NCBI GenBank assembly: GCA_022820125.1
Contig: JAJEGA010000014.1
Span: forward strand, 18,567 to 82,566
Direction of reading: 5' to 3'
Source: Anaerolineae bacterium
GTDB taxonomy: Bacteria > Chloroflexota > Anaerolineae > Aggregatilineales > Phototrophicaceae
DNA: 64,000 nt
Part shown: positions 1-64,000 of the stretch, piece by piece
Layout of the letters: each line of letters begins with the position of its first letter
Numbering within the stretch: position 1 is the first letter of the stretch
The notes under the pieces: model-generated
What the model was told of the DNA's origin: nothing
Databases searched by the model: none
The model's input: only the letters and a program-made list of their open reading frames with translations
Translations under genes and position numbers: made by a program

Positions 1-18
1 GCGAATGTCGCGCTATGC

Positions 19-43
19 GGGCGACCCAATGGCTCGCCCCTAC
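19..43. repeat. Partial REP-like arm (GGGCGACCCAATGGCTCGCCCCTAC) of the GTAG/CTAC double-hairpin repeat family
   Basis: Ends in CGCCCCTAC like the right arm of the full copies at 2533-2611, 16009-16078, 18772-18841, 19481-19553 and 38647-38716. No left arm is visible; the window edge is 18 nt away. Confidence 0.45.
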
Positions 44-124
44 AATTCGCCGGCGTGGCGCGGTCGAGATTAGCCTCCCCTCATTGCTATGGGGGGACCG
101 AGGGGACGGATTTAGCAAGCCGCG

Positions 125-1303
125 CTAGCCACCGTGCCGCCGCAGCAATCGCAGCGCGCTCTCCGCCATGACGCCGACGCCGATCGGCAGGCAGCCCTCA
201 TGGATATCGAAGATGGGACTGTGATGCGGTCGATTCAGTTCATCCAGCTGGGCGCCCAAGCGCATCATCGCGCCCGGCGCTTTCCGCGTCATGAAGGCGA
301 AGTCTTCGCCCGCCATGATCGGCTCGCCCTCGCCCGACCGCTCTTCGCCCAGCAAATCGGCGCCGACCGACCGTATCAGCGCGGCGACTTCCGGGTCGTT
401 CCACAGCGCCGGATAACCGGTCGAGATATTTAGTTCATAATCACCGCCGAAGTGACGAACCAGCGCGAACGCCTCTTCCACCAGGCGATGGATCTCTTCG
501 CGCGCCTCTTGTTCAAAAGTGCGGATCGTCCCGGTCATGATCACTTCGTTGGGGATGACGTTATCGGCGATGCCGGCATGGATGGTGCCGATGGTCACCA
601 CCGAGCGTTCGGTCGGGTCGCGCCGGCGCGAGCGAATCGCCTGCAGCGCGTTGACCACCTGCGCCTGCAGCCAGATGGGATCCAAGCCATTATGCGGCGC
701 TGCGCCATGCGTGCCTTCACCGATGATCTTCGCTTCAAAGACATCGGGCGCCGCCAGCGAAAAGCCATCGGAGACCTCAACCAATCCCATCGGCGATCCG
801 CTGGAGACATGACAGGCGATCACGGCATCCAGTCCATCAAGCGCCTTTTCCTCAACCATCAAGCTGCCGCCGCTGTGCCCGTCTTCGAGCCGCCATTTCT
901 CTTCGCTCGGCTGAAACAGCAAACGAATCTCGCCGGCGGGGCGGTCGGGCAAGTCGTTCAGCAGTTTGGCCACGCCCAGCAGCATCGAGGTATGGGCATC
1001 GTGCCCGCAGGCGTGCATCAAGCCCGGCGTTTGCGACTTGTAGGGCACATCGTTGGCTTCGTTTATCGGCAGCGCGTCCATGTCCGCGCGAATGCCGACC
1101 GCGGGCCGCCCTTCCCCAATCCGCGCTACGACGCCGGTCTCAGCCACGCCGACTTCAATCTCAATGCCCATCTCGCGCAGCGTATCCGCCACCAGCCGCG
1201 ATGTCCGCCGCTCCTCGAAGCCGAGCTCGGGGTGCATGTGAATCTCGCGCCGCCAGCCGACCAACTGTTCTTTGAGTTCATTGGCTTTGTCCAACATCGT
1301 CAT
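125..1303 (-). CDS. M20-family amidohydrolase (N-acyl-L-amino acid amidohydrolase / hippurate hydrolase-like)
   Basis: 392-aa ORF. WRREIHMHPELGFEE near the N-terminus and the MHACGHDAHT metal-ligand block are typical of M20D amidohydrolases. Confidence 0.85.
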   Translation of the reverse strand: MTMLDKANELKEQLVGWRREIHMHPELGFEERRTSRLVADTLREMGIEIEVGVAETGVVARIGEGRPAVGIRADMDALPINEANDVPYKSQTPGLMHACGHDAHTSMLLGVAKLLNDLPDRPAGEIRLLFQPSEEKWRLEDGHSGGSLMVEEKALDGLDAVIACHVSSGSPMGLVEVSDGFSLAAPDVFEAKIIGEGTHGAAPHNGLDPIWLQAQVVNALQAIRSRRRDPTERSVVTIGTIHAGIADNVIPNEVIMTGTIRTFEQEAREEIHRLVEEAFALVRHFGGDYELNISTGYPALWNDPEVAALIRSVGADLLGEERSGEGEPIMAGEDFAFMTRKAPGAMMRLGAQLDELNRPHHSPIFDIHEGCLPIGVGVMAESALRLLRRHGG

Positions 1304-1367
1304 AATCCGCTCCTTTGATTCCGCTTCGAAGTCGCTTTATCATACCGTCGTCCAGTTACCCTCAGAA

Positions 1368-2315
1368 TCATGCCTTGTCGCGGGTCAGCGCCTGATTAGG
1401 CTTGTCGTTGACCGAGAACTTGAATACATCCGGGCGGTTATAATGCCCCACCGCATCAAAATCCAGATGTCCCTGATAAACCTGACCCATTTCGAGATCG
1501 GCATAGAGTATGCCTTCCGCCCCGTAAAGCGGTTCACAAATATACTCGCCGAAGGGATCTACGATGGCGCTGCCGCCGCGGCAGAGTTCTTCCGGTAGCT
1601 CCGCCAATTCGTCATGGAGCGCCAGATCATCGGGATACATCGAGCGCTCAAAATACTGGTTGCAGCCAAGTACAAAGCAGCGCCCTTCGCAGGCGATATG
1701 CCTGAGCGTCGCCTGCCAGGAATCTCGCTGGTCGGCGGTCGGCGTCAAGTAAATGCTTACCCCCTTGGCGTACATCGCCATCCTCGCCAGCGGCATATAA
1801 TTCTCCCAGCAGATCAACCCTCCAAGGACGCCAAAAGGCGCATCCACCGTGGTTAGGGTGCTGCCATCGCCACAGCCCCAAATCAGCCGCTCGCTTCCGG
1901 TCGGCATCAGTTTGCGGTGCGCGCCCCGCAGCCCGCCAGCGGGATCGATGTAGAGCAGCGAATTGTAGAGCGTGCCGCCTTTGCCTTCGCCGCTGCGTTC
2001 GGAAATGCCCAGCGCCACGTAAGCGCCCGCCTCCTGCGCCGCGTCGCGCAGCGGCTGCGTCTCGGCCTCATCAAGCGTCATGGACGCTCGCCAGTAGCGC
2101 TCAAAGTCTCGCCGACCGGCCGGCGAACGGCTGCCGACAGCAGCGCCGTAGGTGAAGCCGCGCGGATAACCCGGAATCATCGCTTCCGGCAGCAGCACCA
2201 AGTCCGCGCCCTGCTCCCCCGCCTCGCGGATTGCGCTTGCCGATTTGTCAATGCAGGCGCTCTTGTCGGCGAAGACCGATGCCAACTGCGCCACCGCCAC
2301 GCGTACCGTATCCAT
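1368..2315 (-). CDS. Nitrilase / carbon-nitrogen hydrolase family protein
   Basis: 315-aa ORF with Glu-Lys-Cys triad contexts: LLPEAMIPGY, HRKLMPT and LICWENYMP. Confidence 0.85.
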   Translation of the reverse strand: MDTVRVAVAQLASVFADKSACIDKSASAIREAGEQGADLVLLPEAMIPGYPRGFTYGAAVGSRSPAGRRDFERYWRASMTLDEAETQPLRDAAQEAGAYVALGISERSGEGKGGTLYNSLLYIDPAGGLRGAHRKLMPTGSERLIWGCGDGSTLTTVDAPFGVLGGLICWENYMPLARMAMYAKGVSIYLTPTADQRDSWQATLRHIACEGRCFVLGCNQYFERSMYPDDLALHDELAELPEELCRGGSAIVDPFGEYICEPLYGAEGILYADLEMGQVYQGHLDFDAVGHYNRPDVFKFSVNDKPNQALTRDKA

Positions 2316-2385
2316 TGCGAAAGAATCCTAAAGCCGCCAAACAACCCGGCAATTCCAAGTAAACAGTTCAAACAAAAGGGAACGT

Positions 2386-2454
2386 GTAGGGGGTCTCGCT
2401 GAGACGCCGCTTTTTCCGCCACACTTCGTTGGGCGTATCACCCAGACCCCCTAC
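2386..2454. repeat. GTAG...CTAC repeat, diverged copy (outer stem GTAGGGGGTCT / AGACCCCCTAC)
   Basis: 11-bp perfect outer inverted repeat. The left arm contains a GTCTC-GCT-GAGAC hairpin. The left flank AAGTAAACAGTTCAAACAAAAGGGAACGT resembles the left flank of the 174-nt elements. Confidence 0.6.
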
Positions 2455-2532
2455 AAGGCTTGTCCGGTACTGTCAGGATTTCAACTAAACATGCTGCCAA
2501 TCGGCCAAGATCTGTTCGCATAAGCGACCTGT

Positions 2533-2611
2533 GTAGGGGCGACATATTATGTCGCCCGCTGGGTTGCTCCAAACGCGCTGTCAAGCGGGCGATCAGGTTG
2601 ATCGCCCCTAC
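2533..2611. repeat. GTAG...CTAC double-hairpin (REPIN-like) repeat
   Basis: GTAG-GGGCGACAT-ATT-ATGTCGCCC ... GGGCGATCA-GG-TTGATCGCCC-CTAC. Intergenic. Confidence 0.75.
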
Positions 2612-2808
2612 AGCCAGCAAGCAAACTAAAGAAAAATGCGCGTCTGACTCGTTTAATTCCAAGTACCGGACAAGCCTTACAGATTTAATTTGCATGATGT
2701 ACATGCTACTCGCTCCTGTATGGATTGTAACCTACACCGGGTCCTATGCCGAAAACGCTGGCGAAGCGCCCCGAGAGTCGCCTGCGTTACCCCGGCAAAG
2801 GGCATGCT

Positions 2809-3543
2809 TCAGCCGCCGGCTTCAGCCTCCAGCGGGCAACCCCGATTCGCCGCCGGTCCCGCTTCGCGCGGGCAATCGTCTTCGGATGTATCCAAGCCGT
2901 CGTCATCAAAATCGCGGCAGCCGCGGGGCGAATTCGGCGCGAACTCGTTCGGGCAGCGGTCGTCGGCATCGCGAATCCCGTCGCGGTCGGCATCGTCAGA
3001 CCAGGGGCAGCCGCCGTTTTCAACCGAACCCGCCTCGTTCGGGCAGCGGTCATCCGCGTCGGCGACGCCATCAAGATCGGCATCAGCGCCGCCTTCAGTG
3101 GCGGGAGCTTCGGCTGTTGCCGATGCCACGATCGGGATCGGGGTCGGGCTAAGCACCGTCGGCGCCACGATGGTTTGCGCCGGCAGCGGCGTCGGCGGCA
3201 CATACTGAGCCGGCGTGGCCGGCAGGGCGCGCTGGGGCGTATTCGCCGGGAGTGGACGGGCGAGGGGCGTGAAGGTGGGCGCGCGCGCCTGCCCGGCGCC
3301 CAGCGGCGTGAAGCTCGGCGCCTGCGCTGCTGTCTGCGTGATCCTGACCGCCGCAATTTCAACCGGGGCGCTGCCGATGATGAATATCGCGAGGCCATAA
3401 AAGGGAAAGGTGCCGACGATGATCAGCAGCATCAGCAGACGCAAGCACTGGTTGCGTTCGCTCTGACCTTGCACGACATCAATGGTTCTCATTGGAGGCT
3501 CGCGGGCGGGAATTGGCGACAGCGGCGTCGGGGACCGCTTCAA
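2809..3543 (-). CDS. Membrane-anchored protein with Pro/Thr-rich linker and three thrombospondin type-3-like calcium-binding repeats
   Basis: 244-aa ORF. It has one TM helix (LLMLLIIVGTFPFYGLAIFIIG) and repeated D-x-D-x-D-G-x-x-D-x-x-D-x-C-P units (DADLDGVADADDRCP, DADRDGIRDADDRCP, DFDDDGLDTSEDDCP). The start overlaps the stop of the upstream gene as ATGA. Confidence 0.65.
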   Translation of the reverse strand: MKRSPTPLSPIPAREPPMRTIDVVQGQSERNQCLRLLMLLIIVGTFPFYGLAIFIIGSAPVEIAAVRITQTAAQAPSFTPLGAGQARAPTFTPLARPLPANTPQRALPATPAQYVPPTPLPAQTIVAPTVLSPTPIPIVASATAEAPATEGGADADLDGVADADDRCPNEAGSVENGGCPWSDDADRDGIRDADDRCPNEFAPNSPRGCRDFDDDGLDTSEDDCPREAGPAANRGCPLEAEAGG

Positions 3544-5483
3544 GGTAATTCTAGCCCAGTTGCCGTATCGCGCGTCGCGCTCTCATCAAGATCGCGGAAT
3601 TGATAAAGCGCGCCATCACAGAAGCCGCGCGCCCGGTAATACTCGCGCGTGCCAATGGATGAGATGACCGCCAGCCGCCGGCAGCCGCGCGCCGCCGCGA
3701 TTTCAGCCGCCCGGTCAATCAGACGCCTGCCAAGCCCGGCGTGCTGCGCCCGGCCCCTCTGCTCCCGGCCGATGCCGAGCGCCAGCCCATATACATGCAC
3801 TTCGCGGATCATGGCGGCGGCGCGCAGCTCCTCCACCAGCGGCCCCTCGTTGGCTGCGGGCAGAGACAGCCGCAGGAATCCGGCGATATCGCGCTCGGCG
3901 GTGATGTATTGCAGGAAGATTTCCGCGCCTGCGCTCGATTCATAACGCGTCTCATCCAGGCGCAGATCGCCCGCGCGCACCGGTTTCACGCCAATTTCGC
4001 GCGCGCGGATATCAACGCTGCCTTCACCCCGCCCTTCCAGCTCTCGCTCCACCAATTGCCGGAAATTTGTCACTTTGTTCCCGTCGACGATATCGGTGCC
4101 CGGTATGTCGCGAATGACGCGGGTCAGACGACAATATTCCGGCGTAAGCTTGAAACAATCAACCAAGAGCTCAAGCAGCTCGTCATGCGTATAGGGCTGC
4201 CAGTCGCCGGCTTGATACTGCCGCATCAACTCGGCGCTTTCGATCAGCGAGCAGGGGTAGATTTTCAGTTCATCGGGCTTGAAATCCCGATCGCTGAAAA
4301 GCCGTTCATAATCATCAAGATCATCAGCCGGCGTCGAGCCGTAAAGATTGGGCATCCAGTGCGCGTGAATCTTGAAGCCGGCTTTGCGCAGCAGCCTGAA
4401 CGCGCGCCTCGTCGCCGCCACATCGTGCCCGCGCTTGTTCATTGCCAGCACGCGGTCGCTCAAGCTCTGGATGCCAATCTGCACTTTGGTGCAGCCGAGC
4501 CGCCGTACGCGAATCACCTCCGCCTCGCTGATGTGGTCCGGGCGCGTTTCGATCACCAAGCCCACAGCGCGGCAGGCCGCAAGCTCATTCTCGCGCTGCG
4601 CCGCTTCAAGCTCTTCCCAAGTCGCGTATTCGTCGACGATGCCGCGCTGGCGGATGCCACTTGCGATTTCATCTGCCATCCCGCGCGAGCGATAAATCTC
4701 CTCAGCGTAAATCGCCTGCACGGTCTGATTGTACGAAGTCATCATTTGCGCGCCCTGAATCGTCACATTGCTGACCGGCTCGCCCGTGAACATCGATTTT
4801 TCGCTTAAAGCGGCGGTGACCTCTTCCCGCCGGTCGATTCCCTGCCCGAAGTCGCGCAGCGCGTCAAGAATGCGCTTGACGAACCATATCTGGTAGGTCT
4901 CGGGATAAAAGGACCAAGTGCCGCCCAGAATGATGATTTCGATTTTGTCGGTCGAATGCCCCAGATTGTGATAGGTATTTAAGCGCATGTAGCTCTGCAA
5001 ATAAGGATCAAAGGCGTTCTTCTCCGCCCGCTGCGCGCCCGGCTCATCAGCCAGGTAACTCTTGGGCATGCGAATGTCGTTGGGGCAGAAAATGCAAGTT
5101 CCCGGGCAGGGAAAGGGTTTGGTTAAGACGGTAAGCGGCGTCACGCCAGACAGCGTGCGAACGGGCTTGCGCCTAAGCTTGAATAGCTGCGCCTCGTCAA
5201 AGTCGGGGATGCCCTCTTGGCCGGCGAAGGCGCGCCAAGCGTCCACCAAATTCGCCAGGCTGTAGAAGCCCTCGCCCGCCGGCTTGGGATAGCGCCGCAT
5301 TAACTGCTGATGCTCGCGCGAGCTGAGACGATCCGGCGCCTTGAGGATGATCTTGAGCAGAGGGATCAGCCGCTCGCGATGCGCCTCGACTTGAAACTCG
5401 TATCTGCTATTGCCCGACATTGAGCCATCCTGCATCGCTTCTCCGCCCCATTCTAGCCGCGAACGGCGCAAAACTGAACGCAA
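3540..5483 (-). CDS. elp3: Elp3-like radical SAM / GNAT acetyltransferase (putative tRNA U34 carboxymethyl-modification enzyme)
   Basis: 647-aa ORF. Radical SAM cluster motif CPGTCIFCP, central Elp3-type core, and a C-terminal GNAT with QHAGLGRRLIDRAAEIA. The exact start is uncertain (Met at residues 1, 17 and 22). Confidence 0.8.
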   Translation of the reverse strand: MRSVLRRSRLEWGGEAMQDGSMSGNSRYEFQVEAHRERLIPLLKIILKAPDRLSSREHQQLMRRYPKPAGEGFYSLANLVDAWRAFAGQEGIPDFDEAQLFKLRRKPVRTLSGVTPLTVLTKPFPCPGTCIFCPNDIRMPKSYLADEPGAQRAEKNAFDPYLQSYMRLNTYHNLGHSTDKIEIIILGGTWSFYPETYQIWFVKRILDALRDFGQGIDRREEVTAALSEKSMFTGEPVSNVTIQGAQMMTSYNQTVQAIYAEEIYRSRGMADEIASGIRQRGIVDEYATWEELEAAQRENELAACRAVGLVIETRPDHISEAEVIRVRRLGCTKVQIGIQSLSDRVLAMNKRGHDVAATRRAFRLLRKAGFKIHAHWMPNLYGSTPADDLDDYERLFSDRDFKPDELKIYPCSLIESAELMRQYQAGDWQPYTHDELLELLVDCFKLTPEYCRLTRVIRDIPGTDIVDGNKVTNFRQLVERELEGRGEGSVDIRAREIGVKPVRAGDLRLDETRYESSAGAEIFLQYITAERDIAGFLRLSLPAANEGPLVEELRAAAMIREVHVYGLALGIGREQRGRAQHAGLGRRLIDRAAEIAAARGCRRLAVISSIGTREYYRARGFCDGALYQFRDLDESATRDTATGLELP

Positions 5484-5567
5484 AATCGGGGGCGCCCGCC
5501 CGCCATTTCCCCGCCGCGCTTTTCCGCTACACTATGATTATCGCGCCAACAAGAGAGGAAGGCGGCT

Positions 5568-6347
5568 ATGCACCTGCTCCCACCCTTCACCCGCGCCTTG
5601 ATGCGGCGCCCGGCGAAAAACTTCGCCGCCGGCTTGACATCCTCAGCGCATTTGGGCGCGCCGGATTTTGCCTTGGCGCTGCGGCAGCACGAGGCTTACG
5701 CAAACGCGCTGCGTGACTGCGGGCTCGCGGTCAAGGTGCTGCCCGCTGATGAGCGCTTCCCCGATGGGCACTTCGTCGAAGACCCTTTCGTGATCTTCCG
5801 CGACCTGGCTTTCCATTGCCGCTCGGGCGCGCGGGCGCGGCGGGAAGAAGGCGCATCGCTCATACCCCAGCTCTCCGATCTACGCATAGTCGAGCCACCG
5901 CCCGCTGCCCGCATTGACGGCGGCGATGTGCTCATCTGCGCCGATCGCGCGCTCGTCGGCATCTCCGCCCGCACGAACCGCGCCGGCTACCAAGCGCTGC
6001 GAAACGCCCTCCGCTCCGTGAAACGCGACATCCGCGTCGATCCCGTTCCCTTTCACGGCGTCTTGCATTTGAAAAGCGGCTTGACCGAATTGGCGCCCAA
6101 TGTCTTGATTCGCGATCCGGCGCTGCAGACCGATTACGATTTGGCTTGGGCGGATGTGGTCGAGCTGCCGCCGGAAGAAGGTTACGCCGCCGATGTGATG
6201 CCGGTTAATGATACGCTCTTCGTCGCCGCGAATTGCCCGCGGGCCTACGAAGCCGCAGCCAAAGTTTGCCCGCGTGTGATTAGCCTGGATCTAAGCGAGT
6301 TTGTGAAGATGGATGGCGGCTTGACATGCCTCTCGCTACGCTACTGA
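5568..6347 (+). CDS. Dimethylarginine dimethylaminohydrolase-like amidinotransferase-fold enzyme
   Basis: 259-aa ORF. Contains FPDGHFVEDP, IDGGDVL, GISARTN, VLHLKSG and the C-terminal MDGGLTCLSLRY with the catalytic-Cys context of the DDAH/arginine deiminase superfamily. Confidence 0.75.
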   Translation: MHLLPPFTRALMRRPAKNFAAGLTSSAHLGAPDFALALRQHEAYANALRDCGLAVKVLPADERFPDGHFVEDPFVIFRDLAFHCRSGARARREEGASLIPQLSDLRIVEPPPAARIDGGDVLICADRALVGISARTNRAGYQALRNALRSVKRDIRVDPVPFHGVLHLKSGLTELAPNVLIRDPALQTDYDLAWADVVELPPEEGYAADVMPVNDTLFVAANCPRAYEAAAKVCPRVISLDLSEFVKMDGGLTCLSLRY

Positions 6348-7633
6348 CGCGGTCGCTGGCGCTGCTGTCGCTTTCAGCGCTCTTGCTCGCTTTCAACGCT
6401 GGCGCCGGTTTGCTGGCGCAGCAGCCAGAGGCTAGCGGATGCCGTCAACGATCGACCCTCATCTGGAGCGAATTATACGCCGATTTCTGGCGCTGGTGCG
6501 TCGACCACATATTTCACGACCGGCTGATTGAGCCGCTGTCGTTTACGGCGATGGTCGTCGCGCCCGATGGGACCTTGTTCGCCACGCGGCCTCTCAGCGG
6601 CGCGGTCGTGGTCTTTCGCGATTCGGACGGCGATGATCTGCCCGATGCAATGGAGACCTTGGCTCAGGGCTTGACGCTTCCCAACGGCCTCGCCTATCAC
6701 GCAGGCGCGCTATACGTTTCGGGCGGCGCGCATATTTATCGGCTCTCCCACAACGGCGCGGTTGAAGTCATTGTGGACGACCTGCCAAGCGGCGTCGGCT
6801 TCTGGACCGGCGGAATCACTGTTGGCGCTGACTCACGGTTGTACGTCGCCATCGGCGCCCCTTGCGATAATTGCGAGTTTGAAGCGCGCGACCGCGGCGC
6901 AATCCTCAGCATGAATCTGGACGGCAGCGACCGGCAGATCGTGGCGACCGGCTTCCGCCAGCCGGCCGATGTCGAATTCTACCGCGGCCAACTCTGGACC
7001 CTGGATAGCGCCCCGCGCCAAGCGGAACGCAACGCCCGCGACGAACTGAATCGGGTAGAGCCGGGTGGCTGGCATGGCTTCCCCTATTGCCTGGGCGCCG
7101 GCGAGCGCAATATCGCACAGCCTGATATAGATTGCGCCGACAGCATATCGCCGGTCATGCGCTTCGGCAGCGGCGCCGCGCCAATCAGTCTGGCGGCTTA
7201 TCCGCATGACTCGCTACCCGGCGCCCAAGATACGCTGATTGTCGTGCTAAGCGGCGAGCCTAGCCAGATTGATTTCGTCGGTTACAAAGTGATCATGATC
7301 AATTTTGACGCTGCCGATCAACCGCTGGGCGCCACCGTTCTGATTCCGTATCGCCGTCAATACGAGCGACAAGCTTACGTCCCCTATCGCGGTGAGGGGC
7401 TCTATTGGGAATCCTTCATCCATGTCAGCGAACTCGGATTCGGCTTTTACCCTAATCAGCCGCTGGCGGTCGCCGTTCATCCCCAGGGCTGGATCTACAT
7501 CAGCATGACGGGCGGGCGCATCATCGCTTTGCGTCCGCCGCAAACACTGCCGGATTACGCCGGGCTATACCCAATATGGACGCCGATGAACCCGGATTTC
7601 GACCCGGCTGCCGCGCCCGACGAATCCGCGTGA
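6326..7633 (+). CDS. Secreted beta-propeller protein, sorbosone/glucose dehydrogenase-like (PQQ-dependent sugar dehydrogenase family)
   Basis: 435-aa ORF with an N-terminal signal peptide. LPNGLAYHAGALYVS and GFRQPADVEF blocks resemble soluble aldose sugar dehydrogenases. Confidence 0.5.
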   Translation: MPLATLLTRSLALLSLSALLLAFNAGAGLLAQQPEASGCRQRSTLIWSELYADFWRWCVDHIFHDRLIEPLSFTAMVVAPDGTLFATRPLSGAVVVFRDSDGDDLPDAMETLAQGLTLPNGLAYHAGALYVSGGAHIYRLSHNGAVEVIVDDLPSGVGFWTGGITVGADSRLYVAIGAPCDNCEFEARDRGAILSMNLDGSDRQIVATGFRQPADVEFYRGQLWTLDSAPRQAERNARDELNRVEPGGWHGFPYCLGAGERNIAQPDIDCADSISPVMRFGSGAAPISLAAYPHDSLPGAQDTLIVVLSGEPSQIDFVGYKVIMINFDAADQPLGATVLIPYRRQYERQAYVPYRGEGLYWESFIHVSELGFGFYPNQPLAVAVHPQGWIYISMTGGRIIALRPPQTLPDYAGLYPIWTPMNPDFDPAAAPDESA

Positions 7634-7797
7634 TTGAAGGGCGCGCTGCGTTTCAATTGCCGCGCAAAGCCGCCTGAATGCGCGCCGGCAAAATGCGGCA
7701 GCGGTCCGCGCTGAAATCGAAATGAGCGGACGTCATCGCACCCTGCGCGCCCTTTCCGCTATAATCTCCCCAGGCCCACTCACGAGATGCTGACTTG

Positions 7798-8421
7798 ATG
7801 ACTACGCTAGAGATTATCGCCAAACACAAGCTCGTCGCCATCGTCCGCCTGGACGATCTATCAATTGCGCGAGCGCTTACACAAGCCTTGATCGACGGCG
7901 GCATTCGCGCTATCGAATTCACGCTGACGAACGCCGACGCCGTTTCCACCATCGCGGAGATACGCCAATGCGTCGCCGACTCGGTCGCTATCGGCGCCGG
8001 CTCGGTCATCTCTGCCGAGCAGGTGCGGGCGGTGGCTGATGCCGGGGCGCAATTTGTGGTATCGCCCGTCTGGAAGCGCGATGTCAACAGCGCCTGCCGC
8101 GCTGCGGGCCTGCCCTTTATGCCGGGCGCCTTCACGCCAACGGAAATTCTGCAAGCCTGGGAGTGGGGCGCGAGCGCCGTCAAGGTCTTCCCGGCGAATC
8201 ATCTGGGCAAGCGCTATATCAAGGATGTGCTGGCGCCCTTGCCTCATCTGCGGCTGATGCCAACCGGCGGCGTCAACATCGACAATATGCGCGAGTTCCT
8301 TGATAACGGCGCTTTTGCCCTGGGCGTCGGTTCATCGCTGATCAACAACGACGCCGTCGCCGATCAGGACTGGGCGCGGCTGCGCGACAATGCCCGTCGC
8401 TACGTCGATCAGTTGCGCTAA
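7798..8421 (+). CDS. eda: 2-dehydro-3-deoxyphosphogluconate / 4-hydroxy-2-oxoglutarate aldolase
   Basis: KLVAIVRLDD, IRAIEFTLTN, GAGSVISAEQ, QFVVSPV and PGAFTPTEI..SAVKVFPA are classic Eda blocks. The ATG at 7798 is preferred over the TTG at 7795. Confidence 0.85.
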   Translation: MTTLEIIAKHKLVAIVRLDDLSIARALTQALIDGGIRAIEFTLTNADAVSTIAEIRQCVADSVAIGAGSVISAEQVRAVADAGAQFVVSPVWKRDVNSACRAAGLPFMPGAFTPTEILQAWEWGASAVKVFPANHLGKRYIKDVLAPLPHLRLMPTGGVNIDNMREFLDNGAFALGVGSSLINNDAVADQDWARLRDNARRYVDQLR

Positions 8422-8969
8422 GTTGTCACTTCATCAATCAGCTGCAGCAATCGCTTGCAGGTATTCCAATTGCGGGCGGTGGATGGCAAGCCGAGCGCTC
8501 TTTCGATGCGGCTGTTATCCAGTTTGGAGCGGGCTTGACCGTCGGTGTAGAAAATAAACAGTTCGCTTCCATCAGCCCCGATGAATTCACGCCCGGGATT
8601 TTTCTCGCGCAGGTCTTCGACAGCAATGGGGCTCGGCGCGTCCGCCAGAAAAACGACGGCGATTTTCCTCGGTTCGTCCAGTTGCGCTTCCGTGAATGGA
8701 TGGCGCTTGAATATGGTCTCGAAAGCTGCTGGACTACGCATGATCACGGGAACATCAAAGCCAAAGGCGGCGCTGATGCCCGCCTCCAGCCGCGCCTTTA
8801 CCCGCGCCAGATCAGCCTCGTCCGTTTCGAAAACGACATTGCCCGTTTGCAGGATGGTTCGCGCGTTGCGGAAGCCCAGCGAAGCGTATACTTCACGCAA
8901 ATCAGCCATCTTTATCTTCTTGCGCCCGCCAACATTGATGCCCCGCAGAAGCGATAGCGCAAACGTCAT
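8418..8969 (-). CDS. DUF1697 family protein
   Basis: LLRGINVGGRKKIKMADLR near the N-terminus is the DUF1697 signature. The start was trimmed to the Met preceding it; an alternative ATG lies at 8993. Confidence 0.7.
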   Translation of the reverse strand: MTFALSLLRGINVGGRKKIKMADLREVYASLGFRNARTILQTGNVVFETDEADLARVKARLEAGISAAFGFDVPVIMRSPAAFETIFKRHPFTEAQLDEPRKIAVVFLADAPSPIAVEDLREKNPGREFIGADGSELFIFYTDGQARSKLDNSRIERALGLPSTARNWNTCKRLLQLIDEVTT

Positions 8970-9112
8970 GCGACCATTCCCTATTCCGCCCATACTCTGG
9001 CGCTACTATACCATGCGCCTGAGAAGCAGACCCGAGCGCCGCATTCCGCGCTTTGCCATCGCAGCGCTTTTCGCTAGACTGACAGAGTCTCCGCCAGTTG
9101 CAGGGCTTGCCC

Positions 9113-9820
9113 ATGCTTGATGAGATGCGCGCGGCTTTTTCTTTTCTGACCATCTTGCCGCTGCGCCCGCAGGCCAAGCGCAAGCCGGGCAAGACCTTGG
9201 CCTGGTTTCCCCTGGTCGGCTTGTGCATCGGCGCGATGCTGGCCGCGGTAGCGCATGTTTCGCCCTTTAACCATGACCTGACCGCCTTCTTCATCCTGCT
9301 CTTATGGGTGGTGGTCACGGGCGGCTTGCACCTGGACGGCTTCGGCGATAGCTGCGATGGCGTCCTGGCGAGCGCCGCGCCCGAAAGACGGCTGAGCATC
9401 ATGCGCGATCCGCGGGTCGGCGCTTGGAGCGCGGTCGGGCTGGTTCTTTTGCTGCTGGGCAAGTGGCTGGCGCTGCGGTCGGTCTCGCCTGAGTGGCTGC
9501 CATTGGCGCCGGTCTTGGGGCGCTGGGCGATGGTCTGGGCGGCATATCATTTTCCCGCCATCCGAGACGAGGGCATGGGCGCGCGTTTTCGCGACGGGCT
9601 GTCAATACGCGAGTTGCTCATCGCATCAGCCTGGGTCGCCATCCTGCTGACGCGCCCGGAAACCGGCGCGCTCTGGCTGTTGACATTCTGCTTCACAGTC
9701 GGTTTCGGTCGCTGGGCGGCGCGGCGTCTCGGCGGCGGACTCAACGGCGATGTTTACGGCGCCATCTGCGAGATGAGCGAGCTGATCTGCCTGCTCTTCA
9801 TCGGCTGCGTTTATGGCTAA
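9113..9820 (+). CDS. cobS: Adenosylcobinamide-GDP ribazoletransferase (cobalamin synthase)
   Basis: FSFLTILPL, GLHLDGFGDSCDG and a polytopic membrane profile. The ATG at 9113 lies inside the TTG-initiated ORF 9098-9820. Confidence 0.8.
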   Translation: MLDEMRAAFSFLTILPLRPQAKRKPGKTLAWFPLVGLCIGAMLAAVAHVSPFNHDLTAFFILLLWVVVTGGLHLDGFGDSCDGVLASAAPERRLSIMRDPRVGAWSAVGLVLLLLGKWLALRSVSPEWLPLAPVLGRWAMVWAAYHFPAIRDEGMGARFRDGLSIRELLIASAWVAILLTRPETGALWLLTFCFTVGFGRWAARRLGGGLNGDVYGAICEMSELICLLFIGCVYG

Positions 9821-10355
9821 GCGGCTGATCTTCCTGCTGGGCGGCGCCCGCAGCGGCAAGAGCCACTATGCCGAATCCTGGGCGCGCGCGCATGGCAATC
9901 GCGTGTTGCTCGTGGCGACGGCGGAAGCAAAAGACGCCGACATGCGCGGGCGCATCGCCGATCACCAAGCCGCCCGTCCGCCGGACTGGCATACCTTGGA
10001 AGCGCCCATCGATACCGCGCGGCAAATCGCGGCAACAGCATTTGAATACGACACCCTCATCCTCGATTGCATCACCCTGATGACGAGCAATATCTTGCTC
10101 AGCCTGCCGGATACGGCGACCCAAAAGGAAGCGAACGACGCGGCGCTCTGCGAAATTGAGCGATTGTTAGCGGCGCAGGCGAAATCGGACGCGACCTGGC
10201 TGGTGGTCAGCAACGAGGTGGGCATGGGCGTCGTTCCGCCGACGCGTTTGGGGAATCTGTATCGCGATATGCTGGGCCGCGCCAATCAGCGCATCGCGGG
10301 GCAAGCGGATGAGGCGCTGCTGCTGGTGGCGGGCATAGCGTGGCGGTTGAAGTGA
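9813..10355 (+). CDS. cobU: Bifunctional adenosylcobinamide kinase / adenosylcobinamide-phosphate guanylyltransferase
   Basis: P-loop LGGARSGKS. The 180-aa size fits, and the start overlaps the cobS stop. Confidence 0.85.
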   Translation: MAKRLIFLLGGARSGKSHYAESWARAHGNRVLLVATAEAKDADMRGRIADHQAARPPDWHTLEAPIDTARQIAATAFEYDTLILDCITLMTSNILLSLPDTATQKEANDAALCEIERLLAAQAKSDATWLVVSNEVGMGVVPPTRLGNLYRDMLGRANQRIAGQADEALLLVAGIAWRLK

Positions 10356-10361
10356 GGGGGT

Positions 10362-11243
10362 TCAGATGTTAGCGAAGAAGTCGGGGTGGACGGTGTACGC
10401 GGGCACCATCTCCTTTGAGACACCGAGCTCCAACTCCGCCAGTTTGTCAATTAACTGCTCGCCATCAATAAGGTCGATTTCTGGCGCTCCATCTCGCGTG
10501 GCTTCGCGTTTTGCTGCGGTCGTGAAATTGCCGGTTGTGACGATGAGCCCCTTGTCGGTTCGCCCCATCATCGCGCCGCGGAAGTCGCGAACGACGCTTG
10601 CCCCAATGGATCCCTTGTAGCGCTTGCATTGAAATAGCACCTTGAATGAGAGGAATCCTCCGATTCGCATAACTCCAATTCCGTCAATACCACCATCTCC
10701 GCTTCGTCCAGTAACCTCGACCTGCGTAAAGCCACTCTCGCGCAAGATTCTTTGAAAAAGCCGTTCAAAGGCAGACGGATCCATCTCCAGCAGCAAATCG
10801 TTGAGATCGGCGCGCCACGCTTCTTCAATTGCCGATTCATCTGTATAAGACAGCATATCGTTTGGATCATCCGAATCTGAATCGCCCGCTCTCTCTTTGG
10901 CCTTCTTTTCTCGCCTTATCTGCTCATTGACTACGCGGTCAACTTCTTTTGGGTCGACTTCGGTTGTCGCTTGACCCCTCCCCGTCAGTGCCCACACGCC
11001 TCTGCTGGAGTTTTCCAACAAACCGTACCGCTTAAGCCAGGTTCGCGCCCACGCTAAATCATATACGATTTTCGTCGGGCTGCTTTGACCGGTTTTGTGT
11101 GGAATGGCAATCTGCTGATCTGTAAGGCCAAGTATTACTACGGCTTTGTCGTGAATCTCATTATTTGACGCCGAACCGCCAAGTTCGTGAAGCGCCTGTA
11201 GAGTAGGATTCAATAGACCGCTTTTTGTCCAGTTCGTTGCCAC
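10362..11243 (-). CDS. mrr: Mrr-type restriction endonuclease (N-terminal winged-helix Mrr_N plus C-terminal Mrr_cat)
   Basis: 293-aa ORF. The C-terminal PD-(D/E)xK variant is intact: GDGGIDGIG ... FQCKRY ... GLIVTTGNFT. Confidence 0.8.
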   Translation of the reverse strand: MATNWTKSGLLNPTLQALHELGGSASNNEIHDKAVVILGLTDQQIAIPHKTGQSSPTKIVYDLAWARTWLKRYGLLENSSRGVWALTGRGQATTEVDPKEVDRVVNEQIRREKKAKERAGDSDSDDPNDMLSYTDESAIEEAWRADLNDLLLEMDPSAFERLFQRILRESGFTQVEVTGRSGDGGIDGIGVMRIGGFLSFKVLFQCKRYKGSIGASVVRDFRGAMMGRTDKGLIVTTGNFTTAAKREATRDGAPEIDLIDGEQLIDKLAELELGVSKEMVPAYTVHPDFFANI

Positions 11244-11284
11244 TTGATTCTCCCGACACTTGCTGACTTTCCACGCACGTAGTG

Positions 11285-11349
11285 CTAGCGATTATACCGC
11301 CCTCCAAACCACGCCTGGTCAATCACCACCCGCTCGACCGTCACCTGCT
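11285..11349 (-). pseudogene. 3' gene remnant of an Mrr_cat paralogue (reads QVTVERVVIDQAWFGGRYNR*)
   Basis: About 46 nt (11304-11349) are nearly identical to 12162-12207, the 3' end of the 190-aa gene. There is no upstream coding continuation. Confidence 0.7.
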
Positions 11350-11427
11350 TCGTCCAAGCACTTGGTCGTCTGGAGGAGATTGTACAATTGTGTTGTCGTC
11401 TTTCAGATTCGCAAAATTAGACAGGAT

Positions 11428-11637
11428 TTACTGGAGGAGATAGATTATCAAAGCGGCCAGCGCGATTTGCGTTCCGATGAACCACTTGATTAATTCGGCT
11501 TTCATTTTATACATATCTGTTCTCAGGTCTGCTTTCAGATCCGCCAAGTCTTCTTTTGTCGCATTGCTCTTGCTGCGCTCTTCCAATGTCGAGAGGCGGC
11601 TCTCGAATCCCAACGAGTCCATATCCGTCACAGCCAT
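11428..11637 (-). CDS. Small coiled-coil protein with C-terminal TM helix (DUF1640-like)
   Basis: 69 aa. LSTLEERSKSNATKEDLADLKADL..ELIKWFIGTQIALAALIIYLLQ. A paralogue lies at 11882-12058. Confidence 0.6.
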   Translation of the reverse strand: MAVTDMDSLGFESRLSTLEERSKSNATKEDLADLKADLRTDMYKMKAELIKWFIGTQIALAALIIYLLQ

Positions 11638-11713
11638 GTCAGATTCTCCTGCCCACCTTGCGCTACGTTACAATTCACACTATATCAAATCCTTAGCATA
11701 CTGTCGAATCACT

Positions 11714-11773
11714 TCACACCCGCTAAACTCTCCCAAACCACGCCCGGTCAATCACCACGCGCTCGACCGTCAC
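11714..11773 (-). pseudogene. Second 3' gene remnant of the Mrr_cat paralogue (reads VTVERVVIDRAWFGRV*)
   Basis: 11733-11773 match 12162-12202 with one or two mismatches. The TCACAC context of the authentic stop is also retained at 11714-11719. Confidence 0.7.
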
Positions 11774-11881
11774 ACAGTCTGGATTCACAGCAATTCAACC
11801 CTGGGGACGGACATACACTTTCTATCGAGCGGAACGCTGGCTTCGTGCGATGCGATTTAGCGGAGGCTCAAAGAAATGGAC

Positions 11882-12058
11882 TTACTGAAGGAGATAGATT
11901 ATCAAGGCAGCCAACGCGATTTGAGTGCCGATAAACCATTTGATCAGATCGGCTTTCAAATTGGACAAGTCTTCTTTAGTCGCTTGACTTGTGCTCCGCT
12001 CTTCCAAAGTGGATAAGCGACTCTCATAATTCAATGCGTCGACTTCAGTCATATTCAT
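11882..12058 (-). CDS. Small coiled-coil/TM protein, paralogue of 11428-11637 (58 aa, below the ORF-track cutoff)
   Basis: Hand translation: MNMTEVDALNYESRLSTLEERSTSQATKEDLSNLKADLIKWFIGTQIALAALIIYLLQ*. The C-terminal 19 residues are identical to the 69-aa paralogue, and there is an 11-codon internal deletion between KADL and KAEL. Confidence 0.6.
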   Translation of the reverse strand: MNMTEVDALNYESRLSTLEERSTSQATKEDLSNLKADLIKWFIGTQIALAALIIYLLQ

Positions 12059-12151
12059 GCCAAGCCCTTAATGTCCGTGTAACTGTTCGTTCCAACGGAC
12101 AGTATACCACAAAAGACATGCGACTGGCGTGACCCGTTCTTGCTAGGAGGC

Positions 12152-12724
12152 TCACACCGCCCCAAACCACGCCCGGTCAATCACCACCCGCTCGACCGTC
12201 ACCTGCTCCGTGCGCAAGCCCAGCTCCAGCTCCTTCAGCTTGCCAATCAACTCCTCGCCATCAATTAGCCGGATCTCCGGCGCGCGGTCGCTGGCCGCCT
12301 TGAGCGCCGCCTCCTGCGTGAAGCCGCCGGTGGTGATCAGCAGCCCTTTATCGGCGCGCCCGACCATGACCCGGCGCCGAAAATCATCGACCTCGGCTGA
12401 GCTGGTGCGCCCGCGCCCGCGGATGCAGCGGAAAGCAACGCGGAAGGTCAAGAAGCCGCCGCCGCCAAAGCTGCCGATGCCCTCAACCGTATCGTTGGCG
12501 CTGCTCAACTCAATCTGCCCCACGCCGTCTTTCTCAAGCAGCTGCAAGATCAGCCGCTGATACGCATCGGCGCTCATCTGCTCCAGCGTATCGGTCACTT
12601 CCTCGCGCCAGCCGGTCAAGCTCTCAATCAATTCCTGCGTGACCGCGCGCGCCTCGCCCGCGTTTTCCGGTGCCAGCGCTGTTGCAACCTCGGTCATCCG
12701 CCTGCCGTCTTCCCCGCTCATCAT
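12152..12724 (-). CDS. Mrr_cat-domain protein with degenerate catalytic motif (no Mrr_N domain)
   Basis: 190 aa. Aligns without gaps to the Mrr C-terminus, but GIDGIG becomes TVEGIG and FQCKRY becomes FRCIRG. Confidence 0.7.
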   Translation of the reverse strand: MMSGEDGRRMTEVATALAPENAGEARAVTQELIESLTGWREEVTDTLEQMSADAYQRLILQLLEKDGVGQIELSSANDTVEGIGSFGGGGFLTFRVAFRCIRGRGRTSSAEVDDFRRRVMVGRADKGLLITTGGFTQEAALKAASDRAPEIRLIDGEELIGKLKELELGLRTEQVTVERVVIDRAWFGAV

Positions 12725-12757
12725 TCACATCCTTTTTACAATTCCGCTTCCATTCTT

Positions 12758-13825
12758 TTATGCCCGCGCCAAGCTCGTCACCAGCAAATCCAAAGCCAGC
12801 CGCGGCTCAATTCTGCCCGTTTTCATATCCTGGTCATAACGCTGCAAGCGCTTCAGAATCGCGTCCAATTGCGCCGCGTTGAAACGCCGCGCCTGCGCCG
12901 CCAGCTTGCCAGCCACGAAGGGATGCGCGCCAACTGCTTTGGCAATCGCTTGCCCTTGAGCGGCACCGCCCCGGTCGATGTAGTCGCGCGTCATCGACAG
13001 CATGCGAAACTGGCGCACGATCAAGGCGAACAGCCTGAATCCCGCGTCACTCGGATTATCATGCAGCGACTGATGAATCAATGCCAAGGCGCTCGCGCCA
13101 TCGCCATTCGTCAAGGCATCAACCATTTCGAAGACGTTCGCTTCGGGCACATAGGGCGTCAAGGCGGCGACATCTTCTTCGCCAATCTCGCGCTCGCCAT
13201 CAACATAACAGACGAGCTTGTGCAGTTCATTATCCGCAGCCAGCAGCGCCAGCGCGCGCGCCTGCTTGCCTTCGCGGCGGCGTCTGGCATCCTTTGCACG
13301 GGCGTTTCGGCTATGGACATCGTAGCCGAGCAAATCGCTGATGGCGGCTACAGCTCGAGGGCTGATTTCCGTCCCATAGGACCGCGCGCGCGATCGCAGC
13401 CAATCGCGCAGATGGTCAGGCGCGCTATAATATCGAATGTAACCATTTTCCATCTTTTGCGCTGCTTTCAGCAGCTTGTTGCTGTCTTCCAAGGGCTCCG
13501 TTTCATAGAAGACCAGCCGCGCGAAAGCCGGCAATTTAGGCAGCTCGTCAATCAGCCGATCCGCCGCCGCCTTGCCCACGCGCCCCGCCCCTTTGCGCGT
13601 GATGAAGCCGATTAAGCCCTTGACAATTACAAGCCGTTTCTCCACCAGGAATGGCAGCGACTTAACCGCCGCCAGCACTTCCGCGGCCGACGTCTGCGCG
13701 CCCTCAAACTCGGAGCGGTTCAGGTCGCCTTCTTCGCCCATCGCCTCCCGCATCCGCGCCAAGGCGGCATCGCGGCTGATGCTGTCATCGCCGTGCAGGA
13801 TGTAAAAGGTGGGTGTGGCGCTCAT
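12758..13825 (-). CDS. holA: DNA polymerase III delta subunit
   Basis: 355 aa. The N-terminus FYILHGDD...SLPFLVEKRLVIVKG and the C-terminal helical domain are typical of HolA. Confidence 0.8.
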   Translation of the reverse strand: MSATPTFYILHGDDSISRDAALARMREAMGEEGDLNRSEFEGAQTSAAEVLAAVKSLPFLVEKRLVIVKGLIGFITRKGAGRVGKAAADRLIDELPKLPAFARLVFYETEPLEDSNKLLKAAQKMENGYIRYYSAPDHLRDWLRSRARSYGTEISPRAVAAISDLLGYDVHSRNARAKDARRRREGKQARALALLAADNELHKLVCYVDGEREIGEEDVAALTPYVPEANVFEMVDALTNGDGASALALIHQSLHDNPSDAGFRLFALIVRQFRMLSMTRDYIDRGGAAQGQAIAKAVGAHPFVAGKLAAQARRFNAAQLDAILKRLQRYDQDMKTGRIEPRLALDLLVTSLARA

Positions 13826-13832
13826 GGAGCCG

Positions 13833-14381
13833 CTAATCCTGGCGCGTCACAACGCGATGCAGCGTCACCTGCTGGTCGCCAAAGGGCAAGCGTTTGCTGT
13901 CGCGCGAGACGCTGACCAGCGCCATATCCCCCGGATCGCCCTCGGTTGTGAAGTGTTTCTGCAAGCTCATGCCCAGCGGCGTCGATAGCAAAACGACCGC
14001 CATCATCGCCACCACCATCGTCGGAAAGCGCTCCCAACTTTGGCGCAAGCCGCGCCCGGCGAAACCCAGAAAAGCCACCGCGGCCGCCAGAACGCCGGCC
14101 GTCACCAGATTGGTGCCGCAATTGGGATGAACCGCCAGTTTGCGCTCGCCCGCTTTCATCCGGCTCAAGGCTTCGCTCACAGCGCTCTCGACCTGCTCGG
14201 TCGGCACATCGCCCAGCAGGATGAAGCCGCCGTCGCCGCTGCGCCCGGACAGCTTGTAATTGCGCTGATTGAGAATGTGAATCGTAGCGTGCTCCAAACC
14301 GTGATTGCGCCGGACGCGCAAAATATATGGATGCCGCGTCACCGGTTCGGCATATTCAGCCAGCCGCTCCATCGGGCTCAT
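13833..14381 (-). CDS. Conserved hypothetical membrane protein (HGLEH / HPNCGT motifs)
   Basis: The ORF was trimmed to the Met preceded by AGGAAAGGA. An N-terminal soluble part with NHGLEHATIHIL and AVHPNCGTNL is followed by 2-3 TM helices. I do not recognise the family with certainty. Confidence 0.55.
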   Translation of the reverse strand: MSPMERLAEYAEPVTRHPYILRVRRNHGLEHATIHILNQRNYKLSGRSGDGGFILLGDVPTEQVESAVSEALSRMKAGERKLAVHPNCGTNLVTAGVLAAAVAFLGFAGRGLRQSWERFPTMVVAMMAVVLLSTPLGMSLQKHFTTEGDPGDMALVSVSRDSKRLPFGDQQVTLHRVVTRQD

Positions 14382-14468
14382 CGCGATTCCTTTCCTGGGA
14401 CTGCAAGCAGGCATAAACTTAGCACAAAGCGAGGCTGCTTTCGAGAGCCGCGTAGCGAAACCTGGCTA

Positions 14469-14477
14469 TGCTATAAT
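14469..14477 (+). promoter_or_regulatory. Extended -10 promoter element (TGcTATAAT) placed 7 nt before the ATG of the phosphatase gene, which implies a leaderless mRNA
   Basis: TGCTATAAT at 14469-14477 and the ATG at 14484. There is no room for a Shine-Dalgarno sequence, and no in-frame alternative start lies between the divergent gene and this ATG. Confidence 0.5.
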
Positions 14478-14483
14478 GCCGGC

Positions 14484-15065
14484 ATGAGCGAGCAAGCCAA
14501 ACCAGCCAGCGCCATCAAGCGCTTCGGTTCCTTCCTTAGAAACGGTCCCCGCGCTATAAGGCTTCGGGGATACGATGCCTACCACCGCCGCGAGACCGGC
14601 GCGCCCGTCTGGAAATACAGTGAGATCACGCCACAGTTATACGTCGGCGGGCAGCACAGAAAACAAGGCTACGCCGAAATGCGGGAATTCGGCATCACCG
14701 CCATCGTCAACATGCGGGAAGCCCAATTCAGTGATGCCCAGCAGGGTATCGGCGGCGAGCGCCACCTGCACCTGCCGACGGTTGATCACACCCCGCCCAG
14801 CGTTCAGGATTTGATGCGCGGCGTGGCATTCATCAGCGGCCACATCAAGCATTGCCCAAGCGCCAAAGTGTATATCCATTGCGCCGCCGGCTGCGGGCGC
14901 GCCCCCACGATGGCGGCCGCCTATCTCGTCTCTTTGGGCGAGGGGCCCGCCGAAGCCTGGAAACGAATCAAGGCTGCGCGGCCCTTCATCAACCCGACGA
15001 GCACGCAGAAACTGGCTGTAAAGCAATTCGCCGCCGCCTGGGCTGCTCAGCTCAATGAACGCTAA
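14484..15065 (+). CDS. Dual-specificity / tyrosine protein phosphatase family protein
   Basis: Active-site loop HCAAGCGRAP (HCx5R). The ORF was trimmed from 14040 to the first ATG outside the divergent gene. Confidence 0.8.
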   Translation: MSEQAKPASAIKRFGSFLRNGPRAIRLRGYDAYHRRETGAPVWKYSEITPQLYVGGQHRKQGYAEMREFGITAIVNMREAQFSDAQQGIGGERHLHLPTVDHTPPSVQDLMRGVAFISGHIKHCPSAKVYIHCAAGCGRAPTMAAAYLVSLGEGPAEAWKRIKAARPFINPTSTQKLAVKQFAAAWAAQLNER

Positions 15066-15859
15066 TGCCAAAGCTGATCATCACCGCCGATGATTGCGGC
15101 TTGACCGACGCCATTAACCAGAAAGCGCGCGAGCTGCATCAAGACGGTTACATCAGCGCCGCCAGCGTGATGACCAACTACCCGGCGCATCAGCGCGCGC
15201 TGAGACTCTTCCGCGCCTGCCCTGATCTCGATCTCGGCATCCATCTGTCTCTAACCGACGGCCACCCGGTCAGCGATGACGAAGAGCATCATCCGCATTT
15301 GCTAAATGAAGACTTCAGCTTCCGCAACAACCTCAGCCTCTATCTGCGCTCGCATTTCTTCAGGTCCGACGCCGTCCGCTGGATTCGCAACGAACTGGAC
15401 GCGCAGCTGCGCCGCTTCACCGACGCCGCTTTGCAGCCCCGGCACATCTCGACTCATCATCACTTCCATTCGATACCCCTGCTGCGCCGCATCGTGCACG
15501 ACCTGGCAAGCGAATATGGCGTGGACTGGGTGCGCGCTCATGACTTCCGCGCCAATGTCTCCCCGCATAATTACTGGCTGCGGCGGCAGCGCCAGCGCGC
15601 AAACGACGCCTTCACCATGCCTGATTATGTGACGGCGATCCAGGCGCATTTGAAACATTCGGTCGCCGACTTCTGCGCGCGCATCGCCCGCCTGAGCGGC
15701 GTCATCGAAATCGTCGTGCATCCGGCGCCGCGCCATGACCCCGACTTCCCGCCCGATTGGCATTATGGGCTGGCGCCCCGCCGCGCCGAAACCCAGTTCC
15801 TCATTCAAGCCGTCGACCGCCTGCGCGATATGGGAATCGGCAGCGAGCCAATCAGTTGA
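15065..15859 (+). CDS. YdjC/ChbG-family carbohydrate deacetylase
   Basis: MPKLIITADDCGLTDAIN and LGIHLSLTDGHP are YdjC signatures. Confidence 0.75.
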   Translation: MPKLIITADDCGLTDAINQKARELHQDGYISAASVMTNYPAHQRALRLFRACPDLDLGIHLSLTDGHPVSDDEEHHPHLLNEDFSFRNNLSLYLRSHFFRSDAVRWIRNELDAQLRRFTDAALQPRHISTHHHFHSIPLLRRIVHDLASEYGVDWVRAHDFRANVSPHNYWLRRQRQRANDAFTMPDYVTAIQAHLKHSVADFCARIARLSGVIEIVVHPAPRHDPDFPPDWHYGLAPRRAETQFLIQAVDRLRDMGIGSEPIS

Positions 15860-15964
15860 CAGGTCGCCAAGCGCAAGCGTCTCAATTCGTTTTTTGAAAA
15901 AGGAGTAGGCAGAAGGAGCGGAGATTTTCGTCCCTCGCGACCAATCTGCAAGATCGCTGCGGTC

Positions 15965-16138
15965 CTCAGTAAGTCCAATAAAGTAATGCAACAAAATGAA
16001 GGAACGTCGTAGGGGCGACTCTTGAGTCGCCCACCTGTACAATGGCGACATAGTGGGCGAGACAAGTCTCGCCCCTACAGATCTCGAATCAGATTAGCAT
16101 CGCCCTTTTTCGCATTACTTACTTTGTTCTACTTCTGT
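15965..16138. mobile_element. About 174-nt MITE-like element carrying a GTAG...CTAC double hairpin at its core (core 16009-16078)
   Basis: Roughly 94% identical (about 10 mismatches by eye) to 38603-38776 in the same orientation. The flanks are an imperfect inverted repeat (AAGTAATGCAACAAAA vs the reverse complement of TTTTTCGCATTACTT). Confidence 0.7.
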
Positions 16139-16182
16139 GCTTTATGCGCTTTCTTTTTTTTGAATCCGCTCACGGCGCAACT

Positions 16183-16210
16183 GTAGGGGCGTCTGACCCG
16201 CTGTGTCTAC
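16183..16210. repeat. Truncated or degenerate GTAGGGGCG... repeat arm
   Basis: GTAGGGGCGTCTGACCCGCTGTGTCTAC. Only the left-arm signature is present. Confidence 0.35.
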
Positions 16211-16257
16211 GCGCGGCGCCGAGGGGCTGTGTTGGGATTGCTATTTTCCAACCTTGA

Positions 16258-16286
16258 TTGACAGCGCCAATGCCTTGCCCTACAAT
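16258..16286 (+). promoter_or_regulatory. Consensus sigma-70-type promoter upstream of mutS2 (TTGACA-N17-TACAAT)
   Basis: TTGACA at 16258-16263, a 17-nt spacer and TACAAT at 16281-16286, 60 nt upstream of the ATG at 16346. Confidence 0.6.
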
Positions 16287-16345
16287 GACCCGCGCCTGTT
16301 CCAGCTTCGGATACAAGCCAATAACTTAAGCGGACAACTCGGCGC

Positions 16346-18745
16346 ATGATCAGCGAAAAAACGCTTGCCACCCTCGAACTGCACAAGATCCTGCAGGACC
16401 TCGCGTCCTACACCACCTTCGGCGCCGGCGAGGAATTCGCGCTGGAATTGCAGCCCACGACCGAACTGGAAGAAGCGCAGCTCTGGCAGCGGGAAACGGC
16501 GGAAGCGGTCGCCTTGCTGGAAGAGCGCTCCAGCATCACCGTGCGTGGCGCGCGCGATGTCCGCGAGCCGGTCATCAAAGCGCAACGCGGCGTCGTGGTT
16601 GAACCAAGCATGTTGCTCGATATCCGCTATACGCTGCGGCGCGGCACGACGCTCAAGCGCACGCTCGGCCGAATGCACGCTGCATTCCCCCTGCTCGCTG
16701 AACTGGCGAGCGAAATTGAAGAATGCCTTGAACTGCAAAACACTATCGAAAAGACGGTTGACGACAATGCCGAAATTAAAGATACCGCCAGCGCCCGCCT
16801 GGCGATCATCCGCCGCGGCTTGAAGGTCGCCTTCGACCGGCTGCAAAACAAGCTCAATCGCATCGTCGCCAATAAAGCCAATCAAGCCAAGCTGCAAGAA
16901 GCGATCGTCACCATGCGCAACGGTCGCTATGTCATCCCGCTAAAAGCCGAGCATAAAGGCAAAATCAAAGGCATCTTGCACGACTCATCGGCTTCGGGCG
17001 CCACCATCTTTATCGAGCCGCTGGAAACCGTCGAGCTCAACAACAAATGGCGCGAGCTGCAAGTGGAAGAAGAGAAGGAAATCCGCCGCATCCTGGCGGA
17101 CTTGACTGAGGAAATCGCCGGCGAAAGCGAGCGAATCGTGCGCACGGTGCAGCTGCTGGGTTATCTTGATCTGACCTTCGCCAAAGCGCGCTACGCCAGT
17201 GAGAACAATTGCGTCCAGCCGAAGCTGGTCGATATCCGACCGCGCCCGGGCGGATTCGCTCACCCGGGCACAACCATCCAGCTCAAAGGAGCGCGGCATC
17301 CGCTGCTCAAGGGGGTGGTGGTGCCGCTCGATCTCAACTTCGATGATGACAGCTGGGTGCTGGTGGTCACCGGTCCCAATACCGGCGGCAAGACGGTCGC
17401 GCTCAAGACCGTCGGCTTAATCGTTTTGATGGCGCAGTGCGGCTTGCAGGTCCCGGCGGACGAAGCGGAGCTCTCCGTCTTTCGAGGCCTCTTCGCCGAT
17501 ATCGGCGACGAACAAAGCATCGAGCAATCGCTATCCACCTTCTCCTCGCACTTGACCAATATCATCGACATCCTGGAACGCGCCGACCACCGTTCGCTGG
17601 TGATTCTGGACGAAGTCGGCGCCGGCACCGACCCGACCGAAGGCTCGGCACTGGCGCGCGCCCTGCTCAATTGCCTGCGAAATCACGGCGTGACCACCAT
17701 GGTCACCACCCATCATCCCGAGTTAAAAGTCTACGGCGTGGAAACAGCGGGCGCGCGCAACGCCAGCGTCGAATTCGATCTGGAAACGCTGCAGCCGACC
17801 TACCGCCTGATCGTCGGGCTGCCGGGCCGCTCCAACGCATTGGCAATTGCAGAGCGCCTCGGGCTGGACCCCGCCATTGTCGCGGATGCCCGCGGCTTGG
17901 TCGCCACCGAAGACTTGGCCGCGGATGACTTGCTCGACGAGATCCAGCGCACCCGTGCCGAGATCCGCCTGCAACACGAAGAAAACGAGTTCCTGCGCCA
18001 GCAGATGACGGCGCAGCGCGACGAGCTGCAAGCCCGGCTTGATAATATCGAAGACGAGCGCCGCGATGTCATCCGCGCCGCGCGCCGCCACGCGGAAGAT
18101 GATCTGGCCGACTTCAACAATCAACTGCGCAAGATGCGGGTTGAATTGCGGTCGGCGGGCATGCCGGCACAGACGCTCAACGCGCTGAAAGCCGCCGCCG
18201 ATAAAATGGCGAACTGGACCAACGCGCCGCTTGACGAAGACGATGTGGCGCCGCTGGAAGATATCGATTGGCTGCCGCGCATAGGCGATACCGTCTTTCT
18301 CGATACGCTTAATGCCGAAGGCGTCATCGCCGAACTCGATGACAAAGAAGCGCATGTGCAGGTCGGCACCTTGCGTGTGCGCGCGCGCTACAACGATATG
18401 CGCAAACGGACCCGCAGCGAGAAGCGAGCAGCTGAGCGGGGCCATGCGCGCCAATTCGAGCCCGCTGAAACGCAGCTGCCAAAAGCGGAATCGCCCGGCA
18501 TGGAGCTCGATATCCGCGGCAAACGCGTTGATGAAGCCATCGAAATCCTCGACCGCTACATCAACGCCGCCTACAATGCCGGCTTGCCTTTCGGGCGCAT
18601 CATCCACGGCAAAGGCACCGGGCGCTTGCGCCAGGCGGTGCGCGGCTACCTCCGCGAGCATTTTCTCGTGAGCAAGGTGACGGGTGGGCAGCAGCAAGAA
18701 GGCGGCGCCGGCGTCACCGTCATTCACATGGCGCCAATTACGTGA
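16346..18745 (+). CDS. mutS2: Endonuclease MutS2 (MutS ATPase core plus C-terminal Smr domain)
   Basis: 799 aa. Walker A GPNTGGKT, DEVGAGTDP, and a C-terminal Smr with LDIRGKRVDEA...HGKGTGRLR. Confidence 0.9.
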   Translation: MISEKTLATLELHKILQDLASYTTFGAGEEFALELQPTTELEEAQLWQRETAEAVALLEERSSITVRGARDVREPVIKAQRGVVVEPSMLLDIRYTLRRGTTLKRTLGRMHAAFPLLAELASEIEECLELQNTIEKTVDDNAEIKDTASARLAIIRRGLKVAFDRLQNKLNRIVANKANQAKLQEAIVTMRNGRYVIPLKAEHKGKIKGILHDSSASGATIFIEPLETVELNNKWRELQVEEEKEIRRILADLTEEIAGESERIVRTVQLLGYLDLTFAKARYASENNCVQPKLVDIRPRPGGFAHPGTTIQLKGARHPLLKGVVVPLDLNFDDDSWVLVVTGPNTGGKTVALKTVGLIVLMAQCGLQVPADEAELSVFRGLFADIGDEQSIEQSLSTFSSHLTNIIDILERADHRSLVILDEVGAGTDPTEGSALARALLNCLRNHGVTTMVTTHHPELKVYGVETAGARNASVEFDLETLQPTYRLIVGLPGRSNALAIAERLGLDPAIVADARGLVATEDLAADDLLDEIQRTRAEIRLQHEENEFLRQQMTAQRDELQARLDNIEDERRDVIRAARRHAEDDLADFNNQLRKMRVELRSAGMPAQTLNALKAAADKMANWTNAPLDEDDVAPLEDIDWLPRIGDTVFLDTLNAEGVIAELDDKEAHVQVGTLRVRARYNDMRKRTRSEKRAAERGHARQFEPAETQLPKAESPGMELDIRGKRVDEAIEILDRYINAAYNAGLPFGRIIHGKGTGRLRQAVRGYLREHFLVSKVTGGQQQEGGAGVTVIHMAPIT

Positions 18746-18771
18746 GCCCCTTTTCGCCCCTCCGCACGTTT

Positions 18772-18841
18772 GTAGGGGCGACTCTTGAGTCGCCCGCCGG
18801 CATCATTGTGGAGTTTTGGGCGATTCAAGAATCGCCCCTAC
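18772..18841. repeat. GTAG...CTAC double-hairpin (REPIN-like) repeat
   Basis: GTAG-GGGCGACTC-TT-GAGTCGCCC ... GGGCGATTC-AA-GAATCGCCC-CTAC, followed by AGAT. Lies between mutS2 and the methyltransferase. Confidence 0.75.
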
Positions 18842-18863
18842 AGATTCTCCCAATACCCGCGCC

Positions 18864-19451
18864 ATGACCGAAGACCGCCATGCTCGTTTCAGCGAACGAT
18901 ACGCCAGCGGCGAAACACCCTGGGACAGCGGCATCACCCCGCCGGAAATCGTCGAATTGCTGGCGATTCTGCCGGCGGGAAGCGCGCTTGATCTCGGCTG
19001 CGGCACCGGCACCGTGATCCGTGATTTGCTGAGCCAGGGCTGGCGCGCCGACGGCGTCGACTTCGTGCGTAAAGCGATCGACCTGGCGAGCGCCAAGCTG
19101 GCCGATTTCCATTCTGACAGCTACCGCCTCTTCCGCCATGATGTGACGCGCCTGGACGAATTGCCCGAGCTGCGAAGCGATTACGATCTCATCATTGATA
19201 TTGGCTGCGGGCATACGATCAACGGCGCCGCGGGAATGAACGCTTACGCCCAAGCCATCGCCGAGCGGCTGGCGCCAGGTGGGATCTTCATGCTCTACGC
19301 CAGCCATCCGCGCCCCGATTCCACCGTCGGCTGGGCGCCGGTGCAAGTCGAGCGGGCATTTGGGCGCCGCCTGGATCTCCTGTGGGAACAGCGCAGCCAT
19401 GACCAGGCGATCAGCGCGCCGACCAGCTGGTACAAGCTGCGTAAGCCATAG
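18864..19451 (+). CDS. Class I SAM-dependent methyltransferase (TPMT-like)
   Basis: PWDSG...ALDLGCGTGT motif I. Trimmed to the ATG at 18864, because the TTG-initiated extension runs through the repeat. Confidence 0.75.
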   Translation: MTEDRHARFSERYASGETPWDSGITPPEIVELLAILPAGSALDLGCGTGTVIRDLLSQGWRADGVDFVRKAIDLASAKLADFHSDSYRLFRHDVTRLDELPELRSDYDLIIDIGCGHTINGAAGMNAYAQAIAERLAPGGIFMLYASHPRPDSTVGWAPVQVERAFGRRLDLLWEQRSHDQAISAPTSWYKLRKP

Positions 19452-19480
19452 ACGCCGTAAGCCACGAAAATTGTGAAAAT

Positions 19481-19553
19481 GTAGGGGCGTATCGCCGATA
19501 CGCCCGTTGAATATGACATAAATTTTGCGGGCGTTTCAGCGAAACGCCCCTAC
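19481..19553. repeat. GTAG...CTAC double-hairpin (REPIN-like) repeat
   Basis: GTAG-GGGCGTATC-GCC-GATACGCCC ... GGGCGTTTC-AGC-GAAACGCCC-CTAC, followed by AGAT. Confidence 0.75.
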
Positions 19554-19712
19554 AGATTACGAAATGTGAGGGGAAATTGTTATCTATCAGCACAATTTAA
19601 TTTGATGCGATTGCCTTGGCAAAGCGACCAAGAGTTGTGAATGCATATCTGATGTGGTAACTTCGTGCGATTGCAACTGCGCGCCAGGATGAATCTGTAA
19701 CCGGAATCATAT

Positions 19713-20564
19713 ATGATCAATGGCATGTCGCGGCGTCAGTTTCTGCAAGGTAGCGCGGGTTTGGCGCTGGCTTCCGCCTTTGGCTTGCCTGGAAATGGCG
19801 CCCGCGCAAACAATGCCCGCGTCATTCGGCACGTCTACACAAATGCGCGGAAAGTTTCCATCAGCTACGATGACCTGTGGAGCGAGCATTTCGCATTGCG
19901 CATTGGGCGCGAATATTACCAGCGCAACATCAAGCTGACCTTTTTCCCGGTCGGCATCGCTGTTCTCAACAACCTCAGACGACCCAATCCCGGCTATGAA
20001 AACCTCTACCCGCGCCTGCGCGACATGGGGCACGAATTCGGCTGCCATCTCTTCACCCACCGGGTTATCACCGATTTCAGCCTGCAGCAGCTCATCGATG
20101 AAGAAATGGAACCGGCTTTGCATCACATGCGGCGCGCGCTCGGTCCTGGATTTCGTCCGGTGGGCATCCGCCCGCCTTACGGGCATGTCACTGATGCCGT
20201 GAAGGAACTGTCGGCGCGCTACGGATTGCCACTGGTCCTCTGGGGCTTGGATTCTCAAGACGCGATCTGCACAAAGCAAAACGAAGATAAACCCTGCGAG
20301 TGCTCGGCACAGGCGAATTTCGAATCTTACGCGCGCGTTTGGGGTCCCGATTTGCCCGATGGCATGTGCAGCGACCAGCAATGTACGGACAATTGCGTCG
20401 ATACCATCCTGCAGAATTACGAGAGCTACCTGCGCCCCGGTACGATTATCCTCCATCACGCGCTCAAGAGCTCATTCGAGGCGATTCAGCCAACCGTGGA
20501 TCTCCTGCGCGCCTGGAATATGCAGCCCGTTCCCGTATCCGAATTGCTGACTCTCGCTTCTTGA
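19713..20564 (+). CDS. Secreted polysaccharide deacetylase (NodB homology domain) with Tat-type signal
   Basis: SRRQFLQGSAGLALA twin-arginine leader. Contains VSISYDD, HEFGCHLFTH and RPPYG blocks. Confidence 0.75.
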   Translation: MINGMSRRQFLQGSAGLALASAFGLPGNGARANNARVIRHVYTNARKVSISYDDLWSEHFALRIGREYYQRNIKLTFFPVGIAVLNNLRRPNPGYENLYPRLRDMGHEFGCHLFTHRVITDFSLQQLIDEEMEPALHHMRRALGPGFRPVGIRPPYGHVTDAVKELSARYGLPLVLWGLDSQDAICTKQNEDKPCECSAQANFESYARVWGPDLPDGMCSDQQCTDNCVDTILQNYESYLRPGTIILHHALKSSFEAIQPTVDLLRAWNMQPVPVSELLTLAS

Positions 20565-20792
20565 CAATCCTTGACTTCGGCTTCAAGGGAAGCGCCTGAC
20601 CAGTCGCCAATTGATCGCGCTCTGGCGCTTAAAGAACGCAGCCAACATGAACACGCGCACTGGCGCCCATCAAGCGCTGCGAGACTGGCAGACGGCGTCA
20701 TCGCTATTCAGCATTCAATTATTCTTCACTGTGTACTAAGCTTTGAGCAATGACGTTAAACGTGATCGCAGGACGAATAAGGAGAGCTTGAT

Positions 20793-21800
20793 ATGACGAC
20801 TCGCGTCGGCATCAACGGATTTGGACGCATCGGCCGCCAGGTGCTGAAGGCGATCCGCGAATATTATCCCAACGATATTGATGTGGTTGCCTTTAATGAT
20901 CTGGGCGACTTAAACACAATGGCGCATCTCTTTCGTTACGATTCCAACTATGGCGTCTACCAGGGAACGGTTGACGTTTTGGACGGCGCGCTGATTGTCG
21001 ACGGCGATGAGATAAAAGCGCTTTCGGAACGGGACCCGGCGCAGCTGCCCTGGGGCGAAATGGGCGTTGAAGTAGTCATTGAAAGCACCGGCATATTCAC
21101 CGACAAAGCCAGCGCCTCGAAACATATCGCCGCCGGCGCCCAAAAGGTCATCATATCGGCGCCCGCGAAAGGCGAAGACATCACCATCGTGCTCGGCGTC
21201 AACCAGGATTCTTACGACCCAGCGTCGCATCACGTCTTGTCCAACGCTTCTTGCACCACCAACTGCTTGGCGCCCGCCGCCAAAGTGGTCAATGACGCCT
21301 TCGGCATTCAACAAGGATTTATGACGACAATCCACAGTTATACCAACGACCAGCAAATCCTCGATCTGCCGCATAAAGATCTGCGCCGCGCGCGAGCGGC
21401 CGCCGTTAATATGATCCCGACCAGCACCGGCGCCGCCCAAGCTGTCGCCCTCGTCGTGCCCGAGCTCAAGGGCAAATTCGACGGCATGGCGGTTCGCGTG
21501 CCGACGCCGACTGGTTCCCTGGTCGATTTCGTGGCTTCGGTGGATCGCGTTCCCGGCAAATCCGAATTGATTGACGCCTTTGAAGAAGCGGCGGCTGGTC
21601 CTATGCGTGGCTATCTTGATGTATCGCACGAGCCTTTGGTATCCAGCGATTATATCGGCAATCCTCACTCCAGCGTCATTGACGCCATGGCGACAGATGT
21701 CGCCGGCAACCTGGTGAAAGTCATCACCTGGTATGACAACGAGTGGGGTTACTCCTGCCGAACAGCCGACTTAACCAAATTCGTCGGCGACCGCCTGTAG
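20793..21800 (+). CDS. gap: Type I glyceraldehyde-3-phosphate dehydrogenase
   Basis: [21 protein letters not shown] and WYDNEWGYS. Confidence 0.95.
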
Positions 21801-21872
21801 CGGCGCGAGTTGAACTGCCGCAACAGCAAGGGGCGGACCTCGCCTCTTTTGCTTACAGCGGAGAGCAATGAC

Positions 21873-23060
21873 ATGAACAAGTTGACCCTTCGTGACATAG
21901 CGCTGGGCGGCAAACGGGTGCTTATGCGGGTGGATTTCAATGTCCCGCTTGACGGCGATACGATCACCGACACAACCCGCATCCGCGCCGCTTTGCCGAC
22001 CCTGAAATATATTCTCGATCGCAATCCGCAGGCGGTAATCCTGCTGTCGCACCTGGGGCGTCCCAAAGGCTTGCCCGCAGCGGAGATGTCGCTGGCGCCG
22101 GCCGCGCCTGCCCTAGCCCAACTCTTGGGCCAGCATGTGGCATTCGCTGCGGATTGCATCGGCGCCCAAGCCGAAGCCGCCATCAGCGCCCTGCCACAGG
22201 GTGGCTTGATCCTGCTGGAGAATACGCGCTTTCATCCGGGTGAAACCAAGAATGACCCTCGCTTCGCAGCGAAACTAGCGAAGCACGGCGATGTCTTCGT
22301 CAATGACGCATTTGGCGCAGCCCACCGCGCTCACGCGTCTAACGTCGGCGTTTCGGCGCATTTAACCGCTGTGGCCGGCCTGCTGCTGGAGCAGGAAATA
22401 AACTACCTGGCAACAACGCTGGAGCGCCCGCAGCGACCATTCGTCGCCATTCTGGGCGGGGCGAAAGTATCCGGGAAAATAGAAGTGATTGACGCGCTCC
22501 TGGGCAAGGTGGACAAGCTCTTGGTCGGGGGCGGCATGGCGAATACTTTCTTCGCCGCCCAAAACCGCGACATGGCCGATTCATTGGTGGAAACCGAAGC
22601 GCTTGCCATCGCGCGCAACATACTCGACGCCGCCGGCGACAAGCTCGTCCTGCCCCTCGACCAACGCATCGCGGACGCCTTTCGCGCCGACGCCGCTCAG
22701 CAACTGATTGCCGCCGACTCCGATGTGCCGCCCGGCTGGCAATCGCTGGACATCGGTCCGGCGACCGTGGACGCCTACGCCAAAGTGATACAGAGCGCCA
22801 AGACCATCGTCTGGAACGGACCGATGGGCGTCTTTGAGCTGCCAGCCTTCGCAAGCGGCACGGTCGCCTTGGCGCAAGCGCTTGCCGACGCTGCCGCCAA
22901 TGGCGCGACCACGATAATCGGCGGCGGCGACTCGGCTGCAGCGGTGGAGCAAGCTGGTCTGGCGGCGCGCATGTCGCATATTTCCACCGGTGGCGGCGCC
23001 AGCCTTGAATTGCTCGAAGGCAAAGCGCTGCCGGGCATTGAAGCCTTGTCCGAGGCTTAG
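21873..23060 (+). CDS. pgk: Phosphoglycerate kinase
   Basis: RVDFNVPL, HLGRPKG and GGGDSAAA. Trimmed to MNKLTLRD. Confidence 0.95.
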   Translation: MNKLTLRDIALGGKRVLMRVDFNVPLDGDTITDTTRIRAALPTLKYILDRNPQAVILLSHLGRPKGLPAAEMSLAPAAPALAQLLGQHVAFAADCIGAQAEAAISALPQGGLILLENTRFHPGETKNDPRFAAKLAKHGDVFVNDAFGAAHRAHASNVGVSAHLTAVAGLLLEQEINYLATTLERPQRPFVAILGGAKVSGKIEVIDALLGKVDKLLVGGGMANTFFAAQNRDMADSLVETEALAIARNILDAAGDKLVLPLDQRIADAFRADAAQQLIAADSDVPPGWQSLDIGPATVDAYAKVIQSAKTIVWNGPMGVFELPAFASGTVALAQALADAAANGATTIIGGGDSAAAVEQAGLAARMSHISTGGGASLELLEGKALPGIEALSEA

Positions 23061-23159
23061 CCCGCCAGTCATCTCCTGGCGAAAGCGCCCATCCCATTGG
23101 CGCAGGCTGCGGACTCATTGTAGAAATAGACTGGAGATTTCAATTCTCCTGAGGAGCGC

Positions 23160-23936
23160 ATGATGGCGAGGACGCCGATAATCGCGGGCAACTGGAAAAT
23201 GAACAAGACGCCGGATGAGGCGGTCGCCTTCGTCCGCGAGCTATCGCCCAAACTGGCCGAGCGCAGCCAAGTCGATCGGGTGGTCGCGCCGACCTTCCTC
23301 GCCCTGCCCGCAGTCGCCGCGGCGCTTGGCGGCTCGCCGGTCAAGGTCGCGGCGCAAAATGCGCATTGGCAGGCGTATGGCGCCTATACGTCACAGATAT
23401 CGGTTGAGATGCTGGCGCCCTACGTCGATTACATCATCATTGGCCACTCCGAGTGCCGCGCCTATCTAAACGAGTCTGATGAAAATGTGAATCGCAAAGC
23501 GCAGGCAATCCTGGCGGCTGATATAAATCCGATCATCGCCGTCGGCGAGAGCCTGGCGCAAAACGAAGCTGGCGAAACCCTGCCTTTCGTCCGCGCTCAA
23601 GTGACAGCGGCACTGAAGGGAATCGCGCCGCAAGACATGCCCAGGGTCGTCATCGCCTATGAACCAATATGGGCGATTGGCACGGGCAAAAGCGCCAGCG
23701 GCGCATTAGCCGAGCATATTATCAAGACCGCAGTGCGCGACACCCTTGCTGGTCTTTTCGGGCGCGACATCGCCGAAGCCGTGCGCGTGCAATACGGCGG
23801 CAGCGTCAAGCCCGCAAACATGGAAGAATACATGACGCAGCCCAATATCGATGGCGCGCTGGTCGGGGGCGCTTCGCTTGATGTTGAAGACTTCGCCGCC
23901 CTGATTGCCATCGCCGCTCGCTCGAAAGGACCTTGA
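23160..23936 (+). CDS. tpiA: Triosephosphate isomerase
   Basis: IAGNWKMN, IIGHSECR and YEPIWAIGTG. Confidence 0.95.
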   Translation: MMARTPIIAGNWKMNKTPDEAVAFVRELSPKLAERSQVDRVVAPTFLALPAVAAALGGSPVKVAAQNAHWQAYGAYTSQISVEMLAPYVDYIIIGHSECRAYLNESDENVNRKAQAILAADINPIIAVGESLAQNEAGETLPFVRAQVTAALKGIAPQDMPRVVIAYEPIWAIGTGKSASGALAEHIIKTAVRDTLAGLFGRDIAEAVRVQYGGSVKPANMEEYMTQPNIDGALVGGASLDVEDFAALIAIAARSKGP

Positions 23937-25401
23937 TCTGCGCGCGCTTGATATCCTGGCTTTATTCGCGACGCTCGCGCTGCTGCTTGTCGTCTTCCGC
24001 CAAATTGAGCGCTGGCTGCATCAGCATATCTTCAAAGTCGGCTGGCTGCTTTGCAACAACTTCCAAGTCACCACCATCCTCTATTACATTTTGTTCTTGC
24101 CCGGCATCCTGCTGCATGAAATCACACTCTGGCTAGCCGCCGGCATCCTGAGAATCAGGGCTGAGCGCGCCATCGCGTTTCCCGCGCGGCAGGAGATCGG
24201 CGAGCTGCGACTCAACTTCATCCGCCTATCGCCGAGCTCGGGAAGGGCGCGCCGCAGCCTGGCAACACTGGCGCCCTTTGCAGCCGGAGCGCTATGCCTG
24301 TGGCTTGTCGCGATACACGTCTTCAATTGGCGCGAGCTGGCAGCCATCGCCGCCGCGGGAAGCATTGATGCGCTTGCGCGCGCAATCGCCCGCCTAACGA
24401 AAACACCCGATTTCTGGCTCTGGTTCTACCTTGCCTTCACCATCGCCAATACCATGTTCCCATCCCCGCCGCAGCAGCCACTCAGCGGGCGGCAAAAGGG
24501 CGCGATTGCTTTCGCCGCCGGCGCCTCGCTTATGACCCTCTGGCGGATCGGCGGCGCGACCCTATCCCTAGGCATTGAGAGCCTCTTGTTCAGCCTCGCC
24601 CTAATCTTGCTGCAGACCATCTTCATTAACATCGCGGTCCTGCTGATATTGGGAACCCTGGAAGCCGCTATCGAGCGCCTTACTGGCAGAAGCGCGACCT
24701 TCACTGGCAGCAAGATGATCACAATGTCGCGCGCGGAAGCGCAAGCGCAAAAGGCACGGCAGGCTCGCGAGCGAAGCGCCGCCCGCCAGGCGCCGCAAGC
24801 CATGCGGAATGCCCAGATCATCACTTCGATTTATGATTTGAAGCTGCCGATTCCAGGACCGCCAGGCAGAGAGCCGGTGAGCCGGAGCGCGGTATCGGTC
24901 ATTACCGCGAGCGAAGCAGAGACGGAGCTCAGCGAAAGCGCCGACGCCGCAGCCAAGCCGGCGAGCTTGCCTCTGAACGCCAACTCGCAACCACATCGTC
25001 CGCCCGAATCGAGCCAGCTGGCGGCGGCAATCGACAGCCCGGCGCCCTTGCCCGCGGGCAAATCCCCAAAGCAGGAAAAGCCGCGCCAGCAGTCCAGGGA
25101 GTACGGCGCAATACATGAAGCCAGCGACGGAGAACAAGCCCCTTTCAGCCGTCCCTTCGCCTTATCGGAGACCGGGGAGCGCGACAGAGACTCAGCAAGT
25201 GCCAGCGCAAGCGCAGCCGCAAACGATGGCTATTTCCCTAGGCCCTTCGCCATGCGCGCTCGCGCCGATGATGATACTGAGCCCGGCGGCCAGCCAAGCG
25301 CTGAACCGCAAGCGGACAGAAAGCCCCGACGGGCGCGCGACGAGCTGACATACGAGCCGCTCGACGATGAAGGCAATTATCTCGCTGACGATGAGGATTG
25401 A
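23905..25401 (+). CDS. Polytopic membrane protein of unknown function with long disordered acidic/Ala-Pro-rich C-terminal tail
   Basis: 498-aa ORF, TTG start overlapping the tpiA 3' end. At least six hydrophobic segments in the first ~270 aa. No recognisable motif and the start is uncertain. Confidence 0.45.
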   Translation: MPSPLARKDLDLRALDILALFATLALLLVVFRQIERWLHQHIFKVGWLLCNNFQVTTILYYILFLPGILLHEITLWLAAGILRIRAERAIAFPARQEIGELRLNFIRLSPSSGRARRSLATLAPFAAGALCLWLVAIHVFNWRELAAIAAAGSIDALARAIARLTKTPDFWLWFYLAFTIANTMFPSPPQQPLSGRQKGAIAFAAGASLMTLWRIGGATLSLGIESLLFSLALILLQTIFINIAVLLILGTLEAAIERLTGRSATFTGSKMITMSRAEAQAQKARQARERSAARQAPQAMRNAQIITSIYDLKLPIPGPPGREPVSRSAVSVITASEAETELSESADAAAKPASLPLNANSQPHRPPESSQLAAAIDSPAPLPAGKSPKQEKPRQQSREYGAIHEASDGEQAPFSRPFALSETGERDRDSASASASAAANDGYFPRPFAMRARADDDTEPGGQPSAEPQADRKPRRARDELTYEPLDDEGNYLADDED

Positions 25402-26462
25402 GGCGCCGCGACCTTATCATCCTGCGGCGCCGAGATGCGCCCTACCGCGACAAAACCGATCGCGATGCAGATTAACATGAAGGCGAAGGCGATGAATTTG
25501 AATATCTGGCTGGTGGTCACCAAGGTGAGAAAGCCGAAGAAAGCGCAAATCGAATAATAGACGAGCGCGATCTGGCGCGGCGTGAAGATGCCGTTGTCCA
25601 GCAGTCGAAAATGCAGATGTCCGCGGTCGCCGCTGAAGGGATTGTTGCCATAACGCACACGATTGAGGATCTGCCAGCCTAAATCCATCAGCGGCAAACC
25701 CATCACCAGCAGAATGGTCGCCATTTTGGCGCCGCCGATAATACTCAGCGCGCCCAGCGCATAGCCCAGGAACCAGGCGCTGCCGCCCATATATACCCGC
25801 GCCGGATGAAAATTGTGAATTAGAAATCCCACCAACGCGCCCGCTAAAGCCAGCGGCAACAGACTGACGCTCGTCTGCGGCGGCGTCTGACGCACCGCGC
25901 TATTGAGAAACAGCACGATTGCCGCAATCAGCGCAATGCCGCCCGCCAGCCCATCCGAGCCGTCAAGCAGGTTCACCGTATTCATCATCAGCACAAGCCA
26001 AAACATCGTCAGCGCGACAGTTACAATAGGAGACCACTCGCCGGTCTGGGCGCCAGTGAAGGGGTTGTTAAAGAAGGCGATAAAGATCTGAAAAACGATG
26101 GCGGTCGCTGAGGTAAAGATCTGACCCAGGAAAATCTGAAACCAATTTAAGCCGAAAATATCATCGACAAGACCCAGCAGGAAAATCACCGCGCTGCCCA
26201 GCATCAAACCGGCCAGGCGGAAAATCTCGTAGGGATCACTGCGCTCAACCGGAATGAACTGCGCCAGGATGACGGCAAGGGTGAAGCCGCCAAATATCAC
26301 CAACCCGCCCAGCTTCGGCATCGCGACGCGTTCCTGCCGCCGGCCGCCCGGCACTGAGGTGACGCCAAAGCGCAGGCTCAATCTGCGCGCCAGTGGAACG
26401 ATCAACAGCGCTGTCGCCAAGGCCGTGCAAAATACGATGATGAAGGCGTACAATCGCAGCAT
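25377..26462 (-). CDS. MraY/WecA-family polyprenyl-phosphate N-acetylhexosamine-1-phosphate transferase
   Basis: 361 aa, polytopic. Contains NTVNLLDGSDGLAGG and the DD motif LVDDIFG. Confidence 0.8.
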   Translation of the reverse strand: MLRLYAFIIVFCTALATALLIVPLARRLSLRFGVTSVPGGRRQERVAMPKLGGLVIFGGFTLAVILAQFIPVERSDPYEIFRLAGLMLGSAVIFLLGLVDDIFGLNWFQIFLGQIFTSATAIVFQIFIAFFNNPFTGAQTGEWSPIVTVALTMFWLVLMMNTVNLLDGSDGLAGGIALIAAIVLFLNSAVRQTPPQTSVSLLPLALAGALVGFLIHNFHPARVYMGGSAWFLGYALGALSIIGGAKMATILLVMGLPLMDLGWQILNRVRYGNNPFSGDRGHLHFRLLDNGIFTPRQIALVYYSICAFFGFLTLVTTSQIFKFIAFAFMLICIAIGFVAVGRISAPQDDKVAAPQSSSSAR

Positions 26463-27082
26463 CAGGTTCCAAACATTCGATCGCCCGCATCACCCAAGCC
26501 GGGCACGATGAAACCGATGTCGTTGAGCCGTTCGTCCAACTCGGCGACATAAATCGGCACCTCCGGATGGGCTGCCGATAAAGCCTCGACCCCTTCCGGC
26601 GCCGCCAGAATGCCGAGGTACTTGATGCGGCGCGCCCCCCAGCGCTTCAAGATATCAACCGTCGCAATAGCCGAGCCGCCAGTCGCAAGCATCGGGTCCA
26701 GCACCAGGCATACTTGCGCCGTCGGCTCGTCCGGCAGCTTGTTGTAATATTCCACCGGACGCAAGGTTTCTTCATCGCGATACAAACCAATATGCCAGAC
26801 TTGAACTGTCGGCAGCAGCTCCTGGATGCCATCGACCAAGCCCAGCCCGGCGCGCAAAATCGGCACCAAGCCGATGATTTCACTCGCCTCCCAACCTTTC
26901 GCTTCGCCCATCGGCGTATTAACCGACATCGACTTCAATTGCAAATCCTGCGTCGCCTCGTAACATAGCAGCAAAGCCAACTCCCGCACGAGCTCGCGGA
27001 ATTTGCGATGATCGGTGGCGGTATCGCGCAGCCGCGTCAGCTTATGTTTCACCAGCGGATGAGACGAGACATGCAGCTGCAT
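26462..27082 (-). CDS. upp: Uracil phosphoribosyltransferase
   Basis: [20 protein letters not shown] start, VPILRAGLG and [13 protein letters not shown]. Trimmed from the TTG at 27193. Confidence 0.9.
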
Positions 27083-27146
27083 AATAGTCCTTTCGCATCT
27101 GCGCAGCCCGGAACGGCGCGCTGCCCTCGATTTTATAAAGCGAGCA

Positions 27147-27174
27147 TTGAATCCGCAATCCACTCGTCTATACT
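27147..27174 (+). promoter_or_regulatory. Putative promoter of ruvB-queA (TTGAAT-N16-TATACT)
   Basis: Located in the 127-nt divergent upp/ruvB spacer. The -10 context CACTCGTCTATACT closely matches the rplU promoter. Confidence 0.4.
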
Positions 27175-27209
27175 GACGCCTGAACGTAGGCAAAGCGACT
27201 GCGCCTCAC

Positions 27210-28241
27210 ATGTCTGAAGATGAGCGTTTCGTCAGTGGCCGACCCAAGCGGAGCGACCGGGAAAGCATCGCCCTGCGGCCGCAGCGCTTGCGAGATATGG
27301 TTGGTCAAGATCTTGTGCGCGAGAACTTGAGCATCATCATCGACGCGGCCGCCGCCCGTGGCGAATCGATTGACCACGTTCTCTTCTATGGTCCGCCCGG
27401 CTTGGGCAAAACATCCCTCGCTTACGTGATCGCCAACGAAGTTAATACCAATATACGAGTGACGGCAGGTCCCGCCATTGAACGCGCCGGCGATCTAGCG
27501 GCGATCCTCACACACCTCAAAAAAGGCGACATTCTTTTCATCGACGAGGTGCATCGCTTGGGCAAAGCCATCGAAGAAATTCTTTATCCGGCGATGGAAG
27601 ATTTTGTGCTCGACATCGTCATCGGCAAAGGACCAGCCGCGAAGACGCTGCGCCTGAACCTGCCGCGCTTCACCGTGATTGGCGCAACCACGCGCCTGGC
27701 ATTGCTGGCGTCGCCCCTGCGAGACCGCTTCGGCGCCCGCTTCCGTCTTGACTTCTACGATCCAGCCGCAATAGAGCAGATTGTCTTGCGCGCGGCGCGA
27801 TTGCTGGATGTCGAGATTGTGGGTGAAGCGGCGGTTGAAATCGCGCGGCGGGCTCGCGGCACCCCTCGCGTTGGCTTGCGCCTCTTGCGCCGCGTTCGCG
27901 ATTATGCCGAAGCGCGCGCCGACGGCGTGATTACCTTAAAAGTTACCCAAGACGCGCTCGCCCTTTTAGAGATTGATCATCTAGGCCTCGACGATGTAGA
28001 CCGGCGCATCCTGTCGACAATCATCGAAAAGTTTGGCGGCGGTCCCGTCGGGCTTGATACCATTGGCGCCGCCATCAGCGAAGAAAGCGCCACCATCATG
28101 GATGTCTACGAGCCTTACCTGATTCAACTGGGTTTTATTGATCGCACGCCGCGCGGACGCGCCTGCACCGAACACGCTTACCATCATCTCGGCATCGATT
28201 TCCCCGAAGACCCGTCCGCGGGCCAGCAGCGCCTTCTATGA
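27210..28241 (+). CDS. ruvB: Holliday junction branch migration helicase RuvB
   Basis: [17 protein letters not shown] and the RuvB C-terminal winged helix. Confidence 0.95.
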
Positions 28242-29305
28242 ACGTCGCCGATTTCGATTACAACCTGCCTTCGCGTTTCATCGCACAGACGCCGGCCGAG
28301 CCAAGAGACTCCGCTAAACTGCTGTGGTTGGACCGACGCACAGGCGCGCTTTCGCACCATCGGTTCTTCAATATCGTTGACATGCTGGAAGCCCCCGATG
28401 TGCTGGTGCTCAACGACACGCGCGTGATGCCGGCGCGCCTGAAGGCTATCAAGGCAGAGTCCGGCGGCAAGGCGGAAATCCTGCTCTTGAAGCAGTTGAC
28501 CGAAAGACGCTGGCAGGCGCTGGTTGGCGGCAGAAATATAAACACTGGCATGCGGTTGACTATTCCTGACAGCGAGCTTTCTTGCGTGGTCGTCTCCAAT
28601 CTGGACAAGTCCCAGCGCGTCATTGAATTCAGCCAGCCTGTGGGCGAGCGCCTTACTGAGCATGGCGAAATGCCGCTGCCTCCCTACATCCGCGGGAAAC
28701 CAACAGACCGCGAGCGTTATCAGACGGTGTACAGCCGGGTGGAGGGCTCGGCGGCCGCGCCAACCGCCGGGCTGCATTTCACGCCGGAACTGCTGTGCAA
28801 GCTCCAGCAAAAGGGGCTGCGGCTGGCGAGCTGCACCTTGCATATCGGCCTCGATACCTTCCAGCCGGTCACGGTCGAGCGCGTTTGCGATCACAAGATT
28901 CACCGCGAGCGCGCAACGCTGGACCAGCTTAACGCAAGCATCATCAACGAAGCCAGGCGAGCGGGCGGGCGGGTCATCGCCGTTGGCACCACCTCGGCGC
29001 GTACGCTTGAAACAGCGGCGATACTGGCGGCCGGCGGCGAACCGGCTGGCTCAAGCCCCAATATCCCCTTCGATCGCGCCCAGCCCTTGGCGCCATTTGA
29101 AGCGGATACCGGCCTCTTCATTTATCCCGGCTACCACTGGCGCGCGGTTGATGCGATGATTACCAACTTTCATCTGCCCAGATCGACGCTGCTGATGATG
29201 CTCAGCGCTTTCGCGGGTAGAGACGTTTTGCTCGGCGCCTACGAAACGGCGAAGCAGATGAATTATCGCTTCTATTCTTTTGGCGACGCCATGTTGATCA
29301 CCTGA
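28238..29305 (+). CDS. queA: S-adenosylmethionine:tRNA ribosyltransferase-isomerase
   Basis: [19 protein letters not shown] and [10 protein letters not shown]. The start overlaps the ruvB stop. Confidence 0.9.
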
Positions 29306-29326
29306 TATCGCAGGCTCAACTCAGAC

Positions 29327-29356
29327 TTGACCAAAGGCGCAACACTCGTCTACAAT
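29327..29356 (+). promoter_or_regulatory. Putative promoter of rplU-rpmA-rpmE (TTGACC-N18-TACAAT), followed by a ~115-nt leader
   Basis: TTGACC at 29327-29332 and TACAAT at 29351-29356. The leader contains the imperfect hairpin CCGCAGATAGAGCC...GGCCTCTGTTGCGG. Confidence 0.5.
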
Positions 29357-29471
29357 GCCCTTTGCCCTGCCGGACGCTGTAGGGTATTTTAGTGTAAGAC
29401 CAATTTTCCCCGCAGATAGAGCCGCGCGGGCCTCTGTTGCGGAGAAGCGAAGCGAAGATTGGAGTAAATTC

Positions 29472-29783
29472 ATGTACGCAATCATACGCAGCGGCGGCAA
29501 ACAATATCGAGCGGAGGTCGGCGCGACCATTGATGTAGATCGCTTGCCGCAACAAGTTGGCGAATCGATAGAAATCGCGGACGTTCTGCTAATCGCGGAC
29601 GGCGATGAGACGCGCATCGGGCAGCCGCAGGTCGATGGCGCCTCAGTCTCGGCTACCGTAGTAGACCAATTCCGCGGCAAAAAGATCATCGTATACAAAT
29701 ATCGTCAGCGCACGAATTACCGCCGCAAACAGGGGCACCGCCAGTATTATACGCGGCTGCGGATTGAGGACATCCGGGCTTAA
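29472..29783 (+). CDS. rplU: 50S ribosomal protein L21
   Basis: [13 protein letters not shown]...; 103 aa after trimming. Confidence 0.95.
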
Positions 29784-29807
29784 GCTCGGTTAGAGGAGAA
29801 AATCGCA

Positions 29808-30095
29808 ATGGCACACAAAAAGGGCGGCGGCTCGTCAAGCAACGGGCGCGACAGCAACTCGAAGCGCCTCGGCGTCAAGAATTATGGCGGCCAATTTGTC
29901 ATCCCCGGCAACATTATCGTGCGGCAGCGCGGCAGCAGGTTTCACCCGGGCGCGGGCGTCAGCATGGGCAAGGATTATACCATCTTCGCCACCAGAGCCG
30001 GATTCGTAACCTTTGAAAAGATGCGCGGTCGCAAAGGACAGCAACAGATTTCCGTTTACGAATCGCATGAAAAGACTGGGCAGACTATCAATTGA
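29808..30095 (+). CDS. rpmA: 50S ribosomal protein L27
   Basis: [24 protein letters not shown]. Confidence 0.95.
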
Positions 30096-30153
30096 TCCAG
30101 CGGCATAAGTCATTTGCGCTACTCAAAAGAGCCGCAAATGCGCGGAGGAACCC

Positions 30154-30612
30154 ATGAGAGAAGGCATCCACCCCGTATGGCACGAGACGCCGGTGCGCTG
30201 CATGACCTGCGGCTCCACCTGGACGACAGGTTCGACCGTCGAATCGCTGACGGTTGAAATCTGTTCCAACTGCCATCCCTTCTATACCGGCGAACAGCGT
30301 ATCGTCGATACCGAAGGGCGCGTCGACAAATTCATGAAACGCTTGCAGCAGCGCGACGAGATCCGCACCGCGCTCGACAATGCCGCCGCTGAGCGCACAC
30401 CGCTCGATCTCCCAATCGCCGAACTCGATATCGACGCGCGCTACAGCAATATCCTCGAAGACAACAACATCACCATCGTATCCGATGTGCTGGATCGCTT
30501 GGGCGACGAAGATGACGAAAACAGCATTCTGACGATTGCGGGCATCGGGCGCAAAGTTGTTAGCGACATGAAGAAGAACCTACGCGCCCGCGGCTACCAG
30601 CTCAACAGCTAA
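30154..30612 (+). CDS. rpmE: 50S ribosomal protein L31 (Zn-ribbon type) fused in frame to an ~80-aa C-terminal domain resembling the RNA polymerase alpha CTD
   Basis: Residues 1-68 are L31 (IHP, CxxC...Cxx[16 protein letters not shown]). Residues ~85-150 match the alpha-CTD helix-hairpin-helix pattern ([23 protein letters not shown] ... [26 protein letters not shown]). Confidence 0.8.
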
Positions 30613-30633
30613 CCGGCGCGCGAATCGCCAGGA

Positions 30634-30669
30634 CAACAGCCAATATGGAGTTTGGCTGTTGCGGGTTTT
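30634..30669 (+). terminator. Rho-independent terminator after rpmE
   Basis: 10-bp stem CAACAGCCAA / TTGGCTGTTG, 8-nt loop, then CGGGTTTT. Confidence 0.65.
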
Positions 30670-30735
30670 GCCTCTGCCAATCAAATCACCTCGGCTCTTA
30701 AGAGCCTGCCTGAATCGTTTCGAGACGCCACGCCA

Positions 30736-31317
30736 ATGAAGCATCACTCGGGTCGCATTGAAGTCATTAGCGGCAGCATGTTCTGCGGCAAGACGGAAGA
30801 GTTGATCCGCCGACTGCGCCGCGCGATCATCGCCCGGCAGAAAGTTAAGGTCTTCAAGCCGGAAATCGATGACCGCTATGGCATTCAGCGCATCACCAGC
30901 CATTCGGGCCAATCCGTCGACGCGATACCGGTCAAAGAGTCGCGAGACATCCTCGAGCAAGCGAACGGCGAAACCACCGTTGTCGCCATTGACGAAGCGC
31001 AGTTCTTTGATGCCGGCATCGTCTCCGTGGCGCAGAGCCTGGCGGATGAATGCGGCATTCGAGTGATCATCGCCGGGCTGGATACCGACTTCCGCGGCCA
31101 GCCTTTCGGCGCCATGCCTCACCTGCTGAGCATCGCCGAAGAGGTGACCAAACTGCAAGCGATCTGCGTGGTCTGTGGCGATGCCGCCAGCCGAACGCAA
31201 CGCCTGGTGGACGGCCGCCCGGCCGCCTTGGACGACCCGATCATTTTGGTCGGCGCGCAAGAGTCTTATGAAGCGCGCTGCCGCAAGCACCACCAAGTGC
31301 TGCCCGCCAACAACTAG
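30736..31317 (+). CDS. tdk: Thymidine kinase
   Basis: [15 protein letters not shown]-loop, IDEAQFF, and a C-terminal Zn site CVVCG...CRKHH. Trimmed to the ATG at 30736. Confidence 0.9.
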
Positions 31318-31360
31318 AAACGCTTGGGAAACTTATGATTCAGATTGGCTTGCCCCAGCT

Positions 31361-32218
31361 TTAGGCAAGCAGATTGGGGATCTCTTCCGGATTGGCGGCG
31401 ACGCGCGCGCCCGCTGCTTCCAGCGCCAGGATCTTTTCTTCCGCCGAGCCCTCGCCGCCATCCACAATCGCGCCGGCGTGCCCCATGCGTTTGCCCGCAG
31501 GCGCGCTGCGGCCCGCGATGAAAGCGGCCACCGGTTTCGTCATCGCGTTCTTGATGTAATCGGCGGCGACAATTTCCGCGCTCCCGCCGATTTCACCCAG
31601 CAGCGCGACCTTTTCCGTTTCCGGATCGTTCTCGAACATCTCCAGAACATCGACAAAAGTGGTGCCGATGACCGGATCGCCGCCGATGCCGACAATGGTC
31701 GAAATGCCAATGCCTTGATTCTTCATGGCGAAGCCGACTTCATAAGTCAAAGTGCCGCTCTTGGATACAACGCCGACATTGCCCGCCGTGGCCACCATCG
31801 CCGGAATAATGCCGACCTTCGCTTGCCCCGGCGTCATCACGCCCGGGCAATTGGGTCCGATCAGGCGAGCGCCATGCCGCCGGCAAAAGGCGATCACCTT
31901 CATCATGTCCGAGACGGGAATGTGCTCGGTCAAGCAAATCACCAGCTTTATGCCAGCGTCAGCCGCTTCCATGATGGCATCGGCGGCGAAGCGCGCCGGC
32001 ACCGTAACCAGGCTCACATCGGCATTGGTCGTCTCCACCGCCATGCGCATCGTATCGAAGACCGGCGTCCCCTCAAACCACTCGCCGCCTTTGCCGGGCG
32101 TGACGCCGCCGACGACATCGGTGCCGTATTCCATCATCAGCTTGGCGTGAAAGCCGCCTTGCCGGCCAGTAATGCCCTGCACCAGGACGCGCGCCGTTTT
32201 GTCGATGAGAATTGACAT
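31361..32218 (-). CDS. sucD: Succinyl-CoA synthetase alpha subunit
   Basis: [23 protein letters not shown] and MGHAGAIV (phosphohistidine loop). Confidence 0.95.
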
Positions 32219-32219
32219 A

Positions 32220-33380
32220 TCAGCCCTGCTCCTTCACCGCAGCCACCGCTCGTTTCGCCGCCTCTGTCAGCGTGTCGGCGCCGGCGATGTTGGGAATCCG
32301 CGCCTCATTGATGATCTTGCTGCCTTCAACCGCGTTGGTGCCTTGCAGCCGAATCACCATCGGCACGCTCGGCTTCACTTCGTTGTAAGCGGTCAGTATG
32401 CCATGCGCCACTTCATCGCAGCGGGTGATGCCGCCGAAGATATTGAACAGCACGCATTTGACATTGCTGTCCGACAGGATGATGCGCAGCGCCGCCGCCA
32501 CCTGCTCCGGCGAGGCGCCCCCGCCTATATCCAGGAAGTTCGCCGGACCAATGCCGTCAGCATCGCCATACAGCTTGGTCATATCCATCGTGGTCATCGC
32601 CAAGCCCGCGCCATTGACCATGCAGCCAATCTGACCATCGAGCTTGATATAGGTGATGCCGGCTTCGCGCGCCTGCCGTTCCGATTCCGGCTCTCCGCTG
32701 CTGTCCCGCTGCTCGGTCAAAGCCGGCTGACGAAAGAGCGCGTTGTCATCAATGATTACCTTGCCATCCACCGCCAGCAACTCGCCATCGCCGGTAATAG
32801 CCAAGGGGTTGATCTCAGCCAGCTCGGCATCGCTCGCGCGGTAGCAATTGTAGAGTCCCTTTAAGACCTTGCCGAAGCTCCGCCATTGGGCGCGCGGCAT
32901 GCCCATGGCGCTGGCGATATAAGTCATCTGAAAGTCTTTTAATCCCATGATGGGATCGATATGCTCGCGGATGATGGCTTCCGGCCGCTCGCGATTTAAC
33001 TCCTCAATGTCCATGCCACCTTCCATGGAGGTCATGATCAGCGGCTTGCCCGCGCCCCGATCATTGGTGATGGCCAAATAAATCTCTTGCACGATATCAG
33101 CGCCCGGGTCGACCAGCACGCGCTCCACCGTCAGCCCCTTGATATTCATCCCCAAAATGCGCTCGGCATGATGTTGCGCTTCATCGGCGTCGCGCGCCAC
33201 TTTGACGCCGCCCGCTTTGCCGCGCCCACCGACCTGCACCTGCGCCTTTATGACGACTATGCCGCCCAACTCCTCTGCGATGGCCCGCGCCTCATCCGCG
33301 CTTGTCGCCACCTTGCCTCGCGGTATGGGAATACCATAATCGGCGAAAAGAAACTTCGACTGATATTCATGCAATTTCAA
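32220..33380 (-). CDS. sucC: Succinyl-CoA synthetase beta subunit
   Basis: (M)[11 protein letters not shown] with a TTG start 9 nt after GGAGG; ATP-grasp and ligase-CoA blocks. Trimmed from 33494. Confidence 0.9.
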
Positions 33381-33766
33381 GAGCGTTGACCTCCATGATC
33401 TAGGCGCTTGGCGATTCAGAATATCCTGCGGCGCTTTCGCCAACTGCGATTCCGCGGCCAGTCCGCCGGCTGATCCTAACAGCGATGAATTCAAGCGAGA
33501 CAGAGATTGGCAGTCGATAAAACGCGGATCAATTTGCGCAATCGCAAGCGTCGGGCGCGTGCCGCTGCCGCCAGCGCGCCCACTTTGACTTTGCTGTCTT
33601 CTTCGCGCGAGCGCAGCTAGATTACGCTAACCTGTCTGTATTCACAAGTGAGAATCCTCAGGCTGAGAATGTCGTCATATTGCTTTGTGCGCTATTCCAA
33701 TTCTGAGTAGACTATACAAAAGCGTATCCGCTGTTGAGCGATGCCGCACGATAACGGGAGTAGACG

Positions 33767-35515
33767 ATGAGAATACGATTGACGATGATTTTCATCACGT
33801 CATTATTGTTTTGCGTCACTTTGTCGATCAGCCAAGACGACGCCATCACAAATCTGCTGGCAAACGGCGAATTTGAAGGCGATTTCGTCGATTTGGAGGG
33901 CGCGGAGCCGCGTATGGTCGCCGAATCGTGGACGCCCTGGCATGTGGCGCCCACCGGCAGCAGCCCCTCCTTCGCCAATCATGATCCAAACTATGACGAA
34001 GAGACTGACCGGATTCGGCTGGACGATGACGGCAAGGCGCAGAAATACTTCACGCTATTCGCCACGCACCAAGGCGGCATCTACCAAGAAGTCGACTCGC
34101 TGACGGCTGGAACAACTTATCGTTTCAGCGTTTATGCCTATGTTTGGTCCTCCAGCTTTGAAGATGCCGAAGTCAGCGAAGATCCCGGGGATGTGGTTGT
34201 CCGCGTTGGCATCGACCCGAATGGCGGCGCCGACGGCGAAAGCGATGACATCGTTTGGTCTACCGCCGCAACTTTCTTCTACGACGCCTATCGTCAATAC
34301 GCCGTCATCGCCACCGCCGAAAGCGCGAGCATAACGGTCTTCGTCGAATCCACCGTCGGCGAGCCGCGCGCCAACAACTACATCTATCTCGACGACGCCG
34401 TTCTCGAGGTCGCCAGCGAAACGGTCGTGCTTGTGGAGCAGACGCCAACATCGGAAACCAACACCGGCTTGGTCAATGACACGGCAACGCCAACGGCGGG
34501 GACCGGGTCTGATAGCGAGCGATCCGAGAGCGATGTTCAGGAGGAAGCCAGCCCCACACCGCTTCCAACAGTTAGGCCTACCGCAACCGAGCCGCCAACA
34601 CCCACACCAACCTGGACACCGACCCTAGCGCCTACAGCGACGATCGACGCCGGGCCCGTATCCGATGAATTCCCGGAAACAGTGGCGCACATAGTTGTTG
34701 CAGACGATACGGTCAGCGGGCTGGCTCTGCAGTATGGCAGCGCGGTAGAAGCCATTCGACGGGCGAACGCTCTTGACGCCTCCAGCCTGATTGTCGTCGG
34801 TCAGCGGCTCATCATTCCAATTAATCTCTCGCCCGCCGCGGCAGTGGCTGATACGGCAACGCCGACGCCGACGCCGACCTTGACGCCGACGCCTACCGTT
34901 ACCCCAACGCCGACAGCGACGCCGATCACCCACCAGGTCCAGCCCGGTGATGTATTGGTGAACATCGCGGCGCAATACGGCACGACTGTGGATCTGCTCG
35001 TGCAAATAAATAACATAGCAAATCAGCATCAGATTGATGTCGGCCAGATTCTGCTGATTCCGACCCCGATCCCGCCAACGCTTGAGGCAACTATTCGGCC
35101 AACGGTGACGCTCTACCCCACGGACAGCGCGGCGGCGGATGGCGCTTCGGCGACAGCGGTTCCACCTTGGCACACCATATATGTCGTGCAGATCGGCGAC
35201 ACGCTCGATGAAATCGCGCGCGAACACGACACGACCGTCCAGGCTATCGTCGACCTGAATAACATTGCCAATCCCGGCAGAATCAATCCGGGCCAGGAAA
35301 TCAGAATCCCGTCGCGCTTCCCGACGCCGACGCCACATCCGACTTCGACGCCGCTCCCGACGATCATCCCGGTGACCTATACTGTCCAACCGGGCGACAC
35401 GATTGCCAATATCGCCGCGCGCTATGGCATCAGCGCAGTGGAATTGGCGCAAGTCAACGGCCTCGCCGCCGGCGCGCAGCTGACCGTCGGGCTGGAGTTG
35501 ACTATCCCCGTCTGA
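33767..35515 (+). CDS. Secreted protein: N-terminal carbohydrate-binding-like module, Pro/Thr linkers and four LysM domains
   Basis: Signal peptide present. Four LysM units: HIVVADDTVSGLALQYG, HQVQPGDVLVNIAAQYG, YVVQIGDTLDEIAREHD and YTVQPGDTIANIAARYG. Confidence 0.8.
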   Translation: MRIRLTMIFITSLLFCVTLSISQDDAITNLLANGEFEGDFVDLEGAEPRMVAESWTPWHVAPTGSSPSFANHDPNYDEETDRIRLDDDGKAQKYFTLFATHQGGIYQEVDSLTAGTTYRFSVYAYVWSSSFEDAEVSEDPGDVVVRVGIDPNGGADGESDDIVWSTAATFFYDAYRQYAVIATAESASITVFVESTVGEPRANNYIYLDDAVLEVASETVVLVEQTPTSETNTGLVNDTATPTAGTGSDSERSESDVQEEASPTPLPTVRPTATEPPTPTPTWTPTLAPTATIDAGPVSDEFPETVAHIVVADDTVSGLALQYGSAVEAIRRANALDASSLIVVGQRLIIPINLSPAAAVADTATPTPTPTLTPTPTVTPTPTATPITHQVQPGDVLVNIAAQYGTTVDLLVQINNIANQHQIDVGQILLIPTPIPPTLEATIRPTVTLYPTDSAAADGASATAVPPWHTIYVVQIGDTLDEIAREHDTTVQAIVDLNNIANPGRINPGQEIRIPSRFPTPTPHPTSTPLPTIIPVTYTVQPGDTIANIAARYGISAVELAQVNGLAAGAQLTVGLELTIPV

Positions 35516-35557
35516 GTTGATCCAGGGCGGCAATGATGTTCCAACGGCAGCATAAAA

Positions 35558-35592
35558 AGCGGCTCGCGTTAAAATATGCGCGGGCTGCTTTT
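35558..35592 (+). terminator. Rho-independent terminator after the LysM gene
   Basis: AGCGGCTCGCG / CGCGGGCTGCT stem (11 bp including two G-U pairs), 9-nt loop, then TTTT. An A-run upstream allows bidirectional function. Confidence 0.6.
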
Positions 35593-35697
35593 ACTTGCGT
35601 CTGAGATTACAATGCGGCGCGCTTGGATTGCCCAAATTCAAATCAGCAGACCGCAGGCTCCGATGCGCGGAGAAAGCCTAAAGTCAAATAGATTTGA

Positions 35698-37245
35698 GTG
35701 GCAGTTGCATGTCGCCCTCGGCGAATTAGCGCGAGCGCAAAAGGACGTCATTTGTACAAGTTATGTAGCTTTGGTCTTATCCCGCTGCTGTCATGGCTCC
35801 TAATCATGGCCGCGCCAAATGTCGCGCAAGAATCGGGCGATTCCGCCTTTAGAGTGCATGTGGTGCAGCGTGGCGAAAACCTGTTTCGAATCGCGCTGGC
35901 GTACGACCTGTTCGCCGAAGACATTGCCATAGCCAATGACATAACCGATAGCGATTCCATCGCCGTCGGCCAGCGCCTGATAATCCCCTTAACCGTCACC
36001 CCTCAGCAGCGCCTTAGCCATGTCATTTCCGCAGGCGAATCAATCGCCAGCATCGCCGCAGCTTACGGCATAACGGTATCGGACCTTTTGTCGCTCAACA
36101 GCTTAAACCCGGCCGATCCCATTTACGTGGGCCAAGAATTGACCATCGTCGCGGGCCCAGCCGAGGCGCCCCAGAACAGCAAGCCAGCAGATTTGCAGCC
36201 GACGCTTGTGCCTACCGCAGCGCCCGGCATCGGCATCCCCCATGTCTTCTCGCGCGTTGGCGCGCCCGCAAACGTCTTTGCGCACACCGTAAAGTCGGGG
36301 GAAACCCTGTCCGAAATTGCGCTGCGTTACAGCCAGACGATTGACGCCCTCGCGCGTGCCAACAATATGGCTGATCCAAGTTTCCTCAGCGTCGGCCAGC
36401 GGCTGTCTGTACCCGGCATTCTGCTGCCTCGGCTGACGACCACGCTGCCCGAAACCGTCCTGGCTTTCACAATTGAACCGCTTGTCCTTGAAGCCGGGCG
36501 CAGCGGTCGCATCGAATTGCTCACCAAAGAAGCCGTCGCCGTCAGCGGTCAGTTTCTCGGGCGCGAGCTGCAGGTCATCAAGCGCGATGAGGGCAAACGG
36601 CACAATATCCTCGTCGGCGTCCCCATGTTCACGAAGATGAGCGTCTACCCCTTATCGCTAGAGCTCTGGGATGACAAGCGCCAATCCCGGTCTATCACTG
36701 CCAATGTGCAGGTCATCAGCGGCGGCTACGGGCGCCAAACGATCAACATAGCTGATAGCGAATTGCTTGCGCCCGCGGTGGAAGAAGAAGAATTTGCCCG
36801 CCTGGCTCGCCTGACGAGCGGCTTCACGCCAGAGCGACGCTGGACCAATTCGCTCAGCCTGCCCGCGGCCGCGCCCATCAACGCCTTCTTCGGCACGCTG
36901 CGCTCTTATAACGGCAGTCCATTCGATCGCTATCACGGCGGCGTAGACTTCGCCGGCGCGCCCGGCACATCGATATTGGCGGCCGCCGATGGCGTCGTGC
37001 TCATGGTCGATCGCCTGAATATCCGCGGAAATTCCACCTTGATTGATCACGGCTGGGGACTGTACACGCTCTACGCGCATCAAGATGAAACGCTGGTAGG
37101 CTTGGGCGCGGAAGTTTCCACGGGCCAGGTGATTGGCACAATCGGTTCAACCGGGCGCAGCACCGGGCCTCATTTGCACTGGGAACTTTGGCTGAACGGC
37201 ATAAATGTTGACCCGATGCAATGGGTGCAAGAAACCTTTCCCTAG
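35698..37245 (+). CDS. LysM-domain M23-family peptidoglycan endopeptidase
   Basis: Three LysM units, then M23 motifs HGGVDFAG and GRSTGPHLHWEL. GTG start is uncertain. Confidence 0.85.
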   Translation: MAVACRPRRISASAKGRHLYKLCSFGLIPLLSWLLIMAAPNVAQESGDSAFRVHVVQRGENLFRIALAYDLFAEDIAIANDITDSDSIAVGQRLIIPLTVTPQQRLSHVISAGESIASIAAAYGITVSDLLSLNSLNPADPIYVGQELTIVAGPAEAPQNSKPADLQPTLVPTAAPGIGIPHVFSRVGAPANVFAHTVKSGETLSEIALRYSQTIDALARANNMADPSFLSVGQRLSVPGILLPRLTTTLPETVLAFTIEPLVLEAGRSGRIELLTKEAVAVSGQFLGRELQVIKRDEGKRHNILVGVPMFTKMSVYPLSLELWDDKRQSRSITANVQVISGGYGRQTINIADSELLAPAVEEEEFARLARLTSGFTPERRWTNSLSLPAAAPINAFFGTLRSYNGSPFDRYHGGVDFAGAPGTSILAAADGVVLMVDRLNIRGNSTLIDHGWGLYTLYAHQDETLVGLGAEVSTGQVIGTIGSTGRSTGPHLHWELWLNGINVDPMQWVQETFP

Positions 37246-37276
37246 CGCTGCGACGGGAAAATTTCTTACCGCCGGG

Positions 37277-38431
37277 CTAATGGGCGTAAGCGCCGTCGAG
37301 GGCTTCGAAATCGGTGAACAGAAAATGATCGTGGTAATAGTGGATCCACAAGAATGACAGGATTGCCGTGTAGTAGGCGATGTCAAAGTGGCTGTTGCCA
37401 TCAATGCCGGGTCGAACGATGGCGGCTAGCAGGTAAACCAAAACAAATATCAATGCCGAGCCAACCAGTAGCGCCGCGCTGAAGCCGTAAAGCGCGCGCG
37501 CGTCTTTCGTGCGCCGGCTGAAGCGGGCGACCAATGGCGCCTCCGCGTCTAACGCGCCCGCCATCTGCCGAATCTTTATAATGTAAAACGTGATCGCCAG
37601 GTATTGGAATGAGTGCCAGGTATTCAGCCCTTGGAACGCCGTATCCAAGTTGGGCAATAGCGGCGTGAAAAAAGCGACCAAGACCGTTAAGGCAATGAAG
37701 CTGAACTTGGGCAAATTCAAAATGCCGTGATAATACTCATAGACGCTCTTCACCACAAATGACGCCAGCGCGCAGCCAAAGATCACCGTCACCAGGATGA
37801 AAAACCAGGGATTGTCCGGCTGCTGGAAAAGATCAGGGATCGCTTCGCCCAGGTCATTCTGCCCGATTTCAAAGGCGCCTTGGCTGATTTTCCACATGGC
37901 AATCGGGAAGAGGCTGGTCAAAACGATCGCGTAATCTATCAGCCGAGAAACCGGACTCAGCGCGCTTCTGCGGACGAATTTCGCCTCTTTATGATTGTAG
38001 AGCTCGACGATGTAGGTCACTTGATGCAATACATGCAGCGACGCCCAAAAGAAGAAAAAGGTGAGCATCAAGCTAAGATTGAGAAAGGCGAGCGAAATCA
38101 CCAGGATCGGTATGATGATTGATGAGCGCACCAATGTCGGATAGCGCTCCTTGAAGCGCTCGTCCAACCCGGTGCGCAGGAAAGTCGACATCATGTGGGG
38201 ACCGCCAATGGCGACCGCGACAAAGGTATTCACCAGATTGCGGCTGATATCGTCTTCCAGCCCCAAGCGCACGCCAAGCAAGTACATCACATAAGGCAAG
38301 GGCACCACAACCACGCTGAGTGTAATAAAGAACAAGTCCCAGCGACGGTTGCGCAACCAGAAGTTGCGCTTGTCAATTTCAGCGGCATAAAGATCCGAGT
38401 TTGACAGCGGGATAGCTGTGGAAGCCATCAT
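37277..38431 (-). CDS. Polytopic membrane protein with His-rich motifs, unknown family
   Basis: 384 aa, about 9 hydrophobic segments. Motifs GGPHMMS, HVLHQ, WHSFQY and WIHYYHDH. GC content is visibly lower than in the neighbours. Confidence 0.55.
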   Translation of the reverse strand: MMASTAIPLSNSDLYAAEIDKRNFWLRNRRWDLFFITLSVVVVPLPYVMYLLGVRLGLEDDISRNLVNTFVAVAIGGPHMMSTFLRTGLDERFKERYPTLVRSSIIIPILVISLAFLNLSLMLTFFFFWASLHVLHQVTYIVELYNHKEAKFVRRSALSPVSRLIDYAIVLTSLFPIAMWKISQGAFEIGQNDLGEAIPDLFQQPDNPWFFILVTVIFGCALASFVVKSVYEYYHGILNLPKFSFIALTVLVAFFTPLLPNLDTAFQGLNTWHSFQYLAITFYIIKIRQMAGALDAEAPLVARFSRRTKDARALYGFSAALLVGSALIFVLVYLLAAIVRPGIDGNSHFDIAYYTAILSFLWIHYYHDHFLFTDFEALDGAYAH

Positions 38432-38602
38432 GAATCTCCAGCGAAATCAGCTATCCTGATTATACAAGAATTTATTTAGCAACACAAAGTAAATTTCTTA
38501 AGCATTGGGTAACTATGTGGGTGGAGCTCATCTCTTCGCAACGTCAATTTCACGACACAGACATTAGTGATACAAATTCAGAAGCACACTTCGTATACGT
38601 TT

Positions 38603-38776
38603 CTCAGTAAGTGCAATAAAGTAATGCAACATAATGAAGGAACATCGTAGGGGCGACTCTTGAGTCGCCCACATGTACAATGGCGACATAGTGGGCGAGA
38701 CAAGTCTCGCCCCTACAGATCTCGAATCAGATTAGCATCGCCCATTTTCGCATGACTTACTTGCGTTTACTTCTGT
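38603..38776. mobile_element. About 174-nt MITE-like element, second near-identical copy (core double hairpin 38647-38716)
   Basis: Roughly 94% identical to 15965-16138 in the same orientation. Confidence 0.7.
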
Positions 38777-38864
38777 ATACTCATGTTTCTCGGTGTTCTC
38801 GGTGGTTAAAGATGTTCCCGTATCAAACGTCGTTGGCGGCGCACGCTTTGCTTATACAAGTCCC

Positions 38865-39215
38865 TCACGGCAAAAAGCCAAACCATTGACAAAAACGCGT
38901 TGGATGCTCGGCGCAGCTTTCCGGCGCGTTCAAATATAAAAAAGTAAAACCGGCGCATGCGATTAAGCCGATGATGAGCAGCGTGCAGCCGCACCAGGCG
39001 ACCGGGCCTCCCTGCGCCACTTCAACCACAACTTCAATCACCCCAGCGATGACATCGAATATGCTGCTGATCGCCTGTAGCAAAAAACCAATGACAACAA
39101 GCGCGACGCAAAGCAGCGCGCAGCCAACTGCGATCCATGGCAGGTGCGCAGGATCAATGTTTTGCAGCAGCTCCATCACCCCGCTCCATTGCCCCAAAGC
39201 CGCGCCGAGCCGCAC
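38865..39215 (-). CDS. Small hypothetical membrane protein
   Basis: 116-aa ORF with two or three hydrophobic segments, 3 nt downstream of the preceding ORF. No recognisable motif. Confidence 0.4.
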   Translation of the reverse strand: MRLGAALGQWSGVMELLQNIDPAHLPWIAVGCALLCVALVVIGFLLQAISSIFDVIAGVIEVVVEVAQGGPVAWCGCTLLIIGLIACAGFTFLYLNAPESCAEHPTRFCQWFGFLP

Positions 39216-39218
39216 CGC

Positions 39219-39716
39219 TTAGCAGACATCGCCATAAGTCCGGGCGAATTCCCAGTCCGCGCCCGCGTCTTGCCGCGTGTAGCAGTCGCAAAAGCTGACA
39301 TTCTGATTGCCTCCACTGGCCTCCCAGAGCAAGAATCTCACCGCCGTTTCTACGCAGAGCGAATTATCATCCAACTGCGAGCCTGCTATCCAGGACCGCT
39401 CTATGCGCAGCCCGCGATCTTCCTCTTCGCTCACCAACGCAATCAGCAAGAGCGGATGCGCATGCGGCTGCGGCGCCTGTCGCTGCTCGAGACGAATCTC
39501 ACCCCTTGCCGCCAGGTAAAACAGCGCGCAGGGCATCATCAAAACGGCAAACCAAAACAGCAGAGCCAGCGCGCAGCCAAGCCGGCGCGCCTTGCCTCGC
39601 CTGGCGCCAGCACGCCTCGCCTCGCCCAGCGCCGGTTCATCCAGCGCAGCCCTTTCCGCCTCCGCCCGTGCTTCAGCCATTTGGCAACCAGTTGCATCGC
39701 CTGGACGATGCGTCAA
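39219..39716 (-). CDS. Hypothetical single-pass membrane protein with Cys-containing extracytoplasmic domain
   Basis: 165 aa: Arg-rich N-terminus, one TM helix, and a C-terminal domain with four Cys. Confidence 0.4.
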   Translation of the reverse strand: MTHRPGDATGCQMAEARAEAERAALDEPALGEARRAGARRGKARRLGCALALLFWFAVLMMPCALFYLAARGEIRLEQRQAPQPHAHPLLLIALVSEEEDRGLRIERSWIAGSQLDDNSLCVETAVRFLLWEASGGNQNVSFCDCYTRQDAGADWEFARTYGDVC

Positions 39717-39791
39717 CCATGATCACGATTTGCCGCGTCCGCCGGCGAATTGACGCCGCCTGCATGTCATCTCTGCGAGATGCGTAATTCA

Positions 39792-40268
39792 TCATCCGCC
39801 TGCATCGCCATGAAAGCGCAGCACGATGTTGTCAGCTTGATCATAGCTAACATGTGCCTGCGCCGGCGGCTCATCATCGTTCATCGCGAAGATTCTGGCC
39901 AGCAACTCCGGCAGATCTTCAACCAGGTCAAGCTCAAATACGCGGCCCTTCTCTATCCACTCCAGCTTGCCTTCGGGGCAATCGCCGCGCGCCTTTCTCG
40001 TTTCGCTGATCGCCGTATAGACAAAAAGCAGGATTCCCGTCGCGCCGCCCGCATCAATATTGTGAATGCCGCGCAGCCGCAGCGAATGCGGGCGCAAGCC
40101 GCTTTCTTCTTCGATCTCGCGCAAGGCGCTTGTCGCCGGGTCTTCGTCCCGCTCAACATGCCCGCCCAGCCCATTATACTTGTTGGGGAAGACCTGTCTG
40201 TCAGCCCCGCGTTTGATGAGCAGCACAGCATCGCCGTTCAGCACAAATGACAGCGTGCGAGGCATCAC
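39792..40268 (-). CDS. NUDIX hydrolase
   Basis: Nudix box GLGGHVERDEDPATSALREIEEESGL. Confidence 0.85.
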   Translation of the reverse strand: MMPRTLSFVLNGDAVLLIKRGADRQVFPNKYNGLGGHVERDEDPATSALREIEEESGLRPHSLRLRGIHNIDAGGATGILLFVYTAISETRKARGDCPEGKLEWIEKGRVFELDLVEDLPELLARIFAMNDDEPPAQAHVSYDQADNIVLRFHGDAGG

Positions 40269-40416
40269 CAGCCAGCGAGCCTCGGTCAGTTCCGCGCCTT
40301 GTTGTTTCGCCCCTATTTCAGCGCTCCTCCCCCGAGTGCGGCTCGTCGGACAATTGCCCAGCCGCCCGGTTCATGATAAGCTTTGCGCCTATACACCCAT
40401 TTTACAAGGTCTGGCG

Positions 40417-41235
40417 ATGAACCAGAATCCCCACAGCGTGGCGCCGCCAAAGCTGCGCATCGTGCGGGTTGAAGCTGTTTTGCCGCACGAAACAGGCGAC
40501 CCGCAGCGGTCGCGGCCCCTGATGGAACGCCTGAGACAAGCCGAGTACTTCACCAATCCGCCAGTCGTTGCCGACGTCGACCGAGACCGCTATGTGCTGA
40601 TGGATGGCGCCAATCGCCATCACTCTTTGAAAATGTTGGGTTTCCAGCACATCCTGGTTCAGATCGCTGACTACGAGACCGACAGCGTTGAGCTCGGCGT
40701 TTGGCAGCACATCATTGCCGATTGGGATGCCCAGCGGCTCTTGGCTTTGCTCAAAGCCATCCCCGATATTGAGCTGAGCCCGGGCTTATGCGCTGATGCC
40801 TTGGCGCAGGTGATCCTGCGTGATGGGCCCGAATATAGCGTCACAGCAAAGGTCGACAGCCTGGCGCAGCGCAATCTTACTTTAAGTCAAGTGGTCGAGT
40901 CTTACCACAGCAATGCGACGCTTTACCGGACGCCGCTGACCGATCCCGCTATGATTTGGTCCACATTTCCCAGCAGCGTCGCCTTGGTGATCTTTCCGCT
41001 CTACCAGCCGAAAGACATAATCAAAGCCGCGTTGCAAAACGCGTTTCTGCCGCCGGGTGTCAGCCGGCATATCATCCATGGCCGCGCGCTAAATCTCAAT
41101 TATTCTATGGCGCGCTTGCGGTCGGCGCTGCCGCTCGCCGCCAAGAACGATGAGCTGCAACAATGGCTGCGGGAGCGCTTCGCCGAGCGCAGCGTCCGTT
41201 ATTATGCTGAAGCCACTTACCAATTTGATGAGTGA
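40417..41235 (+). CDS. ParB/sulfiredoxin-fold (ParB-like nuclease domain) protein, function unknown
   Basis: Trimmed to the ATG at 40417. PPVVADV..RYVLMDGANRHHSL resembles the ParB/Srx DGxHR nucleotide-binding motif. Confidence 0.55.
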   Translation: MNQNPHSVAPPKLRIVRVEAVLPHETGDPQRSRPLMERLRQAEYFTNPPVVADVDRDRYVLMDGANRHHSLKMLGFQHILVQIADYETDSVELGVWQHIIADWDAQRLLALLKAIPDIELSPGLCADALAQVILRDGPEYSVTAKVDSLAQRNLTLSQVVESYHSNATLYRTPLTDPAMIWSTFPSSVALVIFPLYQPKDIIKAALQNAFLPPGVSRHIIHGRALNLNYSMARLRSALPLAAKNDELQQWLRERFAERSVRYYAEATYQFDE

Positions 41236-41241
41236 TGCGCG

Positions 41242-41679
41242 ATGAGCCAAACCGTCGACGGTGTTTTGCGGCGCGCCAGCCTGTACAGCGACGGGCGGCG
41301 CTACCGCATTCTGAAGCTGCCGCCGATTGCGGCTGCGCTTGCCGTCGGCGTCGTCGCCGAAATCGCAATGCCCTTCTGCGCGCTCATCGTGGATAAGGAC
41401 GAAGTCACGCTGATGATCCCGGACGAAGCGCGCTCGACATTCAGCAGCCGGCTGCGCGGCGCGATCGCGGGCGAACGGGCGTACCGCCTGATTACGCTTG
41501 ACGCGGCGCTGGACCCGGCCCTGGTCGGGCTCATGGCGCGGATTGCCGCGGCGCTGGCGGCAGCCGGAATACCAATTCTGACCTTTGCCGCCTATTCGCG
41601 CGATCATGTATTTGTATCAAGCGACGACTTTGAAGCCGCTTTACGCGCGCTTCAGCAGCTGCAGGACGAAAGCGCATAA
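41242..41679 (+). CDS. ACT-domain protein (CASTOR/ACT_7-like)
   Basis: 145 aa. YRILKLPP...ALIVDKDEVTLMIP and LVGLMARIAAALAAAGIPILTFAAYSRDHVFV are ACT-type ligand-binding segments. Confidence 0.55.
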   Translation: MSQTVDGVLRRASLYSDGRRYRILKLPPIAAALAVGVVAEIAMPFCALIVDKDEVTLMIPDEARSTFSSRLRGAIAGERAYRLITLDAALDPALVGLMARIAAALAAAGIPILTFAAYSRDHVFVSSDDFEAALRALQQLQDESA

Positions 41680-41681
41680 TC

Positions 41682-42044
41682 ATGGAAATCAACCTCTTCA
41701 ACGATGCCAGCCTGGTGCCACAGCCGAAGCGCAAGGTCGCCATTGAAGACTTCCGCGTCGAGCCCTATCCCGATCGCTTTCGCGTCAAGGTCAATCTCAA
41801 GCTCACGCCCTTTCAGGAGCGCCCCAACCTGACGATAACCGCGCGCCGCTCCGATGGGCTGCAGGTGAGCGATCTGGATGTCATCGCGACCATGCACTTC
41901 GATAACGAGTTTACCATGCACATTCGGGGCATCGACGACCCGAGCGGCGACTACACGCTGACGGCGGAACTCTATTATGAGACTCGCAATCCACCCCAAG
42001 ATTCGCGCCAGATCGATTTTGTGATTCTGCCCGAAGACGGCTGA
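41682..42044 (+). CDS. Hypothetical 120-aa protein (beta-rich, no recognised family)
   Basis: Starts 2 nt after the ACT gene, and its stop overlaps the next start (TGATG). Confidence 0.5.
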   Translation: MEINLFNDASLVPQPKRKVAIEDFRVEPYPDRFRVKVNLKLTPFQERPNLTITARRSDGLQVSDLDVIATMHFDNEFTMHIRGIDDPSGDYTLTAELYYETRNPPQDSRQIDFVILPEDG

Positions 42045-42592
42045 TGACGGCAATTAGGATACCCTACTCGGTCGCGCGCCAACTCGCCGACCACGCCGCA
42101 AGCCAGCAGCCGAATGAAGCCTGCGGATTGCTGGCGGGCAGGGACGAGCATATCCTGGCCGCTTATCCCTTAAAGAATATCGCGCCAGCGCCGAAGACGC
42201 GTTTTCAAATTGATCCGCGCGAGCAATTGCAGGCGCTAATAGCGATCGACGAGGCGCAGCTCAATTGGATCGGCGCTTACCACTCGCATCCGCGCAGCGC
42301 CCCGATACCCTCGCAATCGGATATTGAAGCCTGCGTCGACAGCGGGCTGCTTCAGTTGATCGTCTCTATCGCGCGCCGCAAACCGCAGCTCAAACTGTGG
42401 CGCATCAAACCAGACGCCATCGTCCCGATTGACTTAATCTATGAGACAGACGACCCGCCGGCGGATGAACCGGCGCTTTCGCCTTCGCAGCAAGCGGCTA
42501 TGTTAATCGTCGCCATCGCCGCCGTCCTGCTCCTGCTCTTCATTTCCTTCACCCTGCTGCCGCCCGCGCCCGAAATCGTGCCAGCGCCCTAA
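42044..42592 (+). CDS. JAMM/MPN+ metalloprotease with C-terminal transmembrane anchor
   Basis: NEACGLL (Glu) and the complete JAMM motif HSHPRSAPIPSQSD. C-terminal TM helix MLIVAIAAVLLLLFISFTLL. Confidence 0.8.
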   Translation: MTAIRIPYSVARQLADHAASQQPNEACGLLAGRDEHILAAYPLKNIAPAPKTRFQIDPREQLQALIAIDEAQLNWIGAYHSHPRSAPIPSQSDIEACVDSGLLQLIVSIARRKPQLKLWRIKPDAIVPIDLIYETDDPPADEPALSPSQQAAMLIVAIAAVLLLLFISFTLLPPAPEIVPAP

Positions 42593-42612
42593 GCGAATCC
42601 GGATCAGCAGTC

Positions 42613-43452
42613 GTGGATACCTTCATCATAGTGCTTCTCGGTCTCTTGGTCGGGGGCGTCGTCAACGCGCTCGCCGACGATCTGCCTGCCGGTCGGATGC
42701 CGAGTTTGCCCAGATATCCCGACGGCTGCCGACGCCCGCCCCTCGCCTGGCTGGGGATCGCCGCCTTCCTGCTCCGCTTGCGAGGAGCGCCCAACGCGGC
42801 GAACAGCCCCTCAACCGATGACCAGCGCGCGCCGCGAATCTTGTCCTGGCGCTATCCCTTGGTGGAAGTCGCCCTATCCGCGCTGATGACGCTGACCTTC
42901 GCCGTCGCTCGCGATGTCTACGTTTTGTCACTTTTGGAAATCCTGATTTGGCAGGCGATGGCGGCGATCTTTATGCTAATCGCCGTCATTGATCTGGAAC
43001 ACAGACGCATCCTGGCTGCCCCGCTTCTGGCTTGCGCGCTGCTCGCCTCGCTCCGCGCCATCGCCTTTCCGCACAATCCGCCGACCTTCGCCTCCATGCT
43101 GGCCGGCGCCCTGTTCGCCTGTTTCGTCTTCTCGTTTGTTTATCTGGGTGGTCGGCTCTTCGTCAAATTGGCGCTGAGGAATCACCCAGCGCCAGCGACC
43201 GCATTTGGACGAGGTGATGTCTACCTGATGACTGTAGGGGGGCTAATCGTCGGGTTTCCCCAGGTGCTGTCGGCAATGACTTTTACATTCCTGCTGGGCG
43301 GCATCGGCGCATTGGGCTGCGTCTTGGTGATGAGCGCCTCTGCCGGCTATCGGCGTTTCAGCGCCATTCCCTACGCGCCCTTCATCCTGGCGTCCATATA
43401 CCTGGCGACGCTGCTACGCGATGAATTGAACCGCCTGATCTTTGGGCTCTAG
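42613..43452 (+). CDS. A24-family (prepilin peptidase-like) intramembrane aspartyl peptidase
   Basis: 279 aa, polytopic. First Asp context VIDLEHRRI and second FGRGDVYLM (GxGD-like). GTG start. Confidence 0.7.
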   Translation: MDTFIIVLLGLLVGGVVNALADDLPAGRMPSLPRYPDGCRRPPLAWLGIAAFLLRLRGAPNAANSPSTDDQRAPRILSWRYPLVEVALSALMTLTFAVARDVYVLSLLEILIWQAMAAIFMLIAVIDLEHRRILAAPLLACALLASLRAIAFPHNPPTFASMLAGALFACFVFSFVYLGGRLFVKLALRNHPAPATAFGRGDVYLMTVGGLIVGFPQVLSAMTFTFLLGGIGALGCVLVMSASAGYRRFSAIPYAPFILASIYLATLLRDELNRLIFGL

Positions 43453-44553
43453 GCTTTCCTGCTCGTCATCAAACTTGGCGATCACCCCGCCACCCAGGCA
43501 AATCTCCCCCTGATAAACGACCGCCGCTTGACCTGGCGTGATGTCTCGCTGAGGCGCGTCAAATTCGACCCGCACGCGACTGCCCTCCAGTGGCTGCACC
43601 AGCGCCTTTTGCGGCTGAGCGCGATAGCGAATCTTGACCTCGGCGCGAAAGGACCCCGCCGGCAGCGCGCCGCTGACCCAGTTAAAGCGCTCCGCCACCA
43701 GCCGGTCGCGCCCAAGTTCATCTCGCTTGCCGACCACCAGCGCGTTTCTGATCGGATTCAGCGCCAAAACATAGAGCGGCTCGCTGTAGGATATGCCCAG
43801 CCCCTTGCGCTGACCAATCGTGTAATTGGACAAGCCTCGGTGTTCACCCAGCACTTCGCCGGCGCTCGTCACGATGGGTCCCGGGGTCATCAAGTCAGGC
43901 GCGTGCGCTCGCAAAAATTCGCGATAGTCGTTGTTGCCCAGGAAACACAAATCCTGGCTGTCCTTCCTGTTGGCGGCATCCAGCCCCAGCTCGCGCGCAA
44001 ATCGCCGTACTTCGGATTTGGGATAGTCACCCACCGGAAACAGCGTCCGTTTAAGCTGATCCTGCCCCATGACGCTGAGCACATAGCTCTGATCCTTGCC
44101 GGGATCCAGCCCCTTCTTCAGCAGCCAGCCGCCCTGCCGACGCCGCGCGACACGAGCATAGTGGCCCGTCGCCAGGTAGTCGGCGTCCAGCGCGAGCGCT
44201 TGGCGCAGCAGCCAATCGAATCGAATCTTCCGATTGCACTCCAGGCAAGGGTTCGGCGTATAACCGGCGCGGTGTTGATCGATGAAATACTCGACGACGA
44301 TGTCGCGAAAGACACCCTTGCTATCGAGCGCATAAAATGGAATGCCGAGCTTGTCAGCCACCGACCGCGCAATCCGCATCTGATCCGGCGTGCAGCAGCG
44401 ATTGTGCTCGGCGCCGCCAAGCGCCTCATCGGACCACAAGCGCATCATCATGCCGACGACATCATAGCCTTCGCGCGCCAGCAAAGCAGCCGCGACCGAG
44501 CTGTCGACGCCGCCGCTCATCGCGACCACGACGCGCGTTTCGCCCGCATTCAT
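43414..44553 (-). CDS. mnmA: tRNA 2-thiouridine(34) synthase
   Basis: PP-loop VAMSGGVDSS. CCTPDQ and CLECNRKIRF Cys contexts. Confidence 0.9.
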   Translation of the reverse strand: MNAGETRVVVAMSGGVDSSVAAALLAREGYDVVGMMMRLWSDEALGGAEHNRCCTPDQMRIARSVADKLGIPFYALDSKGVFRDIVVEYFIDQHRAGYTPNPCLECNRKIRFDWLLRQALALDADYLATGHYARVARRRQGGWLLKKGLDPGKDQSYVLSVMGQDQLKRTLFPVGDYPKSEVRRFARELGLDAANRKDSQDLCFLGNNDYREFLRAHAPDLMTPGPIVTSAGEVLGEHRGLSNYTIGQRKGLGISYSEPLYVLALNPIRNALVVGKRDELGRDRLVAERFNWVSGALPAGSFRAEVKIRYRAQPQKALVQPLEGSRVRVEFDAPQRDITPGQAAVVYQGEICLGGGVIAKFDDEQESLEPKDQAVQFIA

Positions 44554-45728
44554 GTGGCGAACTCTCGCTTCAATCCGCGTATCTTATCCACTGCCGCAAC
44601 CAGAACATCGAGCGCATAATCGATTTCCGCTTCGGTCGTCGCCGATCCGACCGAGAGACGCAGCCCGCATTTTGCCACATCCGGCGCGTATCCCAGCGCC
44701 AGAAGCGCGTCCGATGGTTCGGGGTTGCCAGTCTTGCAAGCCGATCCGCTGCTTGCCGCGATGCCATTCATGTCCAGATGCATCAACAGCGCGTTTGCGT
44801 CTATGCCGGGCAATACAAAGCTGGCATGCGACGGCAGACGATTCTCGGGGTGGCCCGTCAATTCGGCGCCGGCCACGCGCGACAATAAGCCATCCACCAG
44901 CTTGACCCGCAGGTGACGAAAGCGCGCCAGCCGCTCGCTCGCCTCCGCGTATGCCAGCTCCAGCGCCTTCGCCAGCCCAACGATGAATGCGGTATTGTGC
45001 GTGCCGGCGCGGCGCCCGCCTTCATGACCGCCACCCGTCATAATACTTGGAAGGTCAATGCCGTCGCGAAGGTACAATACGCCGACGCCCTTCGGGCCGT
45101 AAAACTTGTGCGCCGAAAGACTCAACATATCGACGCCAAGCGCTTCCACATCGAGCGTCAATTGCCCGCCCGCCTGAACCGCGTCGGCGTGGAACAAGAC
45201 CTCATGCTCGCGGGCAATCGCCGCCAGCAGCGCCAAGTCATTGATACTGCCCACTTCGTTGTTGGCGTATATGATGCTGGCGATAGCCGCCCCGCCCCGG
45301 CAGGCTGCCGCAAAGCGATCCGCCTTGACTCTTCCCTGCCGGTCCACCGGAACCGCGACGGTCTCGCAATCCATCAGTTCGCCTAGCTGCCTGACTGTAT
45401 TGATGACAGCGCTATGCTCCACCGGCGAGGTGATCAGACGCGCCGCTTTGCCCTGCCGACGCGCGCGCCAAGCGGCGCCGCGAATCGCCAGGTTGTCGCT
45501 CTCAGAGCCGCAGCTGGTGAATACAACTTCCGCCGGCTGGCAATTAAGGATTCGCGCCACTCGTTCGCGGGCCTCTTCAACCGCGCTCTCGCCGCGGCGC
45601 CCTTGATGATGGCTTGATGTCGAATTGCCGTAGACCTCGCCGAAGTAAGGCATCATCGCGTCCATCACGCGTGGATCCACTGGCGTTGAGGCCGAGTAAT
45701 CAAGGTAGACTTCGCGCTTGGCTTTCAT
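44550..45728 (-). CDS. Cysteine desulfurase (NifS/IscS class)
   Basis: SAHKFYGPKGVG (PLP Lys) and SSGSACKTG (catalytic Cys). The stop overlaps the mnmA start. The ATG at 45728 is preferred over the TTG at 45758. Confidence 0.9.
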   Translation of the reverse strand: MKAKREVYLDYSASTPVDPRVMDAMMPYFGEVYGNSTSSHHQGRRGESAVEEARERVARILNCQPAEVVFTSCGSESDNLAIRGAAWRARRQGKAARLITSPVEHSAVINTVRQLGELMDCETVAVPVDRQGRVKADRFAAACRGGAAIASIIYANNEVGSINDLALLAAIAREHEVLFHADAVQAGGQLTLDVEALGVDMLSLSAHKFYGPKGVGVLYLRDGIDLPSIMTGGGHEGGRRAGTHNTAFIVGLAKALELAYAEASERLARFRHLRVKLVDGLLSRVAGAELTGHPENRLPSHASFVLPGIDANALLMHLDMNGIAASSGSACKTGNPEPSDALLALGYAPDVAKCGLRLSVGSATTEAEIDYALDVLVAAVDKIRGLKREFAT

Positions 45729-45846
45729 TTTATGCTCTCGCCTTTGCCACGCCTTCAAACCAAGTTGAGCGATAGTAGTTTCAGCGCGGACGACGGTTTT
45801 CCGCTTGCCGCCCGATCAAGCTGCCCGCGCCACCCGCCCATTCTAA

Positions 45847-47316
<1,470 letters not shown>

Positions 47317-47400
47317 AGGCGCAGTTGCCATCAATGCCAGACGATGCGCCAGCTGGCTTGATAGAACAACTGTTGGTCTCACATTCTGGGGGGAACGCGC

Positions 47401-48858
47401 ATGCGGCTCAGTCTGGATAGCAAGCACACCAAAATCGTAGCGACGATCGGGCCCGCTTCGCGCCAGCCGGAGACCCTGCGCGCCATGATTCGCGGTGGCA
47501 TGAATGTCGCTCGAATCAATTTCTCGCACGGCGATCACCAGATGCATGGCGAGACGATCGACAACATCCGCCGGCTCGCCGCCGAAGAAGGCACAACCGT
47601 GGGCCTGCTTTGCGATATTCAAGGTCCCAAAATCCGTATCGGGGAATTGCAGGAAGAGCCGGTGATGCTGGAAATTGGCGACAGCATCACGCTTACGCTG
47701 GATGACCTGGTCGGCAAAAAAGAGATCGTCTCGCTGCCGCATCCGGAATTCCTGCGCGATATCGAAGCCGGCGCCTCCCTCTTGCTCGATGACGGCAATC
47801 TGCAATTCAGCGTGCTGCGAACCGACGGGCGCAATCTCGATTGCAAAGTCGTTGTCGGTGGGCCGCTAAAGTCGCGCAAGGGCGTTTCAGCGCCGAACGC
47901 GCGCCTGACCCTGTCCGCCATCACCGACAAGGATAGCGAGGATATCGAATTCGCCCTGGCAAAAGATTGCGATTACATGGCGATGTCCTTCGTGCGCTCA
48001 GCCAATGATATCCATGAACTCAAGGCATTGATGCGCAAGTTGGGCAAGCAGGCAGCCGTCATCGCTAAAATCGAAATGGGCGAGGCGCTGGAAAAAATCG
48101 AAGAAATTATCGCCGTTTGCGATGGCATCATGGTCGCTCGGGGCGATCTCGGCATCGAAACGCCGGCGGAGGAAGTGCCCTTTCACCAGAAACGCATCAT
48201 TAAGCTTTGCAACGAGGCAGCCAAACCGGTTATCACAGCCACGCAAATGCTGGAGTCCATGACCGATAATCCACGACCGACGCGCGCGGAAGCCAGCGAT
48301 GTCTACAACGCCATTCTGGATGGCACCGATGCCATCATGCTCAGCGCCGAGAGCGCCAGCGGCCGCTATCCGGTCCGCGCCGTCGAGGTCATGAGCGAGA
48401 TCGCTTCCATTGCCGAGCAGAATCTCAGCGACGAGCGCGCGGCGCAGGCGAACAACCATTTCGCCGGTGAAGCAACAGAAGACATTTCCGACGCCATCAG
48501 CAAGGCGACTAGCGAAATCTCACAAGCCATCAAGCCAAAAGCCATCGTAACAACAAGCATGTCCGGCTATACCACGCGGCGCGTGGCGAAACAGCGCCCA
48601 AGCGCGCCCATCCTCTGCATGACGCCGATTACAACAACTCAACGCCGCATGGCGCTGGTTTGGGGCGTTACGCCGCTGCAGATCCAGGAGTTCGCCACCA
48701 TTGACGAAATGATCAGCATCATCGTCCGCACGGCGCACGAAAAGCGGCTGGTCGATCGCGGGGATCGGCTCGTCATCATCGCCGGCGTCCCCTTCGGCAT
48801 CGACGGCCAAACCAACTTGATCAAGATTCACACCGTTGGCGAAGAAGGCGAGATCTAA
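47401..48858 (+). CDS. pyk: Pyruvate kinase
   Basis: TKIVATIGPAS, MVARGDLGIE and ATQMLESM. Confidence 0.95.
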   Translation: MRLSLDSKHTKIVATIGPASRQPETLRAMIRGGMNVARINFSHGDHQMHGETIDNIRRLAAEEGTTVGLLCDIQGPKIRIGELQEEPVMLEIGDSITLTLDDLVGKKEIVSLPHPEFLRDIEAGASLLLDDGNLQFSVLRTDGRNLDCKVVVGGPLKSRKGVSAPNARLTLSAITDKDSEDIEFALAKDCDYMAMSFVRSANDIHELKALMRKLGKQAAVIAKIEMGEALEKIEEIIAVCDGIMVARGDLGIETPAEEVPFHQKRIIKLCNEAAKPVITATQMLESMTDNPRPTRAEASDVYNAILDGTDAIMLSAESASGRYPVRAVEVMSEIASIAEQNLSDERAAQANNHFAGEATEDISDAISKATSEISQAIKPKAIVTTSMSGYTTRRVAKQRPSAPILCMTPITTTQRRMALVWGVTPLQIQEFATIDEMISIIVRTAHEKRLVDRGDRLVIIAGVPFGIDGQTNLIKIHTVGEEGEI

Positions 48859-48933
48859 ACTGCGCTATCCACTGGCTCGGCTCGCTTCATTCTCGCGCGC
48901 CGAATGCGACCGGGAGAAGCGCCGCCCTTACCG

Positions 48934-49464
48934 CTATTCCACTTGCTGCGACGCCACCCACTTGGCGTCAATAGGCGCCGGCTCGGAGGGTTTGACGTGG
49001 CGCGAGCTCGTCGCTATCGTGCCGTCTGACGTATAGTTGACCTGGCTCGTGGTGCAGCGCGGGCAAATGTTCCACGGCAATTCCAGCAAATAATCGCAAT
49101 TCACACAGGTCTTTTTCAAACGATGATGACATTGCGGGCAGGCTTGCCAATCGTGCTGCACGCGCTGGCCGCAGCCGGGGCAAGTTGGCCGTTCTTCTAT
49201 CTCTTGCAGCAGCGCCTCTTCTTCCAGCGAGCGTTCGTAAGTCTCCGAGAGCGTCGCTCGCGGCCGCAATAATATGTATACAAACAGACCGGGCACATTA
49301 AGCAGAAAGACAATTACGGCGACCAGGAAACGCGCCAAGGGATCGCGCGATCGAGAACGCATGTCGCGGTATGCCCAAATCACCAAAGCCAACCAAAAGG
49401 CGGCGAGCGTAACAATGACAAATATCGTCCCGACCAGCAGGATATCGTCGAAGCCCTCTGGCAT
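48934..49464 (-). CDS. Membrane protein with PLD_N-like N-terminal TM segment pair and C-terminal double zinc-ribbon
   Basis: WAYRDMRSRSRDP after the first TM. CPGCG...CPQCH...CVNCD...CPRC. Confidence 0.6.
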   Translation of the reverse strand: MPEGFDDILLVGTIFVIVTLAAFWLALVIWAYRDMRSRSRDPLARFLVAVIVFLLNVPGLFVYILLRPRATLSETYERSLEEEALLQEIEERPTCPGCGQRVQHDWQACPQCHHRLKKTCVNCDYLLELPWNICPRCTTSQVNYTSDGTIATSSRHVKPSEPAPIDAKWVASQQVE

Positions 49465-49509
49465 TTATCAGTCTCCCAAGTTGATCATCAGGAGCGGAAT
49501 CCGAAATCG

Positions 49510-50964
49510 CTAGCCACTCGCCACAGCGCCTGCTGATTCAACCGCCAGCAGCATCATTTCGCTGACGACCGTATCGAACTGGTGACCAGAAGCATAAAAC
49601 CGAATCGCGTTGATGAAAGCCGGGCGGTGATCTTCCGCGATCAAATTAAGCAGATTCCCTGAGTCAAAGGTATACCACACCGACGGATTCGTATCGACAT
49701 GTTCTTGCAGACAGCTGGCGCAAGTCTTCTTGTGCGTGCCGGAAGCCTGGCCTTCGTAATAAAAGCCGCGAAACCAATTGCTGCGATTATTGGGCGGCGA
49801 GTCGCCAGTTGTGTAGGTGATATGCACCATTAACGGGCACTCGCTTCCTTCTTTGCCGCATAGACTGAGCGACTGATAATTGAGACTGAATGTCGCCAAG
49901 ACACGCAAGGACTCGAAATGTCTGACGTCCAAGCCCTCAGCCTCGAATTCTTGAATGCATGAGATTTCACCGTGTGTTGCCGCGTTGCCAAAGCGTTGCA
50001 GATTCACCCCCACGCGCCCATCCGACTCGAGAATGGAAAATGAACCGGGGGGGTTCTGTTCCGACAGGCCGCTGCAGCTCCAGTTCAAAGGCTCGCCCGG
50101 AGAATAGAGCTGCCCTATGCTTAAGCTCTGTAAGCTGAAGTCGCCAGTCATTAACAGGTTTGTTGTATCCTCAAGCGTCCGAATGCTTCGATTGCCCCTC
50201 TTGACAACCAATTCACTGCCGGGATCGACCGGATTGCGCAAATTGGGATCGTCGCCAAAAAACGCGCTGACCGCGCCTGCCAGGTTCAGCAGGCGAATTT
50301 CGTCTTCGGATACGCTCAAACGATAGCGGCCATTGCTGAGGGACTGGATGTGGACGCCCTTGTCTGTATTGAGGACATCGGTATAGATGTCCATCACAAA
50401 TGGATGCGCGTCTACCCCGGTGACGAGAACGTCCAGCTGGCCCGACAAACGCGAGAATTGAATGCGCTGCGGATCTTGGCTCCAATCGAAGCGTGGGCTG
50501 ATGGCATGGTTGAAGGTGACGAAGGTGTTGCCCTGCAAGGTTACCGCTGCCAGCAGTTCGGCTCTCTCGACATTATCTTCGGTATAATCGCGAAACTGGA
50601 TCGTGGCTTGCGAAAGCGAGTCCGTGCTGACGCTCGTGACCCGGTTGGTCAATTCTTCCCGGCTCCGCTCAACCGTCTCCCGCAGGTCCGCGCCGGTTAT
50701 TCCGACCGTTCCCTTGGACACATAAAGCGTCGCCGGTATCGGCACAGTGGAACGGAACAGGTAATGCCAGACGCCAAAACCTGCCGTCAATGTCATCGTG
50801 CAAAAGAGCGCAAACGCGCCCAACAGCACTATCCAGGCGATGCGCTCCGGCGATCTGGAGCCGCCAAAATCATAGGCGCCGCCATCGCTTGCCGCCGCTT
50901 CAATGATCTCTTCCGCCTGCTGTGTAATATCCACTTTGGCAATGCCCGGAACAATGACAAACAT
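49510..50964 (-). CDS. Hypothetical N-terminally anchored extracytoplasmic protein
   Basis: 484 aa. One TM near residue 50, then a large beta-rich domain. No motif recognised. Confidence 0.5.
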   Translation of the reverse strand: MFVIVPGIAKVDITQQAEEIIEAAASDGGAYDFGGSRSPERIAWIVLLGAFALFCTMTLTAGFGVWHYLFRSTVPIPATLYVSKGTVGITGADLRETVERSREELTNRVTSVSTDSLSQATIQFRDYTEDNVERAELLAAVTLQGNTFVTFNHAISPRFDWSQDPQRIQFSRLSGQLDVLVTGVDAHPFVMDIYTDVLNTDKGVHIQSLSNGRYRLSVSEDEIRLLNLAGAVSAFFGDDPNLRNPVDPGSELVVKRGNRSIRTLEDTTNLLMTGDFSLQSLSIGQLYSPGEPLNWSCSGLSEQNPPGSFSILESDGRVGVNLQRFGNAATHGEISCIQEFEAEGLDVRHFESLRVLATFSLNYQSLSLCGKEGSECPLMVHITYTTGDSPPNNRSNWFRGFYYEGQASGTHKKTCASCLQEHVDTNPSVWYTFDSGNLLNLIAEDHRPAFINAIRFYASGHQFDTVVSEMMLLAVESAGAVASG

Positions 50965-51071
50965 TCAATTGCCCTTGTTATTATAACATTCGCGCGCTCT
51001 TTTGTCTCAGCGATCATGCGCTATAATTAAGGCATGATTGCCAGCGCTGGCGAAAAGGAGGCAATGCGGTT

Positions 51072-51818
51072 ATGTCTGGTCACAGCAAATGGTCGACGAT
51101 CAAGCGCAAGAAGGGCGCCGAGGATGCCAAACGCGCGAAGATCTTCACCCGTTTGGGGCGTGATGTCATGGTTGCCGCCCGTGAAGGCGGTGGCGATGAA
51201 AGCGCCAACCCCAAGCTCAAATTGGCGATCGCCAAGGCGCGCGCCGCCAACATGCCCAAAGACAATATCGAACGGGCGATCAAAAAAGGAACGGGTGAAA
51301 TCGCCGGTGGCGAAGTTGTCGAAATTCTATACGAAGGTTATGGTCCCGAGGGCGTCGCCTACATCGTTGAAATCCTGACCGACAACAAGAACCGCGCCTT
51401 GGCTGAAGTAAAGCACGCCTTCAGCAAGTACGCCGGCAGCCTGGCGACCAACGGCGCCGTCATCTGGCAGTTCGACCAGAAGGGCATGATCACGCTGAAG
51501 GGCGAGATGGATTTCGACGAAGTCTTTATGGACGCAGCCGAAGCCGGCGCCGAAGATGTCGTCGATGAGGACGGCGTCATGACGGTTTATACCGCCCGCG
51601 ATGACTTCGCCGCCGTCGAACAGGCGCTAAGCGACGCCGGTTATGAATTCGAAGATAGCGAACTGCGCTGGATCCCGCAGAACGAAGTGGATGTGCCGAA
51701 AGGCAAAGCGCTGCAGAATATGCGCCTTTTGGAACAATTGGAGGACGCGGATGACGTGCAGGCTGTATCCTCTAATCTGAACATTACCGACGAAGCGCTG
51801 GCCGCCTTTCAAGCCTGA
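51072..51818 (+). CDS. yebC: YebC/PmpR-family DNA-binding regulator
   Basis: MSGHSKWSTIKRKK. Confidence 0.9.
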   Translation: MSGHSKWSTIKRKKGAEDAKRAKIFTRLGRDVMVAAREGGGDESANPKLKLAIAKARAANMPKDNIERAIKKGTGEIAGGEVVEILYEGYGPEGVAYIVEILTDNKNRALAEVKHAFSKYAGSLATNGAVIWQFDQKGMITLKGEMDFDEVFMDAAEAGAEDVVDEDGVMTVYTARDDFAAVEQALSDAGYEFEDSELRWIPQNEVDVPKGKALQNMRLLEQLEDADDVQAVSSNLNITDEALAAFQA

Positions 51819-51819
51819 T

Positions 51820-52314
51820 ATGCTTGCTCTTGGCATAGACCCGGGCACAGCCTCCCTCGGGTACGGGCTGGTGCGAGAGAATGGCGATGGCTCGCTGACC
51901 TGCCTACACTACGGCGTCATCCGCACGAAAGCCGATACGCCGATGCCGCAGCGCCTAAAGCATATTCACGACGAACTCGTCGCCCTGATTGAGCGCTATC
52001 AACCCGATAGAGCGGCTGTCGAGGAGCTCTTTTTCGCGCGTAATGTGACGACCGCCATTACCGTGGCGCAGGCGCGCGGCGTGATCTTGCTCGCGCTGCA
52101 GAACGCGGGCGCCCCCATCGCCGAGTACAAGCCCAACTTCATCAAACAAGCCATCACCGGCTTCGGCGCCGCCGACAAAGCGCAAATGCAGGAGATGGTT
52201 CGCCTGCTCCTGGCGCTCGAGCATAGGCCTCGCCCGGATGATGCCGCCGATGCGCTGGCCGTCGCCATTGCCGATCTGCACAGTTATCGGCTTGCCGGCG
52301 TCAACCCAATGTAA
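51820..52314 (+). CDS. ruvC: Crossover junction endodeoxyribonuclease RuvC
   Basis: LGIDPGTASLGYG, EELFF and DAADALAVA. Confidence 0.9.
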   Translation: MLALGIDPGTASLGYGLVRENGDGSLTCLHYGVIRTKADTPMPQRLKHIHDELVALIERYQPDRAAVEELFFARNVTTAITVAQARGVILLALQNAGAPIAEYKPNFIKQAITGFGAADKAQMQEMVRLLLALEHRPRPDDAADALAVAIADLHSYRLAGVNPM

Positions 52315-52329
52315 AACAGGTCAAATCCA

Positions 52330-52905
52330 ATGATTAGCGCCATCGAAGGCAGGCTCGCCAGCAAATCAGCCGATCATATCGTCCTGACAATTGGCGGCAT
52401 TGGGGTCGAAGTCTGCGCCCCATTCAGCACGATTGAGAAACTGCAAGCCGACCGCGTATGCTTGCAGACGCGCCTCGTCGTTCGCGAAGACTCGCTGACC
52501 CTTTACGGCTTCGCCACAACGAACGAACGCGACCTCTTTGACGCCTTCCTCAAAATCAGCGGCATTGGACCCCGGCTGGCCATCGCCATACTCAGCACCC
52601 TGAGCGTGGACAACATACACAGCGCCGTGCGCAGCGACCGTCCCGAGCTCATCAGCCGCGTGCCGGGCATCGGCAAAAAAACCGCCCAGAAGATCGTGCT
52701 TGAACTGCAAGACAAGATCCCGTCGGCGCTGGAGGCGGCACCACTGGGCGAAGACGGCGATACCAGCGCCGAGATTATGGATGCGCTGACTGCGCTCGGC
52801 TACAGCGTGGTTGAAGCGCAGACGGCAATCCAGTCCATTCCGATTGACGCGCCCGATAGCGTTGAAGCGCGCGTGATGATCGCGCTGCGGAACTTGGGTG
52901 GCTGA
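52330..52905 (+). CDS. ruvA: Holliday junction DNA helicase subunit RuvA
   Basis: MISAIEGRL; HhH motifs ISGIGPRLA and PGIGKKTAQKIV. Confidence 0.9.
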   Translation: MISAIEGRLASKSADHIVLTIGGIGVEVCAPFSTIEKLQADRVCLQTRLVVREDSLTLYGFATTNERDLFDAFLKISGIGPRLAIAILSTLSVDNIHSAVRSDRPELISRVPGIGKKTAQKIVLELQDKIPSALEAAPLGEDGDTSAEIMDALTALGYSVVEAQTAIQSIPIDAPDSVEARVMIALRNLGG

Positions 52906-52968
52906 CTTTTTTCGCTTCAAGCGTGGCGCCCTTGGCGAGCGCGGATTGAACAAACGCGGGAGCAGCAT

Positions 52969-53691
52969 ATGGCGGACACATTAATCGGCAAGCGCGTCGA
53001 CGTCCTCGACAAAGGCTGGATCGAATTGGTCGACCTGATGCCGCACCCGGCCTCGGACGTGACCGGCGACCTCGCCATCGTCAATGCGGCGCGCGTCAGT
53101 TTCCTTGGCGAGAGCAAGGGACCGGAGCGCGACAAAAAGCTGCTCTTCTATCTGCTCCGCCAGCGCCATACTTCCCCCTTTGAGATGGTCGAATTCAAAT
53201 TTCGCGTGCGCGCGCCGCTGGTGACTTGGTGGCAATGGGTGCGGCATCGCACCTGGAGTATGAACGCCCAATCGGGACGCTATACGCCCTTCCAGGAAAG
53301 TGACTTTTATGTGCCCGACCCCTGGCGCAAACAGAGCGCCGACAACAAGCAAGCCAGCGAAGGCAGCCTGGAGGCCGCCGCCGGGCTAGAACTCACTGAG
53401 AAGCTGCTGGCGCACTATGACGAAGGCTTCCGGCTTTATTCGGAAGCGTTGGAGAAAGGCGTTTCCAAAGAAATGGCGCGGCTATTCTTGCCCGGCTTCA
53501 GCGTCTATTACACCTGGGTGACCAAAATAGACGCGCATAATCTGATGCATTTTCTCCGATTGCGAATGGCGACCGACGCCCAATATGAGATCCGAGTCTA
53601 CGCCGCCGCAATCTATGAGCATTTCTTCAAGCCGGCCTTGCCCTGGACGGCGGAGGCTTTCCGCAAATTCATATTACAAATCGAAAACTGA
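52969..53691 (+). CDS. thyX: FAD-dependent thymidylate synthase
   Basis: ThyX motif RHRTWSMNAQSGRY. Confidence 0.9.
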   Translation: MADTLIGKRVDVLDKGWIELVDLMPHPASDVTGDLAIVNAARVSFLGESKGPERDKKLLFYLLRQRHTSPFEMVEFKFRVRAPLVTWWQWVRHRTWSMNAQSGRYTPFQESDFYVPDPWRKQSADNKQASEGSLEAAAGLELTEKLLAHYDEGFRLYSEALEKGVSKEMARLFLPGFSVYYTWVTKIDAHNLMHFLRLRMATDAQYEIRVYAAAIYEHFFKPALPWTAEAFRKFILQIEN

Positions 53692-53700
53692 AAGCGACGC

Positions 53701-54102
53701 TTAGTCTTCAATTTCAATCGTATCCGGGCGATTGATGAGAAAAGCCGAAGATCGTTCAAAATAATCACGCATCATGGAGCGCGCCGGCTCTTCGATTCCG
53801 GTTTCGTCAATCGCAGCGCACATATGATCAAACCAATGATCGCGCGCCCGTCGATCGATCGCAAACGGAAAATGCCGCATGCGCAGGCGCGGATGGCCGC
53901 GTTCTTCGCTGTAACGCGCTGGTCCCCCGAAGAATTGCACGAGGAAGAGGAATAAGCGCCGCTTCGATTCGGCAAGGTCAGCCGGATACATCGGGCGCAG
54001 AACAGCGTCCGCCTCGACCTTGTCGTAGAAAGCATCCACGATCAGTCGCAGGCTTTCTTCACCACCGAGCAATTCGTAAACGCTTCGCGGTTTGAAACTC
54101 AT
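53701..54102 (-). CDS. glbO: Group II truncated hemoglobin
   Basis: 133 aa. VYELLGGEE...FYDKV...LRPMYP...FLVQFFGGP..Y...RGHPRLRMRH. Confidence 0.8.
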   Translation of the reverse strand: MSFKPRSVYELLGGEESLRLIVDAFYDKVEADAVLRPMYPADLAESKRRLFLFLVQFFGGPARYSEERGHPRLRMRHFPFAIDRRARDHWFDHMCAAIDETGIEEPARSMMRDYFERSSAFLINRPDTIEIED

Positions 54103-54275
54103 AAGTTGCGCTATCCCACCCGATGCCGATTCTGATTTATCGCCCGGCTTATGCCGTTAATGATTGTATCCGCAGTTGCGGCGCTGCCCCAGCGAGAAAC
54201 TTTGACTTTACAATCGTCGCGCCAACTGTACAATCCATTCGTTAACTCAAATGGCGAGCGAGGTTACCGCAAAAT

Positions 54276-56162
54276 ATGCGAAACATCATCAAATTGGCGG
54301 CGTTGCTTTCGCTGCTGCTGACGCTGCAACTGAGCCTGGCGCAGGAATCGGCGTCCGTCAGCGTCATCGGCTCGGGCATTGGCAATTCGCTGCTGAGAGC
54401 CCTGGCCGAGCAAGCCGAGCAGGCGCCGCTGGACCTAAGCACGGTTGGCACCGCGGCCGGCATCGACCAGTTTTGCAACGGCGATATTGACCTGGCGACT
54501 GCTATACGTCCGATGTCGGGTACAGAAAAAGCGATCTGCGGCGCAAACGACATCGCGTACAGCGAATTGCTGATCGCCCACCGCATCCTCGCCTTTGTCG
54601 CCCATCCAGACGCGCCGCTCGAATGCTTGACTGAAAGCCAGGCGCAAGCGATATTGAAGCCCTCCGCCAGTGGCTTGGCGACGGATTGGACCTTCAGCGG
54701 CGATGATGAAAACGACACCCCCTTATCGCTAATCTTGCCGCCGGACGGACTAATCGAGTTCGTCATCGCCGATGATCTTGTGCCCGGCGATGGCTTGCGC
54801 CGCGACGCCCGCGCCTACGAAAACACCGCCGACGCGCTGGCAATTGTCGCCGAGACTGAAGGCGCCCTGGCCTTGGTGGGCTGGCATGAGCCGCTCGCTG
54901 AAATCGACTCCCTTGCCCTCCTGGCTTTTGACAGCGGCGAGCTTGGCGAATGCGCTTTGCCCTCAGCCGAAAATGTCGAGCAAGAGCAATACAGCACCGC
55001 CATCTCACTGATCGTCTATGTGAATCGCCCCCGCATGGCGTCAAACCCGCGCGTCTCTGAGCTATTGCAGTTTGTCACGGACAAGGCGAATCAAGCTCTC
55101 ATTCGCCTGAACGATGCGACCCCGCCGAGCGAAGCCGCTTATGATCTGAATAGTCGCGTGCTGATGGACGAAGCCGCCGCAGTGGACGCCGCGGACTTCC
55201 AGGCGCCTGGCGGCTTGACCGGCAGCCTGCGGATCGTCGGCGCCGCAAGCGCAGTGGATGTGCTTGACCTAGCGGCAACGGCGCTCACGCAAGTCAACGA
55301 GAGCCTGGCGATCAACCTGGACTTTGCCGGTCAAGCAAACGGAATTGCGGCGCTATGCGCGGGAGAAGCCGATATCGCGCTGCTGGATGCGCGCTTGACT
55401 GATGACGACCTCGCAGCCTGCAGCGCCAGCGACATCGCAACCCGGCCGATAACGCTAGGCTCGCAAGCCACCGTGTTGATCGGCAACGCCGCTGACGAGC
55501 ATACGCGCTGCCTGACCACCGATCAGGTCAACACAATATGGCGCGCCGAATCCGCCAAGCTCGTGACCAATTGGTCCGCCGTCGATCCGACATTTCCCGA
55601 TTTGGCCATGACGCTATTTGGCTGGACGCTGCTCGATCAGTCAACTGACATCCTGCTGCAAACAGCCGGCGATGTGATCCCGCCGATCAGGCGCGATACG
55701 GAAATAGATTATAACCCCTTGTATCGGGCGGCGGCGGTAGGCAATGTGCCCGGCGCCTTGACCTATGTCAACTGGAGCGACTATCAACGCGTCATCGAGG
55801 GCAACCAGGCGAATATCCAGCGGGTCGCGGTCGACGCCGGCGCCGGCTGCGTGACGCCAACGCCCCAAACGATTGCAGACGACAGCTACGCCCTTTCCCG
55901 ACCGGCGACCTTGCTCATCCGTCAGCGGGCTTTAACCGACATCAATAGCCAGTCCTATCTGTGGACGCTCTTTGGCGCCGACAACTGGCATAATGTTGAG
56001 CGAGAAGGTTTTGTCGGGCTGTCATCGCTGGAACTGCCCGCCGTCCGCCTGGAATTGCAGCGCTCATTCGCTGAAGCGCAAGCGAGATACCCGGACGCAG
56101 CCGATTCCGCCGCCGATGTCGCTACCCAAGATGACGAATCGGCCGCTGCGGATGAAGGTTGA
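54276..56162 (+). CDS. Secreted protein with two tandem PstS-like (PBP_like_2) periplasmic-binding domains and acidic tail
   Basis: Signal peptide present. VIGSGIGNS...GTAAGIDQFCNGDIDLATAIRPM recurs as VGAASAV...GQANGIAALCAGEADIALLDARL. Confidence 0.65.
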   Translation: MRNIIKLAALLSLLLTLQLSLAQESASVSVIGSGIGNSLLRALAEQAEQAPLDLSTVGTAAGIDQFCNGDIDLATAIRPMSGTEKAICGANDIAYSELLIAHRILAFVAHPDAPLECLTESQAQAILKPSASGLATDWTFSGDDENDTPLSLILPPDGLIEFVIADDLVPGDGLRRDARAYENTADALAIVAETEGALALVGWHEPLAEIDSLALLAFDSGELGECALPSAENVEQEQYSTAISLIVYVNRPRMASNPRVSELLQFVTDKANQALIRLNDATPPSEAAYDLNSRVLMDEAAAVDAADFQAPGGLTGSLRIVGAASAVDVLDLAATALTQVNESLAINLDFAGQANGIAALCAGEADIALLDARLTDDDLAACSASDIATRPITLGSQATVLIGNAADEHTRCLTTDQVNTIWRAESAKLVTNWSAVDPTFPDLAMTLFGWTLLDQSTDILLQTAGDVIPPIRRDTEIDYNPLYRAAAVGNVPGALTYVNWSDYQRVIEGNQANIQRVAVDAGAGCVTPTPQTIADDSYALSRPATLLIRQRALTDINSQSYLWTLFGADNWHNVEREGFVGLSSLELPAVRLELQRSFAEAQARYPDAADSAADVATQDDESAAADEG

Positions 56163-56292
56163 TCCCTTGCAAACTGGCGCGCCTGATACAATCGCATGAC
56201 CATTAACGTGGGCGTCCGGCAACGCGCGGCTTTATTCTTAGGTCGTTGACGCATTCAACCCGAATCGCGCGCCGTCCAGATCGGAGACTCCT

Positions 56293-59073
56293 ATGCGTGG
56301 CGAATTCATCGCCTTTGATCTCGAAACCACCGGACTGGACGCCGCATCAGACGAGATCATAGAAGTCGGCATCGCCCGCTTTCGCGACGGCGAACTCGTT
56401 GACCAATACCAATCGTTGGTTAATCCGCTGAAGCCCATCCCGCCCGAGATTACGCAGCTGACGGGCATCGACCAGGAGGACGTCGAAGACCAGCCGCGTA
56501 TCCAAGACATCCTGGCGGACGTCGACCGCATCATTGGCAATTTGCCCCTCGTCGCCCACAATGCGCAATTTGATGTGGCTTTCTTGGGCAAGCATCATCC
56601 GCTTGCCGCCAATCTGGCGATTGACACCGTGGAACTCGCTTCAATCATCTTGCCATCGGCGCCACGCTACAACCTAGGCAGCCTGACGCGGGGCTTGGGG
56701 ATTGAACTGGAGCGCGCCCACCGCGCCTTTGATGACGCTCTGGCGACCGGGTATCTCTACTGGTCGCTCTGGCAAATGCTTTGCCAACTGCCCGCCAGTC
56801 TCTTGGCTGAAATCATTGAAGCTAGCGGACGGCAGAAATGGGAATTGCGCGAAGTCTTCCAGGCTGCCATGACCGAAGCGCTAAAAGCCAATGGCATGAC
56901 CCGCGCGCGCAGCCCCTTCAAACCCGAACGGCTGACCGCGCCTGCGCTCGATATCGCGCAAGCCGGGCATCAACCGCTGGCGCCGGCCGAGGTCGATCAA
57001 GTCTTTGCCGAAGGCGGCGCCCTGGCAGCTCACCACGGTGGCTACGAAAGGCGAGACCAGCAACTGAATATGGCGCAAGACATCGCGCGCACGCTCAACC
57101 GCGGCGAGCAGCTCATGATTGAAGCGGGAACCGGCACCGGCAAATCAATCGCCTATCTGGTTCCTGCAGCGCTTTGGGCGCGGTCCAACAGCCAACGAGT
57201 GACCGTGTCAACGCACACGATCAATTTGCAGGAACAACTGCTCAAGCAAGACATCCCCCTCTTGCGCAAAATAGTCGGCGACGACCTGCAAGCCGCCTTG
57301 ATGAAAGGACGCGCCAACTATCTCTGTCCCCGGCGGCTGAACACCTTGCGGCGGCGGAAACCGGCTAACCGAGAAGAACTGCGCGCCTTGGCCAAAATCC
57401 TCGTCTGGCTGGAAAACAGCTCATCCGGCGACCGCGGCGAGATTAACTTGCGCGCCGGCGAGCGGGCAGTCTGGGCGCGATTAAGCGCGCAGGATGAGGA
57501 CTGCAGCGCCTTTCGCTGCGCCAGCGAAATGGAGGGCGTCTGCCCCTATTACAAGGCGCGCAAAAAGGCGGAGACCGCTCACATTCTCATAACCAATCAC
57601 GCGCTGCTGATCGCCGATGCCCGCATCGACAATCGCGCCCTGCCGGATTACCGCCACCTGATTGTAGACGAAGCCCACCAGCTCGAAGACGCGATCACCG
57701 ATGGCTTGAGCCGGCGAATCGATCAGCCCTTGATCCTGTCGCGATTGCGTGATCTCGGCGCCGTCAAAAGCGGTACATTCGGCGCGTTTCTCGCTGCCGC
57801 GCGCGATTACTTCCCGCCGAATGAACTCGAGCGACTCGCGACCTTCATTTCCAATATCAGCGACGCCGTCGCCGAAATGAAACGGGAGGTTCGAGCGTAC
57901 TTCCGCGCCCTGTATGATTTTGCCAAAGGCAGCGGCGACGGCGGTCGCTACGCCAGACGGCTGCTGAACTCGCAGCGAGAATCCGGCGGCTTCGTCAGCG
58001 TGCAGGCGGCATGGCGCCGCTTTGCCGAATACCTCCTCGCTGTGACCGATTCGCTGGAGCATCTGTGCCAAGCGCTGCCGCGCTACGAGCGGTTCCAAAT
58101 GCCGGATTACAGTGGCTACAGCAGCGAAATCCGCTCGAGTTGGCGCTTCCTGGCTGAGATTCACGAGCAGCTGGAGCGCTTTACCAACGATCCCGAAGCC
58201 AACGCCATTTATGCCATCACCGCCAGGGAAGGTCCCGAGCGGCTGCAAATTCATATTTCGCCTCTGCATGTTGGCCCCATGATGGACGAATACCTCAATC
58301 AGCGGATGGAAAGCATCGTCCTCACCAGCGCGACCTTAACGACGCAGGGCAGCTTTGACCATATTTCAGAACGGCTTTTCACCGACGATTATCAGAAGGT
58401 AGCGCTGGGTTCGCCATTCAACTACAAAGCGTCAACCATGTTGTACCTGCCGAACGATATGCCCGAGCCGAGCCAGCGGCGCGATTATCAGCGAATGCTG
58501 GAGCGCGGCATCATCGAATTGGCAGCCGAGCTGCAGGGGCGTGTAATGGCGCTCTTCACCAGCTATGCCCAGCTGCGAGAGACTTCCCGCGCAGTAACGC
58601 CCCGCCTCGCCCTTGGCGACATTATGGTCTACGATCAAAGCTTTGGCGGCAGCCGCGACGCGCTGCTCGAAAGTTTCAAGAAAGCCGATAAAGCCGTGCT
58701 CATGGGCACGCGCAGCTTTTGGCAAGGCGTGGATATCCCGGGAGATGACCTCAGCGCCCTCGTCATCGCGCGGCTGCCATTTGCGGTGCCTTCCGATCCG
58801 GTGTTCTCCGCTCGCTCCGAAACCTATAGCGACCCGTTTCAGCAATTCGCCGTGCCCGACGCCATCCTGCGTTTTCGGCAAGGGTTCGGCCGCCTGATTC
58901 GCAGCCGCAGCGACCGCGGCGTCGTCATCATATTTGACAGTCGCGTCACCAGCAAGCGCTACGGCAGTGATTTTCTTGAATCGCTGCCCGATTGCACAGT
59001 AGAATACGGTTCACTGGAGAATCTGCCAAAGGTCGCCTCCGACTGGATCCATGAAAGGCGGCGCAAAAAATGA
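56293..59073 (+). CDS. dinG: DnaQ-type 3'-5' exonuclease fused to DinG/XPD-family Fe-S helicase
   Basis: Exonuclease motifs FDLETTG, HNAQFDVAFL and HRAFDDALA. Helicase motifs GTGTGKS and DEAH. Cys cluster CPRR...CSAFRC...CPYY. Confidence 0.85.
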   Translation: MRGEFIAFDLETTGLDAASDEIIEVGIARFRDGELVDQYQSLVNPLKPIPPEITQLTGIDQEDVEDQPRIQDILADVDRIIGNLPLVAHNAQFDVAFLGKHHPLAANLAIDTVELASIILPSAPRYNLGSLTRGLGIELERAHRAFDDALATGYLYWSLWQMLCQLPASLLAEIIEASGRQKWELREVFQAAMTEALKANGMTRARSPFKPERLTAPALDIAQAGHQPLAPAEVDQVFAEGGALAAHHGGYERRDQQLNMAQDIARTLNRGEQLMIEAGTGTGKSIAYLVPAALWARSNSQRVTVSTHTINLQEQLLKQDIPLLRKIVGDDLQAALMKGRANYLCPRRLNTLRRRKPANREELRALAKILVWLENSSSGDRGEINLRAGERAVWARLSAQDEDCSAFRCASEMEGVCPYYKARKKAETAHILITNHALLIADARIDNRALPDYRHLIVDEAHQLEDAITDGLSRRIDQPLILSRLRDLGAVKSGTFGAFLAAARDYFPPNELERLATFISNISDAVAEMKREVRAYFRALYDFAKGSGDGGRYARRLLNSQRESGGFVSVQAAWRRFAEYLLAVTDSLEHLCQALPRYERFQMPDYSGYSSEIRSSWRFLAEIHEQLERFTNDPEANAIYAITAREGPERLQIHISPLHVGPMMDEYLNQRMESIVLTSATLTTQGSFDHISERLFTDDYQKVALGSPFNYKASTMLYLPNDMPEPSQRRDYQRMLERGIIELAAELQGRVMALFTSYAQLRETSRAVTPRLALGDIMVYDQSFGGSRDALLESFKKADKAVLMGTRSFWQGVDIPGDDLSALVIARLPFAVPSDPVFSARSETYSDPFQQFAVPDAILRFRQGFGRLIRSRSDRGVVIIFDSRVTSKRYGSDFLESLPDCTVEYGSLENLPKVASDWIHERRRKK

Positions 59074-59417
59074 AGACCCCGGCCGGTCGCGAGTGCCCCC
59101 ACTATTACGCCGACCATAATCGCCACACGCGCGACATAGAAGAATGCCGCCTGGCTAAGAGCAATCCCGAGTCCGAGACCTGGCGCCCAAAAGATTGCGT
59201 CAAATGTCCTGTTCCCGACATTGTCTTAGCCAACGCCAGCCCCGATACCCGGCTCGTGCTCACAATCAAAGCCGGTTTCCTCGGCTTTGTCCGGCGGGTG
59301 GAAGTCGAGGCGATCTGCCTCAAAAATGGCGAAAAGGTTGATCCATTCGTCGGCTGCCCGGATGATCATCCTGGTCTTGACATTTTCCGCCAGGCATTGG
59401 AAAGCAGCGATGATTAA
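59070..59417 (+). CDS. Small Cys-rich hypothetical protein, translationally coupled on both sides
   Basis: 115 aa. Cys at positions 9, 26, 43, 46, 92 and 106. The ATGA overlap with dinG and the ATGATTAA overlap with the next gene support expression. Confidence 0.5.
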   Translation: MKTPAGRECPHYYADHNRHTRDIEECRLAKSNPESETWRPKDCVKCPVPDIVLANASPDTRLVLTIKAGFLGFVRRVEVEAICLKNGEKVDPFVGCPDDHPGLDIFRQALESSDD

Positions 59418-60573
59418 GGCGGTCCTGCTCGATCTCGACAATACGCTGCTGCACAATCCCGATGAAGAATGGGTCGCCGCCTTTCGCCAGCAATGGGACC
59501 TGCACTTTGCCCAAACCTGCGGGATCAACCATGCCTCCAGCGCCCTGGGCAATGCCATCGGACGCTTGAATCGTGAACCGGCAACCGGCCGCGCGAACGC
59601 AGACATCATTTTTGAGGCGCTGTCATTGGCGCTGCCGCTGACCGACGCCGCGCTCTCGGCCGCCATCGCCAGCTTCTACCAAGGCAATTATCGCCGGCTC
59701 AGAGAAAACACCGCGCCAATCGCCCACGCCGCCAACTTGGTAAACGCCCTGCTGGAGCAGGATCTGCTCGTCGCAATCGCTACCAATCCCTTCTTCCCGG
59801 AAGCGGCTACGCGCGAACGAATCGGCTGGGCCGGCTTGTCCGGCTTCATATCGGATTTCGCCTACATCACCCATAGCGAGAATATGCGCTACGCCAAACC
59901 GAGCCCCGCCTATTATGCCGAGACCATTGCCCGCGTCGGCGTTGAACCCGATGAGGCATTGCTCGTCGGCGACAGCATGCGCAACGATATCGAACCGGCG
60001 CGGGCGATCGGCATCCACACCTGGCATGTAAACGCGAAGGGCGCGCTCTTGTCCCTTCTTGAGCGCGTGCGCGAATCCGGCTGGCGGCAGAACTATCTTG
60101 CGCGTCAGCTCCAGCCGGGCATGATCTTGCCGCAATTGCGGGGCAATAACGCCGCGCTCCAGGGGCTGCTGGCGGAGGCGCAGCCACATCACTGGCGGCA
60201 GCGTCCCGATCCGCAAGAATGGTCAATACTTCAGATTCTCTGCCACCTTTGGCAGACAGAAGAACCGGTGCACCGCGCACGCCTGCAAGCCATCCGCGAT
60301 CGCGATAATCCCTTTATCGCCGCGCTGCCTCCGCCCGGCCCCGATATCCCGCACTGCCACGATGACGGACGCGAAGTGCTGAACTGCTTCCTGGGCGAGC
60401 GCGAGGAGACGATTCGGCTGCTGGCGGGTTTGACGCCGGCGCAATGGGGGAGGACTGCAAGGCATAGCATATTTGGCTTGACAACCATGTTGGAGATGGC
60501 TCACTTTACCGCTCAGCATGACCGCCTTCACATCACCCAGCTCTGTCAGACCTTGGGCAAATGCGCCGAATGA
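59410..60573 (+). CDS. HAD-superfamily hydrolase fused to a DinB/YfiT-like four-helix-bundle domain
   Basis: HAD motif I VLLDLDNTLL and motif IV VGDSMRNDI. C-terminal DinB-like His pattern (CHLWQTE ... HFTAQHDRLH). Confidence 0.65.
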   Translation: MIKAVLLDLDNTLLHNPDEEWVAAFRQQWDLHFAQTCGINHASSALGNAIGRLNREPATGRANADIIFEALSLALPLTDAALSAAIASFYQGNYRRLRENTAPIAHAANLVNALLEQDLLVAIATNPFFPEAATRERIGWAGLSGFISDFAYITHSENMRYAKPSPAYYAETIARVGVEPDEALLVGDSMRNDIEPARAIGIHTWHVNAKGALLSLLERVRESGWRQNYLARQLQPGMILPQLRGNNAALQGLLAEAQPHHWRQRPDPQEWSILQILCHLWQTEEPVHRARLQAIRDRDNPFIAALPPPGPDIPHCHDDGREVLNCFLGEREETIRLLAGLTPAQWGRTARHSIFGLTTMLEMAHFTAQHDRLHITQLCQTLGKCAE

Positions 60574-60627
60574 TGGTGACCCCATCCGTAAGCTGCGAAC
60601 TCGCGCCATACAAGAGAGCCAAACGCG

Positions 60628-60655
60628 TTGACGAATGACGTACCTACTGTACAAT
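60628..60655 (+). promoter_or_regulatory. Putative promoter of the polyprenyl synthase gene (TTGACG-N16-TACAAT)
   Basis: TTGACG at 60628-60633 and TACAAT at 60650-60655. A GGAG sits 6 nt before the ATG at 60703. Confidence 0.5.
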
Positions 60656-60702
60656 ACGTTTAGATAGTTCTAAACTTCACGATTATCAAGTTGGAGTCCA
60701 CC

Positions 60703-61650
60703 ATGTCTGGCGCGCTAATTGAACAAGTGAAGTTGAATGACTCGCTGGACGAGTGGATGGCGGCGGTTGAATGCGCGATGTTCGCCGCCACAGACAGCGA
60801 CGTCCAGATCCTGCGGGAAGCCAGCCGCCATATCTTGAGCGCCGGCGGCAAACGCGTTCGTCCGCGCCTGCTGCTGCTCAGTTATCTGGCGCTCGGCGGT
60901 CGCGATCTGGCACAGGTTGCGAAACCGGCGGCCGCCATCGAGTTGATGCACACAGCCAGCGTCGTTCACGACGATATCAACGACCACGGGACGCTTCGCC
61001 GCGGGCGCCCGTCGGTCAATGCGCTATGGGGGCGTACTTTCGCGCTCTTGACCGGCGACTTTCTGTTCACCGCCGTATACGAATTGATGGCGCCCTATCA
61101 CGATCTCAACATCGATCTGGCGACGGCGGCCACTGGCTTGGTCGAAGGCGAAACGCTGCAGGCGAGCGCCGTGAAAAACAGAACCTTCACGCGCGAGGCA
61201 TATATGGAGATCATAGCGAAGAAGACCGCCGCCCTTTTCCAAGCCGCTGGGGCGATCGGCGCTAAATTGGCCCGCGCCAATAAAAGCGAAGTCAGCATCC
61301 TTTCCGCCTTTGGATTCAACCTCGGTCTCGCCTTTCAGCTTGTGGACGACATCCTTGATCTGGTGGCGGATGAAAGCAAACTGGGCAAAACCAGCGGAAT
61401 TGACCTCAGCCAGGGACGCGGCGTTGCCGTCGCGATGAACGATGTTCGCAGCAACGGCAATGCCCCGCGGATGGATCCCTTGGATGAAATTCGACAAAAG
61501 ATGATGGAGGACGACACCCTGGCCAAAGCGCGCGAACAAGCCGACCAGCTCGTTAACAGCGCGATTGCGAGCCTGGCCGCGCTGGATGACTCGCCCGCCA
61601 AATCGGCGCTTATTGACTTTGCCCGCCAAATCATCGACAGAGACAACTGA
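60703..61650 (+). CDS. Polyprenyl diphosphate synthase (trans-isoprenyl diphosphate synthase family)
   Basis: First Asp-rich motif VHDDINDHGTLRRGRPS and second VDDILD. Confidence 0.85.
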   Translation: MSGALIEQVKLNDSLDEWMAAVECAMFAATDSDVQILREASRHILSAGGKRVRPRLLLLSYLALGGRDLAQVAKPAAAIELMHTASVVHDDINDHGTLRRGRPSVNALWGRTFALLTGDFLFTAVYELMAPYHDLNIDLATAATGLVEGETLQASAVKNRTFTREAYMEIIAKKTAALFQAAGAIGAKLARANKSEVSILSAFGFNLGLAFQLVDDILDLVADESKLGKTSGIDLSQGRGVAVAMNDVRSNGNAPRMDPLDEIRQKMMEDDTLAKAREQADQLVNSAIASLAALDDSPAKSALIDFARQIIDRDN

Positions 61651-61782
61651 AGCCCGCCAGATCTTGCGCAGACGCAGCGTATCCCTGTAATCAAAATAGA
61701 AACGCTCTCTGCTCTCCTTGTGTACGAACATACTGCAAGTAAATATGCAAAATGCGGACCGTGATTCTTGTTGTCGGAATCT

Positions 61783-61853
61783 GTAGAGGCGAGACTAATC
61801 TCGCCCGTATTAGTGACAGATTGCATACGGGCGCCTTGGCGAGACGCCCCTAC
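61783..61853. repeat. GTAG...CTAC repeat, diverged copy within a diverged relative of the 174-nt element
   Basis: GTAGAGGCGAGA-CTAA-TCTCGCCC ... GGGCG..CGCCCCTAC. The flanks GCAAGTAAATATGCAAAATGC and GCTTTTTGCATGACTTGCTTGG resemble the flanks of 15965-16138. Confidence 0.6.
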
Positions 61854-62047
61854 ACGTTTTATGCTTTTTGCATGACTTGCTTGGTTCTATTTCTATGCCC
61901 TCAGTGTTGAAATTCTCTGTTCAAAACTCGGCAAAAGCGCTTGCCGGCGCCATCCGCCAACCTTAAGCAAAACGCAATCTCATTGCCAACAGGCGAAACT
62001 GGCAGCATAATGATTCGCGCCATACTTGCTGGACTGCGAGGCAAACA

Positions 62048-63610
62048 ATGAAAGTTGCGAGCATTGCGCAAGTGCGGGAAATCGAACGAGCCGCCGACCG
62101 CTCGCTGCTGAGCTTTCAGCAGATGATGCTGAACGCGGGCGCCGAAGCCAGCGAGCTTTTGCAGAAGCGCATCCCGATCGATGCCGCGAGCAAAATCACT
62201 TTTCTGATCGGCAAAGGCAATAACGGCGGCGATGGCTTGGTGATGGCGCGCGAACTGGCGCGAACCACCCGCGCCGACCTCCAGCTCTACCTGCTGGGCG
62301 CGCGCGACCGAGCCGATTTGAACTACCGAGCCGTGCTTGACGCCGGGCTATCGCTCGCCTCAGCCGCCGATGATCATAATGGAAAACAGCTCTCAAGTCT
62401 TGTCGAGAGCGCCGACATCATTGTCGACGCCATACTTGGAATCGGCGCGCGTCTGCCGCTGCGAGGACTCGCAGCCAAGACGCTGGAAACGGTGAACGAC
62501 TGCTTGCGCAAAAGGAAGGCGCGTCCATTTGTGCTGGCAATTGACTGCCCCAGCGGTATCGATTGCGACGCGGGCGACGCCGATGCCAATGTCATTGCCG
62601 CCGACCTCACCATTTCTTTCATCGCTGGCAAACCGGGCTTATTCGTCTTTCCAGCCGCTCGTTACGTCGGCGACCTGGAAATCGCCGCGATCGGCATCCC
62701 GGAGCGTTTCCCTCAATTGGCGCGCATCAAGACGACGGTCGTCGACGCTCGCCTCGCGTCTTCGCTCTTGCCTGAAAGACCGCTCGATGGCCACAAAGGC
62801 AGCTTCGGCAAAGTCTTGCTGGTGGCCGGCTCGGAACACTATATCGGCGCAATCGCCCTGGCCGCCGAAGCGGCCTATCGTTCGGGCGCCGGTCTGGTCA
62901 CGGTCGCTACAACTCGCCTGCTGATCGAAACGGTCGCGGGCTCCCTGCGCGAACCCACCTGGCTGCCTTTGCCGGAAAGGGATGGCGGCATTGCCGAGAC
63001 CGCCGTAGACGCCGTCCTCGCAGCAGCAGAGGCCTGCGATGCCCTGCTCATTGGATGTGGACTCGGTATGCGCGAGAGTACGCGGGAATTCCAGCGTCAA
63101 CTGTTTGCGCGAGGCTCCCTGCCCGCTTTGGTGCTGGACGCCGACGCCCTGAATCTTCTGCAACGGGACGCTCGCTGGTGGGATGCCTTGCCACCCGGCA
63201 CGATCATAACGCCCCACCCGGGCGAGCTGGCGCGGCTGACGGATCTAAGCGCGAACGAAATCAACGCCGATCGCTGGGATGTCGCGCGCCAATGCGCGGA
63301 CCGCTGGAAGCTTGTGCTCGTGCTCAAAGGCGCGCATACGCTGATTGCAGCGCCCGACGGTCGAACCTGCGTCCTGCCAATCAAGACGGACGCCCTCAGC
63401 ACCGCCGGAACCGGCGATATCCTTGCCGGGCTGATTACGGGCTTGCGCGCGCAAGGGCTAAACGCTTTTGACAGCGCCCGCCTCGGCGCTTACATTCATG
63501 CTTCAGCTGGCATAATCGCGGCTCAAAATGCGGGCAGCAGCCGCAGCGTCATCGCCGGCGATGTACTGTCTGCCTTGGGCTCGTCGTTCGCCGCGCTTGA
63601 AAGGCTTTAG
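62048..63610 (+). CDS. nnr: Bifunctional NAD(P)H-hydrate repair enzyme (epimerase plus ADP-dependent dehydratase)
   Basis: YjeF_N motif GKGNNGGDG. C-terminal kinase-fold GKVLLVAGS and GTGDILAG. Confidence 0.9.
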   Translation: MKVASIAQVREIERAADRSLLSFQQMMLNAGAEASELLQKRIPIDAASKITFLIGKGNNGGDGLVMARELARTTRADLQLYLLGARDRADLNYRAVLDAGLSLASAADDHNGKQLSSLVESADIIVDAILGIGARLPLRGLAAKTLETVNDCLRKRKARPFVLAIDCPSGIDCDAGDADANVIAADLTISFIAGKPGLFVFPAARYVGDLEIAAIGIPERFPQLARIKTTVVDARLASSLLPERPLDGHKGSFGKVLLVAGSEHYIGAIALAAEAAYRSGAGLVTVATTRLLIETVAGSLREPTWLPLPERDGGIAETAVDAVLAAAEACDALLIGCGLGMRESTREFQRQLFARGSLPALVLDADALNLLQRDARWWDALPPGTIITPHPGELARLTDLSANEINADRWDVARQCADRWKLVLVLKGAHTLIAAPDGRTCVLPIKTDALSTAGTGDILAGLITGLRAQGLNAFDSARLGAYIHASAGIIAAQNAGSSRSVIAGDVLSALGSSFAALERL

Positions 63611-63831
63611 CGCGTCGCTTCCAGCCGCGATCGCGCCAGCCGCTTCGCTTCAATGAGGCTCGCTTCCATCTCCGCCTCGGCGCTGCCGGCGCCAAATTGC
63701 CTCAGGTCTTTCCGCCGCACTTCGCCGCTGTGCTTGATTCGCGTGAGCGCGAAGAGCGTCCCGATGATGATGCCGAGCAGGATACCGACGAAGGTGGCGC
63801 TGTCGTCCAACTCAGGAAGTTTGAGACTCAT
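63607..63831 (-). CDS. Small YtxH-like membrane protein
   Basis: 74 aa. N-terminal TM FVGILLGIIIGTLFAL followed by a charged helical tail. Confidence 0.45.
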   Translation of the reverse strand: MSLKLPELDDSATFVGILLGIIIGTLFALTRIKHSGEVRRKDLRQFGAGSAEAEMEASLIEAKRLARSRLEATR

Positions 63832-64000
63832 CCTTATGATCCGTTATTGGCGCTTCCGTTGAAACAAGATTGCGAATCCGTATCAGTTCGCGCAGAAATA
63901 CGAGTAAACCGGAGAGAAAACTCTTGATCTGAATCAAGGGATCAACGGCGTTGCTATTGATGAATTGCGCCGTCGCGCGGCTCAGGCGCGTCGTCTCCCT
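63812..64000 (-). CDS. 3' end of a gene running off the window edge (unknown product)
   Basis: Hand translation of the minus strand from 64000 is open for 62 codons (RETTRLSRATAQFINSNAVDPLIQIKSFLSGLLVFLRELIRI...) and stops at 63812-63814, overlapping the next start. Not in the ORF track because it has no start codon in the window. Confidence 0.35.
   Translation of the reverse strand, partial: RETTRLSRATAQFINSNAVDPLIQIKSFLSGLLVFLRELIRIRNLVSTEAPITDHKDESQTS

Follow-up and report, generated by a model that had tools for sequence, protein, structure and literature searches.

What might a kinase-like protein, a ligand-binding protein and two unrelated peptidases have to do with one another? The question is raised by five co-directional genes at 40417-43452 (plus strand) of the window, the whole stretch of 64,000 nucleotides that we analysed. 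The DNA is from an Anaerolineae bacterium of the family Phototrophicaceae, and the host genus is sponge-associated. An earlier note, made from the letters of the window alone, described these genes as a tightly coupled operon and suggested that they encode a single membrane-associated module of two proteases with nucleotide and ligand sensing.

The coupling was read correctly. Successive genes are separated by 6, 2, -1 and 20 nt; the junctions are, in order, TGA plus 6 nt plus ATG, TAA plus 2 nt plus ATG, TGATG (a 1-nt overlap) and TAA plus 20 nt plus GTG. Upstream, a NUDIX hydrolase gene (39792-40268, minus strand; Pfam NUDIX, 2.5e-12) diverges from gene 1, and the 148-nt upstream region is common to both. 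Downstream, the 3' end of gene 5 overlaps by 39 nt the 3' end of the convergent mnmA, which encodes tRNA 2-thiouridine synthase (43414-44553, minus strand; NCBIfam MnmA, 4e-129). mnmA forms an operon with a nifS/iscS-type cysteine desulfurase gene, here called nifS (44550-45758, minus strand; NCBIfam NifS, 6e-126).

Is this arrangement peculiar to one genome? Conservation of gene order had been proposed as a test, and the outcome is plain: the eight-gene string of NUDIX, then SbnI-like–ACT–120aa–JAMM–A24, then mnmA–nifS is present in all 80 species-level genomes or loci. All belong to one Chloroflexota family (Anaerolineae, Aggregatilineales, Phototrophicaceae; at least 80 species). Because the same string recurs in every one of these loci, its conservation is far above chance. 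Purifying selection acts on the whole set of eight, with dN/dS spanning 0.086 to 0.31 within the five-gene cluster. As to expression, the sole runs found behave like DNA.

Gene 1 (40417-41235, plus strand; 272 aa) has its longest open reading frame from 40066; the start at 40417 is preferred because orthologue alignments begin at residues 1-4. The earlier note saw in it a ParB/Srx fold with the motif LMDGANRHH and cast it as a sensor. The two-domain fold and the motif are there, but the sensor role gives way to that of an enzyme homologue: gene 1 is, more exactly, of the SbnI/SerK type over its full length. It matches the NCBIfam models for SbnI (2.2e-17, across residues 12-269) and SerK (1.2e-9), and in the PDB it matches 6nr6 along its full length (2e-11), phmmer pairing residues 13-268 with 8-249. 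In Foldseek its AF2 model (pLDDT 90.5) superposes on SbnI (5ujd; TM 0.77/0.82) and SerK (5x0b; TM 0.70/0.78), including the C-terminal domain that is common to SbnI and SerK only; the remaining ParB proteins cover just ~85 residues. The residues H24, E25, D63, G64, N66 and R67 do not vary among 37 homologues, H24-E25 aligning to the HE of SbnI and D63-G-A-N-R67 to DGVHR. The catalytic Glu is E30 in the SerK structure entries, which include E30 mutants, and its counterpart in gene 1 is conserved. The dN/dS of gene 1 is 0.15.

How close is gene 1 to the characterized enzymes? With SbnI of Staphylococcus and SerK of Thermococcus kodakarensis it shares the ParB/Srx ATP-binding N-domain, the C-terminal domain and the HE and DGxxR catalytic and nucleotide motifs. 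It differs in its low identity (just ~22% with SbnI and 16% with SerK) and in lying outside any siderophore cluster. It is always accompanied by the 120-aa protein and usually by ACT_7 and NUDIX, none of which is a known partner of SbnI or SerK. Its scores are below both NCBIfam equivalog cut-offs (SbnI NF033589, 63.3 against 350 bits; SerK NF053625, 37.7 against 380). Judged by its sequence, gene 1 is a distant subfamily, the equivalog of neither protein; since the scores fall so far under the cut-offs, its substrate could differ from serine. Alignment and structural model together point to a putative free L-serine kinase (O-phospho-L-serine synthase).

The companions of gene 1 are less familiar. 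The NUDIX gene, for which NCBIfam gives weak MutT-like matches only, adjoins the SbnI-like gene in 78 of the 80 family loci and in four genomes of other families (G027, G033, G035 and G039). Gene 2 (41242-41679, plus strand; 145 aa) is the ACT_7-type protein it had been taken for (PF13840, 2e-14; 53.6 bits against a cut-off of 27); this match, like those of Prok-JAB and Peptidase_A24 below, exceeds the Pfam gathering cut-off. Gene 2 also matches the ACT region of CASTOR1 (1e-5) and VC0802 (3.5e-5) in the PDB, and its size is that of a stand-alone ligand-binding module. In contrast to CASTOR1, it is encoded beside a serine-kinase-type enzyme, not in mTORC1-type signalling. It is presumed to be an amino-acid-binding regulatory subunit. 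Gene 3 (41682-42044, plus strand; 120 aa) encodes a cytoplasmic protein with no sequence match in Pfam, NCBIfam or the PDB. Its AF2 model (pLDDT 94.5) is a seven-strand Ig-like beta-sandwich for which Foldseek returns generic GH2 Ig-like domains only (TM ~0.6). The family of gene 3 comprises 307 clusters at 50% identity; D31, R34, P43, F44, P48 and H80 are nearly invariant, and its dN/dS of 0.086 marks the strongest constraint in the cluster.

Do these genes need the two peptidases beside them? Comparison with other Aggregatilineales families indicates otherwise. There the SbnI-like and 120-aa genes are kept together, with or without NUDIX and ACT, and the JAMM and A24 genes lie apart. The SbnI-like gene adjoins the 120-aa gene, with no JAMM or A24 there, in five genomes (G027, G030, G033, G035 and G039), and three more (G029, G031 and G037) have the set with ACT; in all eight the JAMM and A24 genes are found either 75-80 kb off or on different contigs. 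The same grouping extends to distant metagenomic contigs. One (L109) has NUDIX-x-SbnI-like-ACT_7-120aa; in another (L112) the SbnI-like gene and a PALP+CBS gene overlap, and a Cys_Met_Meta_PP enzyme and the 120-aa gene lie alongside. The L112 gene shares with SbnI and SerK an association with PLP-dependent enzymes that use O-phosphoserine.

The JAMM and A24 genes have a setting of their own. The order ferredoxin-fumarase-DtxR-JAMM-PlsY-SBP-A24, followed by convergent mnmA, occurs whole or largely in G027, G029, G033 and G039; A24 adjoins mnmA in the last three, and one gene comes between them in G027. The distance from JAMM to A24 is 1.4-2.4 kb in two families (f4 and f6). Within Phototrophicaceae A24 is beside mnmA in most loci (~70 of 80); nifS and mnmA are collinear across the loci of the family and in G029. 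The proximity of JAMM and A24 to mnmA and nifS is ancestral, an order-wide synteny; the earlier note had allowed that the mnmA and cysteine desulfurase neighbours might be a coincidence, and they are not peculiar to one genome. Its single two-protease module fares no better, for the kinase-type set occurs without JAMM and A24 in other families and on distant contigs, and these two genes sit ~80 kb from it elsewhere. The operon looks like two older modules joined, rather than one new two-protease machine.

The explanation that we favour, and on balance hold to be probable, is that this co-transcribed and family-characteristic operon joins two pre-existing modules with separate jobs. Module A, of serine-kinase type, would consist of the divergent NUDIX gene and genes 1-3, and module B of genes 4 and 5, JAMM and A24. 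In module A, gene 1 would phosphorylate free L-serine, making or interconverting O-phospho-L-serine; the CASTOR-like gene 2 would likely be its amino-acid-sensing regulator, and gene 3 a highly conserved accessory subunit. In module B, gene 4 would be a JAMM, catalytically intact by its motif, that turned tail-anchored in Phototrophicaceae. Gene 5 would be the single prepilin-type A24 of the lineage, which in relatives would serve type IV filament systems encoded elsewhere. What the data show is the layout of the genes, their homology and conservation, the limits of the modules and which genes each genome has or lacks; kinase activity, the part of O-phosphoserine in cysteine synthesis, regulation by ACT and any action of JAMM or A24 on particular substrates are inferred.

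What purpose might O-phosphoserine serve here? O-phosphoserine from SerK supplies cysteine synthesis (PMC5120207). CysE is found in 0 of 25 genomes of the host genus, as against 10 of 16 genomes of other families, and the host genome has a CysM-like enzyme whose gene is unlinked to the operon (contig C58). The distributions of SbnI-like and DUF1015 proteins are nearly complementary: the five genomes without an SbnI-like gene all have DUF1015, and 34 of 36 with one do not. A tblastn search of the host genome with the DUF1015 protein of genome G032 gave no match. In families f1, f6 and f8 it is the SbnI-like gene that precedes ACT; in f2 that position, ahead of ACT_7 and the 120-aa gene, is taken by DUF1015. 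A GapMind 2026 preprint (bioRxiv 10.1101/2024.10.14.618325) proposes that DUF1015 'SerBK' is a serine kinase resembling SbnI, active in the interconversion of serine and phosphoserine and taking the place of SerB. It differs from gene 1 in its Pfam family and its length (~450 aa), and the equivalence of the two is read from distribution alone.

Because of this complementarity, and because the genus is without CysE but has the CysM-like enzyme, module A is best read as serving the supply and regulation of O-phosphoserine. The product would most plausibly feed a CysM-like O-phosphoserine sulfhydrylase, and module A may replace the serine/phosphoserine step given by SerBK in sister families. Replacement of SerB itself need not be invoked, since a SerB-like HAD protein is present, its score below the cut-off. 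That O-phosphoserine can be obtained from SerC too is an observation that counts against the two-module view.

Gene 4 (42044-42592, plus strand; 182 aa) encodes a JAMM/MPN+ protein of family M67 (Prok-JAB, 1.4e-19; 70.5 bits against a cut-off of 25). The two features singled out by the earlier note are both real: the zinc site E...HxHx7SxxD is complete (E25, H80-S-H82, S90, D93), and an unusual hydrophobic helix lies near the C-terminus (residues ~154-172). Both E..HSHP..S..D and LLPPxP reach at least 90% conservation among 80 orthologues, and dN/dS is 0.25. The C-terminal TM tail is present in 79 of 79 family orthologues, the LLPPAP tail being conserved. The JAMMs read in four genomes of other families are soluble proteins of 135-160 aa without the anchor, and no stand-alone TM-anchored JAMM of this kind was among the searched matches outside Phototrophicaceae. 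By this comparison of sequences, the anchor is specific to the family and was acquired in its lineage.

On what might this JAMM act? Its best NCBIfam match is the desampylase model (87 bits, under the cut-off of 130), and in the PDB it matches 2kks (1e-17) and PfJAMM1 (1.5e-11). Like Mec+ of the Mec+/CysO/CysM system of Mycobacterium tuberculosis and the desampylases HvJAMM1 and PfJAMM1, it is a stand-alone MPN+ protein with E..HxH..S..D intact; a CysM-like enzyme, a GG carrier and a MoeZ-type E1 are likewise encoded in the host genome. It differs from them in having no carrier or E1 gene adjacent and in adding the anchor and the LLPPAP tail. As claimed earlier, no ThiS-like or MoaD-like carrier gene and no E1-like gene lies within the window, which sets the locus apart from carrier-processing JAMM systems of the Mec+/CysO, desampylase and QbsD types. 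A canonical JAMM-Ubl(GG)-MoeZ set is found elsewhere in the genome (contig C102:12534-14620) with a second JAMM paralogue; its carrier is SAMP/MoaD-like with a GG+4 tail and its E1 a MoeZ-rhodanese. Comparison with anti-phage JAB systems (CBASS Cap3, 6A-MBL, E1-E2-JAB) gave only weak, generic JAB matches, none better than E 5.6e-8, and no match to a partner gene.

Gene 5 (42613-43452, plus strand; 279 aa) is a polytopic A24 aspartyl peptidase (Peptidase_A24, 5.6e-10; 40 bits against a cut-off of 26.5). Both Asp contexts that had been noticed are present (VID127 and GRGD202), GxGD being kept in 78 and the first Asp motif in 76 of 79 orthologues, with dN/dS at 0.31. The N-terminal Cys domain is degenerate. 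Because a Pfam search found no DiS_P_DiS (PF06750) match and the N-terminal region has a single Cys, gene 5 resembles domain-reduced A24 types; ~10 species have a shortened A24 of 171-205 aa. It is the sole A24 match in the genome, and most genomes examined also have one only.

What does a prepilin-type peptidase do in a cell without pili? The lack of pilus genes nearby, remarked on before, extends to the whole genome, which has no T2SSE-type ATPase above the cut-off and no ORF with a class III or Flp-type leader. T2SSE ATPases are absent from 24 of 25 genomes of the genus. They are present in 16 of 16 other-family genomes and in 19 of 20 genomes found by way of further loci that carry this operon; the 17 most divergent of these 20 all have them. 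Gene 5 shares with PilD/TadV-type prepilin peptidases (MEROPS A24) the domain, IDxEH and GxGD, the polytopic topology and the single copy, and genera related to the host do have type IV filament ATPases. It departs from them in belonging to a genus without T2SSE ATPases or class III leader proteins and in sharing an operon with a JAMM and a serine-kinase module. Most simply, A24 is the lineage's prepilin peptidase. Since the sponge-associated genus has lost its type IV filament systems and A24 is still under selection, it must have some pilus-independent use there. The two-module view names no substrate for A24 in this filament-less genus.

Other readings of the locus deserve consideration. 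Gene 1 might not be a serine kinase at all, but a ParB/Srx enzyme with another substrate or an NTP-dependent switch, acting with the NUDIX, ACT and Ig-like proteins in nucleotide or small-molecule signalling. The wide shortfall from the equivalog cut-offs would fit, as would the wide conservation of the NUDIX linkage and the report that a SerK-like protein binds CTP, not ATP (PMC12704722). We nonetheless find this improbable: the whole protein, with the C-terminal domain found only in SbnI and SerK, superposes at TM 0.7-0.8, the catalytic Glu and DGxxR are invariant, and SbnI-like and DUF1015 genes have complementary distributions. In addition, L112 shows the SbnI-like gene in translational coupling with a PALP enzyme, the relation that SbnI has to SbnA. 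A broader proposal makes the region one sulfur/cysteine supra-operon. O-phosphoserine, a CysM-type enzyme and a thiocarboxylated carrier would yield carrier-cysteine, a Mec+-like JAMM would free the cysteine at the membrane, and NifS-MnmA would use its sulfur. The CysE-less genus, the CysM-like enzyme, GG+4 carrier and MoeZ-rhodanese of the genome, the desampylase model as top JAMM match, the transsulfuration enzymes linked to the L112 gene and the order-wide nifS-mnmA neighbours all accord with such a pathway. It is quite unlikely even so, given that JAMM never adjoins module A outside Phototrophicaceae, that the carrier and E1 accompany the other JAMM on C102, that cysM is unlinked on C58, and that neither A24 nor the TM anchor is given a role.

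A different possibility, which we judge unlikely, is that JAMM and A24 are a functional pair independent of module A, with JAMM docked to A24 or cleaved by it. The tail-anchored JAMM would sit N-in/C-out as a prepilin does and be cut at the cytoplasmic face near a conserved Q-x-x-[A/G/S/T]-hydrophobic junction, releasing or activating a soluble metalloprotease. This would explain why A24 was retained after the loss of pili. Anchor and LLPPAP occur in 79 of 79 orthologues in which JAMM abuts A24 and are missing from the four other-family JAMMs, the catalytic Asp residues of A24 persist in this genus, which has neither T2SSE ATPases nor class III leaders, and the two genes already lie close in f4 and f6. 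However, adjacency is all that links them; unrelated plsY and SBP genes intervene in f4 and f6, the junction is without the canonical prepilin Gly(-1) and Glu(+5), and A24 has an ordinary job in pilus-bearing genera with the same operon. A non-pilin client for A24, such that it cuts JAMM or holds it in the membrane as a regulated-intramembrane-proteolysis switch for a deubiquitinase-like metalloprotease, strikes us as distinctly doubtful. If true, it would account for the selected survival of A24 in a sponge-symbiont genus without type IV filament machinery. Least credible, and in our view very improbable, is a single membrane-associated processing machine of all five products in which both proteases are under the control of the ParB-like and ACT proteins, the sensors of nucleotide and ligand. 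Translational coupling and the invariant order in 80 of 80 species speak for it; against it stand the separation of the modules in every other family examined, the homology of gene 1 to an enzyme and the wide range of constraint (dN/dS 0.086 to 0.31).

Two further observations count against the preferred reading of two modules with separate jobs. Their fusion has persisted across at least 80 species with junctions of 1 nt to 20 nt, and the TM anchor of JAMM arose in the same lineage in which JAMM came to abut A24. The lasting fusion and the coincident anchoring could reflect a real functional link.

The five genes lie on the forward strand at 40417-43452, exactly where the earlier note had placed them. 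They encode an SbnI-like protein (gene 1, 40417-41235, 272 amino acids), an ACT protein (gene 2, 41242-41679, 145 amino acids), a 120-amino acid protein (gene 3, 41682-42044), a JAMM protease (gene 4, 42044-42592, 182 amino acids) and an A24 peptidase (gene 5, 42613-43452, 279 amino acids). The junctions are as tight as described: TGA-6 nt-ATG, TAA-2 nt-ATG, TGATG with one base in common, and TAA-20 nt-GTG. Three of the proposed identities are borne out by Pfam matches above the gathering scores (ACT_7, 2e-14; Prok-JAB, 1.4e-19; Peptidase_A24, 5.6e-10); the same scan returned no family for gene 1 or gene 3. As an observation, then, the cluster with its domains and motifs is confirmed. The longest reading frame of gene 1 starts at 40066 and runs into the divergent NUDIX gene; 40417 is the right start, because orthologue alignments begin at residues 1-4 of that form.

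A scan for promoters and terminators gave nothing decisive within the operon. The only two candidate 'RNA' sequencing runs (X7 and X8, from a strain about 97% identical) cover the genes of both strands at uniform depth; they are therefore DNA-like and uninformative on co-transcription. The A24 gene (+) and mnmA (-) share 39 nt at their 3' ends (43414-43452), leaving no space for an intergenic terminator, and an overlap or near-abutment also occurs in many related loci. Just past the NUDIX gene, at 38865-39716 on the reverse strand, lie two small open reading frames of 116 and 165 amino acids without Pfam matches, the 116-amino acid product having hydrophobic, Cys-rich segments.

Is the five-gene cluster a single system? 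The earlier note read it as a membrane-associated two-protease module with nucleotide and ligand sensing. The gene order is indeed kept outside this genome. In a sample of 41 genomes of the order (this one and 40 relatives), the five genes are collinear in all 25 members of the genus. A wider pattern scan, using one genome per GTDB species and seeded with an alignment of the SbnI-like protein, returned 390 loci. The best 80 of these come from metagenome-assembled genomes labelled Anaerolineae, Aggregatilineales or Phototrophicaceae, several with sponge or coral metagenomes as their source. The order SbnI-like, ACT, 120-amino acid protein holds in 80 of these 80, with the full five genes present except at two loci, one that stops at a contig end and one lacking an A24 match. 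In most of them the string is flanked by a divergent NUDIX gene on one side and by convergent mnmA-nifS on the other, and the order persists even where JAMM and A24 are only about 30-40% identical to the window proteins.

The single-module reading finds only partial support. Against it stand the other families of the order, in which the cluster falls into two separable parts. The SbnI-like gene adjoins the 120-amino acid gene in five genomes (G027, G030, G033, G035, G039), the ACT gene lies between them in three (G029, G031, G037), and NUDIX adjoins the SbnI-like gene in four (G027, G033, G035, G039). In G037 the string reads SbnI-like, ACT, acidic protein, CoA-binding protein. JAMM and A24 are some 75-80 kb distant or on separate contigs; wherever both could be read they are 1.4-2.4 kb apart, in a recurring context of ferredoxin, fumarase, DtxR, JAMM, PlsY, a lipoprotein substrate-binding protein, A24 and convergent mnmA; in G029, nifS-mnmA is convergent with A24. 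Distant metagenomic contigs carry the first module (NUDIX and genes 1-3) without the second (genes 4 and 5), as in L109, which reads NUDIX, membrane protein, SbnI-like, ACT_7, 120-amino acid protein. Because the modules stand apart in these families and contigs, the operon appears to be an ancient fusion, shared across the family, of two modules that are older still, on balance the best explanation of its composite make-up. Each component is a version of something already known, and their joining is specific to this lineage and does not constitute a new class of system.

The label 'ParB/Srx-fold' for gene 1 was right as to fold and too general; by sequence and structure the protein is of the SbnI/SerK type. 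The NCBIfam SbnI model covers residues 12-269 (2.2e-17), the archaeal SerK model covers the N-domain (1.2e-9), and phmmer aligns the protein end to end with solved SbnI structures, placing H24-E25 over the HE of SbnI and D63-G-A-N-R67 over DGVHR. H24, E25, D63, G64, N66 and R67 are invariant across 37 homologues. An AlphaFold model built from these homologues (pLDDT 90.5) matches SbnI along the entire chain (TM 0.77/0.82, E 2e-17), and likewise the free serine kinase of T. kodakarensis (TM 0.70/0.78); all other ParB, Noc and sulfiredoxin structures match only about 85 residues (TM about 0.25). Although gene 1 shares the fold and motifs of SbnI and SerK, its scores fall far below the NCBIfam equivalog cut-offs for both, which makes it a distant subfamily. 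We infer from sequence and model that this SbnI/SerK-type protein would act on serine.

SbnI synthesizes O-phospho-L-serine for a PLP enzyme. SerK supplies the same compound to cysteine biosynthesis and to the assimilation of serine (PMC5120207). DUF1015 'SerBK' proteins have been proposed to be SbnI-like serine kinases that could replace SerB (2026 preprint, 10.1101/2024.10.14.618325). Within the order, a DUF1015 gene is present in all five genomes that lack the SbnI-like gene (G025, G032, G034, G038, G040) and missing from 34 of the 36 that have it. In family f2, DUF1015 takes the SbnI-like slot upstream of ACT_7 and the 120-amino acid gene (G032, locus L020, 6039-9326; also G025). Between these last two genes G032 has a reading frame resembling, by eye, a polysaccharide-deacetylase protein, and in G025 a gap of about that length occurs there.

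Cysteine synthesis points the same way. CysE was found in 0 of 25 genomes of the genus, versus 10 of 16 in other families; the genome studied here encodes CysM-like and CysK-like enzymes. On contig L112 (1215-5110) the gene for a PALP+CBS enzyme shares 4 nt with the start of an SbnI-like gene, paralleling the sbnI-sbnA coupling of the SbnI system; next to them are a Cys_Met_Meta_PP enzyme and a 120-amino acid homologue, which gives the SbnI-like/Ig-like pair a transsulfuration-type context. The ACT protein resembles VC0802 and CASTOR1, an arginine sensor, a likeness that would suit an allosteric subunit. Together, DUF1015 complementarity, CysE loss, L112 and the ACT protein fit O-phosphoserine chemistry as the likely business of the first module. 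In the search for SerB, no genome reached the TIGR00338 cut-off; a full-length SerB-like HAD protein is present in the genus at 78-97 bits, below that cut-off. The SbnI-like/DUF1015 exchange offers a handle on serine, phosphoserine and cysteine synthesis in CysE-less, SerB-poor bacteria, and the module defines a bacterial SbnI/SerK type with fixed partners: ACT_7, NUDIX and a highly constrained Ig-like protein.

That last partner, gene 3, is modelled as a seven-strand Ig-like sandwich (pLDDT 94.5). Foldseek offers nothing more specific than Ig-like domains from GH2 enzymes, and a search of PDB sequences gave no match. The family is small (307 clusters at 50% identity), a few members weakly matching MG2/CARDB. 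Its gene has the lowest dN/dS of the locus (0.086; mnmA, 0.15), and the protein is clearly important. In P0163, a 902-amino acid protein from the representative library, six stretches homologous to it stand in tandem, so that the domain can also occur as a repeat module.

In the second module, the JAMM motif and C-terminal transmembrane helix reported earlier are both there: E25, H80-x-H82, S90 and D93, followed by a strongly hydrophobic helix. By sequence the catalytic site is intact across 80 orthologues, and the helix is followed by LLPPAP in 79 of 79; relatives from other families are soluble and 135-160 amino acids long. Mec+, desampylase and related systems are defined by a Ubl/E1 neighbourhood, whereas this M67 member has none. 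The genome has a canonical sulfur-carrier set elsewhere, on contig C102 (12534-14620, outside the window), comprising a 141-amino acid JAMM, a 93-amino acid SAMP1/MoaD-like protein ending in AGG-SACN (GG plus a four-residue extension) and a 414-amino acid MoeZ-type E1 with a rhodanese domain. It follows that the operon carries a second, partnerless JAMM paralogue, one that has become a tail-anchored membrane protein throughout one family. A few genes upstream of the C102 set, a 572-amino acid reading frame resembles ATP sulfurylase by eye. A defence role was rejected, PADLOC finding no signature, as was a general sorting signal of the exosortase or rhombosortase style, the JAMM being the only clear carrier of the TM-LLPPAP tail in the genome.

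Both aspartate contexts of the A24 peptidase, VID127 and GRGD202, are present as claimed; GxGD is kept in 78 of 79 orthologues and the first motif in 76 of 79, with dN/dS at 0.31. It is the only A24 gene of the genome, as in most relatives. T2SSE-family ATPases occur in 16 of 16 genomes of other families and in 19 of 20 reached via other loci with the operon, including all 17 most divergent. None was found in this genome or in 24 of the 25 of the genus, the one exception being a 6.6-Mb bin with 6% contamination, and a scan of this genome for class III or Flp-type leaders gave only spurious frames and the ATP synthase c subunit. Unlike known prepilin-type peptidases, then, this A24 is a domain-reduced version in a genus without filament machinery and substrates. 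On the simplest reading it is the lineage's prepilin peptidase, its gene long beside mnmA, kept when the sponge-associated genus lost type IV filaments. The tail-anchored JAMM, with its prepilin-like topology, is the obvious candidate partner or substrate, though we consider it improbable that it is an A24 client; the literature on non-pilin A24 substrates yielded general reviews only. With retention after filament loss preferred, a single A24 with intact catalytic motifs amounts to a natural experiment in which a search for non-pilin substrates is directly testable.

Shortened A24 proteins (171-205 amino acids) occur in about ten species. One subclade (L078, L080-L084, L088 and L089; G005, G010 and G013) carries a truncated A24 of 171-174 amino acids, core domain only. 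Where the JAMM could be read in this subclade (L088, L089, G005, G010) it is shorter too, with 173-174 amino acids, and stops directly behind LLPPxP; the short A24 and short JAMM may co-vary, or may simply share ancestry.
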